Shown here: in pieces, positions 1-64,000 of the stretch
Layout of the letters: the number at the start of each line of letters is the position of its first letter
Numbering within the stretch: position 1 is the first letter of the stretch
Source: Massalongia carnosa
Taxonomy: Eukaryota
Length of the DNA stretch: 64,000 bases
Direction of reading: 5' to 3'
Assembly (NCBI GenBank): GCA_965645245.1
Contig: OZ287072.1
Coordinates: 992,001-1,056,000, forward strand
Position numbers and translations under genes: made by a program
Notes under the pieces: model-generated
The model's database searches: none
Seen by the model: only the letters and a program-made list of their open reading frames with translations
What the model was told of the DNA's origin: nothing

Positions 1-525
1 ACCCTTACACCATAGCACCTGCTTTATCCTGTCCATGGATTATCTTATTATGACTTTATATCAATATATACTTGACAAAAATCATATCTAATAAGAATCC
101 AAAAATGCGAAAATACATTATCTTCCCTCTTTCAGAGCACCAATTTAACTATCTACACCTCCTTTTCCCCAAAGAACCTAGTCTTCCTATTCTCCATCAT
201 TATCTCGGTCCTAAAGTTTTCCCTCGTTTGACCTGTTATGGAAATCCTAAACTTAAAAAACTATTACTGAAGATAACTTAACCATCTACTAGTCGTATCT
301 CGTCCCCCTTGGAGGCCCACACGATCCCCCATCGCTGGTTTAACTTTGTTCACTGCCTCTCTCTCTCTATCTCTACTGTGTAAGTAATATATCTTCGGCG
401 AACAAAATCTTTCACTAAGGAGGGTGTTTGGGAGACGGATTATTTATGCATTAATTTCCTAGACATGTTTCGGTCGTGGGAAATCTTAGAATGTCTTCTA
501 GGCCATGAACTCCTTGTCCAACGCC

Positions 526-873
526 TGTTACTTATAATGAGATTGACTAATCACCTAAAGGGCTTGTAGAGAAAGCTATCTTAGATTATAAGGTTGAGAA
601 ATCAGGTGAGTGAGACTAAGGTAGCTGAGAAGATGAAAGATGGAGATAAGTTGATGAAGGTGAGTAGGAGGTATTTAGTGAATGTGATAGGCGATATGGA
701 GGTTCCTTTGATGAAGCTGGTGCAGTGGACTCATGACCTCATGGGAGTTTTAGGGGAGAGAGGCTGGCGCTGATGAGCCTGGAGAGCCCATGTAGAGTAT
801 ATGCTCAAAATATTGGAGAATGTATTTATGAGGAGAGCCTTTGGTGTTCGAAGTTTACCGCTTGTGGTTGACA
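526..873. mobile_element. Possible solo LTR remnant
   Basis: About 350-bp non-coding segment bounded by TGTTA...TGACA (TGT/ACA termini). No matching target-site duplication (ACGCC vs GCAAG), so support is weak. Confidence 0.3.
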
Positions 874-2154
874 GCAAGCTATGTAATGTTACCCGAATTA
901 TGAAGCTAGGTTTGCCAGGCGACCAAATTCTTAAGCAAGCATCTATCTAGAATTGAAACCAATTTGCATGCTTGCCTCTTGCCCTTCTCAGCATTGGCGC
1001 GATAGCCCGACTCAGGATCTCCGGCTTCATTACCCATGTACACTTGCAAACAATACATATGATCTGGTGGCGCCTGCAGATGGTGCCGTTATGCCTGTAA
1101 GAACCCTGGCGCCGGCTCTCTCGCCGCAGCAATAGTGTTTCATGCCTTGAAAAAGCTTCCGGCCGTAAGTATATGGGAATTCTTTGCCATTGGAAAAATC
1201 GCGACGCTTTCGCCTTTGGGAGTTTGATGATTCATTGTCTTTAAAATAGGAAAGAGCATCTGGTGGGGTTCCGAAGATCTAGATAGCAAGAAAAGGGTTG
1301 TGATAAGGGGCAAGAAAAAGGGGTTATTTGTACTTGGTGAGCAGGGTTTAGTTTTGGGCGGAGAGAATCTCAAAGTCCCTTTAGGTTTGTAAAGCAAGGT
1401 CTGCGCTTTCCAAAAAAAATTGTATAAAAAACTACTTCCATGTTCTTGTCCTGAGATGGGGTTCCTCCGTTGAATAGGCTCTTCCCACCCAACAATAAAT
1501 CATATGCTAGGAAAAACTAAATAGCTGGAGCAGCGCTCTTAAGATAAGAGGAAAGTTACATTCATCTATTGTAAATAATTAAGCCACAAGCCGATCTTTT
1601 GAGCGATAGGAACAACTGTGCTCAATCACTTTCAACAAAGTATAGTAGTAATGGATGCCATTCCACAAGAAATTGATTAGAACGTATATAAAATTGGAGA
1701 GAGTTGATATAAAAGACTTTAAAAAGAGTAGACCTCCACAGGTTATCGCATTTGGAAGGGATCGAGAGAAGTATTACCTGGATTTCTCAGAACGGAAGGA
1801 GCTTATATGGACAGTTGTACGTGTGAAAGGTATACTCACCATCACTAGTCTCAATATTCAAGTGAAAACCCATGATCACGATGAGGATGGGGTTTTGAAA
1901 TCTTTATCGACGCCGGGATAACGTGATGGTGATTGTCGAAAGTGGCCAATCACCATCATTCATGTCAGCCCTATCACAATTCGCGTGTATTACTCTTGTC
2001 TGAGTTGCTAGCTCACAAACTCAACTCCATCGATGATCATTTCAGTCTGGTCCCCAGTTCTACGGCCGTCAAAGATCGGGCAATATAATGGTATCGTAAG
2101 GGTTCAGCGTGTCAAATAATCTAGCGATTGTTTCATTCACCCTGTCGTTTGGTT

Positions 2155-3488
2155 ATGGGGGAGACGCTTCATAACGCTCCTATCGTGCTTGACAATGGCA
2201 GTGGAACTATCAGAGCCGGCTTTGCTGGCGAGGATCTTCCCAAATGTTATTTCCCTTCCTTTGTTGGAAGACCGAAGCATCTAAGAGTGCTAGCGGGGGC
2301 CTTGGAGGGTGATGTTTTCATTGGACAAAAGGCACAGGAACTACGGGGCTTGTTAAAGATTAAATATCCCCTGGAGCATGGCATCGTCACGGACTGGGAT
2401 GACATGGAGAGGATCTGGCAGTTTGTGTATACTGAAGAGTTGAAAACGTTAAGTGAAGAGGTATGGGATGTTGGCAGTTGATGAACCTCGGATAGCTGGC
2501 ATGTCCCCGCAAATTCATGGCTAACGATTTGTCTGGTCTGACAGCATCCAGTATTACTCACTGAACCTCCCTTAAACCCACGGTCCAACCGAGACATTGC
2601 GGCGCAGATCCTTTTCGAAACCTTCAACGTGCCTGCGCTTTTCACATCCATACAGGCAGTGCTCTCGCTCTACGCTTCGGGGCGGACGACGGGTATCGTC
2701 CTAGACTCGGGCGATGGAGTTTCACACGCGGTGCCAGTCTACGAGGGGTTTGCCATGCCGAGTAGTATTCGAAGGATAGACGTGGCTGGGAGGGACGTGA
2801 CAGAGCACATGCAGCTATTGTTTCGAAAGAGTGGTTACGTGTTTCATACGAGTGCGGAAAAGGAGTTGGTACGAATCATTAAGGAGAAAACCTGTTATGT
2901 AGCTCCTGATCCTAAGAAGGAGGAGAAGGAGTGGATGCAAAGCGGGGGACGGCCGGAAGGTAAGATCTTGGAGTATACGCTTCCAGATGGCAACAAAATG
3001 AAGGTAAGCAGAATGAGGGGATATAAGGCTGATCGGCCCTTGCTGAACGCATATACAGATTGGAGCGGAAAGATTTCGAGCCCCCGAGATTCTATTCGAC
3101 CCCGAGATTATAGGTCTTGAATATCCAGGAGTACATCAAATTGTAGTTGATGCCATCAACCGGACCGACATGGACCTCCGAAAGTCTCTTTTCGGTAATA
3201 TCGTACTATCAGGCGGGTCGACGTTGACCAAAGGTTTCGGGGATCGGTTGCTGCATGAAGTGCAGAGACTAGCCGTCAAAGACATGCGGATCAAGATTTT
3301 TGCTCCTCCTGAACGCAAGTACAGCACCTGGATTGGAGGTAGTATTCTCGCTGGGCTGAGTACGTTTCGGAAGGTAAAACATATACCTTCATTGTCAATA
3401 GGAATCCGCTGACATCAAGATGCAGATGTGGGTCAATGTTGACGATTGGCATGAAAATCCTGATATCATTCATACCAAGTTTGCCTAG
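2155..3488 (+). CDS. ARP1: Actin-related protein 1 (centractin, dynactin subunit); exons 2155-2460, 2545-3003, 3059-3373, 3426-3488
   Basis: Actin-fold motifs [50 protein letters not shown] and [36 protein letters not shown] and the C-terminus [13 protein letters not shown] are Arp1-type rather than conventional actin. GT-AG introns join the ORF pieces in frame. Confidence 0.93.
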
Positions 3489-4683
3489 TTGGTTACACGG
3501 TGAATTTCTGCTCACCCCTCCATCTGAAGGCAATTCCCGTACCTTTAACGATTTAATCTTGAAGCCTCCAGTTCGATCGGATGGTCATTGCTCCCCCGTA
3601 AGTACACCCGCCAATAGGGCAATACTCTTCCCGCGAAGGCTGCATTCTATTATGCCAGGTCATGCGCAAGCATAGGTAAGGAGGAACAGTCACTGCAGCA
3701 CCCGTCGCGCCTAGGCAAGTTTGTCCTCCAAGCGTCAATTTATTTGACTACGCCCAATGCATCAACGCTCCTCAGAGGACATCACTCCAGACCAGTGACT
3801 CGGTTTCACTACGTGCCTTCCCACATGTACATAACACGAGGCGGGCCTTTGAGCATTGTTATTGCATCAGGGTCTTTCGTTCCTCAAACGTGAAAATGCG
3901 GGGAAGCCCATAAATCGTCGCACAACGTTGAGCGCTTCTGTTCTGGGAGGAGATCTGGACGCTGACAGCGGGATACTAGTCGTAGTTCCCCAGCCAAGTT
4001 GTTGGGGAAGATCGTTAACGCCGCATTTTTGCCTTGTGGATCTTGACTTGTGACTCGTGCACACACGAACGGCTGAGTTTAAGACGAGGAAAGCCATGAT
4101 GATATCGAGACCGGCGAATGAAGAAGGCAGTCGATACTCATTATTTCCATCACGATCAGCTTACGTTGTTCTCAGCCCAGTAACAGGGAGTTATTCCCCC
4201 GACCACCTCTCTTCCCCATCTATTATTCGCTCCTCGCCATTCCCCTCATGACTTGAGTGATTTAAAATCTCTCCCCGTGTCAAAGTTAATCCAAATCACG
4301 ACATGCCACCGTCCATCACGCTCCCAAATGAATGTAAGGAGGAGCCAGGTGGCTGACCTTGTTTCGATATAACTATTACCCCCATAAAACTACCCCTCAC
4401 CCTGCTAGACCCAAGCCTTGGTGGTAAGTAAGGTTACTACACAGTACTCTATGCCTACTCGGCGTATCCAAATACAACGCCCACCTAAAATAGTCCCGCT
4501 AACTAGCCCAGTTACCCTATTGTAATCGTACTTGCCTGAAAGCGTCACTTCATCGTGAACATTCGTCAGCATCCGACTGGATCCTTTTGCTTTTTCTTTA
4601 CGTTTCTCAGGCCCCAGCCAAGCCCAGCCAGGGGCGTCAGATGATGGGAGGGACCAGGACAACCCAACCCATGAATCAACTGA

Positions 4684-4717
4684 ATGATGATGATGATGAT
4701 GATGATAATGACGATGA
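4684..4717. repeat. (GAT)n microsatellite
   Basis: Directly visible ATG/GAT triplet run, degenerate at its 3' end. Confidence 0.85.
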
Positions 4718-5915
4718 CGTACTTATGCGAGAAAAAAACGAGATTGAAAAAGCGGCAAATAATTGCATCTCCTCGGCCTCCCTTCTTTCTCTATTCCAAA
4801 TTGGTTACGCGGGTGGGCGTCATCGATTTCGCTTTGCTTGGGGCGTTTTTTTCCTCAACCCTCGACAAGAAAAACAAAGCAAACATTCAAATCCAAAAAT
4901 CAAAATCATAATCAAAATCACAATCAAATAACATCCGACGTTAAGCACTCACCGCACGGTGGGATAGGTTAGTCAGTCAGGGCCCGGGCAAATGATGTAG
5001 CCGAAAATAATTACTAGGTAGTTAGGTAATTACTGTACCCTGTAGCTGACGGAAATGCTATGTACCTTGCCCCAGCCTATTTCCTGGTGGCAAGAAAGCC
5101 CCCGCCGCCCGAAACTTCCAGTCCCTCGTTTCTGTTCTTGTTCGGTCGGCGCTGTATAACTTTCTCGTAAGTAACGAAACGTCACATATGCGTAATCTAT
5201 TTCCCGCCGCCCCCTTCGCTCCAGTGTATTATCTATCATACACGGTAAACGCCAGAACTGGCTGGCTGGCTGGCCGGTAGGCTGGCGAGCGAGTGAGCAG
5301 GCGGTCAGCGCACAACCTCCCCCCCCCCCCCCCCTGGTCCCCCCCCCCGGAGTGAGTGCGTGACCAGCTGAGATTTTTTTCTATTTTGTTTACGAGAGGT
5401 GACGGTATTTGTAACTCCGTGTTTTCCGAAACTTTCCAGTTAACGGCCTAGTATGGGGGAATAGGTTTGGCGTGGGCTTGCAGTTAAGGGCATAGTAGGT
5501 ATAGGTACTTTCTATATGGTCTAGGGACTGGGGGGGACGGGGTGTATAGGTGGGTGGGTGTTATTATTATTTTTCCCTCGATAATAATTCTGTTTTTGGT
5601 TGCTTTTGGCCTGGGTGCGGGGAGGCATGTAAGGTATATAAAGAGGGCGGTTCGTCCTGCTGAATTTCTGGGATTGAGATTGGGACGACAGACATACCGG
5701 TATATTTATTATAGTCACCAAGTGTACCTCTTGCCTTTTTGCTGTCTCCTCTTGGTTGTTCGATATCTTTGCACAAACAGATTTGATTGCTCTAAACAAA
5801 CCTCACCACCTCTCAATCGCTGCCGCCACCAACAGAGAAACTAACTACAACCACATCCGTCACGATATCACCACCACAGTCACAACCGCAAGCCAGCACC
5901 TCAGACTCGAGCAAG

Positions 5916-6377
5916 ATGCGCACCTCAACCCACCTTGCTGACCCCACCCCCCCGGCAAAGTCCTCCTCATACACCCACACCGGCATCGGTGGCGCAGGCA
6001 ACATTCGCCGCACCCCCCCTCCAACCTCTCTAACAAACCCTCTTACAACCACTCACTCCAACTCCCATCACTCCACCACCTCCTCCCGCTTCAGCACAAG
6101 CCGGGGTTTCAGCACCGGTCGTGGCGGCGCGGGCAATATTCCCCGTAACAGCGACGACGGCTTGCAAAGGGCTATGTTCGCCTTTGACGAGGAGGCGGAG
6201 TTGCAACGGCGCTTCAGACCGGCGCCGGTGACGTATCACACCGGCCGAGGAGGTGAGGGGAACTCTGTTATCAAAGGGACGGGGAGGAGCAGCTTGGGAA
6301 GCAGTGAAGGGAGCCGCGAAGGAGGGAAGAGGGCAGGGAGTTTGGAGAAGGCGAGAGAGTGGTTGCGGAGGTGGTGA
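5916..6377 (+). CDS. DUF3602 / Par32-like low-complexity protein, 153 aa
   Basis: Three copies of the family motif (TGIGGAGNI, TGRGGAGNI, TGRGGEGN) in a single ATG-to-TGA ORF. Confidence 0.8.
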   Translation: MRTSTHLADPTPPAKSSSYTHTGIGGAGNIRRTPPPTSLTNPLTTTHSNSHHSTTSSRFSTSRGFSTGRGGAGNIPRNSDDGLQRAMFAFDEEAELQRRFRPAPVTYHTGRGGEGNSVIKGTGRSSLGSSEGSREGGKRAGSLEKAREWLRRW

Positions 6378-7953
6378 CGCATGGGGTGTTTTAACGAGAA
6401 GGAAGCTCATCAGGCGTTGTGGGATGGAAAAAAGCTTTTTTTTTTATGGGCTGGAAGAATTGCATTGCCACGGTCCCGAGGGTTTCGGAACATGGTGCGT
6501 CGGGATTCACGCCACCGGTTCCAAAAGAGCCCGCTTGGTCCTTCGTTTTCAAACACTTTCGTCGGGGCGAGCCCCAGTGAGTACCATTGCGGAGTTTCAC
6601 TGTGGATGGACTTGGTTTGGAAAAGATGAGACCTGATTACAGATACCCCCCTTGGAGCATCTGATTTTTGCGGAGTAAAGCGCCTGGTTTTGCTTTGGTC
6701 GGGAGCGGGTTTTGTCTGAACTGTACACTTAATGTGTTATGAATACCTCATCGCCTTTTTTTTGCTTTGATGGGTTGCTCGTTCATAAGAGATTATTGAC
6801 CACTTCTTCATCCAGTCAAAGCTCGTACTTTATTTCTACCTAAAAAAGATACGGCATTAAGACTGTACTTTAGCTGGATTAGCAACCCCAGCTTGAAGCA
6901 TCATTCCATAATGCGCCGGCCCCGTCGAAAGCCTGGGTTTTCTTGTGTACCCGCATCTATCCTTCTTCCGCTAACGGATGAGTGATCTGGCAAAGCATAA
7001 CCCCTTTCTTCATACACTACTCTGTATCAATTATTTATTGACTTCCTGTGATGATATCACAGAAAGTGGCCACATGAGGCATAGTGGCAGATCCCCGGAA
7101 GAAACACGTCTTGCAGAGTATTCCAAGCAAAGCTCCAGCACAAACTAGTGAATACTAAGGGTGATTTGATCCGCGATTTCAAATTAGTGGGAAGGTACTA
7201 CTTAAAGTTTCCCCTCTCTATGCACGAATCTCACTATATGCGTGACGGGTACGGCAAAAGTCTCCGGTGGATGAAATAGCTTTGAAACAATGAGATGAGG
7301 CAGAGAAGTATGAAGATGGACATCCCCATGCTTTTGCGAGCCTATCTGTTGAAATAGTCATGTTCCGTTTGTTCAAGGCAGGGAGTTCCCAGGCAGGAAC
7401 GTTGTGACTAAGCACCTTCCTTCTTCTGTGCAAAAACTTTTCCGTGTTGCCTCTAGAAGCTGCATGGACGAAACGATGCCGTCCAAAGTGCTCTGTGCAT
7501 GAAGCTACGAGAAGGATAGGCTGACTTGCTTTTGTGAAGCTGGAAGTGGCGCATACTCATGTATAACGGTTGGTTTTCCATGGTGCTAAATTCTCGTACA
7601 AACTTAGAGGTCCGAGCAGAGCGAGAACCGAGGATTTTGTACGTACACCCGGAGTCGCTGCCTGGATGAGAATAATTGTTGCCCGTGGCGAGACATTTGT
7701 GAAGTAATGTACAGAGTACGGAGTACTAGCTTGACATTTGAAGGCGTACCTACTACTCGCTTAAAGACCAGCCCGCTGAAGTTGGGGCAACCCCAAAACG
7801 GGAGAAGCGACGTGCCACTTGGCGATCGGGCAGAGTTATGCAACGGGAATCTTTCTTTTTCTACTTCTTTGACGATGTGGCGTTTACCCGATAGATATTG
7901 CAAAGCAAGAAGTCCCGTATCTTAAGGTTGCGAAACATAGATGCAAGCCATCT

Positions 7954-9657
7954 TCAGGATTTAGTCATTTTAACCACAATTCTAATACGATCCGCACTTC
8001 CTTTAAGCCAGATTCTCTCATCATCTCCAATGGAATTTCCAATGGCATCTCTAGATCTCTTCTTCCCGGCTTTTCTGGCTTTATTGTCTCTTGCCGCAAT
8101 GCCCGCTTCCGCTGCATCATGTAATCCTGGACTCCAAGAAAGCCCACCGTAAATATCTAGCATACGCAGCAAGGTTTCCACGCATATGCTCACTTTCGCG
8201 TTATCAGCAATGCTGCTGGTGTTCGCTGCAAAGGGAAGATAGCTTATTTCCAATACCTCCTGCGATAGGTCGTCTTTGAAGGGTAGTGGAGCAGAGGCGG
8301 CGATAAGAGAGCGGAGGATAAACTGAGTCAATGAAGATGCGGCAGGAGCAGAGAAGTGGCGGAGGCTTGAGGGGGAAATGAGGAGAAAGAACGTGGGGAG
8401 AGGGAGCGGACGAATGTGCTCAAGATAGATGTCGTAGAGCGTGCTAAGAGGCGTGAATGTATTAGGAAGGCTATCTGAGACAGAGGAAAGAAGGGACAGG
8501 ATTCGAAGGCGGAGATTGATTGCATCCATTCCCCCTAACGCATTGCCAAGGTTAGGGGGTGAGGTACCGGAGGTAGAATCATCAGGAGGTTGGGTAGCGG
8601 CGGTGTGTGAGATATTGGGATCGCTATCCTCGAGATCTGACTCTTTGTCTTCATCCATATAGTCGCCATAGTTATCGGTCTCAATATCAATTTTTGTTTT
8701 GATTTTTTTTAGTTCAGCGTCGTTTTTCCGTTGCTTCGTCTCATTCTTCCAAATTTCCGTGAATTCCCCTGTATCTCTGACGCTTCCATTAGCAAATACA
8801 GCTCGGACCACTTTTCTTTCCTTCCTGGCTATTTCACCATCCGAAATGAGCGATTTCACCACCATGCTTTTCTCCCTTGGATCCGATTCACCTCCATCCA
8901 GTGCTTCGTCCCTTCTCTGCTCAAACCCTCGAGCTTCCCAGTCCTCTTGAAAAACATCAATAATGAAACCCAGCCATAAGCTCCACCTAATCCATCGCTT
9001 TTTATTTAGAATACTACAGTTAAACGCCCAACCCACAACCTGCCAGATATCGTCTGCTCTTGACCAGATGGCACCCGATCCGGCAAGAACATTTTCAATG
9101 CTATCAAGATCATCCTCGATAAGGCTCACGCTATCGCTTTTGGCTTTTCTCCTGCCGCTGACCCCGCGGCGGGACGTTTTGCCAAGGCCGGTAAATATGA
9201 ATGCATCATGTAGATTGGCGTTGACGGGGCCAACGGTTCTCAGGACAAGCCGCAAGTACCTTAACGCAAGATTTGCTTCTTCAACACGGGTTTGCGACCT
9301 GGCTCGTGTGGTTAGCGTAGGATGAATGGCGAGGGTAGCAGCAAAGGCAAGATGTTGTGGAGGCGGAAGAAAGGCGGTGGCTAGAGGAAATATCGAAGTA
9401 TTTCCTGAAGCGACCAGCAATATCAGCAAGTTCAGAGCTTGGCCATCTAAGTCAAATATTAGCAGGTGTGCATGCATCGTGCCAGCGACCATACAAAGAG
9501 TCTCTTCAAAATAGATTCTACAATGTTCGCGGAGTTCGAATGGAAGTAGTTTGACCGGGCGATATAACGTGGTTGGTGACACGCCTCTTCTGATGGACCG
9601 AATTGGTGATGACTGAAAGTCGCTCTCAACTTGAGAAGATAGTGAAGAGCTCGTCAT
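7954..9657 (-). CDS. Uncharacterised fungal protein (about 550 aa), probable in-frame 48-nt intron at 9447-9494
   Basis: Long ORF with a helical, protein-like composition and an acidic stretch. GTATGG...GCTAAT...TTAG intron signals lie inside the reading frame. No function recognised. Confidence 0.8.
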   Translation of the reverse strand: MTSSSLSSQVESDFQSSPIRSIRRGVSPTTLYRPVKLLPFELREHCRIYFEETLCMVAGTMHAHLLIFDLDGQALNLLILLVASGNTSIFPLATAFLPPPQHLAFAATLAIHPTLTTRARSQTRVEEANLALRYLRLVLRTVGPVNANLHDAFIFTGLGKTSRRGVSGRRKAKSDSVSLIEDDLDSIENVLAGSGAIWSRADDIWQVVGWAFNCSILNKKRWIRWSLWLGFIIDVFQEDWEARGFEQRRDEALDGGESDPREKSMVVKSLISDGEIARKERKVVRAVFANGSVRDTGEFTEIWKNETKQRKNDAELKKIKTKIDIETDNYGDYMDEDKESDLEDSDPNISHTAATQPPDDSTSGTSPPNLGNALGGMDAINLRLRILSLLSSVSDSLPNTFTPLSTLYDIYLEHIRPLPLPTFFLLISPSSLRHFSAPAASSLTQFILRSLIAASAPLPFKDDLSQEVLEISYLPFAANTSSIADNAKVSICVETLLRMLDIYGGLSWSPGLHDAAEAGIAARDNKARKAGKKRSRDAIGNSIGDDERIWLKGSADRIRIVVKMTKS

Positions 9658-9892
9658 GACTTGAAAAATGTAGATCGCCTAGTCCGACATCTTGATCGTG
9701 TTGATTCTATAAGACCAACCATAGATCAGTGAAATTAGCAGATTTCAGTAGCTGTGGATGGAAAAAAGTTTACGCGTTAGACGCGCTAAATAAATATGAA
9801 TGACTTCAGGCCTCTCTGTCGCCACTTTTAGAGAAAATTCTCCATGACCACGTCTACTCTAATGCTATCGCGACTTCTGGAGTATTAGAATC

Positions 9893-11773
9893 CTACGCAG
9901 GAACCGCAGCGCCATCACCCCTAGGATCGCTACCACCACTATAAACATATTTTCCGTTTTCCCTATGACATCGAATGACTTGACCACAACCAAAGATTCC
10001 GCGCCCGTAGCCTTTGACTATTTCAACGTTATGGCCTAATACTCGTAACTGCTTGACTACCTCCTCACCTATCCCCTCTTCGAGATAAATAGTCCGATCA
10101 AGCACTTTGCCTTGCTCAGGAGTTCCGGCGCCGATGCAAAACCTTGGTGCGTCCAAAGCTGCCTGTGGCGTGTGTCTAAATGCCAGCATGTTGAGAAGCA
10201 CTTGAACATGACCCTGAGGTTGCATGAATCCGCCCATGACGCCATACACCGTATGCAAACTTTGGTCGTTAGAATTTGTAACTATAGCAGGAATGATTGT
10301 ATGATATGGTCTCTTTCTAGGAGCGTACGCGTTTGGATGGCCTTCCTGAAGGTTGAAATTTGCAGCTCGACTCTGCAGAGTGAAGCCGCAACCTTGGGGG
10401 ATTATGCCAGTGCCAAATTTCCCGTAAACGCTGTTAATGAATGAAATTGCATTGCCAAACCTGTCTGTGACAGCAAAATAAACCGTGTCACAATGATTAT
10501 GGGCAGGTGAGCCGTGATCGATAATATCAGAAGCCTTGTTCGGATCAAAAAGGGTTGCTCGTTCAGACAAGTAGGAACGAGAAATCAGTTCCTTACTGGG
10601 GACTCGCTCGACATTCGGATCTGTCACCCACCAACTAGTATCTGCAAAGGCTATGCGAAGGCTCTCAATCACAGCGTGTAGATACTCTGCGCAATTGTGT
10701 TCACCTTCGATGAAGGTCCTTATCCTTTGGGTTCGCTCAAGCTCTTCTAAAATACCTAAAGCCATGAGTGCAACGATCCCTTGCCCATTAGGAGGGTGCT
10801 CCCAAACCTCTAAGCCTTCTGTCTCGTCGGATTTACCAGCTTGGCCATCCTCGGCTCCTGTTGGCGCTTTGCTTATATTTTGGCCATTGAACTTGAGTGA
10901 AATAGCATCTACCTCTTCACTGCCTAGATCAGCATGGTGCTTAAGATCCTCCATGGTCAAATGACCCCCAAGACCCTGCACAACTTGAATCAAGGAAGTT
11001 GCAACTGGGCCCTCATAGAAGCCCTTTTTACCATTCTGAGCAAGAACTCTGAAGGTATTGGCTAGAGTTGGATTCTCAAATAACTCTCCCGGACGCGGTG
11101 CGCGTTTGCCATCTGGGGCTTTATTATCTGATTTCAGCATTTCACCAAAATGAGGACATGCATCACGAATATGCTTCTCGCTGGCTTGCCACTGGAAAGT
11201 GTTATCATTCGTATTTTGCCTCCTTCTTCGCACACTTACAAACCTTGATGCAAGCTCGGAGACAGGGAATCCCTCTTCCCCAAGCTCTATTGCCGGAGTT
11301 AGAATCTGCTTTAAAGAGAGCCTTTTACTACCAAACTTTTCCACAGTATCTATCCAACCGGCAGCAGCACCGGGCGTTGTAACTGAGTGTACACTTGACA
11401 TGGAAATTGTTCCAGGTTGGCCTGGCTTTAATCCTAAATCGCGACGCAATCCTTCCAAACTTGTATTAGCAGGAGACCGTCCAGACCCGTTTAGCGCATG
11501 AACTTTTTTTGTTTTTGCGTTATAGAACAAGCAAAACATGTCACCCCCAATACCTGTTGAGGAGGGTTCAGTCATGTTCAATGCTGCAGCAACTGCGACT
11601 GCAGCATCTGCAGCATTACCCCCATCCCGAAGAATCCTTTGTCCTGCCTGTGCAGCCAACGGTTGTGTACATGCTATTATTCCTTGAGTACTATGTACAA
11701 CACTTCGTCTGCTAGGAAAGGCTATGAAGTCTGGGTCCAGTGAAGGATATATAGCGTTCGCATTGAGTGGCAT
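9893..11773 (-). CDS. Gamma-glutamyltranspeptidase family protein (Ntn-hydrolase), in-frame 48-nt intron at 11192-11239
   Basis: GGNAADAAVAVAAAL, EPSSTGIGGDMF, PPNGQG, the autocleavage Thr in DTVYFAVTD, KRPYHTIIP, GVMGGFMQPQGH and SDPRGDG. Confidence 0.93.
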   Translation of the reverse strand: MPLNANAIYPSLDPDFIAFPSRRSVVHSTQGIIACTQPLAAQAGQRILRDGGNAADAAVAVAAALNMTEPSSTGIGGDMFCLFYNAKTKKVHALNGSGRSPANTSLEGLRRDLGLKPGQPGTISMSSVHSVTTPGAAAGWIDTVEKFGSKRLSLKQILTPAIELGEEGFPVSELASRFVSVRRRRQNTNDNTFQWQASEKHIRDACPHFGEMLKSDNKAPDGKRAPRPGELFENPTLANTFRVLAQNGKKGFYEGPVATSLIQVVQGLGGHLTMEDLKHHADLGSEEVDAISLKFNGQNISKAPTGAEDGQAGKSDETEGLEVWEHPPNGQGIVALMALGILEELERTQRIRTFIEGEHNCAEYLHAVIESLRIAFADTSWWVTDPNVERVPSKELISRSYLSERATLFDPNKASDIIDHGSPAHNHCDTVYFAVTDRFGNAISFINSVYGKFGTGIIPQGCGFTLQSRAANFNLQEGHPNAYAPRKRPYHTIIPAIVTNSNDQSLHTVYGVMGGFMQPQGHVQVLLNMLAFRHTPQAALDAPRFCIGAGTPEQGKVLDRTIYLEEGIGEEVVKQLRVLGHNVEIVKGYGRGIFGCGQVIRCHRENGKYVYSGGSDPRGDGAAVPA

Positions 11774-12157
11774 AGCTGTAGAGGACTTGTGAATAGATAT
11801 TCATGGATTGAAAACATGAACTATTCCATTAACCTGCTGAGCGATCAACGAGTGTACTATGTAAATGTAGTCGTTAGTAACAGAAAATAACACTAAGCCG
11901 GTAGAAATGCCGGGCCACTAGACCATCTAAAGTTAGAGGTCTGATACTTTTTGGTTAAAATGTCAAGTTCATCGGCGGTTTATTTTTCATAGCAAAAGCC
12001 TCGAAGCAGCTAAACGCAATTTTTGTGGCATTGTGCTATGTCTTTATTTTCTAACGAACGAAATGTTTCTTCCATATACGTTATAATAAGAGTGGGCATT
12101 GAATATAATTTCCTATGATTAGGTTGGCTGGATTACAAGGCAAAGTCCCTTCATAGC

Positions 12158-13495
12158 ATGTTACATTTGCGCTTTAAATGTCGCAACTACTCTCTGGACG
12201 CGTGCAGACTGCTTCCGTCGCAGAGGTTTTGGTATCACAGCACTACAGTTTCTCCACTCCACTCTCTCTCCGCGGCATTGCTAGGGAGAGCTCGATCCGT
12301 TTCCGCCGAACATGCGCAGCTTTCGAAGCATCTTGCAAGCGGATATGATATCGCGGTAGCTCGAAAATTAGGGGAGCTCTCCACTACCGCGAAAGCCCTC
12401 GAGAATTGGGAACTAGCTCAAAATGTTGGCCTAGGTTTCCTTTACCCGAGAAAATCACTAATACCCATGTAGTCACTTTCAGAACTCCAGAAGCTTCTCG
12501 TAGACCCGACGACTGATGCAGAACTGCGTTCTTTGGCAGCCGATGAAATTGGAAGTACATCAGATGCTCTACATCAGTTGTCAAACCACCTTCAAGCAAG
12601 CTTGCTTCCAGTTCATCCGTTTGCTGGGCTGCCATGTCTCCTGGAGATTCGGCCAGGGGCCGGAGGATCAGAAGCCGCGCTTTTCGTCGGCGATCTCTTG
12701 CGCATGTACCAAGCTTTTTGCAAACGTCATAGCCTTCGGTGCAATATTCTAAAGCTAGACGACGCACCCTCGGTTGGGGGAGCGTCGGGTAACGAGGTCC
12801 AAGAAGTGGTGCTTGAAATTGACGCTGTAAGCGCCTATGATTTGCTCAGATGTGAAGCTGGAGTTCATAGGGTGCAGAGGGTACCTACCACTGAAAGCAA
12901 AGGTAGAACACATACAAGCGCAGTGTCTGTCATGGTGCTACCAAGTTTTCCGAGCGATGGTTCGGAAGAGCTTGGAGCGGATAGCTTCGAAAATCCTTCA
13001 AGTGATTACTTTGTGGACCCTAAGGAGGTAAGGACGGACGTTATGCGTGCTAAAGGCGCAGGCGGCCAGCATGTCAATACTACTGATTCCGCTGTCCGCC
13101 TTACACATATACCAACCGGTACCGTTGTAGCTATACAAGACTCAAGATCGCAGCCAAAGAATAGACAGAAAGCTTGGCAAATTCTACGGGCTAGAATTGC
13201 CCAAGCACGACGTGAAGCTCGTGAAGAAGAAATGGCGCAACTTCGAGTCAGCGTCATTGGTGTCGCCAGGATGGGTCGTGGAGATAAGGTCCGAACCTAT
13301 AATTGGAGTCAACAAAGAGTCACTGATCACCGGAGTGGTCTAACGCTGAACCATCTTGATAATATACTTGAAGGCGGGGAGAGTCTTGATAAAATAATGG
13401 AAAGTGTTAAAACTTGGAGTAGGGAACGGGATGTTGAATCTCTCATCGCAGACGAAGAGGCTAAGGCTAAAAACCCCAATACAAAGCCGAGATAA
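12158..13495 (+). CDS. MRF1: Mitochondrial peptide chain release factor 1; intron 12425-12472
   Basis: EIRPGAGGSEAALF, GVHRVQRVPTTESKGRTHTS (PxT), GAGGQHVNTTDSAVRLTH (GGQ) and RTYNWSQQRVTDHR. The Arg/Leu/Ser-rich N-terminus resembles a presequence, and the intron joins the two ORFs in frame. Confidence 0.92.
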
Positions 13496-14699
13496 ATAAG
13501 ACTGTTGAAAGGTCTCCAAACGCTTCATCACTTAAAATTTATAGTGACGCCCGTCCGGAGATACTATTGCATACACATCGATCGGAAAGACCTTTCATGA
13601 GTTGGGTACAACTCTAGAATACAAACTTACATTAAAGAGAGATTTTCGCGGAGGCATATAGCTAAAACAGTATTATGATCCTTTATCTCGTCAAGATATG
13701 TCTCAAGCTACTGATCAAAAGGAACCCGAACTCACAATGTTAGACTATGATGCTGTTCATCGCACTCATAACAAGATTAAGCGGTCACCTTTGGGTAATC
13801 GAAGCTATGCCGTTAATTTAAGTCGCCGCTAGCGAGACCTTTACCTAGTTCAATGATTTATTCGAGGCAGCTCTACAAGCCTTCCGCCGTGATTGAACAC
13901 CCAGGTAGCAACTCTGAGCGAAGCAATCCGTGGAGCAAATAGGTGCGCAATATGGCATATCCTTCAGATACTACTTCGAGGTTCTAAAGAAATTGAATCC
14001 ACTCTGGTAACACCTCGTGTATCCAAAACCAAGCTTAGCGCGGAGTTGTTTCCGTGAGGCAGCACTTAGGGAGGTTACGATTGACAAGGCAAGGAATTCG
14101 GTTCCCAGTTTCAATGCCTGCATAGCGTTCCAACACAAAGGAGAGATACACACACCAGAAACGGTGCATCGCTAGCTTGGAACATTATCTTGATGTATGG
14201 ACCTCGGTGAAGGGGCTTGATGATGATTGCCGCGTTATCCTTAACTCCAAGGCGATGTTACAATTTTTGAAAGCAGTTGGGCATGGCAGAGATGTGTTGC
14301 TTAACAAAGGCTGATGCAAGGGATATGTATATCAATAGGAAAGGGGAAGGGTGGTTTGGTAAAAAGAAGAATAGCATCGCAACCTCTAATACCTTTTCAT
14401 TATCTAGTTATGAATCTAGGATTAGCTTCAAATTAGATGATGCAGAAGCACTCATCAGCATCAGCAAATTCATCCAGTCGATACCGAGGGCCCTTTGCTC
14501 CGCCAGATCATGTCCACCAATCTTCAATTCTTCTTTATTCGACCCCTTTTTCTATCTCTGTTTACTTCTCAGATCGCTCCTGTCCCTAAATCAAATCCCG
14601 CAGACTCTCAGTCAAGGTTCTCACGTCTCTTCCACCATCAGTTAATCTTCACAGATACTCGATCACTTTTCTTTTGACCTCTTTTCCCACATCCGTCCG

Positions 14700-15068
14700 T
14701 CACCTAAACCACTCTCGTCCCCGAATCAAATCGTCCAGATACTCCACCGGCTCGCCCTGAGGAAAGGGCCCCTCTTGCGGAAACATGTCCATAGTACGGA
14801 AAAAGCCCTCCTGCAGCAACCCCAGCATCTCTTGCACAATTGGATCATAGATGGGCGCGCGGCGCATCTCGCCCAGCCACTCTGGGCGATAGCGCCGTGT
14901 GCGATTGAAGAGGTAGGAGATGTCTGCAGGCCGGATTTTTTGGTTGGGGAAGTTTTTGCTGAGAATGCGGTTAATCTGCCGGTCGCTCTCCGTGGTGTGG
15001 ATGCGGAGAAGGCAGAGACTCGCAAGGACAATGGTTGGGCCATTGAGAGGGACGGTGGTTCGATCCAT
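14700..15068 (-). CDS. Hypothetical 122-aa protein
   Basis: ATG-initiated GC-richer ORF, with a TATATAAAT-like element about 150 bp upstream on the minus strand. No family recognised. Confidence 0.45.
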   Translation of the reverse strand: MDRTTVPLNGPTIVLASLCLLRIHTTESDRQINRILSKNFPNQKIRPADISYLFNRTRRYRPEWLGEMRRAPIYDPIVQEMLGLLQEGFFRTMDMFPQEGPFPQGEPVEYLDDLIRGREWFR

Positions 15069-18000
15069 TTAACTGTCTGGAAGTAGGAATAATATTGCGT
15101 GTGTGGGTTTGCTTTGGTGGCGGGGACTACAAGGAAGTCTAGTTCTGTTCAGGATGAAGAAAATTTAAAAAGGGGAAGATGAAGGGTGGTTTGCGTTTCC
15201 GCAAAAGGTTTGGTTAGTATTTATATATATATTCAGGTCAGTGCGGGCACCTTGCTAGCCAGACGCCCTCCTACTTTAGCACACAAAGGTGCGAGGAAAG
15301 GGGAATCATCACTTTCACCTACTACTATGAACGAAAGACCTAGGGGTTTGAGACAAAGCGTGGGCTAGCTCAACGGTATACCTACATTATCCTTTGTGTT
15401 TCTTGGTTCCCTTTCAGGAGGCACATCTTGTTCGTCAATCCTTATGTTGTTTTCATTTTGATCAGCAGATTTGTGGCTTGTCGATTGTTTTATTATTCCA
15501 TTGTTCTCCCACCACTCTTTTAAGCAAAGACACGCACTCCAACTCAACGGTTTGAGAAAACCCGACTAAAAAAATCTTCCTATTCGCGAAACGGGACTTC
15601 GGCTCATTGTTATTCGCATGTTTTTTTTGAACGTTTTTGTATTGGGTTTGGAAGTGTTATGTGTGTCTGACAGGTCATTGCACTCTTTCTTTTTACATTT
15701 CCCGGCTCCCTTTCCTGCCTTCACTTCACTTCACTTCACGTATTTGGATTCAAAATAGTTGCCTCATAAATCTTCCTACCTTTCCCCTCTTTCCTCTGCT
15801 CGGATGAGGGAAAGAAGAAAGAATGATGTCGCCCAGTCAGCCTCCCAGTCATCATCAAATTTATCTCTTTCCACGCTCTTCCCTCCTATTTATCCCATTC
15901 CATTGACTACATCCCCATCACCTATCACACACTCTCTCCAATTCAGATTCCCAGAACTCATTTTCACACGCCTTGACTCCTTTGTTCCTATTCCCCCGGG
16001 CAATTACGGGCGATGCTTAACTGAACCTGGGGTTAATGACTGTTTTTGTTCTGGGATATTTAAATAATGGCGCTTAGGAATGGGAAAAGAGGTGGGGCGC
16101 GAGGGTATTTCGGAGAAGGAAAAGGGACACTTTGGGAGCGAAGTAGGGGTGGGCAAGACGCAGTGCAGTGTTGGAACGGGGTAGAAGGTAGGAGTTGCGC
16201 TGAGGCGAAGGAAGCGGAGTGAACGCAGGTCATCCAAAATTGAAGCTTTTAGTAAACACCATTTAACTTTACCCTCCCAATCTTCTCTAAATACGATTAT
16301 AGGCAAAACCCCCCCCCCCGGCTCATGTCACTCAAGGCCTCCTCGTCTCCTGCCTCTGCCTCACATTCCCCCTCACGTCGTCTTTACCCGGATTCTCCCT
16401 CTCGTACAGCTCACGCTTCTCCTCCGGTCCTCCCGGCCCCTCGAAACGGCTGGCTTTTGTGGCGCTATTTTGCGTTGTGAATCTAGAGGAAGAGGGAAAA
16501 CAAGGGAGAGGAGAATTGTACGCAATAAGAGAAGCGTCCAAGATTGGGCTGGAGAAAGAGGGAAGAGGGAGGGAGGGAATAAGCAAAAATACTTGATACT
16601 TAAACTTACCATCTAGCAGCATCGATATCTCCAGCTTCTTCCACGGGGATCTCACGATTATCACCTGCGCCTGAGGCGGCGGAACCGACTGTCACGGTGC
16701 TGTCTGGGAATTTTGAGGTGGCGGCTTCGTTGATGCCGCTGTCATCTACTAGACGGGGGAAGGCGGATGGAAACGAGGAATCAGCAGTGTTTAGTTCCTT
16801 AGGGGGGGGCGGAAAGGGTGGAGGGGAAAGATGAATCGGAAGTAAAACTCTTTTTTTGCGCCGGGGGAGTTTAGGTCACGCTCGGCTTGGTGGGCGAGGG
16901 TAAGAGGCTCTTGGGAAGCGTAGTTGGCGGACATGTTTAAGGCCTGTTTGTGGGTTTGTAGCGGTTTTGGACTGAAAATATTCCCCGTAAAAAGCCAAGC
17001 CCATAAGATGGAAGGGCGTTTTCGATCGAAAGTGAAAGGTTTCTCTTTTCATGGTAAAGTTTGGGACGATGATGTCATCGACTGTGATGATGTAACAATT
17101 GATGGACCGTGCTTTGGATTACTACTTCGGTGCTACCAACAAAATTAGTATTCGTTTTGGCTGCTGTCTGAGTTCTTTGCTGCACCCTTCAACTCTTACC
17201 TGAAGGAAAGGGAGGGTCTTCCAGGCGTCTGGAATCTACGACAGACGAGAAGCTCCCATACACATCCCCCTTCCAGCTCGTTATGCTTTTTGCGACACAG
17301 CTTCCTGATCGTGTTACTCCGATATAGTCACGATGGGGAACACCGGTGTTGGACATGAATGGTGAGACAGAATGAGCGACGGGAACACACATCAAAAAGG
17401 GGGTTTTGCAAGTGATGGAAGTAGCTTAGTCATCGGCTATATTGCCTCAAGTCTGCAAGGATCAATATCCGACCTTTCCCCATCTGGCAGGCGTACCGCT
17501 GACGTCATCTCTCTTTTCGACCGTTTTTCCATCATTCTGCATCAAGAACATTATTCACTGGCTGAATGAAACATAATTCTTCTACATCTGTGCTGCAGAC
17601 AAAAGACTGCAACCTTTCAGGGATCTGCTGCAAACAACAAGACTGGCTGGAATAGGAAGCCCAGGCGAGCCAAGCGGAGCCAAGCTTCCGGGTACCTGAT
17701 CTCAGGATTAAGAACTGAGAACTGAGAAGAGCAAGTGGAACACTTCACCCTTTTCTTTGGAGACGATGGACCGATTGGAACCTTGTGGGACGATTCCGTC
17801 TCACATTGGGCCATTGGCATGGAGCAGCTCAACAAGGGCGGTAACGTTTAAATACCCGGAGGGACAGAAGAGGTGTTTGTCGATGTGTAACACAAAACTC
17901 GATGACATGACGGAGTCCCTTGCATCACCTCGGGACGAAAACTTTTGTGGTCTTGCTGCACTCATGTAGGTAGTGCAGTGATAGGCAGATAAACAGGCAG

Positions 18001-18353
18001 TTGGGTAGGCAGGAAGAGAGGTGGGCAGGTGAGTTTATGTATGTAGCTAGGTGAACTAGGTGAACTAGGTGAACTAGGTAGGTGCCTGAGTAGGGCAGAG
18101 GGTCATGTTAGGGCAAGACAAATAAATGCCCGTTGGAGGCAAAAAGAGCTCCTGTCCAGCTGAAGCCGTTTGCTCACATTCAAAAGAGAGTCGATGTCTC
18201 ACTTCTTTATCATTTTTCGTATTTTTCTGCTGGTCAAACATTCGGACTTCATCATTTATATTCAGCGCTGGTACGTTCGGCGTCTTCTCTCGCGTCTTTC
18301 TTCCTACACACGTCCATCCACTAATTACCTCAGCATTTCATCTTCAGCCCCTC

Positions 18354-20455
18354 ATGCGGTCCTTCACTTATCCCTATCGTCTGCTATCAGTCCTGGTGAC
18401 GTTGATTGGAGCTCAAGCTGCTGTGACTTTTGTTTCGAATCTTGTCGTGCTTGAGAGCTTACCGGCGGTTCCGCAAGGATGGCGCCAAGGTGTTTCCGTG
18501 CCTGCGCAGGAACTTCTGAGATTTCGCATCGCACTGAAGCAGGAGAACGCCTTTGCTTTTGAACAACATGTAATTGACATTAGCACCCCCGATCATCCCA
18601 AATATGGTCAGCATATGAAGCGTGACGAACTTAAAGCGATGTTGCGCCCCAGCTCCAACGCCTCAACAGCGGTTTTGCAGTGGCTCTCGAAGGAACATGT
18701 CCAGACTACAGATGTTGAAGATGATGGCGACTGGATTAACTTCTCCGTGGCGGCGGCTAATGCTGAGCGGATGTTGAATACCAAGTTTTATTACTACACC
18801 GGCTCCATGGGCAAAACCATGATAATCCGAACTCTTCGCTATTCCGTCCCTGAGAAACTGCACCAGTACGTTCAAATGATTCAGCCCACCACTCGCTTTG
18901 GTGAGATCCGTTCACAACACTCGACACTTTTTAAGCAATTTGATATTGGTCCTGCCAGGAACGCACAGGCTTCCTATAGCCACAACGCTGGCTTTAATGC
19001 TACGTTCTGTAATTCCACAATCACCCCGGACTGTCTCAAATATCTCTACAATTTCGCAGGGTATGAATCCAAGCCAAATAAAGGTATATCCTTCCCTCGG
19101 GGATGCTGTAATCTCGACAAAGATGGATGTAGTCAAGCTGACACGATCCAGCCAATATCATCGGAGTCGGTGGTTTCTTGAAAGAATACGCACGATATAA
19201 TGATTCCGCTGCGTTCAAGAAGAAATATGCGACATATGCCGAGAATACGACCTTTGAATATGTACTGATAAACGGTGGCCTAAACAAGCAAATCGACCCG
19301 GTCGATGACTCCAGCGAGGGTAACGTGGACGTGCAATACGCGTATCCTCTCAGCTATCCGGCAAGAGCCATATATTACAGCACTGGTGGGCTTGGAGAAA
19401 TAGTGCCTGACAACGATCAACCCGTAGCCGCTCACAATTCAAACGAACCTTATTTGGACTTCTTGCACTACCTTTTAGCTTTACCCGACAACGAGTTACC
19501 TACCACGCTAACTATTTCCTACGGCGAAACCGAGCAGAGTGTTCCTAAGCCTTGTAAGTGAAGAGTTCTTTTCATTGACCATCTGCTAACTCATCGCAGA
19601 CAAAAACCAAACCTGCAGCCTCTTTGCTCAACTTGGTGCGCGCGGTGTTTCTACTCTCTTCTCTAGCGGCGACACTGGTGTGGGGAGTGCATGCCAGACC
19701 AATGATGGGAAGAATGCTACTCGCTTTCTGCCCGAGTTTCCTGCCTCATGCCCATTCGTTACGGCGGTTGGAGCGACTTATCATGTTGAACCTGAGCGAG
19801 CCGTTGCTTTCTCATCTGGTGGATTTTCCGATTTCTTCCCTCGACCGACGTATCAAGACGCTGCGGTAAAGCAGTACCTTGGTATACTCGGGGATAGATG
19901 GACGGGCTTGTACAATCCCGAAGGTCGTGGCATTCCGGATGTTGCGGCTCAGGGCTATAATTTTACAGTTATTGACCAAGGCCGACAACTTAAGGTTGGC
20001 GGTACAAGGTAGGCTGAGCGTTCAAGCAGTCCTCGGAGTTGGATCAAGTACTAATCCTCTTAAGCGCTGCTGTCCCAACCTTTGCAGCAGTCATCTCCCT
20101 CCTTAACGGCGAGCGAATCTCTTCCGGGAAACCTCCTCTCGGCTTCCTTAACCCTTTCATTTACAGCGTCGGCTTTAAAGGGCTCAATGACATCGATGCC
20201 GGTGGATCGAACGGTTGCAACGGTAAAGATCAATACTCCGGCCTCAAAACGCCTATTGTTCGGTATGCGAGCTGGAACGCCACCCAGGGCTGGGATCCAG
20301 TCACCGGGTACGGAACACCTAATTTTCGAAAGCTATTGGCCATTTCCCGGCATTACCACCGCCGACAAGGAGCCGCCAGCCGGCCAAAGCTAGGGTATGC
20401 TCCAATTTCGGAGTATGAGTACTATCCTGCTCCGAAATGGGGTTACGGAGGGTGA
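18354..20455 (+). CDS. Secreted tripeptidyl-peptidase / sedolisin (peptidase S53), 4 exons
   Basis: Signal peptide, pro-domain ([12 protein letters not shown]), [10 protein letters not shown], catalytic EGNVD, oxyanion [25 protein letters not shown] across an intron, and the Ca-site [13 protein letters not shown]. Confidence 0.93.
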
Positions 20456-20733
20456 AAAGGGGCTAAAGTAGAGAATCACGAAGCTTTGGCGGTTTGGAGC
20501 ATTTCCGAGTTTGGACACGCTTCTAGAGAGAACTTGAGATGCGGCGACGTAGAGAAAATCAATTTCGGGCTTGGAATAACAAATTCAATTTCTAATGGTA
20601 ATTGTAACTATAGCTTCAATTCATCGTGGATGGCAGTTTAATGTTATTCTTCTCCAGCTCATTGCCTTTTTCCCCTTTATGATCCTTTAATCCCTCAACT
20701 TTCCAGCACCAACCCTTGATCGGCAAATAACGA

Positions 20734-20771
20734 CCCACCCCCACCCCCACCCCCACCCCCACCCCCACCCC
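20734..20771. repeat. (CCCCCA)n hexamer microsatellite
   Basis: Directly visible in the intergenic region between the convergent peptidase genes; a (CTA)n run follows at about 20960-20980. Confidence 0.85.
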
Positions 20772-21280
20772 TCTGCCATTCTTGTTCAACCTCTCAATTT
20801 CCGCCAAAGGCCACTTTTCCTCTTCCTCGCCCACCACCTCTCTTACCGCTAACTCGCTCACTCAACAACTTCCTCCCCTCTTTCCACCCTCTTCCCTATC
20901 CTCTCTTTCTTCTCTCCCCTATGCATCTATCCGTTCCTTCATCTACCCGAAAGAGCAGGACTACTACTACTACTACTACTGCAGAAAAGAGAGGCAGGGA
21001 ACTCCAGAAGCGTAAGATCACATAGCTAGAAATGAGAGATATTGGGGGGGGGGGGTTGAGTAGGTAGATGGATCCTTGCTGCACGGGGATCTTTGTTTGC
21101 TAGGTGTAATTTCTAGTTAATAACGATTACCCAGTGCCGACTCCTTCCTCTTTTTATGAAGAGGTTTTTACGTTCCGCACCTGCTCAGTGCATCACTCTC
21201 GAAGTCTCTTGTATGCGTAGCTTTTACTTAGAAACTCAGACTCGCTTATAGGAACCCCTTCCCGTATTCCCCGCTACTTC

Positions 21281-22946
21281 TCACGTCTTCTCAGTCGTAA
21301 AACCCCCCTTCTCCGTCAAACTTCCAATCCTTCCCAGCAGAAACTCTACCTGCCGATACGCCGCGCTAGGCGCATACTGCGGCACCATGTGCCCCGCCAA
21401 ACTCACCTCTACCCATGTAAGGCCGCGTTCAGTATGCGTGGTGCCAAACACCCCAGCCCCGGCCAGGGTCTCGAGGCTGGCATCTTTATGGTAGGGCACG
21501 AAAAACTCATCCGAAGGCTTTTCTTGGAAGCCTTGAAAGCCATGCCAGGTCATATTTTGGATCATGAGGAGGGTGCCGTTGGCGATGAGAATGTAGTCGA
21601 GGGCGCCGTGGGCGATGATGGTGCGGTTCAGGCCTTCGATCACGCTCGGGAGCACGGAGAGACCGCTAGGGGGGGAATCGTCCTCAGTCAGCACGCCACT
21701 GGAGCATTCGGTCCACGGCTGGATGGGGGCGTTGATGGCCCTTTGGACGTCGGTTCGGTTGAAGTAAATTTCCGCGCCTGAGGGGAGGTAATCGAAAGAA
21801 CCTGGGAACCCGAGCACATCCCAGAGGAGCGGGCAGGTAGTGGCGATTTGGTAGATGTCGAAGCAGGGGTTTATAAGCGAGACGGCGTTGTAAATGTCGC
21901 CCCAGATTTCACAGCCTGGGGCTTTGGAGTCCGGAGGCGAGGGGAGGGGCCCTTTTGGCGGGTAAACGAGACCTTGGTTGAGGAAGGAGGTATAGTTGCA
22001 GGCGTCGGCTCGGGCGTGGATGTTGGCCGTGAATGAGGCGTTTAGGGAGAAGAGAGGAGCAAAACTGTCCACATAGGCGACGGCAGGGACTTTGTGGGTT
22101 CTTGGCATTAGTGGCCGGCTTCAAAAATAGGCTCACTTTGTTGACCTACTTTCTTCTTGAACGACGTCCAAGCTTGTGCTTGGATCGTAAATCAGGATTG
22201 ATTCCACATCATAGTACCCTGTATCATTTTTCTTCAACATTGCGTCTGCTATATACGGCACGTAGTACCCTGCATAGCTTTCGCCTGAAATAAACACCTT
22301 TTTGTGATGCAGGTCAAAGGTGTCCACAAAATTCTTGAAGAAGCCAAGAAATTGCGCAGCCACGTCATGTTCGTTCTTTGCGGTGGGCTTCCCTTGCGAA
22401 AAGCCTGTGCCCACAGGCTGCTCGACCCAGACCACGTTGGTCAAGTTTACCCAAGTGTACGGGTTCTTAACAGGCTTAAAAGTACCGTACTGCCATAGGA
22501 ATGGCCCGTTCTCTTGTAATAATCCTTCCAAAGAGCTACAGCCAGGGCCCCCGTTGAGCCAGATTGTAATTTCATCCTGTGCTAGTGGGTTCTGAGACGG
22601 AAAATACCAAAAGTAGAGCTTCCGGGTTTCGTTGAATTGATCCGAGATTGGCAAAAGGCCAGCGTACGATTCGCCGATGTCGAAATCAACATCAGGGATG
22701 GCTGTACCATTCACCACAAACTCTATGAAATCATTAACACAGCGGCTTCGTGGCAGCATTGGACATACTTTGTGTTTTTCTATTAAGATGTCTTGGAGCA
22801 AGCTTCGCTATTGATCCCGTATTTCCTTCTATTCTGGGCTGAATTCTAGATTCGGGCTTTGACAATCTCTTGCCAACATGTTGTGGGCTTCTTGCTGCCA
22901 CAAGGCAGGCTGTAGTAAGCAGGCCGAGGTATGTAAAAGCGCGCAT
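21281..22946 (-). CDS. Secreted serine carboxypeptidase (peptidase S10, CpdS-like), 3 exons
   Basis: Signal peptide [40 protein letters not shown], catalytic GESYAG, HGALDY and AGHMVPQY. Confidence 0.93.
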
Positions 22947-24272
22947 GATTTAGATGATACCACAGACAGTCTAAATGACTTAAGAAAAAGGGACATTCTT
23001 TGAAAGTTTTGGGAAATAGCTGCCTTTAACCTCTTCATGGCCGACAACCTCAGCTGCTGCCTCAGTAGATTAGATCGCTCTAAGGTACCGACGTTATTGC
23101 AGATCCTGATCTTGGTTGATCTAGAATCAGCATACTCAATTACGCGGTAACTGAGAGCAGGGTGAAGCTGTTGTCGGAGATTCGGAGGAGGCGAGGTAGG
23201 CATTATCATGCTGGATGACTGGCTTTCCACATATGAGAGGCTCCTTTGTCCTATCAAAAGCTTCTGTACTTGACGCATGATCCGCAAGCTCTTTTTCTAG
23301 ACCTTCCATTTCGAGCCGGTTCCTTTCGTCTCTACTCTTTTCTGTCGTCATCCAAATCTTATCTGGAAGGTCAACAAAGTTTATGCAGCAAGACGTAGGC
23401 TTGCTGGTGAGTTGCTGCCCTTACCGAGACAGCAAGCTTATTTCATCATGAACGAATGCCGAGAACTATCAGTGTACGAGGAAAGACTTTGGGGTTTTTA
23501 TAGAAATTGTCTTTTATTGCTTTATCTTGACTAACTTGTCGCCAGCCATTCTTCTAACTTGCTCTACCTAAGATGCACGGAATAACAATCGAGATCTTAA
23601 AGCTCAAGCAGAAATCGCTGCAGGATGTTGCTTTGCTGTCTTACTAGTGGAGAAACGACAAACACATATGTTGTGCTCCTGCCGCAACTGGCCACATATC
23701 TGCAAAGCTAACCAAGATGAGACACTATCCCGGACTGATTGGAAGATCTTTGAGGATGATATCGGCTGACGGAAACGATGCTTTCACACCATATTTTAAG
23801 GAAGGAAGCTAAAGATATGATATAGCAGTTCGTATGATAGGGACTGGAGCACTTCAATCGGCTCCTAAAGCTATGAAGACCGGGTTAGGTTGAGTATCAC
23901 GAGTATGTAGAAAAAGACGGCTGGAGCTTTTGCTGCTCGTGTGGATGGATGTCCGCGCGGACTGCGGAAAAAAGGATGGGCAGTTCCACTTTCGTGCCAG
24001 AACCTCAAAAAGGCTTAGTTAGCGCAGCTCTCCAGTGGAAAAGTCGTGTAACTGTAGTCGTTAGCGAGGTACAGAGTACCTTGTACCTTGGCACTTGGGA
24101 AGAGTTTGATGATTGAGACTCCTGTGATGTTTGCGATGTCTGCTGTGGTTCAGGCTGCGACAGTTTATGGGGCACTGATGCGTGTAGAATCTTTCGCTTC
24201 TTGCAGTCACAGACTAAAGCCAGGACAATTTCCACGCTGCTGGCATAGATAATCAAACAGGCTTATTTGGAC

Positions 24273-24711
24273 TATCACGAAGTCAGCCATTTTTAATAGA
24301 CGTTCTACAGAAATCGGAGGCCTAGAATCTCTGTACGTGCTATGCCGTTTTCGCTGCGAAATTCTCGTAGCGAAAACGGCATAGCTCGTACGGGCCCACA
24401 GTACTCCGTACTCAAACGACAATCCTCGTGAGCTGGTGTATCAAGGTGCTCTTTACTATTTGTCGCATTAAACTTAACCTCATGATTAAATAAAATTGAC
24501 ACGAATGAACTTATTATCTCGTTTAATAAAAGATGATCAATTGTGACAGTGATTCTAGACTGGAGTAGTAGAACAATTAAGTAATCAATTGTACGTCTAC
24601 CTAAGTGGTACTCTGCCAATCCGTGGCTCAGACATTAGAGTATGACTGTGTTCAGCATCGCTGAGTCATCAGGCTTAGTAATAATCAGCCTTATAGGGCG
24701 GCGCTGTAACA
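24273..24711. mobile_element. Possible degenerate solo LTR containing an internal hairpin (24333-24391)
   Basis: Ends in TGTAACA. The left end TATCACG could be a RIP-mutated TGTCACG. Interior is AT/TA-rich. No TSD found. Confidence 0.3.
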
Positions 24712-24714
24712 TGC

Positions 24715-24947
24715 CACGCGGTGCGAAAAATAGTTGACACACCAAAATATAAAATAATTATGATAGGCTACATCGTTAAGTAATACATTTCAAAAAAGTT
24801 AAGGTGAATTTGAACACATAACTCTATTACTCTATCAAGTCTGTTTTACTGGTTCATCTGTTGTTGCTTTTCTATATTATGTTGAAGCTTTGTAGTTTTA
24901 TGCGTACTGACGAGTTTTGGTGTGTCAACTTTTTTTCGCACCGCGTG
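24715..24947. mobile_element. MITE, 233 bp, about 33-bp terminal inverted repeats, 5-bp TSD CATGC
   Basis: Left CACGCGGTGCGAAAAATAGTTGACACACCAAAA and right TTTTGGTGTGTCAACTTTTTTTCGCACCGCGTG (1 mismatch). CATGC at 24710-24714 and 24948-24952. AT-rich non-coding interior. Confidence 0.85.
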
Positions 24948-24972
24948 CATGCATAATAATAAAAAACTGCTA

Positions 24973-25069
24973 TAATCGTCGGCTAGTCTCGCTTACCTCG
25001 GCCGACTCGAGGCGTTCGCCTCTAACGCCTCGAGTCGGCCGAGGTAAGCGAGAGACTAGCCGACGATTA
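24973..25069. repeat. Near-perfect foldback palindrome (44/46-bp arms, 7-nt loop)
   Basis: TAATCGTCGGCTAGTCTC-GCTTACCTCGGCCGACTCGAGGCGTT, loop CGCCTCT, then the reverse complement with a 2-nt insertion. TA at both ends. Confidence 0.9.
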
Positions 25070-26030
25070 CCTTCATTGCAAAGAATACGCGTCAGAACAG
25101 CAACCACATTCTGAATATCCACAAAGCTTGAAGAAGGAGAATTCAGTCCCACAGAGAACGCCTGCAAATGATCTGGCCAGCAGAGACCTCAACGTTATCA
25201 ATGGTCGACGTGAAGAACTGGGAAATATACATATCACTGAGACTCGGGCTGCTGCCAAGCAAGTAAAGAGCAGTGTTGTTTTCAACGATACAGCCCATCG
25301 ATCTACCGAGAGAAGCAGCCTCCGAAGGTGTTCAGTCGGACCCAGTCCTGCTACGCAGTGTTATCGGCGTTCCCTTGAGCCTGTCTTAATCAGACTCCTT
25401 GCTCAACTGCCTTTCAAGTATGGCGTAGCAACCAACCTCGTATCTAGATACGAAGCCCATATTACTGCGGACTGTCATACCGACATATTACAGAGATATA
25501 GGGAATCTGGACACCAATACAACATCGCGAAGGAGCTTCAGCTGTCCCTACCATACATGCGTATATCTATAGAAATCCCCACATTGAGTGTAATTTTTTA
25601 TAGATAGCTTGTTCAAGCTCAACACTGCAATTATATATCAGCCTCCCTTGTAGCTTCACGTCCGATTGCGCCCAGTTGCTGTACTCCTCGCACTGACGAC
25701 CGTGAACCTTTGATCAGTGTTATAGGAGAGCTGATCGCCACCGCTTCTCTCGCGCTTTTAAGGTACTCATCAAGGTTATCATGATTTATTACATGATGTT
25801 ACGGCAGGACGGATCGGAAAGGCTGCGAGAGATGGCGCACGTCAAGTATGCATGAGATATAATAACCTGGACTGAGAAGAAGCCATGCACTGTGACTTGA
25901 ATACGGCTAGATCTACCGTTTACAGCAAGCAGTCTCTTTCGAGAAACGCATGCTATCTATCTCCTTCTCCACGACAACTAAGACTTGCATGAGAACTTTA
26001 ATACATGAGAAGCGCGGCGTGCAGGAAAAA

Positions 26031-27082
26031 TTAGGGAGGAGGATCAAGTCCAACAATATTGCTTGGTCTCCTCATAACCCGCCGTGGGGCATTATGCTTC
26101 TCGCTCCACTCAACAACGCCATCATAATTTCGGCACCGATGCAAAGTGTTGAAATTCGGCCATGGAGTTTCCCTCCTCGAGACCCAGCTGTGGGTGATAA
26201 CGCCAACATCAGCGTCACAGGTTATCTTTTGCCGGAGCATTTCAATACAGTGGTCTAGACAGCATAGCGTATCAGCCTTGTACTATTTTGTAAAAGATCG
26301 TCAAACTAACCGACGTGAATGCGGAGCAACTCGGGCGGATCAGTGAAGGTGAGAGAGCGATTTTGATAGTATTCTGGGTACGTATACTCGCGGATTAAAT
26401 TCTGGTATTAATTTCACGTGTCAGTATTGAATGGTATCGATGTTTTCAACTCTGAAATCTGGTTTAAGACTTACCAGACAGTGCATTTGATGGTAAACCT
26501 CAAGACCGGCGAAGATTCCCCCGCCTTGGCTCTCGTCCAACCTAACGACGTTCTCTGTCAAGGCATGGCCGAGCTTCATGAATTCTTCTTCTGATATGCT
26601 GAAGGCTTCGACTACGAACGCATCTTAGCTCGTACGCGCCGTTAGAGAGAAATATACGTACTTGATTCTTTTCTGACCAGCGTCTCCCATGCAGCGTCGA
26701 GAGACGGATTAGGTGTCCCTCTGAACGGAGAAGGCCAGTCGAGTGTACCGTTGAAAAAGTATGTCTGGTAGGGAAGGATGGCGGCTAGCGCAGGGGCTAT
26801 ATTGCTTTTAGCATACTGGCTTCGTCGAGCATTGATCTACTGACACCAGGTGTTTTCTTGATTGATACAGTCAAGCGAGGATGTAGAGCTGGATTTAAAG
26901 AAAATGATTGTGAAGATGCTAGATATAATTGCAAGATAGGACAAGTGCGTTATCAACAACAGGTAGGTTGGGTTCTTTTGTGTTTGTATCTTGGTTTCAT
27001 AGGACTCTTCCAAGGACAACAAAGGCTGTGCCGATGATTTGCTGGCATCTGCGACATAATCTTGATAATGACCCATCTTCAT
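26031..27082 (-). CDS. UstYa-like / DUF3328 oxidative macrocyclase, 274 aa; exons 27082-26845, 26796-26662, 26611-26475, 26401-26311, 26254-26031
   Basis: Manual splicing gives an uninterrupted frame: N-terminal TM helix (YLLLITHLSYLAIISSIFTIIFF), SPFRGTPNPSLDAAWE, LEVYHQMHCLNLIRE (HxxHC 1), IHVDHCIEMLRQKITCDADVG (HxxHC 2) and PNFNTLHRCRNYDGVVEW. All introns are GT-AG. Confidence 0.95.
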
Positions 27083-27398
27083 ACGAAAACCAGGTGTATG
27101 AGACTGTTGCTTTGATTGTTTTAAATGGAGAGAGGGAAAATTTTCGAGTTGAGAAATGACTTAATGCTTACCTGCATCTAGTGCATTATTTGTATTGCGC
27201 TCTCCAGTACCCCGCACAAAGACGTCAGGGCGAAAGCTCACAATAATCATCTCACCTAACGCATGGAGACATGCATTGCTTACAGGTGTTGTTGGCTTGC
27301 GGCACATCTTTTCCATGGCAGAGAAGGTCAGACTTGCAATTTCGGGTGAATGGCAAATCTTAGCGCCATATCAGAAGACAATCTGAGAGATTTAGGAA

Positions 27399-27588
27399 TA
27401 GAGTGCGATCGACAATGCGTCGACTAGCTCATGCTGTAAGCTCCTAAACCACACCAAGTAGAGCTTGATAACCCGAGTCTAAACAAATTGACTAGAGTGC
27501 GATTAAGAATGCGTCGACTAGCTCATGCTGTAAGCTCCTAAACCACACCATATAGAGCTTGATGACCCGAGTCTAAAAAATTGACTAG
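27399..27588. repeat. Tandem duplication, 2 x about 94 bp, in the divergent intergenic region
   Basis: TAGAGTGCGAT...AATGCGTCGACTAGCTCATGCTGTAAGCTCCTAAACCACACCA...CCCGAGTCTAAA...TTGAC begins at 27399 and again at 27493 with a few substitutions. Confidence 0.9.
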
Positions 27589-28806
27589 GGCTGCAGAGCA
27601 ATCCCATCATCCGCGTCTTACTGCACAAGTGGCTGGTATTGTACCCTGTGACGCAAGCCTCTTACAATAATTTCAAGCAACAGACGGATTGGTTGAGTAG
27701 AGGCACCTGTGTTTCTCAACATGCAAATCCATACTGGAATAGAGATTCGATAAAAGGGTACGGCGGCTTCCAGTCTCTCAGAAAACTAGCTTCATGTATG
27801 GGTCACAATCAGTAGAGGCTAATTCAGGGGAATATTGACCTTTACCGTCGGCGGAGGACGTAGTAAAATGCTCTTGTATCTTGCCGCTTGCTATGAAAAG
27901 AAGGACTAACACAGACTGAGTTGGAGTTCATCAGTGACCAAATGGGAAACGAACAGGAAAGCGGTCAGACACAGAATCGTTGGAGCAGTGACGCTTACTG
28001 TCAGCAACCCTTAAAGAGACTTTCCCGCGCGGCAGTTTTCCCGCACTAATACATATTCGGCTCATCCCAAGTCTTGATCTACAACACCCTTTCCTCATTT
28101 TGCCTCTGGAAGCTCTCGAATATTGTGACATGCGGCATAAAGAGTGTAGAAGCTTTCGTAGCAGTCAGTGCCTATGGAACGGTTAAAAGGCTACAGAGTA
28201 ATCGCCTCACCGCTCTTTATAGCGGCCGGCCATGTATCAGCAGGCTCTTCTTCTGATGCAGAGCAGACGCATTATCCCTAGCCTTCAACGCCTCAGGTGA
28301 TATCCCAATGGTTGGCATCTTCCTTGGACTCACGATACGGCTTTAGTATCTTTTTGACTTCGGACCCACGCGAGCCGTTATCGTGGATTACTTTGATTAG
28401 GAAACAAAGACACCTCTCCGTGAATGATACTCGACAGCAAGGGTGTCGCAGGCGGCCCGATCATCCCATGCATCTCATTATCTTATAGACTCGTTGTTCA
28501 CCGCTACTGCTGTTTAGCTGCCGCGTAATGGTAGACGTGCGTCACCTTATTATAGTGCAGGGTAGGTAAACAGCGTGTCAGTGGCCAAGGTCGCTTGCAG
28601 CTGAGCAGAAATTATGTCGCGCTGACTTGTGGGTGGCAAAAATTCATCTAAAAGTCCTTAAAGCCCGGGTCATTCCTTTTAAGAAATTATATTACTCTTC
28701 AGATCACCATTCAAGTCCCAAACTGCAACAACTTTCCTCTTAGCACAATAGAACAGATATCTCGATCCTTCTTTATCTTCCTAAACACCTCAGCTGTGCC
28801 TTAATC

Positions 28807-29324
28807 ATGCACTGTCAACCAATTCTTGCTCTTGTACTCGGGCTCGCTACCCTCGGCATCGCAGCACCCATCCTTGAGCCAAGTCAGCGGCCCAGGTTCC
28901 TGTAGCGAGTATCACTGACAGATTTTCAGCCGATGCTGTCAAGCGTGAGGCCGAGAACGATCTGCAGTACAAGTACGGCAATTACGCCGGCGACAAGCGT
29001 GAGAACGAGCTACAGTACAAGTACGGCAATTACGCCGGCGACAAGCGTGAGAACGAGCTACAGTACAAGTACGGCAATTACGCCGGCGACAAGCGTGAGA
29101 ACGAGCTACAGTACAAGTACGGCAATTACGCCGGCGACAAGCGTGAGAACGAGCTACAGTACAAGTACGGCAATTACGCCGGCGACAAGCGTGAGAACGA
29201 GCTACAGTACAAGTATGGCAATTACGCCGGCGACAAGCGTGAGAACGAGCTACAGTACAAGTACGGCAAATACGCTGGCGATGAGGAGGATGTGAAAGAC
29301 AAGGATTTCAGTGCTTCCGTCTGA
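28807..29324 (+). CDS. Kex2-processed repeat protein / RiPP precursor peptide, 156 aa; exons 28807-28882 and 28930-29324
   Basis: MHCQPILALVLGLATLGIAAPILEPTDAVKR-EAENDLQYKYGNYAGDKR-(ENELQYKYGNYAGDKR)x5-ENELQYKYGKYAGDEEDVKDKDFSASV*. Signal peptide, a 47-nt GT...CTGAC...CAG intron restoring the frame, and KR sites between repeats. Confidence 0.93.
28953..29282 (+). repeat. Coding tandem repeat, 48-nt unit x 7 (last unit lacks KR)
   Basis: Unit GAGAACGAGCTACAGTACAAGTACGGCAATTACGCCGGCGACAAGCGT. Units start at 28953, 29001, 29049, 29097, 29145, 29193 and 29241. Confidence 0.97.
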
Positions 29325-29729
29325 TTGCTCTCGTCAATATGTGAGTACATCCCTACAGCCTCTATCGTATCAAGACTGATCGATTATCCAGAGAGATTGT
29401 GGGTATTTTCCACCTGGCAGCCAATTTTCTTTGTGGTCAAGGAGCCATATTAGTCAATGGTGTTTCGGAAGATTCGGTCGAAGGGATGAGGATTGACGGT
29501 TTTAGGACTAGTGTACGCAAAGATTGGGCGTGTTGCAGCGTTGCGTCAGTGTTTCCAGTGTCGCTCTTGTATATAACGACACTAGAGCATATCAATCATA
29601 TTTCTATCTATGAACAAGTTCGTCCTGTTACTCATAATGAGCTCATACACGATTAATCCAGGCACGTTTCATACCTATGTGGAGGAAATCAGCGCTGCTT
29701 GCTACAATTCTGACCCACATCTTATTCTT

Positions 29730-29995
29730 CGTGGGTGCAGCCAGCACTCTGCAAACATATTGGAATGTGTTTTGCTTAGTGCGAAAGAAAGAGACAGGCT
29801 GTCAGGAGATCGATCCGCTCGTCAAGAGCCAAATGCAAGGAGTACGCGAGCGCCTTCTCACATATGTCCCTCGCTGACGGGGAGCAGGTGAGACAGCAAC
29901 TGACCATCAAATATTGGTTACGGACGGAGAAGAAGAAGCCGATCATGCGTGCCGAGGATGAGCTCGAGCTCCTTAAGACCTTGGTGAGAAGCTGA
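29730..29995 (+). pseudogene. Fragment of a DUF3435-like (tyrosine recombinase / Starship captain-type) gene
   Basis: After removing a 46-nt intron (29842-29887) it reads AASTLQTYWNVFCLVRKKETGCQEIDPLVKSQMQG-VRQQLTIKYWLRTEKKKPIMRAEDELELLKTL and then breaks off. This resembles the N-terminal region of fungal DUF3435 proteins as I recall them. Confidence 0.55.
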
Positions 29996-30021
29996 CCAGG
30001 AGCAAGACCATAGATACGGCC

Positions 30022-30829
30022 TTGACAAACGTTATCGATTATGACGGTCTTCGGGCGCGCCAGGCTATGCTGCCAAGCAATGACATATGGACCTTCAACA
30101 TTTTTCGCCTCTCGGCCACCTCCCAGCCCTGCGCCTCCCATAATAGCACCCTCATAATCGCCTTTGTCCACAACGAAGACCACTACCGCAACACGCACCC
30201 ACAACAAGCCTGTTCCTACAACGCCGTCGGCGTCCGCTACAGCACCGATCTCGGCTGCTCTTGGACCCATTCCCTTCCGATCCTGCCCCTCGACATCCAG
30301 CGCGACGCCGCGAACTGCTACGCCGAAGGCAGCATTGGTGACATGGCCGCGGCCTGGAACCCGCTCAAGAAGCAATGGGTCATTCTCGCGCAAGAAGCGG
30401 GTGGGCCCTTCGCTATGAGCGTCTCTAGCGACCCGCTTGCCTCTCCCTCCTCCTAGACGCGCATCGATCCCGTCAGCGGTAAGACCGGCCCCGGGTTCAA
30501 GGGCGCGGCGCTCCCGCACGGCGATTTAAGCGCTGTATCTGGGAGCAACCCCGAGTACCATCCGCGACGAGAAGAATGCCTGCTGGCACATCGTATACGC
30601 GCGCTGGGGCGGCGGGTTAGCCTACAGCCGGAGCGTGGATCTGCAGCGGTGGGAGAAGCCGGTGATGATGTATCAGGGCGAGGGGGGCGAGGGCCACGTA
30701 AGATATCGGACGTTGGTCGGCGATGGGGGGGGTACGTTGACGACGGATGTCACGGCCATGTTGTATTTCGGTAGCGATATAAAGATTGGTGGCGGGAGGG
30801 CGTTGTGGGGCGTGAAGATTACATTTTAA
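30022..30829 (+). pseudogene. Disrupted beta-propeller / Asp-box (BNR) glycosidase-like gene
   Basis: GC-rich coding-like sequence with AFVHNEDHY, Asp-box YSTDLGCSW and SVDLQRWEKP. In-frame TAG at 30454-30456, an apparent frameshift near 30555, and no proper N-terminus. Confidence 0.6.
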
Positions 30830-31250
30830 AAGATGACAAGGGGGCTCCCGGTGGATTTGGCCAAGTGGAAAATTTTTCGGTTTGGAGGTCTTGAGGAAGT
30901 GAAATGGTCTGGATTCGCGTACACAAAGCAGCCGGGCTGTAGATTATTTAAAAATCCCTGGGGGTCGACGATGGAATACCCTGTGTATCATCAACTGATC
31001 CACACCCACGAAAGTCCATTGTTTTGTGTTCTCCTTTCCTAGAACCTGTTCAGATCTGTCCGGAACTCAAAACATTGAATTAGCAACCATCGCAGGCGTC
31101 TGCTGCTTGCCTTCCCCTTTTGAAATATTGCGCATCTCTAACTAGGATATGGCAAATGTATGCGTAAGAACGCTACGAATAAGTTTGAGTTGGTGACTGT
31201 AATTGTGTAACTATCTGGCACTAGCAGCTTTGGTTCTAACGATCTAGAGC

Positions 31251-32820
31251 TCACTTTGGGCGCGGTCTCTTGGCCGGCCTCCGCAAAGCACCATCGCAAC
31301 CAAAATCAAATACATAATCCTCTGCCTTGCTCTCGGACCCCACACTCGACTCCGCATTACGAACCTCTGGATAAGTGGGCAGAAGCTCTTTATCAGCGGC
31401 TCTAGGGGCCTCTTTCCACCATTTCTCCGCCAGGGCGGAGCATCGATTCTTACCCTTTCCCAGCGCTTCGGCGGCTGTCCATCGCGCTCGAGGATCCCAT
31501 TTCAAGAGTCCTTGCATAAAATTCACGGTTTCTGGCGAGGTATCTGTGAGGAATCGACGCTCGAGATTATCGACTCGGCCTGAGGCTAAGGATTCACGCC
31601 GCCACTTGATGAGCTCTGGACAGCCCATGGATGATAGCGCGGCCATGTCGTCCATCGTTGGAGAGCCTAGGAGCTTGACGATAAGCGAAAGTTGCTCTAT
31701 AGTTGTTTCTCCTGTGAGGCAAGGGGAGCTCTGAAGAAGTTCGGCCAGGACGAGTCCCGCAGACCAGAGATCAACGGAGGGGCTGTAGTATTTTGTACCG
31801 AGAAGAATTTCGGGTGCTCGGTACCAGATAGTAACCACCCCTGGTGTCAAAGGTCGAGGGCTATACGCACGAGCCATACCAAAATCGGCTTTTAGGAGAG
31901 TACATATCAATCAACGAGTAGTGGTATTCAGGATTTCTTAGACTGACCTAGCTTAAGTATACCTTTTGCAGTCAGAAGGATATTTTGCATTTTTACATCC
32001 CTATTATCAATAGTTGGTCATCTGTGGCAGAGAACGAGAGCGAACTGGGCATACCGATGGATGATGTCATTCTTGTGAAGATGATCAAGTCCCTCAAGAA
32101 GTTGTCGGAACAAGCATTTTGCTATACGAGGTTATTCTATAGACAGCAAAGGCTCTAGACGTCCCACTTACCCTGACTCAACGTGAATTTAACTCGTAAT
32201 TCATCAAGCAGGTTTGCCAAATCCTACGTAGGCGAAAGAACCGGCACTTCCCCCACCGCAAGGCAGAGGAGCAATAAGCCAGCGAGATGCGCTCATGCTC
32301 TTAGGTTGCCTCAAGTAAAGACCCTTGGCATCGGATCACCAACCTGTTCAGCGTATTCCATGACCATATAGATTTCATCTATTGCTTTTTCTCCAACCGC
32401 TACATCAAAAACATTGATAATGTTGTTGTGCTTCAAGGAGCGAAGAATCGATATCTCTCGTAACGCCGTGATAGGTACTCCATTTTGACGCTCCTCTGGT
32501 GAGATTCGAACCTGTTTGAGGGCGACGATTTGGGAGGTTTTTTTGTCCCGAGCCCGGTAGACTACCCCATAAGCTGAAACCCGTTAATAATTGGCGCAAA
32601 CCTCTTGGAAATATCGTGAGTAGGAAGACCTACTGCCTTCACCGAGCTGATTGAGTTTCTCGAAAGCGTCGATGGATTGACATCGCCCTAGGGTGCTCGA
32701 TCAATAGTGAGTCAAAGGCGTCTCGGTTTCGTATGTCAGCTTCCTACACTTACCTTGATATCCCGGATCTAACTCGAGCTCGAGGCGTTGGCCAGTAACT
32801 GAAATATATGGAATAGCCAT
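31251..32820 (-). CDS. Cyclin-dependent kinase, CDK10/CDK11-like, multi-exon
   Basis: RCQSIDAFEKLNQLGEG-YGVVYRA, VALKQVR, GVPITALREISIL, IIHR-DVKMQNILL, ADFGMAR and TPGVVTIWYRAPEILLG. Start ATG at 32820. Confidence 0.88.
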
Positions 32821-32912
32821 AGAATTCTTAACGTCTAAATCCATCAGATGAGACAAGGTTTAACCTTTCATTAGTAGAAGCGCGATTAAATACATAAGCG
32901 CGCCTACAAGTA

Positions 32913-34694
32913 CAGTCGAACCCCGCTATAGGGAAGTTCCGTATAACGAAAACCTCGGCATAACGAATTTATTTCTCGGATTTTTTGTAGTTATATGGTA
33001 AAAACCTCGTCTCAGGCTTTTTGCCCTGATGATCAGTTGAGATGATTTACGTCTTGACCAGATGAGGTGAAATGAATGGCATTGATCTATAGATGATTTT
33101 CTAGCTAGGTATGCCGCCATGGGATAGATCAAGAGATGTCTCCGAAGGAAGAAAGAATGTGGGGGATGAAGAATTTTTACCTGTGCCGCGGTGGCAATGT
33201 CATGTGACGGGCATGTGACGGGCCCGTTGACCAATGTTGGTTAATGCCAGACATTTGACACCTCGTTATAACGAAAAACCCTCCATAACGATATAACGAA
33301 AATTATTTTCAAACTTTTGGTGACGTTAGTTATAGCGAGGTGATAAAGCTGTCATATATTTGCTACGATTCTGCTGTAAATATGTCTCGAGAATGGCCTG
33401 CCTTCATGTCTTTGTCAATTTCCCCCCCCCGAAAAAAAACCCGTCATGGAATCACAAATATTCAGCGAAAAGCTCTTCGGGACTGGTACAATGATGATTC
33501 AAAGGATAAAGTGACTCAGAACGACTGTCGCATGTGGTGGAAAAAGGGAGTATAAGTATGTGCCTGGGAGTGGATTTATCAACGAGATTCTCAGTTCCAA
33601 ATATGCTTATCTGAATGATAAATAGGAGGCGAGCTCAATCAAATGAGAGATTATTCTCAAATGACCTGTGTTAAAAAAATGCTGTGTTCGAATGAAAGCA
33701 ACGATATGAACAGGTCAGTCTCACTGTTAATGCTGAAGTACTACGAATCAAGGTCATCGAATTGTGAAACAAACTGCCTTAGTATGAAGGCATTCCCACT
33801 CCGAAATGGAGCAACGACTGGCTAGATCGATTTAAAAGACGACGAGAACTCAAACAACGCATTTATCATGGCGAGGCTGGTTCAGCTGATCAAAGTGAAA
33901 ATGTACAGCAGATAATGACTGATCTTCGTAAATTAGTATCTCAATATGCTGTCAAAGACGTTTACATATAACATGAATGAAACAGGGCTTTATTGAAAAA
34001 TGGCACCCGATCGATCTCTTGATACTGAGAGGCACGCCGATCAGAAGCAGGATAAGATGTGTTTTTCACAGTAAGCTGCTCATACAGAACTGCTGAGGGC
34101 GATCAGGAGTCATTGATTGAGGTTCAGCACTCTTCAATCAATCAAGAACCTCGGAATGAATCGAGTTCGAGACTGTTTTGGAAAAGATTACACAAAACAT
34201 ACGTCAGATGCAGGTCATGGATAGAATAGAAGAGCCGATGAACATTCATCAATTTATAAACCCGCTCGAGGAGGCTATAGGGGACACGAATGAAGACATT
34301 ATAAATGATGTCGTTTCACGATATGCGGAGCAGGAAAGGCTCGCTGAAACGAATGAAGAGATGAATGTTATACCTGTTATAACGGTGAGTCAAGCATAGG
34401 AGGCTTGTAGGATTCTGAGACTGCATGAAGAACAGCAGTTGAAGGCGATATAGACATGCTTCATCAATTACGAAGACATGAACGGGGGCTGTTTGAAAGA
34501 CGGCAAAAGAGTCAAAAACAAGCCACTCTAAGCACTTGGGTAGTTGCTGGGGACAAAGGGGGAGAATTGGGGGTTTTTAGGGGGGCAAAGTAGTAAATTT
34601 ACCATGATTTCCCTCTCCCCCGATATAACGAAAAACCCGCTATAACGAAATTATTTTGGTAAAACGCCACCATCGTTGTGGCTGGGTTGGACTG
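32913..34694 (+). mobile_element. Degenerate pogo/Tigger-like (Tc1/mariner) DNA transposon, about 1.78 kb, TA TSD
   Basis: Ends TA|CAGTCGAACCCCGCTATA ... TTGTGGCTGGGTTGGACTG|TA, with subterminal TATAACGAA repeats. Broken transposase remnants of CENP-B-like HTH/DDE type (ITNIQRKALR, NDWLDRFKRRR, HGEAGSAD, NMNETGLY) carry stops, frameshifts and an internal deletion. Confidence 0.85.
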
Positions 34695-35228
34695 TACCCC
34701 CTAAGATTACATAACTACGTATGCGTATTGCACAAGAAAGTTCCCGTTTTTAACGGCATTGCTATTACTACTTACAGCTAGAATCAGACTTTGGTTCGAG
34801 TTTTCTACCTGGGAATTGCAAGCAAGCGCGTCGATTTCCCCATCTCAAATGATGAAGAGCATTCAACAGAAAGGGGTTGGGGATTAGATGTAAGGAGATG
34901 GTAGGTATGATGTAGTTTCATCGCCGTGGGACGAAGTGTACTATATTTCATGTTGAGTGTGATCAAGTGCAATAACTGTATTAGGATTGTCTGAAGACTT
35001 AGATCCTGAAAGACTACATGAAGCTTTCGATCGTCAAAGGTTAGCCTTTTACATAGGCAATTGATAGAAATATTGATTGATGTCTAGTTTGGCATTATCA
35101 AGTAAGGAAAAGCAGCCTAAGACTAGTTAGAACTGCCGTCAACAATTCTATGGCTTGCCTCTAGAGTGAGTACAAGGAAATTATCTACCAGCAAATATCC
35201 CATCAAAGGGTAGAAATCAAATTCCGCC

Positions 35229-36329
35229 TCAAGTATGATTCACGCGGAAGCCCCTGTTGACAAGTCTATCCTCCACGGTATCGCTACCGAGGCCAACACG
35301 AACCCAGGCTCTCCATACATTAGGCGGCGGATTGCTGCCATTGAAATACATGTCACCATGACAACCGTCATGATAATAAGGCCCACAATTGTGTGGAATA
35401 TTTACAGGGCAGTTCGGTGACATGCATGGTTTTTTTGATGGATATAGGTGGAATGGATAGGAGTTTGGTCGAGGTGGTGGGCGTTTGCCGCCGAAAAATC
35501 CATTCATCAGCGAGTGGTGGATCTTAGGACCGGGAAACGAGCAGGAGGTTTTCTTTACGCGTTTACCCCTGATTGAGCGTGGGAAGCTAGAAGTGACGCG
35601 ATTGGTGGGTGGATGGTAGTAGCGAAACCACTGCCTGAATTGGTCAGGGGTTAAAGGCTGGTCTGATTCGCGGCCTGGGATATTAGGATTGAAATGGACG
35701 GTACTTGAAGTTTTAATACCATCTAGCTTGCAGGAATATTTGTAGGAAGACTGACTGGAAGGGTAGCCACGCGAAGATTGATCGCTGTTAGAAAGCTGGT
35801 GCGTAGGCTTGACTGGCAGGTCGGAGGCGCTCGTTTGCTTTACTTTTCTCAGCTGGCGACTGAGAGGAGGGGCTTGGATAGCAACTCGTGTACCTGCTGA
35901 GCTTGGCTTGCGAGGTTGTTGGCAGCGATCTTCATTCATGGTATTATTTGTAGATAGGGGTTGGCTTTCGCGATCAGATTGGCCACGGGTGGAGAGCTTA
36001 TTTGGCTTCAGTGAGTTGTGGAGCTTTTCAAGAGTAGCTCCAACGATGATTCCATCCCAAGAAGGATCGGCTAGTTCTTCCTTTCCATCGTCAGATTCTA
36101 AGTTAAAGGTAAAGTCCAGTCCAAGGTCTTTCAGATTGATTTCCGTGGCGTCATCAGCACCAGTGTTATTTCGAGGGTCTTCTGACTGACCAGTTCCTGT
36201 CTCGCTGTCGACGTTGAGCATGCTGATATATGTCTCGCTCTGTAGTAGTGCTTCTTGTTGCTCCTCCAGGCATCCGGTTTCGCTGGAGAGGATTCGACCG
36301 AAAAGGCGTGAAATCCCGCGGCGGATCAT
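35229..36329 (-). CDS. Hypothetical 366-aa protein, largely disordered, with a C-terminal Cys/His cluster
   Basis: Long ATG-initiated ORF. CMSPNCPVNIPHNCGPYYHDGCH may bind metal. No family recognised. Confidence 0.6.
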   Translation of the reverse strand: MIRRGISRLFGRILSSETGCLEEQQEALLQSETYISMLNVDSETGTGQSEDPRNNTGADDATEINLKDLGLDFTFNLESDDGKEELADPSWDGIIVGATLEKLHNSLKPNKLSTRGQSDRESQPLSTNNTMNEDRCQQPRKPSSAGTRVAIQAPPLSRQLRKVKQTSASDLPVKPTHQLSNSDQSSRGYPSSQSSYKYSCKLDGIKTSSTVHFNPNIPGRESDQPLTPDQFRQWFRYYHPPTNRVTSSFPRSIRGKRVKKTSCSFPGPKIHHSLMNGFFGGKRPPPRPNSYPFHLYPSKKPCMSPNCPVNIPHNCGPYYHDGCHGDMYFNGSNPPPNVWRAWVRVGLGSDTVEDRLVNRGFRVNHT

Positions 36330-36796
36330 GCTGACTGCTATCCAAAGGTATATCGAAGCTCGTCGATTAATGAACTATAACTAGGTGGCTGCTTGCTAAT
36401 TAAGGTTCCGATGAAAAGCTTAAGGAATGATAGGACATGAACCGGGAAGATTTTTGCCCTCATCTTATGCTCCTGGAAAAAGGCAAGTAGGCGTTGTGTT
36501 GCTTGCTTGAGTGCCAAGTTTCTTTATTTCTATTTCTTTGTATCTCTACTGATCACTTTTATATAGAACATTGGCTTTGTGCCTCCTTGTTTCTGAGCCA
36601 AGACATTGTTGAAGATAGAGGTTTGACAAAGAAGCTTTGAACACAAGTGACAAATGTACCCCTTTGATAACAGAAAATATAAACTCGAGCACGATCCAAC
36701 TTATTCTCTCTATTCCAAATATTCACAAACAGCAAGATACCAAATTCAATAGACTATACCCAACACAACCTTTTCATCATCCATAGCTCAGGAATC

Positions 36797-36991
36797 ATGG
36801 GTTGCGGTCCATCACGGCCCCGCGCTGCTACCCCCGGGGAAGTTCAGCTTGCGAATGCATGGGCTAAGAGCTTGCGAGAGGGAGACCGCTTACGAGAAGA
36901 AAGGCGTTCCCGAGGAGAATTAAAGTGGGCCACACCACTTCCTACCAGATCCGGCAACCGAGGTCGAGAGTGGTTATATGGCGCTAATTGA
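36797..36991 (+). CDS. Small putative lipid-anchored protein, 64 aa
   Basis: Starts MGCGPSR (N-myristoylation plus palmitoylation consensus). TATAAA at about 36678, C/A-rich leader, and a GC-rich ORF inside AT-rich flanks. Confidence 0.6.
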   Translation: MGCGPSRPRAATPGEVQLANAWAKSLREGDRLREERRSRGELKWATPLPTRSGNRGREWLYGAN

Positions 36992-38598
36992 GTGCTTAAC
37001 CATGGCTCTCTTGTTGATCTTTCTTATAAATCTCTCGCTTGATCTATTTTCATGCTTTGGATGGGCATTTGGGAAGGTTTGATCCAGATTTTCTAATATT
37101 TTCTTGGGTTTAACCATTTCAAATTAGCATTATCACTTAGAAATCCAGATTTCATTCTCTTCCTCTTAAAACTGTCACGTCTAACGATGAAATACGCGAT
37201 AGCTCTAAAAAAACCTTGAACCATGAAAAAAAAATTAGGAAACAATACGACACACTAGAAATCAAAACTTCAACTCCTCAACCATGAAGAGTTTTTGAAA
37301 TAAAAACCTATCGATCAAACAAGATCTGTGCGCAAAAATTGACAATTGAATCTTAGTAATCCTAAGCCCACAACATGTTCCATAGAGACTTACCTCAATA
37401 TGAAACTTTTGTTTCATTAATATCTAAATGCATTATTTTTTGTGCTTCATCAACAACGCCTTATTTCAAGGGAATGAAGGGGAAAGGACAACGGAACGAA
37501 GTTAGAAGAACCAGTGTGAGCGAACAAGAGATGAAGTCAAAGCCCAAAATATTTCGAACAAACATAAACTTGGCGGTTGCTCGTTCTCTCCCGCAAGCGC
37601 GGACCCATACCAGAATTTAGGGCTCGTACTTTCATTCCGAATAGATCCTCCCATCATGAGCCTAAAATGTTACTAGACGAACTTTTATGAATATCCCACA
37701 GCTCTGGATGCTCATAAAACCTGGACTTCAGTTAACATCGTAAACTCTGTATGCAACAAATAGGCATCCTCTCGATTATTCACGAAACAGTCGAGGCCTA
37801 CGATAAACGAAGTATAGGTACCTAAATTGTTAGAGGGAATAGGTTCCATGGTATTGGAGCTGAGCGTAAATCTTACGAAACTTTAGGCGAGGGTGCTGTT
37901 CATACATAACGTAGGGAAAACGGAAGTCACAAGTTCTAGACCAAATACCCTTCGAATGGGGAGATTTTTCAACGACCTCTTCTGATAACGAGTTGGCTCT
38001 GCACCTGTCTCTATCTAATCTATTGAATTATTACCATCGCGATCGCTACCTCTAAACTTCCTACCTTCCCTACTTTCCTAACCTATACGGTAACGTCGTC
38101 TCTATACCTCACCGTTTCTGTTCCCTACTTTTCACCTACCTTATTACCTACCACCCTTGGTGCCTTTCCCTCCCCCCATATGTTTCTGTTTTAATGTTCC
38201 TGGACCAATTTGAGTATCATAAACACAAAAGTAGTCATGCGTATCCTAGTGGAGGTTACTTGGATCAAAATATAAGGTAAGGGGAGTTCGAAAGGAACGC
38301 TCCAAACCTAGATTCACGCATTGATAGAAATAGATGTCTGATTTCGACTCAGCCCGAGATGGCTTAGTAGGTCCATTCGTTATGGAGGCGATTCTCTGAG
38401 AGCATTATACTAGGCCTAATTAAACTTGTATTTCCACTTCCAGCGGTGCTTCTGTACACATTGCTGCTGATCTGGCATATTAGTTTGTTGAAATGCGCGT
38501 TTTGGTTATACTGATAGGGTATTCGCTATGAACTAGTTTCGTAAATATTTAAATATTATTCATAGAAATCTTCACATGCTCATAAATGTTGAAAATTA

Positions 38599-39969
38599 TC
38601 AAAGGTGCGGTACAAAATTCGACCAATTAACGCTGGCGAAAGCAGTGGCCGGCAGAGCTCTTAGACTCAAAAACCCCTCAACAATCACATAACTTCGCGC
38701 AAGAATGTACACCGCAATCACCGGCCCGTGAATCAAAAGCGCCGCCCTACGCGAAAGTAGCCTTGCCATGCCCAAAAGCGTTGTGACCTTATCATTATTG
38801 AACCATACTTTCGCAAGCCGTTTCGCCATTATTGTTCCAAAGGCAAAACCGAGAAGATACACTATCAACAAACCTAACAGTGTTAGACTTGAGATCCGCC
38901 ACAGCATCCGTTCTGCGGCCGATGGGAAATTAAAGCGCCATCCGACAAGATGGAGGCTGAAATAGATGATGGTAAAGATTAGACCGTAGATGACATCAGC
39001 GGTTTTAAGGCCTCTTGGGGGAACCGTATCAATATTGCTAAATTGATTGATCAAGACACAGTCAGGTTTTGTTCGCCAGTCGAACACCCTCCGAATGGCA
39101 AACCAAAAGGGCGCAACGAGACTCATGGGATCGGCCTGCGGCTTGATAAAGTCGAGTGGCGTTTGCGAGTATGTTTGGCAAGCTCTGCCCTCAGATTTTG
39201 CCAAAATTTCTCCGATTGTGATGCTGCAAGGTAAGACTATTGGCGTCCCCACGTCAAGAGGCTTGTGTCTCCAGAAAAACAGCGTATTCAGAGAACAGAA
39301 TATAAAGGCTAGAGTAGAGAGCTCGAATGTCGAAAGTGCAAGATGCTGAACGCAGCGGCCAACACACTGAATGAAGAACCATACAATTTGTAAAAGTGTA
39401 AGGGCGCGTGCGAAAGCGTCAGCTTTGTTTTTATCCCATATAACCCCTACTTTGAGATTGGGGTACTCTAGATGACTCTTCTCCACCAGATAAAGAACTT
39501 GCTGGCTGTTGACTGGAAACGGTGCGCTGTCTGAACAATGAAGAAGAAGCCCACCCATGTCGGCGAAGAAAGCGTGACGCATCGTCCACGGAATGCTTTT
39601 CAGTCGAGAAAGTTTCTCCGATTGTAAGGGTGACTCCGACTCCCATTGGCTTTTGAGACGACCAAAGTCTTCAACCGACTGACATGCTGATCTCCATTGC
39701 TCTGCGGCAACTGCAGTGAGCATTTCCGGAAAGAAAATGGTGAAAAGCATCCATAGAGCCTTGTTTTTCAGTGAGCTGATTCGTCCTCCCTGTTCTGCTG
39801 ACACGTTCAGAAACAGGATCGACCAGCTACATAGAAATATGGTGACTAGGCAACTTTGTAAAATATCGAATGTTCCACGGCCGTCAGGCTGAGAGACCCA
39901 GCCACTCCCCTCCAACGGTTTTGCTATCGCCGTCGCGTTGCATGCGGTAGATATATTAGCGGGTGGCAT
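38599..39969 (-). CDS. Uncharacterised multi-pass fungal membrane protein, 456 aa
   Basis: Intronless ORF with several hydrophobic helices and motifs common in an expanded fungal family (GWVSQPDGRGTFDILQSC, FFADMGG, DKNKAD, FWRHKPLDV, FPSAAERMLWR). Confidence 0.85.
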   Translation of the reverse strand: MPPANISTACNATAIAKPLEGSGWVSQPDGRGTFDILQSCLVTIFLCSWSILFLNVSAEQGGRISSLKNKALWMLFTIFFPEMLTAVAAEQWRSACQSVEDFGRLKSQWESESPLQSEKLSRLKSIPWTMRHAFFADMGGLLLHCSDSAPFPVNSQQVLYLVEKSHLEYPNLKVGVIWDKNKADAFARALTLLQIVWFFIQCVGRCVQHLALSTFELSTLAFIFCSLNTLFFWRHKPLDVGTPIVLPCSITIGEILAKSEGRACQTYSQTPLDFIKPQADPMSLVAPFWFAIRRVFDWRTKPDCVLINQFSNIDTVPPRGLKTADVIYGLIFTIIYFSLHLVGWRFNFPSAAERMLWRISSLTLLGLLIVYLLGFAFGTIMAKRLAKVWFNNDKVTTLLGMARLLSRRAALLIHGPVIAVYILARSYVIVEGFLSLRALPATAFASVNWSNFVPHL

Positions 39970-41237
39970 GTGGGTAATACTTTTGCATCATGAACTTCTC
40001 ATTACGAACAGTCCGAAGAAAGCGATTGAAGGACATAACCTATATGATGGAGCGCTGCTAAATTTGCAGCGCTTCCATCCTTACTCGGTCCCACCACACT
40101 CGTATCAGTCATGTTTCCCTGTGCTCCAATGGGAGCTGCAGGCAAGATGACAGCCCTTCAAATTTCCTTGCACAGCCAGAACTAAAATAGCATATTTAAA
40201 CATGTGAAAATCCCATAATTAAACAACATCTCTAACACGAAGTGTATTACTTTAAAAGACATCAAACTCATGAATGAATGAAACGTCATTTACCTCGTCA
40301 GCTCCTTCATTAATGGAGTTTATCATTTCATCAGGTTGTATAAGGCGGGAATGGCATAACGTGTATCAGCGTCAACCACTTTCATAATCAGTGGATCCGT
40401 CTAGTTGCATCAAAATCCAAGCAGTCTGACTAAATTCCGAATTGCATAAGCTTTGAATGACAGTTGATGCCTCAAACAATTAAGCTTAGCTTTTTATTTA
40501 CAACAGTTAAGTAACAAACTAACAAAACGACTACAAGAAGAAAAAGGTTATTTTATGTACATATTTTTGGTTGTTTTTGGAACGAATCATCAAAACGTTG
40601 TGGAGGGATAAACTGAGTGGCGTGCGTGGTCCACCGTAGCTGGAAGAACATGGCAATGGAACAAACAAGAGAAGCGTAAAATCACTGTATGCCTCTTGCC
40701 TTGTGGACCGTATCACGTATGTATCGATTGTCACTGACTTCCCGCTGGAAAAACTAACTCCCGAGTCCGTTTATCATCCAGATCTTAAGTATTACAGCTC
40801 TACCTTAATTAAATTTATTAAATTTTATAATGAGTCATGATAACATTAATAAGTTAATCAATTATGACGAAATCATAATTTTTAACGATAATTTGTAAAC
40901 GATAAAAAGAATCAACTCTATTGGTCGAATACTTCTGAGGTACGCTAAACTAAAAGGGAAACGACAACCCTCTGGGCGATTATTAGTAGTTGAGTCAATT
41001 CAACCCCATTCAACGAGGCTGCGTCGCGTGATGTTTGTCCTAACAGCGATCAACTTGGCAGCAACAGCGGAGCTATATGCCCTTCCTGGATCTCTCAAAT
41101 TTTGCATAGGAATAATCGCTGCGAAAACACCACTGCGCCCGCAGCCTTTAATTAGCACAGTATCGAGGAACCGGTATTGGAAAGACACTCGAAACGTAAA
41201 CCGATATCTTACAAACATTTCGAGCCGCTCTATATCA

Positions 41238-42761
41238 ATGGATCACCATAGAAAATCAGTGGAAGATGTCTCTGCTAGCGTCCGCGGATTCTACGACCGA
41301 AAAGAAAAATTTCGTATTTTCCACGGTTCTACAAACAGCACACGCGGGGCCGCCAAAGGCACCAATGTCGTCGATACAAGCCTGCTATCGCACGTCCTGA
41401 AGATCGATGTCGAAAAGCAAACCGCTTTGGTGGAACCGAATGTGCCGATGGACCGCTTAGTAGAAGCCACTTTAAAATACGGGTTGATACCACCTGTCGT
41501 GATGGAATTTCCAGGTATCACAGTTGGAGGTGGCTACGCAGGGACCTCCGGCGAAAGTAGTTCGTTCAAACATGGGTTTTTCGATCGTACCATCAACTAT
41601 GTAGAGATGGTGCTTGCTAACGGAGAGGTGGTGACTTGCTCACACAGCGAGAAGCCCGATTTGTTTCACGGCTCCGCAGGAGCGGCTGGAACCCTAGGCG
41701 TTGCGACCCTTGTAGAAATCCAGCTCAGGAAAGCAAAAAAGTATGTCGAGACAACATATTATCCTGTTTCGAGTATTGCCGAAGCGAGGGAGAAGCTTGA
41801 ACAGATCACTACGGACCCTAACGCTGAAGTTGATTATGTCGATGGCATACTCTTTTCAAGGGATCGAGGAGCCATCATAACAGGTATTTTAACGGACAAT
41901 CCTAAGGAGAGCATGCAAATCCGACGCTTTAGCGACGCGAATGACCCATGGTTCTACCTACATGTCAAGGATCTAGTCACAAACCGGACAGGTGCTATCT
42001 CAGAAGCTATTCCACTAGCCGAGTACCTTTTTCGTTATGATCGCGGTGGTTTCTGGGTCGGAGCTTCGGCGTTTGAGTACTTTAACGTACCAAACACTGC
42101 TTTCACACGGTGGTGGCTAGACGACTTTCTGCATACACGAATGATGTATACTGCGCTGCATGCGAGTGGGCAATCGAAGAGATACGTGGTGCAAGATCTC
42201 GCCTTACCGTATTCCGCTGTGGACCAATTCGTCGATTATACAGACAAGGCGTTTGGAATCTATCCGCTTTGGCTATGTCCCTTGCGCCAAAGCCCCGCAC
42301 CAACCTTGCATCCACACGCCTATGAAACAGCAACGGACGGTTCGAAAGTTCAAAAACCTATGCTCAACGTTGGCCTTTGGGGCAACGGACCTGCTCAATA
42401 CGATGAGTTCGTACGGCTGAATCGGGACCTTGAATGCAAGCTGCGCGAACTTGGTGGTATGAAATGGCTATACGCACACACATACTATCAGGAAGAGGAG
42501 TTTTGGCAGATATATGACCGTAAATGGTACGACGAATTGCGTGTGAAATACGACGCAACATCCTTAACGAGCATATATGAGAAAGTAAGGATTGATGTCG
42601 AAGCGGAGAAGAGAGTGGCAAATGCACAATCGTTTCTACAGTCACTGCTTAACAAGTGGCCAATCAGTGGGTTTTATGGGATTGGGAAAGCAATTGAGAG
42701 TCGTGCCTTTCTGCAGGCGAGAACAGCGGCGTGGAAATCGGTGGAGCAGACACGGAATTGA
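41238..42761 (+). CDS. FAD-binding oxidoreductase, delta(24)-sterol reductase (DHCR24/DIMINUTO)-like
   Basis: FRIFHGSTNSTR, VEPNVPMDRLV, PPVVMEFPGITVGGG, ESSSFKHG, YLFRYDRGGFW, PLWLCP and KWLYAHTYY. Likely start is MDHHRK at 41238. Confidence 0.88.
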   Translation: MDHHRKSVEDVSASVRGFYDRKEKFRIFHGSTNSTRGAAKGTNVVDTSLLSHVLKIDVEKQTALVEPNVPMDRLVEATLKYGLIPPVVMEFPGITVGGGYAGTSGESSSFKHGFFDRTINYVEMVLANGEVVTCSHSEKPDLFHGSAGAAGTLGVATLVEIQLRKAKKYVETTYYPVSSIAEAREKLEQITTDPNAEVDYVDGILFSRDRGAIITGILTDNPKESMQIRRFSDANDPWFYLHVKDLVTNRTGAISEAIPLAEYLFRYDRGGFWVGASAFEYFNVPNTAFTRWWLDDFLHTRMMYTALHASGQSKRYVVQDLALPYSAVDQFVDYTDKAFGIYPLWLCPLRQSPAPTLHPHAYETATDGSKVQKPMLNVGLWGNGPAQYDEFVRLNRDLECKLRELGGMKWLYAHTYYQEEEFWQIYDRKWYDELRVKYDATSLTSIYEKVRIDVEAEKRVANAQSFLQSLLNKWPISGFYGIGKAIESRAFLQARTAAWKSVEQTRN

Positions 42762-45738
42762 GAATTAATCAGATAGATGGAGATATAGCCGGCATACACC
42801 CGATATTTCTGGTCTAGCCAGTGCGTTTCTAGCATCGCATTAACGAATAACACAATACCACCATGGCTGATGGGGACTGACATCCTAGAAGGGCAAGGGT
42901 GAAAAGCTGTCATAAGTGAGCCTTGGAGACTTTGTTCATTCTTCACCATCCATCCTCCGAAATTGACCATCAGATAGATCCCATAAGCGAGCCGGTTCCC
43001 TTCCCCTTTAAGAATTCAAATGGCTTCTGGAAGAGTTGGCTTTGATGAAGGCTAGGGTGCTAAATCTAAGTACTTCTGTGGTTCTGGTTTACTGGAATAT
43101 CCTTGCTGCTACCTGGGATTTTTCGATATCCTGCCCCTTCTATCAAGCTTTATGTAGAATCACAAAAAATAATAAGATCTAAATTATCACAGCTAGCCCG
43201 CTCATTTCTTTTCCAAATATCTGTTGGCAAGGAACTATACGACTTTCTCTCACAAACAAGCTACTCACTTGCCCAATTGTCAGCTCTTATTCTTAAGTCG
43301 GTTGTCGGCTATCTTTTTTTGCTGGAGATCTAACTTCTTCTCCATTCACCTTGAAAGGTGAATTGTAAAAAAAAGACTTTCCCAATGAAATTAGCTCAAT
43401 TTTTCAATGCCTCAGGCGCCATGCTCTGGGCGAATTTTCTCCGGGAGAGTTTGCGCTGCAATCCTGTACGCCAGATCAAAATGTCCTGGCGCCTTACTCG
43501 AAACCCAAGTTATCAGAGAAATGTTGGCTTGAGGACGGGGCTGCGATGACCAGGGCTAGGTTAATCATTCGTTATCCAATAGCCGGGATCCCCTTTCCGA
43601 GCGTAAATTAAGCTCGGGCTTGATAGAATGAAATATTGTCATGAGGGAAGGGGGGGGGGGAGTTTACCTACGATGTTTGCTTTGAATCCCATGCACATGA
43701 AGGGGAACAAACATAGGAGTGCCTGACGACAAGGGAAATGGCGGATGGAGGGTAAGAGAGAGTTAATAAAAGGGGGTTTTTGCTTATTATTTCTGATAGA
43801 AAATGCAGGGAGGATCGGTGGTGAGGGTGTTACCTAGACCGAGAGATCAGCACAGTGAAAAGATCCTTGGGGTTGTTGATGTACTGATCTGCCAAGGTTC
43901 CTTTATTCAAAAGTTAAGAATTCCTGGCGCCTTTTATTCTTTGGTCGATGTTGCTGTTGATATGGCGAGTTTGCAATAAGTACTCAACTACTTTATTCAG
44001 GCCTACTAAGACGACCTGAATAATATCTCTCGATTACTAAAATAATTGAAGGGTTTGTTTCTCGATTCTCGAGATAATTTCACATCCCCTTAGTTTCGAT
44101 TTCTTCTCTTTCTAATCCTCTTAATATCATATCTAGCTTTCATTTCTTCTCTTGCCACTCGTCTCACTATCATATACATAGCTTCTCTATTTATTTTCAA
44201 TATTGTAGATCAGCTCGCATTTTTCTATCATTTCTTTCCCTTGATATCCATTATACCTTTTCTCTCTGCCTTTCTCACATTCCTTGCCTGGGCCTTAACT
44301 ACTTGCCACCCTTGCCGTCCGTTCATCCCTTCGCTCTTCACTCACCTCTAGATTCCCTTTCTTCAGCCCTTGAGCCATTCATTCAAAAAGTGCTGTCCGC
44401 CGCAAGCAGACAGATAATAAGTGCATGGAAAGGAAAGAAAAAACTTGCTCTTTCAGGAAAAAGAAGTGGAGAATGGATACTAATTTAAGCGGAAGGAAGG
44501 AAAGACGATGAAATAAAGATGTGATCATCCTGCAACATGCCGAGACCGAGCTAGGTTTCCCAACGTTTTGGTTGATGAAACAATATTCAACTCACAGATG
44601 AGCGGACGTAGAGAGGGGGGTAAGGGGCAGGAAGTAGGAGGACGTACATTTCTATAAGAAAGAGGTCTGGCGAGATCATATATCGGATGAGTAGTCAGTT
44701 CATCCAATTTTCATGCCTAGCAGCGCGGTAATTTGAAGGCTTAATCTCTTCTCCTTGCGCTGCATAGCTTCAGTCTGCGTCGCCAAATCTTAGCGTCATT
44801 GTCATCATTAATTATCACCATCCCACATCGACTTCGTCTTCCCCTGATTCTTTAAGTCCTGCAGATGATGGGAAAACACCAAGGCATCCATCATTGTGGG
44901 CTCTAAAAATTGGCTCCTATGTGGCTGTGCGCCAAACCAAAATCTTTCGTTTCAAATTGTGGGAATAGGAGAAGAGGAGCGTTGTGTTCCAGATGCTGAC
45001 TGACGGAGTTGCTCGATCCCCGAATTTTGTATCGGCTGCTGGTCTGCTCAAGCTCCCAAGGTATCGCCGCATAGCGTCAAAGGAGCTTGGTAGCTGACGA
45101 TCTGTTTCACACTGTCGAGCGAATAAATAGCTAAACTACCTATGCGTTGGTCAGTAACGGGCGGAACAATCATTGTACTTGTCAGCTACATACATAAATA
45201 CATAACGTACCCCCAGCATCATACCAATCGCCATCGTATCCGCCATAACCGCTGCACACGGTTCCTAAATATCACTCGTCGCCCCCAGGACCCAATGCAG
45301 CCTTCCCTTCGCTCCAAGAGCACTCAGTGTCCCCCGTCGACCTGATAGCCGTCAGACGGGAGGTCATCCGGTGGAAATATCAATGGCTAAAATGCCAAAC
45401 CGAGCCTCCAGACAATTACGAATACACACGTACATACACATAACCAATCCGTCACCGCAGACGAAACAAGCAGCAGCAGCATACAGTTACCACCCGTGAT
45501 GACCCGTGCTATTTATCCTTCTAAGAGTGCTATTAGCTATAACTAGACTCGATCCATAGAACAGCAGAATACCCAGATCACTATAGCACGCTAACTTACT
45601 TCCTTTCTAACCAACCACAACAGCATTCCTTCCCCCACAATTCCATACCAGGACCAAAAAAAGACTTCTTCACCCTTCTAACTCACCTCTTCTCCTCCCC
45701 CTGTCCACCCCAAAACACTCACACCGGCACCGGTACTT

Positions 45739-45770
<32 letters not shown>
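45739..45770. repeat. (CAG)n microsatellite
   Basis: Directly visible AGC/CAG run in intergenic DNA. Confidence 0.85.
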
Positions 45771-46642
45771 CGAAACAGCCCATTTATTATTATGACTACC
45801 CAACATAAAAAATACCCACCACCCCACCATTGGGGCTAGCGCATAGGAATCGAACCTATCAGGCAACTTTAACTACCTATTGCCTTGAACTGACGTGTTC
45901 ACCCCCCTTCCGCTACTTGCCATTTCTACTCGGCTTGGCTGGCTTGGCTGGAACCTGAAGAAAGGAGAAAGAAGCTACTTTGGGGCGTTTTGCTGCAGCA
46001 GCTAGCAGCAGTAACACAGTCGTAGCAGCAAGCAGCAGCAGCAGCAAAAATAGTTGGTTAGCTCGATAATTAACTACTGAACATAGCTAACTCGGGGAAC
46101 GAACGCCATCGCGGGAACCTTGGGCGATCCGGTGGGACGACATGCCTACCAAGGTTTTGACTGAGAGATGGTGGCGGAGCACATTTGGCCGATGGCGTAT
46201 TCCGGAGCTGGATGTTATGTATACCTATATCATCTACCACCACCTCCACCCACGTGATAACAAAAAGAAACCTAACTCGACCCGGTAAATGGATTCATTA
46301 ACTCGTTTTTTTCCTTCCCAAGGGACCTCACTAGCGTTTTTAGTATGGTATGTAGGTGCATCGTTGGGAGCTGTTGACGGGATGTTCCGAAGACACGCAG
46401 GAATAAAATTATGCACATTATAGGTACGTAGCTGCATGGTAGGCGAGAATAACCGCAGTGGTGGCTAGTTTGTTTGACAGATACCCAAAGCAGTGGCGCA
46501 AAGATTTTCATGTACAAAAACCACTCCATCTCGAAATCTCTCAGACTACAAAATCTCCCCTTACCCCAATCCGCAACCAGAGTCACCAAAAGAAAAGATT
46601 AAAGGCAGTTTTTCCCCACCTACATTCTACAAAGAATCCTGC

Positions 46643-48542
46643 TTAAACCTTCTCCCCTTCGGCACTCCCGCTGCCGCTCTTTGAATCGCTCCGATACCCA
46701 GTCCGATGCCCGCTGCTGACAGGGTCGTAGTTGGCGGTACCAGGAACTTCACCCGCCAGTTCCTCAAGCGTCTTGCGCTTGGTCTCCGGGATTAGCATCG
46801 TAGTGAAGACGCCGAGTAGCATGAAAAGCGCGAAGATCTGCATCACGTGGTTGAGCCAAGGTGAGGCAGCGGTTCCGGTAGCACCGGGGGCGGCGCCGCG
46901 CTGGCGGAGTGGACCGAAGATGGTCTGCGCGATGATGGCACCGACTTTACCGGAGGCGGCGGAAAGGCCGTGTGAGGTGGAACGATAACGGGTTGGAAAG
47001 CATTCGCCAGGCACGATGAAAGTGGTTGAATTAGGGCCTGAAGCAGTTAGTTGGAGTTTTCGGGAAAGAGAGATGCTCTTCTTTTCAGGAGTGCGTTGGC
47101 AGCTTGCGGTGATTGGGGAGAGAAAACTCAAAGACTCACCAAAATTGAAGAAGAACTGAGCCAAAACGTAAAGTGCCAGGAGAGCACCATTGTGCTTGAG
47201 GAGCTGCTTGTAAGCGAACCCGATGCAAACAAATATGATGGTTAGCATAATAAAACCCATCATCTGGATGGGTTTACGGCCGATGGTATCCACGAGTGCC
47301 ACAGTAACCCAATAGCCGGGAATGGAACCAGCGCAGACAATGATGAGGTTTCCGACAGCGGTGTTGTAAAAGATCTTGTACATCGAGTCTCCCTTTGCGT
47401 ATCCAATGGCAGTTAAGATGATGGAGTTGTTTAGACCAAGACCGTAGAAAGCCACATCGAGTGTGAACCAGGAGCCCGCTGTGCCAAGCAAGACCTTGCC
47501 GTGCTTCCACTGGCGATAATGACGGAAAAAATCTCCCCAGCTAGCCTTGGGGATTTCGAGGCGTCCAACCGAGTCTTGAATGGTTGCGATACGGCGAATC
47601 TCATCAGGATGACCCTCAGCTTTGCCTTGAATATAAGCCTTGGTGTCCTCGCCGGCCTTCTCCACATCGCGAGCCACATCAAAAGTATAACGTGGTGTTT
47701 CCGGGATGGTCAATCGGTAATAAAGAGCGATGCAGCCTGGAACAGCGCCAAATCCAATGATAATACGCCACATCTTATCAACAGCGACACCACACACCCC
47801 ATCGCAGGCGGCAGCATTTTTTGCCGACAGGAGCGAATGTTTGAACCCTGTTGTGACAATAAGGGCGATCATGGCAGCAGTGAACTGACCAATGCCTTGC
47901 ATGGCGAAGACCGCTCCCATCATTGCTCCTCTCCATTTGGTTGTAGCAAATCTATGGGAAGTTAGAATTCATGTTTCAAGCGCTGGATTGCTTCATCGCC
48001 GCTTACTCCGAGGTGATGATCGAGGACAAAGGGTAATCGCCTCCAATCCCGATGCCCATAAGTACGCGCCAGAAAATTAGGATCCCCACGATTGAGATGG
48101 ATTGCGAGTCAGATGACAGAGCCTGAGCAAGAGTTGCAAAGATAATCAGGATGAGCTCCAGCCCGTACATTCTCTTGCGGCCCACGATATCTGCAGCAGC
48201 CCCAAAAGCCAACTGCCCAATCACGGTACCTCCAGAGGTGGCAACCTTGATGGCAGTGTCCGAATGCTCCGGTATGGTCCCCGCTTTTTTCTGATCCTTG
48301 GCGTCTTGCCAGTAGACCACCCCCAGCATGGCAGTAACCAGATTGATCGCGAAGATATCGTACGCATCAGTAAAGAAGCCTATACCAGCGACCACAACCG
48401 CGCGAATGTGATACCAACCGAACGGAGCCTTGTCGATTTCGGCGAGAGCAAGACGACGTCGCTCGTTTGGGTCGGCGATATGAGAGTAGTCATTGTGGAA
48501 GTTGTGGAAAGCGGCATTGCCGCCTGCAGTCTTTTGCGCCAT
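46643..48542 (-). CDS. PHO84: High-affinity phosphate:H+ symporter (MFS); introns 47952-48006 and 47038-47139
   Basis: [83 protein letters not shown]. Confidence 0.93.
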
Positions 48543-50492
48543 TGCACACGGCTGGACGAGGTCAGTCAAGCCTTTGGTATGAGGTAGATGTATGGTTTAT
48601 GGAGGAAGAGAAACACCCAAGAGGGTATGGGGGGGTGGCAGGCGACTTTAATAAAAGCAGGGCCCCGTACAGAGAGTTACCAGCGCTGCGATCAAGCAGA
48701 AGACCCTTTAGCTCGCCTAAAGACGGCGTGATACAGGGAGGTAACTCGGTTGGGGATTAGTGACAAAGTGTTGAACTGCCTAGCGAGTGGCTAGTGAGTC
48801 GCGTCGAGACTCTTTTGGCGAGGAACGTACTTAAAGGTTCCTTTCTGGCGAGGATCAAATCGTATCCGTCCTTGGCATTCAGTCTGATGGATCGATATGT
48901 ACTCTGTAGCCAATGATGCTTCCTGCATGTGCCCGTGCCACTGTCACACAGTGCAATGGACCTTTAATCCTGTCAATCCAGTCACCTTCTCGCTTCTCGC
49001 TCTGTTGAATATCACTTCTAGGCCTAACGATATGCAACGAAGGTGCTAGAGATAGGCCAGGCGATGGTCCGATCTGATTCGACCGTCAGCTTATAACCCT
49101 CCAATACCTCCTTCAGATTAAGGAAAATAACGCCGAGGAAAACTCCTTGGAAGGCAAATCGATGATGACACCTTGTTGGTGGATGTCACTTGCTTCTTTC
49201 AAAAAGCCCAGATGTGGCTCTCTGCTAGCAAGTCAGCGTCGACGTATGGAGAACGTGGGCTTGGCAGAGAGATGTTGAATATCAATGTATGGAGGCGCCG
49301 TAGCTCAGAAGCTCGTACGAGAGACTGATTCAGCCCACGGGCAATTGGCATAAACACTACGGAGGCTCCCTCCTCGTTCGCTACAGAAAGTACCTACTCC
49401 GAACTGCGGATGTGAAGCCGAAGGGATAAGACGGTGGATTTAGAGCCTGACTGGCTTTCTTTCACCTATGACACTTTCGTTCCGGAAGAATGTTTCAGGC
49501 GCCTTGTGCGAGTTGGGATGCGTGGGTCGAATCCACTTGTGCAAGATCGATTTGCCATCCTGATGTGTCAGGGATGCCCTGCATTGATATGGAATGAAAA
49601 TTCCATTTAGGTTTGCTTTTCATCATACCGGGCACAGTTTGCAGGCCGTGGCGCGGTTTTTGAAAGACGACGTTGCAGAGCCAATCAGAGGACCCACGTG
49701 TAATACCCTCATCTAGGCTTGGCCCGAAAGTATCTAACTCCTCTGAATCTAGCACTCCCGTAGCTAGTGTTTTCATCCGCATGAAATCCCAAATGACGAC
49801 TTGTCTCGCATGTCCGCGTTCTCCAGGCCTTCGCCTGCACAGTCAACTTGAAGCCGCATCCCCAGAAACTTCAACATCTTGCTTTGAAGTTGCATGCAAG
49901 TTACGAAATTAGAAACCACCAGCCTGCCTTGATGCCGACCCAACCTTTCACTTTGGCCTTCATACATCAGAAATTCACACTTTCTCTGCAGGGGTGTATG
50001 GATGGAAACCATCTCCTGACAAGGATGCTGAGCCGTGCTCCTGGGATTTGGATCGGAAGGCCAACCCTGGAGAAGGCTAGTCTCTTCAGATTAATGCGGA
50101 GACGGCGAAACATAGGAGCGAGGGAAGCCTGTTCTATCACGCTATCCAGTTACTATGAGATAGATATAAAATTGTGACATGATCTCTGAGAGCCGCCGAT
50201 GTTAGCATCATGGCATTGTTGATGGCCTTGAACGGCTTCGATAAACCGTTCCGGCTAATAAAAATGTATCTCGCGGTTTCAGGGCTGAAACAAGCGACAA
50301 GTAAGTATATATGCAATGCCGCCATTTTATTCCTCTGCTAATGCTTGTAGCTGTTTGAAACTACTCGGTAACTTTACAAAGACCGATAACGACATCGGAC
50401 GTGCCGAGTTCTTATGCAACAAACATATAAGGCTTGAAGACCAAGCTTTCATAGTAACTGAATATTTGCGTGGTCGTTAGGCCCGAGGGTGG

Positions 50493-50502
50493 CCCACGTG
50501 GG
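50493..50502. promoter_or_regulatory. Candidate Pho4/NUC-1/PalcA bHLH site (CCCACGTGGG); second CACGTG at 49695-49700
   Basis: E-box motifs 1.2 and 2.0 kb upstream of the PHO84-like gene. Short motifs also arise by chance. Confidence 0.4.
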
Positions 50503-53500
50503 AGTCAAATAGGCGTTGGTGCAGCCACCAAAACCACGGAGTCTGAAGGCAAAACGTAAGTCAATAGGCGGTGAGAATTTGCTTATGCTTCAAAGAAATC
50601 TACTACGGGAAGAGAGAAGATTAGTGAGAGAGACGGATGGTCTGACCAAGAAGATTCTTGGGCAGGTGCCTGAATACCTGACAGGGAAATGGTGACACTT
50701 ATACCCTAAGTTTATACACTTCAGTACGCCTTGCTCCTAGGCTGCGTGGCTGCTCGTTTTGATCTGCAGGTAGCCACTCATGTCTTCAGCTTTACGTTTT
50801 GTCAGTCAGGTAATTGGCCATTTGGATACCTACGTGCTTAGGTATTCGTTCAGCTATGCATATAATCATTCTGTCATTCAGGCCTTCGATCCCTCTGTCT
50901 TGAGTTCTCCATTCAGTCCCTTAGCCATTCATTCATTCATTGCTTTTTGATGGTTGATTCTTCACTATGGATGTATTAAGTCAACTCTTTCTGATCTTTC
51001 TTTAATCGCATGAACAACCGATTGACTGACCCGTTCGATGATTTGATCAAATGGGCTAAACGGGGCAGCTAAATTTGGAGTCGGGTGCATGTCCACCTGT
51101 TTTACTTAACATTGATTATACCTAATTAACGCGCAATGAGAGATCGGAAGAAATGACAATAGAATATATCCATTGCATTAAATATTAAAAGTACGGGTTC
51201 CCCGGAGGAATATGGAAACCATACATCTTCTAGCAGCTGGGCAGCAGCTTCTGAAACCGACAAACAATCTGTAAACGAAATACCCGTTGCACTTGCCTAT
51301 CATCTCGGGAATGATCATCCAGTTCCAATCCGAGATCGAAATCCAGGCAAATATGAACAATCCGGCCGTAATCGGTTCCTATACTGTCCTCAGCTCGTTA
51401 TTCGAGCATCAGAAGAAATTGAAGAGCCAAGGGTTTATGTGAGGTTTGCGTTTTAGCACCGGCCGGCTTGCTCTTTTCAGTGATGTCTTCCAGCGAGTCT
51501 TCGAACTCCAGCTCCAGCAAGATCATGCCAAGGCGAAGAGCGATTCATTCTTCACAAATGGATCCGGGACTAAGGTCTGCCTTCCTTGTCCTTCCTTTAG
51601 ATCGGCGAAGGAAGTGGAGTTTTCTTTTGAGACCGTACTGGGTGATTCGCATACTTGTATTGGCCTTGCTTGGCTGACACTCATGTGGGAGCATTATGCC
51701 CCTAGTCCCGTCAATGCAGACACGAAGGCAAGCCATGACGGTGCCTTCAAAGTCCCTAAAGCGGCAGAAATTATGGTGCCTGAGAACTATTGATAAAACT
51801 TCCCACGTCGATTTAGACTCGCTGAAACATTGGGTGAGGCCTAGATATAAAAAACTAAGCAGGAAACTGGAGGAAGCTAGTGATGGAGAATCTCGGACAA
51901 GCCGGACGCTTTCGGAAACGCTGGCTTTGATACTCCAAAAAACACATCGAAATAAAACCCACCAACTCTATCTTTAGCAAATATAGCTTCGCGTATGTTG
52001 TGTATTCAAAGATTAACCGTACATCCTACCCATGCCGATAATCCATCTTGAAAATGCTCGGATTCTGATCACGGCTTTGCATGAAGACCCCCCCCTCTTC
52101 TCCCCGGCGATTTACGAAGTTTTTGTTTCTGTTTCTGAAAATTGGAATCCCTCCAGGAAAGTGCTCGATAGATTATGCCGTATAAGTAATTTGTCGGCAA
52201 TACATTTCTGTTTGATTTATATAACGATCGATGATCCATAAACCGATGATAGCGGTAGCTTTCATGTCAGTTTCTCTGGAAAGGTGTAACTACATAGTGG
52301 GAAACTCAAAAGGACCAACAGTCAAAATAATTCTTTTTATTAGCGCTATGTAAGCTGATTCTATACACAGTTTGCTAATGGTGTCCCACCAGAATTGTAT
52401 GGGTACGATTGGAAAGTGGCCATATTGTCAAGCTGGAAGCATGCATACTTCTACCACGGTGATATACCAGAAGCAGACCTGACACCTGATTTAGGGAGAG
52501 CTGAGTAAAGAGATAGTCTCAGACAGGCATATAAGTCCGGAAGCGTTGGAACAACCAAACGCGCCTGTACGAGCACGAATGGGCGAGGGTCAGTCTCATC
52601 TAGTTTTCTGATGCTTCTTTCAATTTGCTTCTTTATTTCCTACCGTGAAGCGAAAAATCCCGGCGGGTTGAATTGAGCGCAAGACGAAGGGAGGGCCGCC
52701 TGAAAACGGATTCGCATACTACATAACCACAACCGCAGTCGAAAGCAACCCGAAGAAATCAGTTGCGGTTGCCCTCCTCAGACGTCACTCCTGCGATTCA
52801 CCGCCCAGGAAGATCTTGGGGGAGTCGGACGGTTTCGAAGCCTGTGACAAAGCGATCTGCCCTAACTCGAACCCCTTTGTTCCCCGTACCTTAGCCAGCG
52901 GTCCAGCGCATCGAGACCACAGCCAAACCAGCAGCAGGGAGATATCTTCGCATATGAAAGGCGTCCGTCACTGGGGACTGTGGAGCTTCAGTCATTCGCC
53001 TATCAATCCCTCGCACCCAGGTCGCTTCGCGGAGAACTCGGCCACAGCAGGTCAGTCATGCTCAAGTTATCGCTTGGCAGCCAATGGGGAGGTGTTAGGG
53101 AAACGGGGGAGGAGGCAGGTAAGAACGAATGCGTAGCTGTGTGAGAGCCGAAAGAAAATGCCAGCCGCAGACGCCCGTGTTATCATTTACCACCCCCTTT
53201 CTTTTTGGGTGGGGTTTTGAGATCTGACATTTTGGGGGTTAAGATATTGATGCGCGGGCACCAGATGTGTTCTGCAGTGGAGGGATTGGCGGGCTTGGGA
53301 GAAGAAATACAGTGGTAGAACAAGAGAGAGAGGGAGAAGTGTGGGTTGAATGGTTTCATATAAGGAAATTAAATGTATCATTGCAAGAAGGCTTCCGTTG
53401 AAGCTTTCAAAGAGAAGAAATATCAGAGGGCTAGACCATTTTTTGTAGACGAGGATGGAGTTGATGACGAGTGAGAATGGGTGCCAGTGGGCTGAAGGGT

Positions 53501-53886
53501 TGAATTCGCTTTTGGGTTTGGGTAAAGTGGTAGAATTTGATATTGGAGACTAGAGGTGGAGGAGATCCGGGATGGATGTTATTAGCAGTTAGGTTAGGCA
53601 GTAGGATTGAGTGTGTTCATTTCAAGAGATCTCTGCATTGGTTGCACCTTATGTATGACTCCTCGAAAAGGGATAGTTAGCAACTATATCTCTTATTATT
53701 CAACTCATTTCATCCCGGCAAAAGGCAAGAGATCCCAGAAATCCTTTGAACAGCAGCAAAAATGGCAAGCAAATCCGCATATAAAGTTCAAGAGCCAGAT
53801 TTCAAGCAAAAATAGAATGCAAAGCAAAGGAAGATGCCAAACTTCCACACACATGTCTTCTCGCGCTCCACAGCAATCGTATCATA

Positions 53887-55141
53887 TCACCCTTCAAGCA
53901 GCTGGACTACCTGCGATGCTATAAAGTTGTGCATGGGATATGTAGGGTGGAGATCATTTAGCCACATATATTTGTCCACGGGAAAGCCACACGACGAGTC
54001 GAAGAAATTGAATGTGGGTGTGCCACTATACTCATGTTAGAATGACGCATCAAGACTATAGGGAGGCGGGATACTTACTGCTCGTAAACGTCACAGAATG
54101 TAGTGGTGTCTTCGAAGCCCGATGTTTCTGCAAAGGAAGTGGGCTTGCTTAGAGCCAAAGTGAACAGCCAGTTAGTGTCAAACTGAAATACGGTTGTTTC
54201 TGGAAACCTAGAAGCAAGGTTGATTGCGAGGAACTTAAGGCGGAAGTTGAACAGCCCGATGTATGCCGCTAAAGTAGATCGAGCGTTGTCGCTTTTTTGC
54301 AGTGAGCCAGGCGTACGATCAATGGGTGGGACATTCATGATGAGGAAATTACGAGCACCGGTATCGTAAAGCTAGCTTACAACATTAGAAACTCTCCGGA
54401 TAAATTAGACCACTGGCGTAAACTTGCCTGATGGACGAGTCTTTCATAGGACTTGATGAGAGCGTAGTTGAGAGAGCCATTCCGCTGTGAGTAGGATAAA
54501 ATCACATCATTGATACCGAAGAAAATAGTGAACAAGCTATTGGCTGCGGACCACGATACTTCTGCTTTGTCCCCATATAGCGGAATAAACTCGTCCTGGA
54601 CCTGTTGTTTAAAGCTCTGTACGATGTCTCCAAATGGGGATGCTACAAGCGATGGATCAATAGTAGCCCCTCCAAACCCAAGATTGAACGTCTCGACGTA
54701 GCTGCGGTTGTAAGTAGTACTCAAGAAATCCACATAATTTGGACCGTCGGAAGAGGTACTGCCGGGGTATGCTGGATTTCCGAGCGGATTCGTTGGGTTG
54801 GGCTGCGGCCCATGGGCGTCGAAACCTGTGCTCGTATACGAGTCACCGCTGCGAAGAGAATTAGAAATACCATCTCAGCGCTCGGGCTTAGCGACAAACA
54901 ATGTAAAGAGATACTTGACGCTTGACCAACCGCTCCAAGCCCTAGGCGACCTCCTGGAACCCACCCGGGATGCAGGATCAGCCCATGATGCCTTGCCACG
55001 CCAATGCTGTGGCTTTGTGCTAAAGCCCTCCGGGAGCGAGGGGGGAGGGTAACAACCGGGTTGAAGCTGTCCATCAGGAAACTCATAGGATTGGCTAGAG
55101 CAAAAGAGGGCCAAGAGGGCTAGAAAGAAAGTAAGATGCAT
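53887..55141 (-). CDS. Secreted GDSL/SGNH acetylesterase (carbohydrate esterase family 16-like), multi-exon
   Basis: Signal peptide MHLTFFLALLALFCSSQS, GDSYTSTGF, NLGFGGATID, FFGINDV, GARNFLIMNVPP and WLNDLHPT (DxHP). Confidence 0.88.
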
Positions 55142-56999
55142 GGCAACGCTGGAGCTTTTTGAAGGCAAAAAGGTTAGAAGGAATGGGCAGTGCGAAGGCT
55201 TGATAGCAGCACAGCAGTTGGAAGGAATGGCTATGGAAAGCTGAAAGTAAAAAGCCCAGCAAAGGCAGGAAAAGCATCAAAGAGAATGGATCTGTTGAAG
55301 CTGGAATGCAGAACATGATGAACGAAAACATGTTGGCTTTAGGAACTACTGAACGTAGGAGGGGTTCGTTTTGGCTCCACTTTTCTATTCTGGGGGTTCG
55401 GCAGCTTCCAGACAGGGGGTTGCAAAGGAGGGCATTGGGAATTGCTGGATGATGGTGCTCAACGCCAACGTTTCTCTCAAGTAGGAGGGCTTGTATGCAA
55501 TATGCTACATGCGTTAAAGCGAGGTAGGTAGGTAGTCACACGACAGCATGAGGTAGGTGATGACATAGGCAGCTGAAGACCTAGGTACCTACCGATGTAT
55601 TCGAGCTGCTCTTCGCCATGTTCTCTCATCTCTAGAACAAGTGACAATCAATTCATCCGCCAAAAAAGAAGGCTCAAAGAGTCATAACTTTGCCGTTCAT
55701 GGGCTGGCCACACAACCTGTATAGCTCTCACGTGTATAAAAAGTCCTTAGGAGACAGGCCGAGAAGAGTAAAAGCCAAATTATACACCAGAATGGAATGC
55801 CTATCGCCTATTTCTGTACCGCCCGGTTTACGTGGCGAAAAGTTCTCGAATGTGTAACATCGGGAGGCTGCTTGACTGAAGTATGTCTGCAGCAAGGCGT
55901 CGAAGGTGCTTGGCTTACTGCTCCTGCTATACGGGATTCGAGTGAATGGTTATTGCCTCTCCGACCTCAAAGATATAGAAGATAGAACTAATGAGAAACG
56001 AAAACCATAGGAAAGAGCTAGGAAGCGTATTCTAATGATATCCTTAGGAGGGTCGGGTCTTATCCGAAAGGAATTTGCGGATATCAGCTTCACCCACAGG
56101 TCACAAGCGGTTCAACCTTCGCCTTCATACCACATAACTAGCTGCACAGAAAGATTAGACTCACAGTCTGGAGTGGCAATTAAATAGGTAAGGCAAGCAA
56201 ACAAAGCGAAGAGACTTATCTCGAATAATATTCTCTCACGTGAGCTAGCGCCGGCTAGCTATACCCGAAGCTATACCTTAGGCATTTGTGTTAAATGGTA
56301 AGGCTACATCGGTTAGATGGTCAGACTACCCACGGGTGCCTGCCAGGCATCTATAGGAGGTGCCTAACAGGCAGTTCGGGAGGTGCCTTGCAAAGTGCCT
56401 AAAAAAAGCAGATACGGGAGTCAAGGTCTGATCGTCAGGGTGCCTAAACAAGCAGGTATGGGGGGACAAGGTGTGACCGTTTAGGCTCCTAGATGTGACT
56501 ATTTTATGACTGCTATATAAAGCAGACTTATAGCCCACATAGATAATTACCTTCAATGACAATCATGCTACTATACCTACAAAGTGAATTTATTTTTCAT
56601 AATTTGTACCTCTTACTACCAAATATGTTTGTGACGAGGAAACTTTGGCATACAGTTACGTGCAACATAAAGGGCGAAGAAGGAGCCGGCCGATTCTTTG
56701 CTGGCCTGCTATGATCAGTTGCATACAGGATGGATAAGATTTGTGGCAGTTGCCTACCGAACAAAAGTAAATCGCTCGGTTTACACTATGGGTCTTCGTT
56801 ATATAAGCCTTACCGATACGGAAGGCATGCAATAACAAGTAGGTATGAACCACGTCATATTGAAGTTCTCGTCGCTACCTAGCTCCTCAACTGCTTACCT
56901 CCAAACATGCCGCCTTGCTCTTCTCTACCACTACCCCCAACAAATTTTCCAGCGCTCCTAAACGTGAGCCCTCCCGTTTCCGCAACACGTGGTAACTCC

Positions 57000-57678
57000 T
57001 CACTTGTCTGAGGCTTTCTGCAGGGTCCATACTCCGCTAGTGTTCTCCTCCGTGTCTTGAAAAAGCTGCATCCACCCGGTACTGCCCTCCTTTACCTTTT
57101 CACCGACCATTTTGCCTCCGGCAGCTTGCACCTTCTGCACGCACCGAAAATAAAGCATTTTAGCACTCGTTATTCCCCAATGAAAGACGAAGTAAGACGA
57201 AAGAGAAATCCCGGGTCTCCGCATGAAAAGGGGAAGTAGGGAGAGGAGCGGGGGGGAGGTGATTAAAAGAGAATATGAGCAAACCTACACCAGCCGTCTC
57301 CTCGATGCTGTCAACGTAGAGATAGTTTACCACCCCTCCGGACGTACGCTTCGTATCTTCCTGTTTCGTGATCCCGCCCTCCACCATAGCGGCGCCGACC
57401 CTTGGATCCGGGAACTCAAACATGGCTATGCGGTCTTCGGGATATTCATCTGATCCAGGCTTGAAGCTCCAACCAAAGACTTGGCTGTAGAATTCCTTTG
57501 CTGCAAAATGAGCGTTTGTCAGCATACTGACAGTTTCTGTTTTGCTCAATAGTATCTTCTCTGGGGCCGAGCACAGGGGATGATAGGACTAGATGTACAC
57601 ACCACGAGCGACTTCTGTAGCGGGGATTTTAACCCAGCATAGGGAACCGTTTTTGGGTGGTGTATACTTGTTAGCCAT
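57000..57678 (-). CDS. Glyoxalase/bleomycin-resistance (VOC) family protein, 3 exons
   Basis: MANKYTPPKNGSLCWVKIPATEVAR-AKEFYSQVFGWSF...GGVVNYLYVDSIEET-KVQAAGGKMV...FQDTEENTSGVW. Confidence 0.8.
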
Positions 57679-59240
57679 GACGACTACGACGCTGCTGGAT
57701 TCGGAAAAATGAAACTTGGACAGATGATAATCAGGCTATAAATGAGAAGATATGAAGGGGAGGTCCAGCTTGAGTGACGAAAATTAAAATTTTAAAACCT
57801 CCTAACCTCATTCTTATATGTGTTTCGCACACTCTCTCAAACCCCCAATCCGCATTTTCATTACATACAGTGTCCACCAAATGATTCATAAATGTGGAGG
57901 AATCCCGTCCCTATTCTTCATCCAGCTAGGTTTTGAACGCGTCCCCGCGTCGGACAGAAATCGCGCATTGCAACATGTAATCATGTGCTCGCTTGCGTTC
58001 AGCCTCTGCGCTATCGTATTATCTTCCAGCGAATCGCCAACATCGCCAAGGTTCTCAACCTAGCATGGGTAGCCTCGAGCGGGGACGAAGAACCAGGATA
58101 AGTGAGTCAGAGTGGTTTGGGTTTGTATTTTCATTCTGTATCGAACCATGGTGAATACAGCTAAACCAATCCAGACTTAATAACTACTGTAGGATCCATT
58201 AACGGACCAGCTCTCCGCTACAAAAACGAATTTACCCTGGCTTAACCTAATCTAGGGAGAACATAAGGAAGTCTTTATAAGTCCAGTCAATGATTCACGG
58301 CCTTAATGTCTTCTGGCCAAGGGGCGGCATTTCAGCCACCAGGTTGCGCTTGTGCAAGCGGTTCAATGGATGTTTTACTAGAATAAGTTCTAACTAGCGC
58401 ATGGTCGAAAAGTGCATGAACCAGCTCTGCTCTCATGTGAAGACTATCGGCGATGATAACATCTTGTTGAATTGTCTATTAAGCGGGCTGTTTTCGGCCT
58501 GTAGGCGGTCGCGGTACGGAGTACAGGATTGTGCGTAATCTGACCTGTTGATCAGACTTGGCCTACATAGAGGCTTTTCTTGCTAGGTAGACACGCGGAA
58601 AATCCTTTAGAATCCGCCAAAACTCAAAGATGAAAGGAAAGGAAAGTCCGACGGTAGAGCAGAATTACAGACGGAGTATGGAGGTTCGAAGGAAAAGGTT
58701 AGACCGCTAACATCAACCTGATGATGCATTCGAGCCATATAACCATTCTCATTCATGCAAGCCATGTCATGATGTTGTTTAGACCACGTGGTTTCGGCTG
58801 GCCTTTATTGATATAGATCTAATCAATCAGCGTATGGACCCCATTCCGGCTGAGCGGCCTTACTGCTCCCATCCCTGCCCCCAAATATGCCTACGGTATT
58901 TCCCGAGGCAACTCCCGTGATGCTTGAACGAACAACCATTCTTATGATCCTTCTTTACTTGACTGTCTTCATTTCTCCTCGCCCGTATTTTCTGGGAGGA
59001 AGCCATTGGTTGGGTCCACTACCCCAACAAAGCCACGACGAGAAGATAGTTCTAGCCTGAAAAAAAAGGTTTGAAATAAACAATTGTCAGGGATGTCCTG
59101 CCGTCTGGTTTTTACTACGGTCTACATGATCAAACTTATACTCGACGGCCTCATGCCAACCAGCTCATGATGAGGTAGGACGGAAACGTCCTCGGGCCCT
59201 GCTTCCAATATCAAAAGAATATCGGTGAGTCAGGGGGAAA

Positions 59241-62182
59241 TCATGTCTCAAGAAAAGTGCCCGCTTGTATAGTTACTGGTTCTGTATGACCAAAATAAAA
59301 ATGCCAAAGTCGGCTCCCTTGCTTGAGCAATTCCACCGCAGCTTGCCGAACGTCTGAGCTGTCTGTATGTGTTTTTGATGTGTACACCTCAGTATAACCA
59401 ACTAAACAGATAACTCGTCTCTTCGGGTCTACAAGGCAGCGCCAGCTCCCAGGGTTTTTTACCATTCCTGTACACATATGGCTGATAGGAACGCCCTCCG
59501 AATGTTCCGTCAAGGCCACCCTCTTCAGACCTCTAGTATATTTTGTGGGCATACCTCCCGCGTATGTCCTTGCATGAAGAGCCTGCGTTGCAATGGGTTA
59601 CGGATATCAAAGGTTGCCAAGAAAACCACTTTTCTAGAAAGGTCAAAGCTTTCATATTCCATTGGGGTTTATTGTTGCAGTTCGTTAACGATACCAACAC
59701 GGTGGCTAACTTGAGGCCTTGCACCTCCTCCACAGTCTGAACTTGACGGTTGCCGTCAACGCCGGTTATACCAAGCTCCATGTTTGATCCGCAGGCAGCA
59801 ACGATTGTGACTATCGTACTGTTATAAATGGTACGCATTTGCGTAAGCTGGTGACTTCTCGATTCGAGATCCTCCTGAAAAATGTAAAGAGAAACCAACC
59901 CTCCGATATCGTTCTCTCAATCACGCTCAAGAAAACAGGCAAGGATGACTATTCGGCCCCGAACGCCTATCGACCCATAGCACTCCTAAACACGCTTGGA
60001 AAAGTAATGGAATCCATCATGTCAAAAAAAACCCATCTAGCGGAAACCCACCGACTCCTGCCCGACACCCAGATGGGCGCCAGACGAGGAAGATCAACCG
60101 AATCTGCACTAGAATTGTTGACTGAACAAATTTATACAGTGTGGGGCCAAGGCACAGACAAAGTAGCCACATTATTGAGCATGGACGTAGCAGGAGCCTA
60201 TGACACAGTGACACATCGAAGACTGATTCACAATCTTCGCAAAAGGAAAATCCCAAAATGGATCACTGACTGGGTGAACAGTTTTCTAAATGAAAGAAGC
60301 ACTACCCTGGCGATTCACAGCCGAGTCACGGGCATATTCGATGTAAAAACCGGAATCCCACAAGGCTCCCCCATTTCTCCTATTCTTTATCTGTTCTACA
60401 ATGCAGACCTACTAGACATATGTGAAAGACCAGGCAGCAACACGAGTGCTCTAGGCTTCGTAGATGACATCAATGTGCTAGCATACGGAAAAAGCACCGA
60501 AGAAAATTGCAAGACGCTAGAGGTAATTCACAAAAAATGTGAAAAATGGGCAAGTCGACATGGTTCAGTCTTCGCTCCGAAGAAATACGAATTGATACAT
60601 CTGTCAAGAAATCCGAAGAAATTCAACATGTTCACTGTTATTCAAATAGGAAATAACATCATAAAACCAAAGACAGACATCAGAATTCTAGGACTTCAAA
60701 TCGATTCAAAATTGAAATGGGGTGCTCACACAAGGAAAATCCAGGAAAAAATGACAAAACAATCCAGGGCATTGACAAAAATATCCACCTCCACATGGGG
60801 CGCCACTCTTCTAAAGGCACGCCAGGTTTACACCGCCGTAGTCCGGCCGGCCATGACGTACGGCTCTACCATTTGGCACATGCCAAAAGAAATTCAAAAA
60901 TCAAACGTCATCTCAAACAAACCGACTGTCATACAAAACAAATGTCTAAGAAACATAGCCGGAGCCTTCAAAGCAACGCCCATAGCTGTACTAGAAGCAG
61001 AGACATTTATAGCCTCAATTGACATTCATTTAGATCAACTACAGGCCCAGACCAGACAACGCCTGTGTCGAAATGGTCAAAAGAGTTTCATCACAAATGC
61101 ATGCAACAAAATAGCCAATAAACTTCGAGGTCGGGCAGGACGCAAGAGGGCCCCAGTCATCACTCCAGGAACGCTGAAATACGCCTGGGCCAAGAGAATC
61201 ATATCGGAGGCACATAACCCTCCAACACCGACACCAAATCCACCATGGGGCGAATCCCCCCCGAATCTCGCCCGAGAAATAGGGGAGGCACGCGCCGCTC
61301 ATAACAAAATAACTGCTCAAATAAAAAAACTACACACATTTGCATGGCAGGCCTCGTGGAGATCATATCAGGAACGCACACCCGTTCCCACCCCGGCACA
61401 ATCAGGTTCACTCTCCAAAAAACGCATCAAATTGCACGAAACTCTAGCCAAAGCGGAGAGTGCGCTAGCCATTCAGATACGCTCAGAAAAGATAGGCCTA
61501 GCCGCCTTCCTACATAGACACCGAGTCCCAGACGTCTCGTCCCCGAACTGCTCATGTGGCTGGCACAAACAGACTGCAAAACATGTGATCATGTTTTGCA
61601 AACTCAACGACAACAGAAAAACTCTGCTAAATACGATAGGCACAAACAACTATCGATTAATCACTGAATCATCTAAAGCAATGAAATTAGTCACAAAGTG
61701 GCTAATGAAGACAGGTTTGTTGTCACAATTTTCGCTGACAGCACAGCATCTATACTGCTAACAGTAGGCATGCTTTGTTTCATTTTTCATACTTGTCTTA
61801 GGTCAAAGGTTTTTTCATGGAGCATACGGCTGGGACCCGGAGGGTCCTCGGCTGGACACAGGATTGCATGGTTTTTCTTCCTCAAGGTTTTCCATGTACT
61901 ATAAAACTAGATAGACTCGCCCGCATGGGCCGGCCTTCGGCCGGTACCACATCGGAATAAGAATCATCATCATCATCATCATCATCGTTCTCTCATGGAT
62001 TGAATAAGTTTTATCGCATGCTTGATGGTATTTGGCAATTTTCGCGGTAAGCGGGTCTGCAATTCGTGATCTTTGGATTGTGCAATCTTGTCTTTCGTTG
62101 CTTGGAAGCTTTCCAGGGTCAATTTGAACCCCCTGTAACTTAGCACCACGTATCGATAGCCTTGCCGAAGCTCTGATGACAT
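59241..62182 (-). pseudogene. HET-domain (heterokaryon incompatibility-like) pseudogene split by a LINE insertion
   Basis: Right of the LINE: YVVLSY...LPNTIKHAIKLIQSMRERY. Left of it: SLYIFQEDLESRSHQLTQMRTIYNSTIVTIVAACGSNMELGITGV. These are consecutive HET motifs, with additional frameshifts. Outer limits are approximate. Confidence 0.75.
59920..61983 (+). mobile_element. 5'-truncated Tad-like non-LTR retrotransposon (LINE), 2064 bp; RT-coding frame open to 61761
   Basis: RT motifs YRPIALLNTLGKVME, LDVAGA-type MDVAGAYD, GIPQGSPISPILYLFY and GFVDD. C-terminal CxC...H...C knuckle, (CAT)n tail, and TSD ATCGTTCTCTCA at 59908-59919 and 61984-61995. Confidence 0.95.
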
Positions 62183-64000
62183 AAGTTAGCGGTGTGGAAG
62201 TTAATATTAAACACTGGACGCTAGGGTTTAAAAATCTCTCCATGGTTTTCTTCGAAAACGTGAACCCACCGACGTAGGAGCATAGTATCTGCTTGCAATG
62301 GGCCTTGGCGGCCTTAAGTCATCGATACATCTGAACCATCAACCAAATTGAGTTGCAGGGGTATGAACACCTCAACCTTTTAACCTCAGAATAGTGAGAG
62401 TGGAGAGAAAGGTCGAGGACCTAATTGGCTGGAAAGGGTAATTCCAATTTAATCCTTATACTCGTTAATTCGTATTTATAGACTTGAGAGGTTTCACACT
62501 GACAAAGCTACATTTACTTTTGTAGCGAGTTTTGTATACTCGCAAAGGTTTATATTTCTTTTGCCTCGGACGAGTTGAATCCTTTGCTCTTTGTAAATTC
62601 GATTTCTTTCCTTTTTCGAAGCTTCGATTCCCTTCCATGTCAGACCGACAAAGCACAGTAATAATCATAATTACCTAGATATTTAGATCAGACAAAACAT
62701 TAATTTATTGAAAATTCAATAATTCATTGGCAGACCACCAAAGTCCTCTTTTCTTTATGGTAGCGAAAATTCTGTTTTGCTTTTCTTCTATCATTGTGCC
62801 ACAAATTTTTTCGTCGTCTCTTTTTCTTTCTACTACCTTCTCTCTGGAAAACCGTGCTAGCAAGAGAAAATGTTCTATAGGATAGAGAGGCCACAGAGCA
62901 AAGGACAAAGATATATGAAAAATTAGGAACTCGAAAGGGGGCATGAGAATAAGAGGAAAGGAGCTGGAGTTAGGAATCCATGGTTGTGGGGCATCGTAGG
63001 GGATTTTTAATACTTGATACCGTGTGTAATCCTTGCCAGTGGAATTCCAAAGGAGCTCTTGAAAATAGATGATAATGTTACTAATCACTAAAGAGGACTT
63101 AACGGGTCTGTCGACCTTGACCTAGTCTAAGCCTTTCACCAACTCATTTCTCTTCATGACTAGGCCGCAAGCTGTGCGAGGAAGATTTCTCGCCCCCTTA
63201 TTATTCGGCTCAAGAGTTTCCCCGCTTCTAGGCCCTTGCATTATTCGATAGGTTCCGTGTTCAGTGTGTTGAAAGATAGTTGAAAGGAATATTTTAAGAA
63301 CTCGTGTAATAACGACAGCGCTACAGGAGCCACAATCGGAGGACCTTACTTCAGCACATGTCAACTTACTTGAAGAATCTTGAGCATCTCTTCTTTTGAT
63401 ATTAATACAGTAGCTTTGTAGTATGGATAGCCACAGGTGAGTTCCGGTCTAGAAACTCGTCTGGCATCGCACGATGACTGTCGATGTATAATGAATTTCC
63501 TCGTGAGTTTGATATCTCAAGAAAATGATCCACAACCTCATGGATGGCATCTGTTCTAGTAGCCTTTGCGATCACCGCTGTGTTTTCACCATAATTTTTC
63601 GACTACCCGATAGCTTCTGCACTGGTATCCGTACCTGTCCATTTGGGTAGAGAATCAAAGACTCGCACAACTGTTGCTGAATCACATACGCGGAATAACG
63701 TCCACTGAGAGGCATTTCTGTCACGTGTTTCTTATCGTCCTCTCCGCAATAGTTATTTACTTAACTTGATTAGGTAAATTAGACTATCAGTCACCTGACA
63801 GAATTGAAGCCTCTCGACTTCCGAGCCCATCATCGATTTAGTTCACCCATCTCACAGAGTAGACGGAGTACTCTGAACAGAGTATAGAGTTCTCTGTCTT
63901 CTGTCCCTATTCATCACCAGATCCATTCACTCATTTTACATCCTTCTACTCTAATATGTATCGCTGTCCGATACTCGCAACAAGTCGCGTAACTTCATGC

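Follow-up and report, generated by a model that had tools for sequence, protein, structure and literature searches.

What does a small divergent gene pair make when one partner encodes a putative oxidase and the other a protein built of short, Tyr-rich repeats, and do the two act together at all? The window, the whole 64-kb stretch of DNA analysed here, contains such a pair: a KR-repeat precursor gene with a signal-like N-terminus adjoins a UstYa/DUF3328 gene with two HxxHC motifs. An earlier note on this DNA had taken the pairing for the signature of dikaritin pathways, and our analysis supports that reading. We regard the pair as a minimal RiPP module of two genes, dikaritin-type and asperipin-like, in a lichen-type (Lecanoromycete-like) ascomycete, a reading to which we give a probability of roughly 70%; the most likely product is a cross-linked peptide that is new within a fungal class already well known.

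The DUF3328 gene lies on the minus strand at 26031..27082 and is modelled as 274 aa in five exons (27082-26845, 26796-26662, 26611-26475, 26401-26311 and 26254-26031, the last including the stop), with a start codon at 27082, a TAA stop at 26033-26031 and four GT-AG introns of 48, 50, 73 and 56 nt. This layout agrees with those of the annotated orthologues P0002 and P0004 and of the metagenomic locus L001; a 38-nt version of intron 2 was dropped for the 50-nt one after alignment with the annotated orthologues. Three of the four DUF3328 ORF pieces match the Pfam family UstYa (PF11807), with E values of 3.5e-20, 9.2e-8 and 1.8e-3 over consecutive profile positions (166-220, 93-140 and 51-93, respectively), and two of these three exceed the 25-bit gathering score singly; the exon-1 piece has no Pfam match. 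Exon 3 (26475..26611), which gives the second of these matches, ends in HQMHC (residues 165-169), and exon 5 (26031..26254), which gives the first, completes HVDHC (residues 199-203) and carries Cys213 and Cys241. The motifs stand 29 residues apart, the second is split by intron 4 and arises only on splicing, and both are kept in P0002-P0006 and in L001. An intact gene with two HxxHC motifs had been claimed in the earlier note, and both the 274-aa model and the profile comparison bear the claim out; the outer ends given there for the pair, 26031 and 29324, are exact.

What kind of protein does this gene encode? Its one hydropathy peak (Kyte-Doolittle, 19-residue window; 2.03 at residue 42) falls in a single predicted transmembrane helix at about residues 39-62, encoded in exon 1 (approximately 26897..26968 on the minus strand, as derived from the residue numbers). 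By likeness to CctR, the cyclochlorotine hydroxylase, it is probably a single-pass membrane protein with a luminal catalytic domain; the two have in common an N-terminal disordered region, one transmembrane helix (38-59 in CctR), the arrangement HxxHC(x)nHxxHC and C-terminal cysteines, and CctR is described as a membrane-anchored, dimeric, binuclear-copper, O2-dependent enzyme, with AprY reported to behave likewise (PMC12435403). The likeness does not extend to the substrate: CctR hydroxylates the product of an NRPS, whereas no NRPS was found near the DUF3328 gene here. Over its full length the protein is 71% identical to P0002, which is also 274 aa long, and its nearest relatives are all labelled as proteins of lichen fungi, the closest as Teloschistes (Teloschistales) and Heterodermia (Caliciales); across the orthologues P0002-P0006, P0080-P0082 and P0095 the labels are Teloschistes, Heterodermia, Caloplaca, Xanthoria, Piccolia, Sarcosagium and Kuettlingeria. 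A search of the PDB returned no DUF3328 structure, its best match (E 0.1) being an unrelated protein.

The precursor gene (28807..29324, plus strand) is less conspicuous, and it becomes obvious only once a predicted intron of 47 nt is taken out. The start-codon-based ORF list shows the repeat array just as a 120-aa frame at 28933-29295, which agrees with the observation in the earlier note that the precursor appears there in the wrong frame. With the intron (28883..28929, phase 1; GTCAGC ... CTGAC ... CAG) removed, two exons running from a start codon at 28807 to a TGA stop at 29322-29324 would encode 156 aa. This is the sole GT-AG intron that leaves the frame open; its 5' splice site, GTCAGC, is non-consensus, and it is conservation that argues for the predicted site, in that L001 and L002 have a corresponding intron, with a GC donor, that matches it in length, position and phase. 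Exon 1 (28807..28882; 25 codons plus 1 base) is 72% identical to exon 1 of L001 and encodes a signal-peptide-like N-terminus, which is hydrophobic over residues 6-16 (mean KD 2.75), continues into small residues and is conserved in L001. Exon 2 (28930..29324) encodes a short pro-region ending in KR, then seven repeats, an acidic tail and the stop.

The repeats are units of 16 aa, ENELQYKYGNYAGDKR, encoded by a tandem array of 48-nt units at 28953..29281 on the plus strand, as judged from Tandem Repeats Finder, the reading of the units and k-mer multiplicity against read depth. Tandem Repeats Finder reports a 48-nt period in 6.9 copies with 97% matches (score 623), and copies 2-5 are identical at the DNA level. 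No short-read contig bridges 28994-29240; the depth of the repeat unitig in run X1 is 5.5-5.8 times that of its flank, close to the 5.49 expected from the window, and the seven-copy array is thereby supported. Seven KR sites are present: repeat 1 has one ahead of it, and each of repeats 1-6 is followed by one. The earlier description of seven KR-delimited, Tyr-rich repeats thus needs a small correction for the last unit, since the seventh repeat (YGKYAGD...) passes into the acidic tail with no KR after it. Tyr accounts for 21 of the 125 residues that follow the first KR site (17%). Neither MF_alpha nor MF_alpha_N nor any other Pfam family matches the precursor at E up to 1, save for one non-significant match at E 0.52.

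Do the two genes belong together? A metagenome scan with the orthologue P0002 matched 10 stretches, of which two, L001 and L002, encode a relative; being 99.5% identical, these are counted as one lineage, and the comparison at the DNA level is thus one of two lineages only. In L001 and in L002 a precursor orthologue stands head-to-head with a DUF3328 orthologue at a distance of about 1.7 kb. The window shows the same arrangement, with the two start codons facing away from each other across 1724 bp (27083..28806). Both the divergent orientation across about 1.7 kb and the linkage of precursor homologues to DUF3328 genes, which the earlier note had respectively described and made a test of its reading, therefore hold. 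The intergenic region, presumably a shared promoter, contains a tandem duplication (94 nt x 2) at 27399-27588 and has no alignable similarity to that of L001. A comparison of every window ORF of 50 aa or more with the 19.6-kb L001 locus gave 16 matches, all of them at 25911-29321 of the window, i.e. in these two genes only; the pair in L001 is flanked by housekeeping genes (Mad3/BUB1, DNA polymerase phi, rhodanese and GINS Sld5).

The surroundings in the window itself were scanned for tailoring genes in two sets of ORFs, one of 32 and the other drawn from the stretch between 13 and 46 kb, where 108 of 162 ORFs with 65 aa or more were covered, the remaining 54 overlapping genes that had already been scanned. 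No PKS- or NRPS-sized ORF, tyrosinase, methyltransferase or P450 appeared among these 32 and 108 ORFs, nor did a tyrosinase, a methyltransferase or a further DUF3328 gene appear among 67 ORFs of L001. Since the 64-kb window holds one DUF3328 gene and one KR-repeat ORF, and no PKS- or NRPS-sized ORF was found, the ORFs scanned offer no rival client for the enzyme. Three neighbours were considered as cluster members and rejected because L001 has no counterpart of any of them: an S10 carboxypeptidase (21284-22807), an S53 sedolisin (18126-20455) and a gamma-glutamyl transpeptidase (9893-11800), the last of which is also separated from the rest by a mitochondrial release-factor gene.

Within the precursor, the two lineages differ in what surrounds the core and agree in the core itself. 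The spacer reads ENE in the window and EVVND in L001, the unit is 16 versus 18 aa long and the copies number 7 versus 4; all 7 + 4 repeats carry LQYKYGxYA unchanged. Five of the eight codons fixed in it differ synonymously between the lineages and none differs non-synonymously, a pattern which indicates that the core is under purifying selection at the peptide level. The L001 precursor has three KR sites for its four repeats, and its first repeat is preceded by KP rather than KR, so the N-terminus of that repeat would not be releasable by Kex2. Closer to the window, in a strain about 0.6% diverged (run X4), the DUF3328 gene has three exonic changes, all synonymous, and one intronic change, and the covered parts of the precursor CDS have none.

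Is the core known from elsewhere? A word-indexed search of 5.8 billion proteins, yielding 5708 candidates of 81-259 aa, gave no precursor homologue at E up to 0.01. That library contains annotated proteins of lichen fungi that possess the DUF3328 orthologue, which means that in those fungi the precursor is unannotated, diverged or absent. Against 1.84 billion representatives, phmmer returned 73 matches at E up to 1e-3 with 16-42% identity; the 12 that we examined are all unrelated periodic repeat proteins, two of them KR-repeat proteins with other cores, and the remaining 61 are mostly long proteins. The ESM Atlas offered no usable match. The core motif was likewise not found in the literature searched, where Table S2 of the Umemura supplement gives accessions rather than sequences, and it is absent from the supplements of Pasinato and Singh 2025 (PMC12048977). 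The earlier proposal that the core matches none of YAIG, YVIPID, FYYTGY and GLKLAF can accordingly be put more broadly, as no protein library or paper searched contains it.

How does the pair compare with characterised systems? A KEP precursor gene clustered with a UstYa homologue, as in a dikaritin pathway, is found in the window and in L001/L002, and the precursor has the at least three repeated peptides separated by KR that make a KEP (seven repeats in the window, four in L001). The scanned ORFs do not include the tyrosinase, methyltransferase and several DUF3328 genes that belong to the original five-gene dikaritin definition of Ding et al., as quoted in PMC12048977. Ustiloxin (UstA/UstYa/UstYb/UstQ) and phomopsin (PhomA/PhomYa-e/PhomQ) resemble the pair in the signal peptide, which is here a predicted one, the KR-delimited repeated core with Tyr and the UstYa-family proteins with two HxxHC motifs; unlike it, they are described as needing a tyrosinase, several UstYa paralogues, a methyltransferase and further tailoring genes (PMC7329392, PMC12048977), none of which is among the scanned ORFs of the window or L001, and their cores (YAIG, YVIP...) are unrelated to the one here.

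The system to which we liken the pair is asperipin-2a of Aspergillus flavus (aprA, aprY, aprT, aprR). There, too, a single UstYa homologue adjoins a KR-repeat precursor, the pathway does without a tyrosinase or methyltransferase and is still counted as a dikaritin, and the hexapeptide core, likewise rich in Tyr, has aromatic residues at positions 1, 3 and 6 (FYYTGY there, YKYGNY here). The two rings of asperipin-2a join residues 1-3 and 3-6. Asperipin-2a is reported to be bicyclic by virtue of ether links from Tyr side chains to beta-carbons (PMC6514808, PMC12186524). The differences are that the core sequence here is unrelated apart from its spacing, that no transporter or reductase gene like aprT and aprR adjoins the pair among the scanned ORFs of the window or L001, and that the host is a lichen-type Lecanoromycete rather than an Aspergillus; the likeness is one of gene layout and core spacing. 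The precursor also resembles KEPs at large, including the yeast alpha-factor precursor, in being a predicted secreted polyprotein of KR-separated repeated peptides with an acidic spacer, and we take the Glu-Ala after KR in its first unit to resemble the spacers of alpha-factor. Pheromone-type KEPs, however, are almost never linked to DUF3328 (three exceptions in PMC7329392), whereas here the linkage is present in both lineages and the alpha-pheromone families give no match. According to the same catalogue, 1758 of 7878 KEPs are paired with DUF3328, the frequency of DUF3328 genes peaks at the position adjoining KEP genes, and Tyr occurs in 65.6% of the DUF3328-linked KEP repeats (PMC7329392).

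If both genes are expressed and spliced as predicted, the 156-aa precursor would enter the ER by way of its signal peptide, and HQMHC(x29)HVDHC would provide the binuclear copper site described for the UstYa/DUF3328 family. With O2, the enzyme would oxidise the Tyr-containing core (LQYKYGxYA) of all seven repeats, most probably closing one or two macrocycles through Tyr-O to C-beta ethers of the asperipin-2a kind. In the Golgi, Kex2 would cut after each Lys-Arg, general exopeptidases would take off the acidic, variable spacer along with KR, and the cell would secrete one small cross-linked peptide in several copies.

Could the pair be something else? The precursor might be an ordinary KEP that yields linear, unmodified secreted peptides (signalling, pheromone-like or antimicrobial), with the DUF3328 enzyme acting elsewhere and merely sharing a divergent promoter region. 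Of catalogued KEPs, 78% have no DUF3328 gene nearby and many are linear (PMC7329392), and non-RiPP substrates exist for DUF3328 enzymes (PMC12048977), which are reported also to hydroxylate, halogenate, desaturate and transacylate and to serve NRPS and PKS pathways (PMC12048977, PMC12435403). We nonetheless consider this account unlikely: the pair is the sole thing common to the window and L001, whose neighbourhood differs greatly; the scanned ORFs of the 64 kb offer no other candidate substrate pathway; the core is Tyr-rich, as in DUF3328-linked KEPs; and the Pfam search of the precursor, MF_alpha included, speaks against it as well. Just as improbable, in our estimation, is a true enzyme-substrate pair in which the change does not cyclise (beta-hydroxylation, desaturation or halogenation), so that a modified linear peptide results. 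The family has members that hydroxylate (CctR), halogenate (ApnU) and make dehydroamino acids (the UstYa homologues of phomopsin) (PMC12435403), but in the one characterised case that joins a single UstYa homologue to a Tyr-rich KEP core, asperipin-2a, the outcome is macrocyclisation (PMC6514808), and the aromatic spacing of 1, 3 and 6 is common to both cores.

More far-fetched still is an uncut, secreted, Tyr-rich structural or matrix protein that the oxidase would cross-link between molecules, for example in hyphal walls or in the extracellular matrix of a thallus. Lichen hyphae do sit in abundant extracellular matrix, and the Tyr content after the first KR would suit such a role. On the other side, no structural-protein family matches the sequence, and in both lineages KR marks the unit boundaries, with an adjacent spacer that varies freely and a core that does not, as one would expect of a polyprotein from which peptides are released. 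We therefore return to the asperipin-like dikaritin module, which belongs to a known, common and catalogued class and leaves what is known of the class itself unchanged.

What the module may add concerns lichens. No lichen-forming fungus is known to us to have yielded a characterised RiPP. Lichen RiPP clusters have been surveyed once, by Pasinato and Singh, who describe DUF3328 genes as widespread and report Clans R1 and R2 and singleton 'dikaritin homologs' in which, as here, Lecanoromycete DUF3328 proteins have two HXXHC motifs; Clan R2 further resembles the pair in that its ustY homologue is the only one and the usual tailoring genes are missing (PMC12048977). Clans R1 and R2 differ in coming from Parmeliaceae, whereas the enzyme here is nearest to the Teloschistes and Heterodermia proteins, and in that no repeated precursor is reported for them (PMC12048977), whereas here one is adjacent and conserved. 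The module may thus supply the repeated precursor that this survey could not find. We would go further only tentatively, at a little under even odds, and propose that lichen-forming fungi here show their first recognisable pathway to a ribosomal cyclic peptide, pared down to a cassette of two genes, oxidase and multi-core precursor, which stay together while their surroundings differ completely. Its product would be a bicyclic peptide like asperipin, built on a new Tyr-Lys-Tyr-Gly-x-Tyr core, and the 'missing' Lecanoromycete dikaritin precursors would then be unannotated small intron-containing genes beside DUF3328. More of them might be found by the same pattern, if the stretches within 2 kb of DUF3328 genes are searched for spliced KR-repeat ORFs that annotation has missed. 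Because lichen fungi are so difficult to grow in culture, a concrete two-gene target for heterologous expression, such as this pair, matters. The predicted product would pair a new core with the spacing of aromatic residues known from asperipin-2a and would thus also test how one copper-dependent UstYa enzyme picks its cross-link partners.

The pair under study, a UstYa/DUF3328 oxidase gene and a Kex2-repeat precursor gene that diverge from each other, is a strong candidate for an enzyme–substrate RiPP pair, a reading to which we assign a probability of about 0.7. The oxidase gene (26031–27082, minus strand) is predicted to be intact, with five exons (27082–26845, 26796–26662, 26611–26475, 26401–26311 and 26254–26031) that encode 274 aa and four GT-AG introns of 48, 50, 73 and 56 nt; a 38-nt version of intron 2 was rejected, as alignment with annotated 274-aa orthologues gave 50 nt. 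Of the four stop-to-stop pieces scanned, three match Pfam UstYa (PF11807; E 3.5e-20, 9.2e-8 and 1.8e-3) over profile segments 166–220, 93–140 and 51–93, respectively, which are consecutive on the profile, and the exon-1 piece has no Pfam match in that scan. The predicted protein has a single hydrophobic helix (residues ∼39–62), cysteines at 72, 169, 203, 213 and 241, and the motifs HQMHC at residue 165 and HVDHC at 199, with 29 residues between them; HVDHC is formed only when intron 4 is spliced out. The earlier note had described an intact DUF3328 gene with two HxxHC motifs and proposed a PF11807 check, and both the 274-aa model and the three profile matches, the best at E 3.5e-20, bear it out.

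The precursor gene (28807–29324, plus strand) begins 1724 bp away, start to start. Its first exon (28807–28882) opens with the start codon at 28807 and translates to a signal-peptide-like N-terminus, and its second runs from 28930 to the TGA at 29322–29324; the predicted 47-nt GT-AG intron between them (28883–28929), with a CTGAC branch site, is the only GT-AG intron that leaves the frame open. The predicted product of 156 aa consists of a short pro-piece with a terminal KR, a unit that starts EAEND, five identical units ENELQYKYGNYAGDKR, and a seventh unit (…YGKYAGD) that continues into an acidic tail without KR, for a total of seven repeats and seven KR sites. Tyrosine accounts for 21 of the 125 residues C-terminal to the first KR, and Tandem Repeats Finder reports the array with a 48-nt period, 6.9 copies, 97% matches and a score of 623. 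The secreted-type precursor with seven KR-delimited, Tyr-rich repeats is therefore as first described, as is the remark that it had appeared only in the wrong frame: a start-codon-based ORF list gives the array solely as 28933–29295. Within the intergenic region, a 94-nt sequence is tandemly duplicated (two copies, 92% matches, 27399–27588) and could be a duplicated regulatory element.

Is the pairing found elsewhere? A metagenome contig scan with P0002, the annotated 274-aa orthologue labelled Teloschistes flavicans, matched 10 stretches, of which two, L001 (19.6 kb) and L002 (15.8 kb), code for a relative. With 99.5% identity between them, these two contigs were counted as one lineage, such that the DNA-level comparison comprises two lineages including the window. 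Both contigs carry a five-exon DUF3328 orthologue (74% DNA identity to the window gene) and, ∼1.7 kb from it and head to head, a precursor orthologue whose 25-residue N-terminus is 72% identical to the window's; precursor homologues are thus linked to DUF3328 in a second lineage, the linkage that the earlier note had proposed to check. The precursor intron (8163–8209 in L001, 7925–7971 in L002) is again 47 nt, in phase 1 and at the same codon position, with a GC-AG donor (GCAAGT) versus GTCAGC in the window, and it is followed by four 18-aa units of type EVVNDLQYKYGKYAADKR. When every window ORF of 50 aa or more was compared with L001, all 16 matches fell within 25911–29321, i.e. the two genes and overlapping frames. 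The flanking genes are Mad3/BUB1, DNA polymerase phi, a rhodanese protein and GINS Sld5 in L001, and S10 carboxypeptidase, S53 sedolisin, a protein kinase and transposon remnants in the window. Because only the two genes are shared and the flanks differ, the pair is maintained as a unit amid unrelated surroundings.

LQYKYGxYA (x = N, K or R) is invariant across the 7 + 4 units; of the eight codons fixed within it, five show synonymous differences between the lineages and none a non-synonymous one. The C-terminal tail varies, as do the spacer preceding the core (ENE in the window versus EVVND in L001/L002) and the units themselves, which are 16 and 18 aa long and number seven and four, respectively. 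Judged from sequence, an invariant core amid such variation is what would be expected if selection acted on the released peptide rather than on the repeat DNA or the full-length protein.

Relatives of the oxidase are found largely under lichen-fungus labels. An exon-5 query retrieved six proteins at E 1e-5 or better, five labelled as lichen-fungus MAG proteins (two Teloschistes, Heterodermia, Caloplaca and Xanthoria) and the sixth an ENA ORF. Full-length P0002 retrieved 36 proteins within 1e-10. The top eight, with 49% identity or more, have the same lichen-fungus labels plus Piccolia and Sarcosagium, and those ranked below them, at 48% identity or less, are in Penicillium, Suillus, Aspergillus and Daldinia. 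Over its full length, the spliced window oxidase shares 71% identity with P0002 and 70% with another relative, P0004. Teloschistes flavicans and Heterodermia speciosa are both Lecanoromycetes, of different orders; the window therefore most likely derives from a Lecanoromycete that forms lichens or lives in them. P0002 and P0080 are just 56% identical though both are labelled Teloschistes flavicans, which may reflect a paralogue or a difference between the two MAGs. A protein library search did not find the precursor among annotated proteins of lichen fungi possessing the oxidase, in which it may be unannotated, diverged or absent.

Characterized members of the family suggest how the pair might work. 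The cyclochlorotine hydroxylase CctR is described as anchored by one transmembrane helix, lumen-facing in Golgi, endosomes and vacuoles, and a disulfide-linked dimer whose monomers each bind two coppers at HxxHC(x)nHxxHC, with a requirement for O2 and electrons; the asperipin cyclase AprY is described as behaving similarly (PMC12435403; PMC12186524). Asperipin-2a, with core FYYTGY, is reported as bicyclic through ethers from Tyr side chains to beta-carbons, and the four-gene cluster that makes it as containing only one UstYa homologue (PMC6514808). The window oxidase has all the sequence features named for CctR, and aromatic positions 1, 3 and 6 of FYYTGY are matched in the window core. The asperipin-2a rings span residues 1–3 and 3–6. 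From CctR-like oxidase features and asperipin-like aromatic spacing in the neighbour's core, we propose an order of events in which the precursor would be imported into the ER, the oxidase would presumably link Tyr side chains within each unit using copper and O2, Kex2 would cleave after every KR, exopeptidases would trim the ends, and the peptide would be secreted. That the product is an asperipin-like, ether-bridged peptide we consider close to an even chance. With this anatomy, the second-lineage pairing and the conserved core, the earlier dikaritin-type RiPP interpretation stands as a strong candidate.

The kind of system is already known and is common, since 1758 of 7878 KEPs (Kex2-processed repeat proteins) are reported with DUF3328 genes, whose counts peak at the adjacent gene (PMC7329392). 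What is new here is the core sequence, the lichen-fungus host group and the minimal form, a two-gene cassette set among housekeeping genes. The core was not found among the matches examined in two very large protein libraries, the ESM Atlas gave no usable match to the precursor, and the core motifs were not found in the literature searched, with bioRxiv supplements and Chiang et al. 2025, which might hold AprY-like cores, outside its scope. The only lichen RiPP survey describes DUF3328 genes as widespread and conserved repeats as absent from its two clans (PMC12048977); its supplements include Teloschistes and Heterodermia genomes and lack the core motif. Among six lichen names sought in Umemura's Table S2, only Umbilicaria is present, with seven KEPs, none flagged with DUF3328 nearby.

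Beyond the oxidase gene by 3–8 kb lie an S53 sedolisin (18126–20455, plus; Pro-kumamolisin activation domain, E 1.6e-45) and an S10 serine carboxypeptidase (21284–22807, minus; profile matches E 3.8e-53 and 2.3e-20), neither with a counterpart in L001. Enzymes of the carboxypeptidase and tripeptidyl peptidase types could in principle remove the KR and the ENE tripeptide spacer. The ustiloxin cluster contains a gamma-glutamyl transpeptidase, as does the window (9893–11800, minus; PF01019, E 2.5e-128), but the latter is probably unrelated to the pair because it is 14 kb distant with a mitochondrial release-factor gene (12473–13495) between. Open frames immediately downstream of the precursor (29586–30771, plus) have no Pfam match and no L001 counterpart; one contains a stretch that, read by eye from the translation, resembles a sialidase/BNR Asp-box. 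Transposon remnants comprise a reverse-transcriptase ORF (59788–61761, plus; RVT_1, E 6.7e-30) and a pogo/Tc5-like HTH_ABP1_N fragment (33289–33552, plus; E 1.5e-6).

The stretch is present in five public runs from three studies, one labelled 'lichen metagenome'; four were compared with the window, all as DNA contigs without joints, and no contig of the four spans 28994–29240, in the repeat array. In run X1, possibly the sample from which the window was obtained, repeat unitig depth is 5.5–5.8x that of the flank, versus 5.49 expected for a seven-unit array. In the lichen metagenome X4, whose sequence diverges by ∼0.6%, it is 3.6–3.9x, which hints at an array roughly two units shorter (∼5 versus 7) though the strains are nearly identical. 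Relative to the window, the X4 oxidase gene carries four changes, namely three synonymous ones in exons and one in an intron. The precursor CDS carries none where it is covered, and the intergenic region has 11 differences and three indels. X4 also has a 9-nt deletion at 27427, in the 27399–27588 duplication. Finally, a ∼50-nt dispersed repeat at 25024–25073, where contig depth in X1 is ∼35x that of its neighbours (5176 versus 149) and where numerous contigs terminate or branch in all four runs, probably marks one end of a mobile element present in multiple copies.

Follow-up and report, generated by a model that had tools for sequence, protein, structure and literature searches.

The window, by which we mean the whole 64-kb stretch of Massalongia carnosa DNA that was analyzed, contains two intact and divergently transcribed genes that lie 1.7 kb apart: a precursor peptide gene on the forward strand (28807–29324) and a gene for an oxidase of the UstYa/DUF3328 family on the reverse strand (26031–27082). 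The 1724 bp between their start codons (27083–28806) presumably act as a shared promoter region.

The precursor gene and the adjoining oxidase gene

The precursor gene has two exons, and its spliced coding sequence of 471 nt specifies 156 amino acids plus a stop. Exon 1 (28807–28882), read by inspection, holds the start codon and a predicted signal peptide, MHCQPILALVLGLATLGIAAPILEP, plus one base of the next codon. On inspection, this peptide shows a hydrophobic core of 13 residues with small residues after it, and the prediction is based on the small residues at −3 and −1 before the second Ala of IAA. The 47-nt intron (28883–28929), likewise predicted by inspection, begins with GTCAGC, contains a branch-like CACTGAC site and ends in CAG; no GT donor other than the GTCAGC at 28883 is phase-compatible with the CAG acceptor at 28929. 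Exon 2 (28930–29324) encodes a pro-region that terminates in KR and continues through the seven repeat units and an acidic tail to a TGA stop (29322–29324).

Tandem Repeats Finder and a codon table delimited a repeat array of 7 × 48 bp (28953–29282) with the pattern EN[DE]LQ-YKYG[N/K]Y-AGD-KR; for 28953–29281 the program gave a period of 48, 6.9 copies, 97% matches, 0% indels and a score of 623. In the frame with codons from 28953, unit 1 reads ENDLQYKYGNYAGDKR, units 2 to 6 are five occurrences of ENELQYKYGNYAGDKR, and unit 7 reads ENELQYKYGKYAGDEE. The original prediction described the unit as ENEL/ENDL-Q followed by YKYGNY and AGD-KR, a description that fits six of the seven units and fails for the seventh, in which the core is YKYGKY, with Lys at position 5, and the KR is absent, the unit running into the acidic tail and stop. 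Potential Kex2 sites (KR) follow six of the seven units, and since a further one precedes unit 1 (..DAVKR-EA-ENDLQ..), all units except the last are bounded by Kex2 dibasic sites.

The array is open in all three frames and on the opposite strand, as is the case for any tandem repeat, and the coding frame therefore needs independent support. We take the frame from 28953 to be the real one because it splices to an upstream exon encoding a signal peptide, because differences from the orthologue on metagenomic contig L001 (see below) fall mostly at third codon positions, and because the neighboring gene encodes a UstYa oxidase. The anatomy of the precursor, as read from the sequence, is that of a secreted Kex2-processed repeat protein (KEP).

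The oxidase gene comprises five exons, corresponding to four minus-strand stop-to-stop ORFs (26031–27160) and a short fifth exon, which are separated by four GT-AG introns of 48, 50, 73 and 56 nt; the product has 274 residues and both HxxHC copper motifs. Exon 1 (26845–27082) encodes a disordered N-terminus and a single transmembrane helix, both predicted, and is colinear with the 274-residue orthologues P0003 and P0005. The Pfam model PF11807 matched three of the five exon pieces, all from the exons at 26031–26836: exon 2 (26662–26796), which is 82% identical to L001, at E = 0.0018 and 18.6 bits, a score that falls under the 25-bit cut-off when taken alone; exon 3 (26475–26611), which ends in the first copper motif, HQMHC (26478–26492; residues 165–169), at E = 9.2 × 10−8; and exon 5 (26031–26254) at E = 3.5 × 10−20 and 73.2 bits. 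The second copper motif, HVDHC (residues 199–203), is split by intron 4, so that it starts in the last codons of exon 4 (26311–26401) and is completed in exon 5, which also encodes the conserved Cys213 and Cys241 and the TAA stop.

The window oxidase is colinear with two 274-residue database proteins, at 71% (P0003) and 70% identity, and has Cys residues at positions 72, 169, 203, 213 and 241. The invariant columns of a 32-sequence family alignment are, in P0003 numbering, W114, H163, H166, C167, R172, H197, C201, R206, C211 and C239 (H163, H166 and C167 being H165, H168 and C169 of the window protein). All of these residues are present in the window oxidase, and H200 of P0003 is kept in at least 90% of the sequences. 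An AlphaFold2 model of P0003, built on the family alignment (mean pLDDT 75.8), predicts a disordered N-terminus, a transmembrane helix at 39–61 and two long helices (160–174 and 191–212) that carry both motifs. Searches by sequence, with Foldseek (0 matches at E ≤ 0.001) and with VIA-align (best Z 4.4) returned no solved structure resembling the oxidase. In its architecture the model agrees with what is described for CctR, through which, according to the available text of PMC12435403, DUF3328 was established as a family of binuclear-copper, O2-dependent, disulfide-linked homodimers. The same text describes C(sp3)-H activation by DUF3328 enzymes with Cu and O2 and the reconstitution of the asperipin cyclase AprY with copper and O2 (PMC12435403); copper dependence is by now established for DUF3328 enzymes.

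As the original prediction held, the locus has a single oxidase: tblastn with the spliced UstYa protein identified one locus in the 64-kb window. Pfam scans covered 65 of the 75 ORFs of at least 110 residues across the window (the ten omitted were antisense overlaps of annotated ORFs and three repeat frames) and 68 of the 73 ORFs of at least 50 residues between 23.1 and 31.6 kb, where the other five had been scanned earlier. Neither set contained a tyrosinase, methyltransferase, P450 or second UstYa, and UstYa was the only Pfam domain detected within 23.1–31.6 kb. The closest MFS gene lies at a distance of 17 kb, and an S10 carboxypeptidase, a sedolisin and a protein kinase are encoded in the flanks of the window. 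We considered the S10 carboxypeptidase (21284–23296), the sedolisin (18126–20452) and a gamma-glutamyl transpeptidase (9896–11800) as trimming enzymes of the cluster and rejected each for lack of synteny in the related contigs L001 and L002. At the gene level, the locus has the features that define the dikaritin class, namely a predicted signal peptide, KR-bounded repeats and an adjoining UstYa gene whose predicted product has the copper motifs, transmembrane helix and Cys residues of the family.

Conservation of the gene pair and the oxidase family

A metagenome scan with the oxidase alignment returned 79 loci. Two of them, L001 and L002, are near-identical contigs from two assemblies, and on both, orthologues of the precursor and oxidase genes are paired and transcribed divergently as in the window. 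In L001 the first precursor exon specifies MHYQPIFVLVLGLTAISIAAPILEP, and the intron lies at the same place with GC as the donor; four units follow, the first reading VNDLQYKYGRYAGDKR, the next two VNDLQYKYGKYAADKR and the last VNDLQYKYGKYATSEG.., with the core YKYG[R/K]Y. tblastn identified one UstYa locus in each contig (19.6 kb of L001, 15.8 kb of L002), and the L002 copy of the oxidase contains an in-frame stop. Among window ORFs of at least 70 residues, only the precursor and the oxidase matched L001 or L002, and the flanks differ, those of L001 being housekeeping genes (Mad3/BUB1, DNA polymerase phi, rhodanese and SLD5), which indicates that the conserved unit is just these two genes. 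The spacing between start codons is about 1712 bp in L001 vs. 1724 bp in the window. Comparison of the intergenic regions of the window and L001 gave no convincing conservation, the best block being 25 nt at 84% (E = 0.009).

A third relative, approximately 90% identical, was represented by a 536-nt contig from sequencing run X6. The one fully listed unit of this contig has the core YKYGTY and differs by synonymous changes in the codons for K2 and L, by E to D at −2, by N5 to T and by D to E after the core; the X6 count is limited to this unit, as the differences in other units lie too near the ends of aligned pieces. One run labeled 'lichen metagenome' contained 80% of the sampled words of the window. 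At the protein level, no precursor homologue was found at E ≤ 0.001 among 4822 word-sharing candidates of 71–228 residues. An HMMER scan of 1.84 billion representatives with the precursor gave 80 matches at E ≤ 0.001, and none of the 12 that were inspected contained the N-x-L-Q-YKYGxY unit; these were mostly unrelated repeat proteins or periodic noise, and included three other Kex2-repeat precursors (P0065, P0077 and P0107).

We compared 11 units, seven from the window and four from L001, counting the latter once since the four units of L002 are identical to them. Residues N−3, L−1, Q0, Y1, K2, Y3, G4, Y6 and A7 were invariant in 11 of 11, with synonymous codon turnover at the invariant sites (AAC/AAT for N, four codons for L, AAG/AAA for K2, TAC/TAT for Y3 and Y6, and GCC/GCT for A7). 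Within the core only position 5 varies, being N, K or R in the 11 units and T in the X6 unit, and position −4 is E or V. The original prediction would have been refuted by Tyr positions that are not conserved among homologous precursors, and Tyr is kept at core positions 1, 3 and 6 in all 11 window and L001 units and in the one X6 unit. The invariant block, N-x-L-Q-YKYGxY-A, exceeds the hexapeptide, and conservation alone thus cannot mark either the cross-linked residues or the core boundaries, which bears out the earlier caution that these boundaries are not readable from DNA. Tyr conservation could stem from recognition by the enzyme, not from cross-linking. The oxidase is under purifying selection, with dS = 1.13, dN = 0.142 and dN/dS = 0.13 over 270 codons aligned between the window and L001, and three of three exon variants of the UstYa gene in run X4 were synonymous. 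Taken as a unit, the pair is very probably a two-gene dikaritin-type RiPP cassette of a lichen-type ascomycete, in which the oxidase would act on the precursor.

To place the oxidase in its family we built a maximum-likelihood tree of 32 rows, consisting of the window protein, 27 of 39 database proteins and four rows that were assembled from DNA one exon at a time; the partial or near-duplicate sequences P0001, P0002, P0014, P0015, P0018, P0021, P0022, P0024, P0027, P0029, P0031 and P0039 were left out. DNA-level comparisons of oxidases used exon-wise hits, since tblastn hits read through introns. In this tree the window oxidase falls within a clade of 12 rows that is restricted to lichens (support 100/99). 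Within this clade, subclade A (99/99) unites the window protein with L001, L002, the Heterodermia protein and both Teloschistes proteins, the loci L005 and L024 are its sister with weak support (88/79), and subclade B (96/92) contains Kuettlingeria, Caloplaca, Xanthoria and a second T. flavicans protein. All of the nearest oxidases belong to lichen-forming Lecanoromycetes (Teloschistes flavicans, T. hypoglaucus, Heterodermia speciosa, Caloplaca, Xanthoria, Kuettlingeria, Piccolia and Sarcosagium), and orthologues occur in two orders, Teloschistales (Teloschistes) and Caliciales (Heterodermia). The names AprY, UstYa and UstYb were absent from the 37 listed homologues of the oxidase, all of which are unnamed or 'hypothetical'.

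The oxidases of L005 and L024 lie 2 kb from a precursor of their own. The L024 precursor has eight units of the form [DE][VL]ARPY-x-x-Y[SG]E[ED]KR, the last of which ends two residues past the second Tyr, and the RPY-x-x-Y cores of L005 and L024 have the i/i+3 Tyr spacing of Tyr3 and Tyr6 in the window core. Other cores occur at more distant loci: those of L075 begin KR-YEYGDTPA.. and KR-YQYKDTP.., and that of the database protein P0065 reads KR-YKYTDTPAD. Y-x-Y and Y-x-x-Y thus each occur alone beside UstYa genes, and the window precursor combines both spacings. The oxidase exon that precedes the first copper motif, exon 3, shows 84–93% identity within subclade A (91% for L001) and 45–47% to L005 and L024, whereas the other exons remain at 56–80%; from this pattern we infer that exon 3 may be a specificity region.

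Proposed chemistry and alternative readings

We propose that the precursor would enter the secretory pathway and that the UstYa oxidase, membrane-anchored and with a binuclear copper site, would modify its seven units in the lumen, after which Kex2 would cut behind each KR and exopeptidases would trim the flanks. This scheme follows the general account of dikaritin precursors, according to which UstYa enzymes act on them in the secretory pathway and Kex2 cleaves them (PMC7329392). Available descriptions of the DUF3328 family also include hydroxylation, halogenation, desaturation and transacylation (PMC12435403, PMC12048977), so membership in the family leaves the chemistry unfixed. The locus points to a Tyr ether cross-link as the probable modification.

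The ring pattern is unreadable from DNA; our preferred reading, held with less than even confidence, is that each unit acquires two rings in an asperipin-like 1–3/3–6 pattern. The oxidase would abstract C-beta hydrogens and couple Tyr phenol oxygens twice per unit, closing a first, 14-membered ring from the oxygen of Tyr3 to C-beta of Tyr1 and a second, 17-membered ring from the oxygen of Tyr6 to C-beta of Tyr3. The links of asperipin-2a join residues 1–3 and 3–6, fitting 14- and 17-membered rings, and leave Tyr2 free. The result would be a bis-cyclophane, cationic and Lys-containing, with the topology of asperipin-2a and selanine A.

One ring per unit, formed by the same ether chemistry, is a somewhat unlikely alternative, in which either the oxygen of Tyr6 would be joined to C-beta of Tyr3 or a Tyr1/Tyr3 ring would form, the spare Tyr serving in recognition or remaining free. 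In its favor, the L024 precursor of the sister clade has exactly two Tyr, at i/i+3, in eight of eight units, and L075 and P0065 carry Y-x-Y only, and the existence of such single-pair cores means that one ring may suffice. Epichloecyclins, as far as they are described, likewise pair one DUF3328 enzyme with one ring, and the invariant flanks of the window units illustrate that conservation does not by itself flag cross-linking residues. Against a single ring, all three Tyr residues are invariant despite synonymous codon turnover with dS above 1, and, as the original prediction stated, a single DUF3328 enzyme is reported to form both rings of asperipin-2a, a bicycle made from FYYTGY through ethers from Tyr side-chain oxygen to C-beta (PMC6514808, PMC7329392).

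The two-ring reading must also be weighed against a different type of modification, which we regard as unlikely: hydroxylation of C-beta, desaturation, halogenation, a link in the ustiloxin direction from the aryl oxygen of Tyr1 to C-beta of Tyr3, a biaryl bond, or a link between Tyr and Lys2. The wide range of reactions reported for DUF3328 enzymes leaves room for any of these, invariance extends to Lys2 and Gly4 no less than to the Tyr residues, and YKYG mimics the Y-x-I-G described for ustiloxin. However, the rings of characterized dikaritins are described as ethers from Tyr (or Phe) to a side-chain carbon (PMC7329392), and the cluster behind the ustiloxin-type link contains a tyrosinase gene and two UstYa genes, whereas the window ORFs scanned yielded no tyrosinase and just the one UstYa. 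That the precursor instead yields linear, Kex2-processed secreted peptides with a signaling or other role, the neighboring oxidase acting elsewhere, is very improbable: although 78% of KEP genes are reported to have no DUF3328 neighbor (PMC7329392), the precursor/oxidase pair is here the sole conserved feature between two otherwise unrelated genomic contexts, its divergent arrangement and spacing are kept (1724 vs. about 1712 bp), and the sister enzymes also adjoin Tyr-rich repeat precursors.

Extending the two-ring reading to its relatives, we put forward the speculative idea, itself rather unlikely to hold in full, that a lichen-restricted clade of lone UstYa enzymes reads Tyr spacing as a ring code, RPY-x-x-Y giving one 17-membered ring between Tyr oxygen and C-beta and Y-x-Y-x-x-Y giving two (a cationic, all-Tyr bis-cyclophane), with N-x-L-Q as the recognition sequence. 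If this idea is true, the cassette would be the smallest dikaritin pathway known, with two genes, and would supply the first lichen RiPP for which precursor and product are both known; the product would converge on fungal asperipin-2a and plant selanine A, and N-x-L-Q would play a part like that of the recognition sequence of split burpitide cyclases in plants.

Relation to known systems and candidate products

The closest comparison is with asperipin-2a of Aspergillus flavus (aprA, aprY, aprT and aprR), in which, as at the window locus, a secreted precursor with Kex2 repeats is paired with a single DUF3328 enzyme. The two hexapeptides agree in having an aromatic residue at position 1, Tyr at positions 3 and 6 and a Gly within the 3–6 span, and neither cluster has a tyrosinase or methyltransferase; FYYTGY of asperipin-2a differs from YKYGxY in having Phe rather than Tyr at position 1 and Tyr rather than Lys at position 2. 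The units of AprA are described as 8 residues long and bounded directly by KR (PMC7329392), whereas those of the window precursor have 16 residues, five before and three after the hexapeptide; AprA lacks conserved flanks, in contrast to the invariant N-x-L-Q before and A after the core here. No counterpart of the reductase gene aprR or the transporter gene aprT was found in the Pfam scan of 23.1–31.6 kb, and none was syntenic with L001. The likeness to asperipin-2a that was originally proposed thus stands for the single oxidase and the 1/3/6 spacing and breaks down for the 16-residue flanked units and for aprR and aprT, and AprY and the window oxidase are likened here by family and single-copy number.

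In unit layout the precursor is nearer to those of ustiloxin and phomopsin (UstA and PhomA), in which a KEP core likewise lies between an acidic N-terminal flank and a short C-terminal flank before KR, and whose reported unit lengths of 13 (ustiloxin) and 14 residues (phomopsin) are closer to the 16 residues here than the length of the AprA units is. These cores also share a Tyr-x-X-Gly/Pro pattern with Tyr at position 1, but Y-x-I-[GP] has Ile where YKYG has Tyr at position 3, and the link in the Y-x-I-G of ustiloxin runs opposite to the proposed asperipin-type link. Their clusters contain two (UstYa/UstYb) or five (PhomYa–e) UstYa genes together with a tyrosinase, a methyltransferase and many tailoring genes, whereas one UstYa gene stands alone here. 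On sequence evidence, the locus lies outside the ustiloxin type.

Two further systems offer partial parallels. The epichloecyclin cluster of Epichloe (gigA, the DUF3328 gene gigB, the methyltransferase gene gigC and kexB) also belongs to a symbiotic ascomycete, has a single DUF3328 enzyme and produces a Lys- and Tyr-containing core from longer units that need trimming; it differs in its 27-residue units, a single ring of unsettled chemistry, and a dedicated kexin and methyltransferase. Selanine A, a plant burpitide made by a BURP-domain copper cyclase, is a Leu-Tyr-Tyr di-ether whose macrocycle has been described as similar to that of asperipin-2a. Its copper cyclase has four planar His residues and is unrelated in fold and kingdom, so any likeness would be convergent. 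The recognition sequence of split burpitide cyclases, described as a lone hydrophobic residue amid charged ones (PMC12186524), recalls E-N-E-L-Q here by analogy only.

Genes are known for only about five dikaritins according to PMC10512285, and the available text of a survey of RiPP clusters in 111 lichen genomes (PMC12048977) reports UstYa signature genes everywhere and no precursor. We found no lichen dikaritin precursor in the literature searched, although the supplements of PMC12048977 might list the window oxidase as an 'asperipin-2a-like' signature gene. The motifs YKYGNY, YKYGKY, YKYGRY, YKYGTY, QYKYG and RPYDDY were absent from the full-text literature searched, and YKYGN occurred only in three unrelated papers. 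The supplements of the KEP survey contained neither YKYG nor QYKY, a blank that says nothing because the positive control FYYTGY was missing as well.

The cassette is a further member of the dikaritin class, with an explicit precursor and enzyme that are conserved together in a lichen metagenome, and with a predicted product. It spans approximately 3.3 kb and could be moved into a host as one piece, so that its two genes offer a workable way to a first lichen RiPP. They further supply a second natural substrate/enzyme pair for the question of how one DUF3328 copper enzyme picks C-beta and phenol, with a built-in comparison in the sister clade that has the simpler Y-x-x-Y core. For candidate products, the computed [M+H]+ values of the linear, −2H and −4H forms are 807.3672, 805.3515 and 803.3359 for YKYGNY; 918.3992, 916.3836 and 914.3679 for pyroGlu-YKYGNY; 878.4043, 876.3886 and 874.3730 for YKYGNYA; and 1663.7234, 1661.7078 and 1659.6921 for ENELQYKYGNYAGD.

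The orthologous pair and a candidate specificity region

Exon 3 of the UstYa oxidase gene (window 26475-26611), which encodes the run-up to the first HxxHC copper motif, is 84-93% identical among oxidases of the YKYGxY type. Between these and the oxidases of the RPY-x-x-Y type, identity in this exon is only 45-47%, compared with 56-80% in the remaining exons, and from this pattern of conservation we propose that the stretch before the first HxxHC may be a substrate-specificity region. The RPY-x-x-Y cassette is found in two sister-clade loci, L005 and L024, in which the closest paralogous UstYa (~10001-10845 in both) stands beside a repeat precursor on the minus strand (L005:7731-7994; L024:7859-8389). 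This sister precursor is secreted and carries 8 units of [DE][VL]ARPY-x-x-Y[SG]E[ED]KR, each with two Tyr only, spaced i/i+3.

The two near-identical metagenome contigs with the orthologous precursor-oxidase pair, L001 and L002, have identical precursors. The exon 4 region of the L002 oxidase (10323-10612) reads YTYQDY*QNRS, with a stop in frame at a place occupied by Tyr in L001; this stop reflects either a mistake in the assembly or recent inactivation of the copy. The conserved precursor intron in L001 (8167-8213, minus strand) can be spliced in frame only via a GC donor (G|GCAAGT), whereas its donor in the window is GT.

Other precursor families beside UstYa homologues

A KEP family precursor at L075:2347-2967 (minus strand), which has a very distant homologue of UstYa 1.1 kb away, belongs to the same family as the database protein P0065. 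Cores in these two proteins begin immediately after KR (YEYGDTPA.., YQYKDTP.., YKYTDTPAD), keeping Tyr1 and Tyr3 while the third Tyr is absent. In 12 of the 79 metagenome loci (L011, L012, L013, L054, L056, L058, L059 and L015, L019, L025, L026, L049), the repeat precursor 2-3 kb from the UstYa match lacks Tyr, and its repeats are based on a His-His motif, ..EPHHKGKG.. in some cases and ..HHTEAQIAAKKAKA.. in others; these would be a dikaritin-like family without any Tyr for an ether link.

Genes flanking the window's cassette

Three genes for peptide-processing enzymes lie at most 17 kb upstream of the window's oxidase, encoding a gamma-glutamyl transpeptidase (9896-11800, minus strand), a sedolisin with a Pro-kumamolisin activation domain (18126-20452, plus strand) and an S10 serine carboxypeptidase (21284-23296, minus strand); none of the three is syntenic with L001/L002. 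A sedolisin fragment also occurs at the edge of L005 (2-514); no similarity between it and the sedolisin of the window could be detected. The next gene 3' of the precursor (29977-30829, plus strand) had no Pfam match and is not syntenic with L001; Asp-box-like motifs spotted by eye (..YSTDLGCSW..) suggest a BNR/sialidase-like propeller. Transposon remnants in the window, both on the plus strand, comprise Tc5/pogo-type HTH domains (HTH_ABP1_N, HTH_Tnp_Tc5; 33289-33968) and a 657-aa reverse-transcriptase ORF (RVT_1; 59788-61758).
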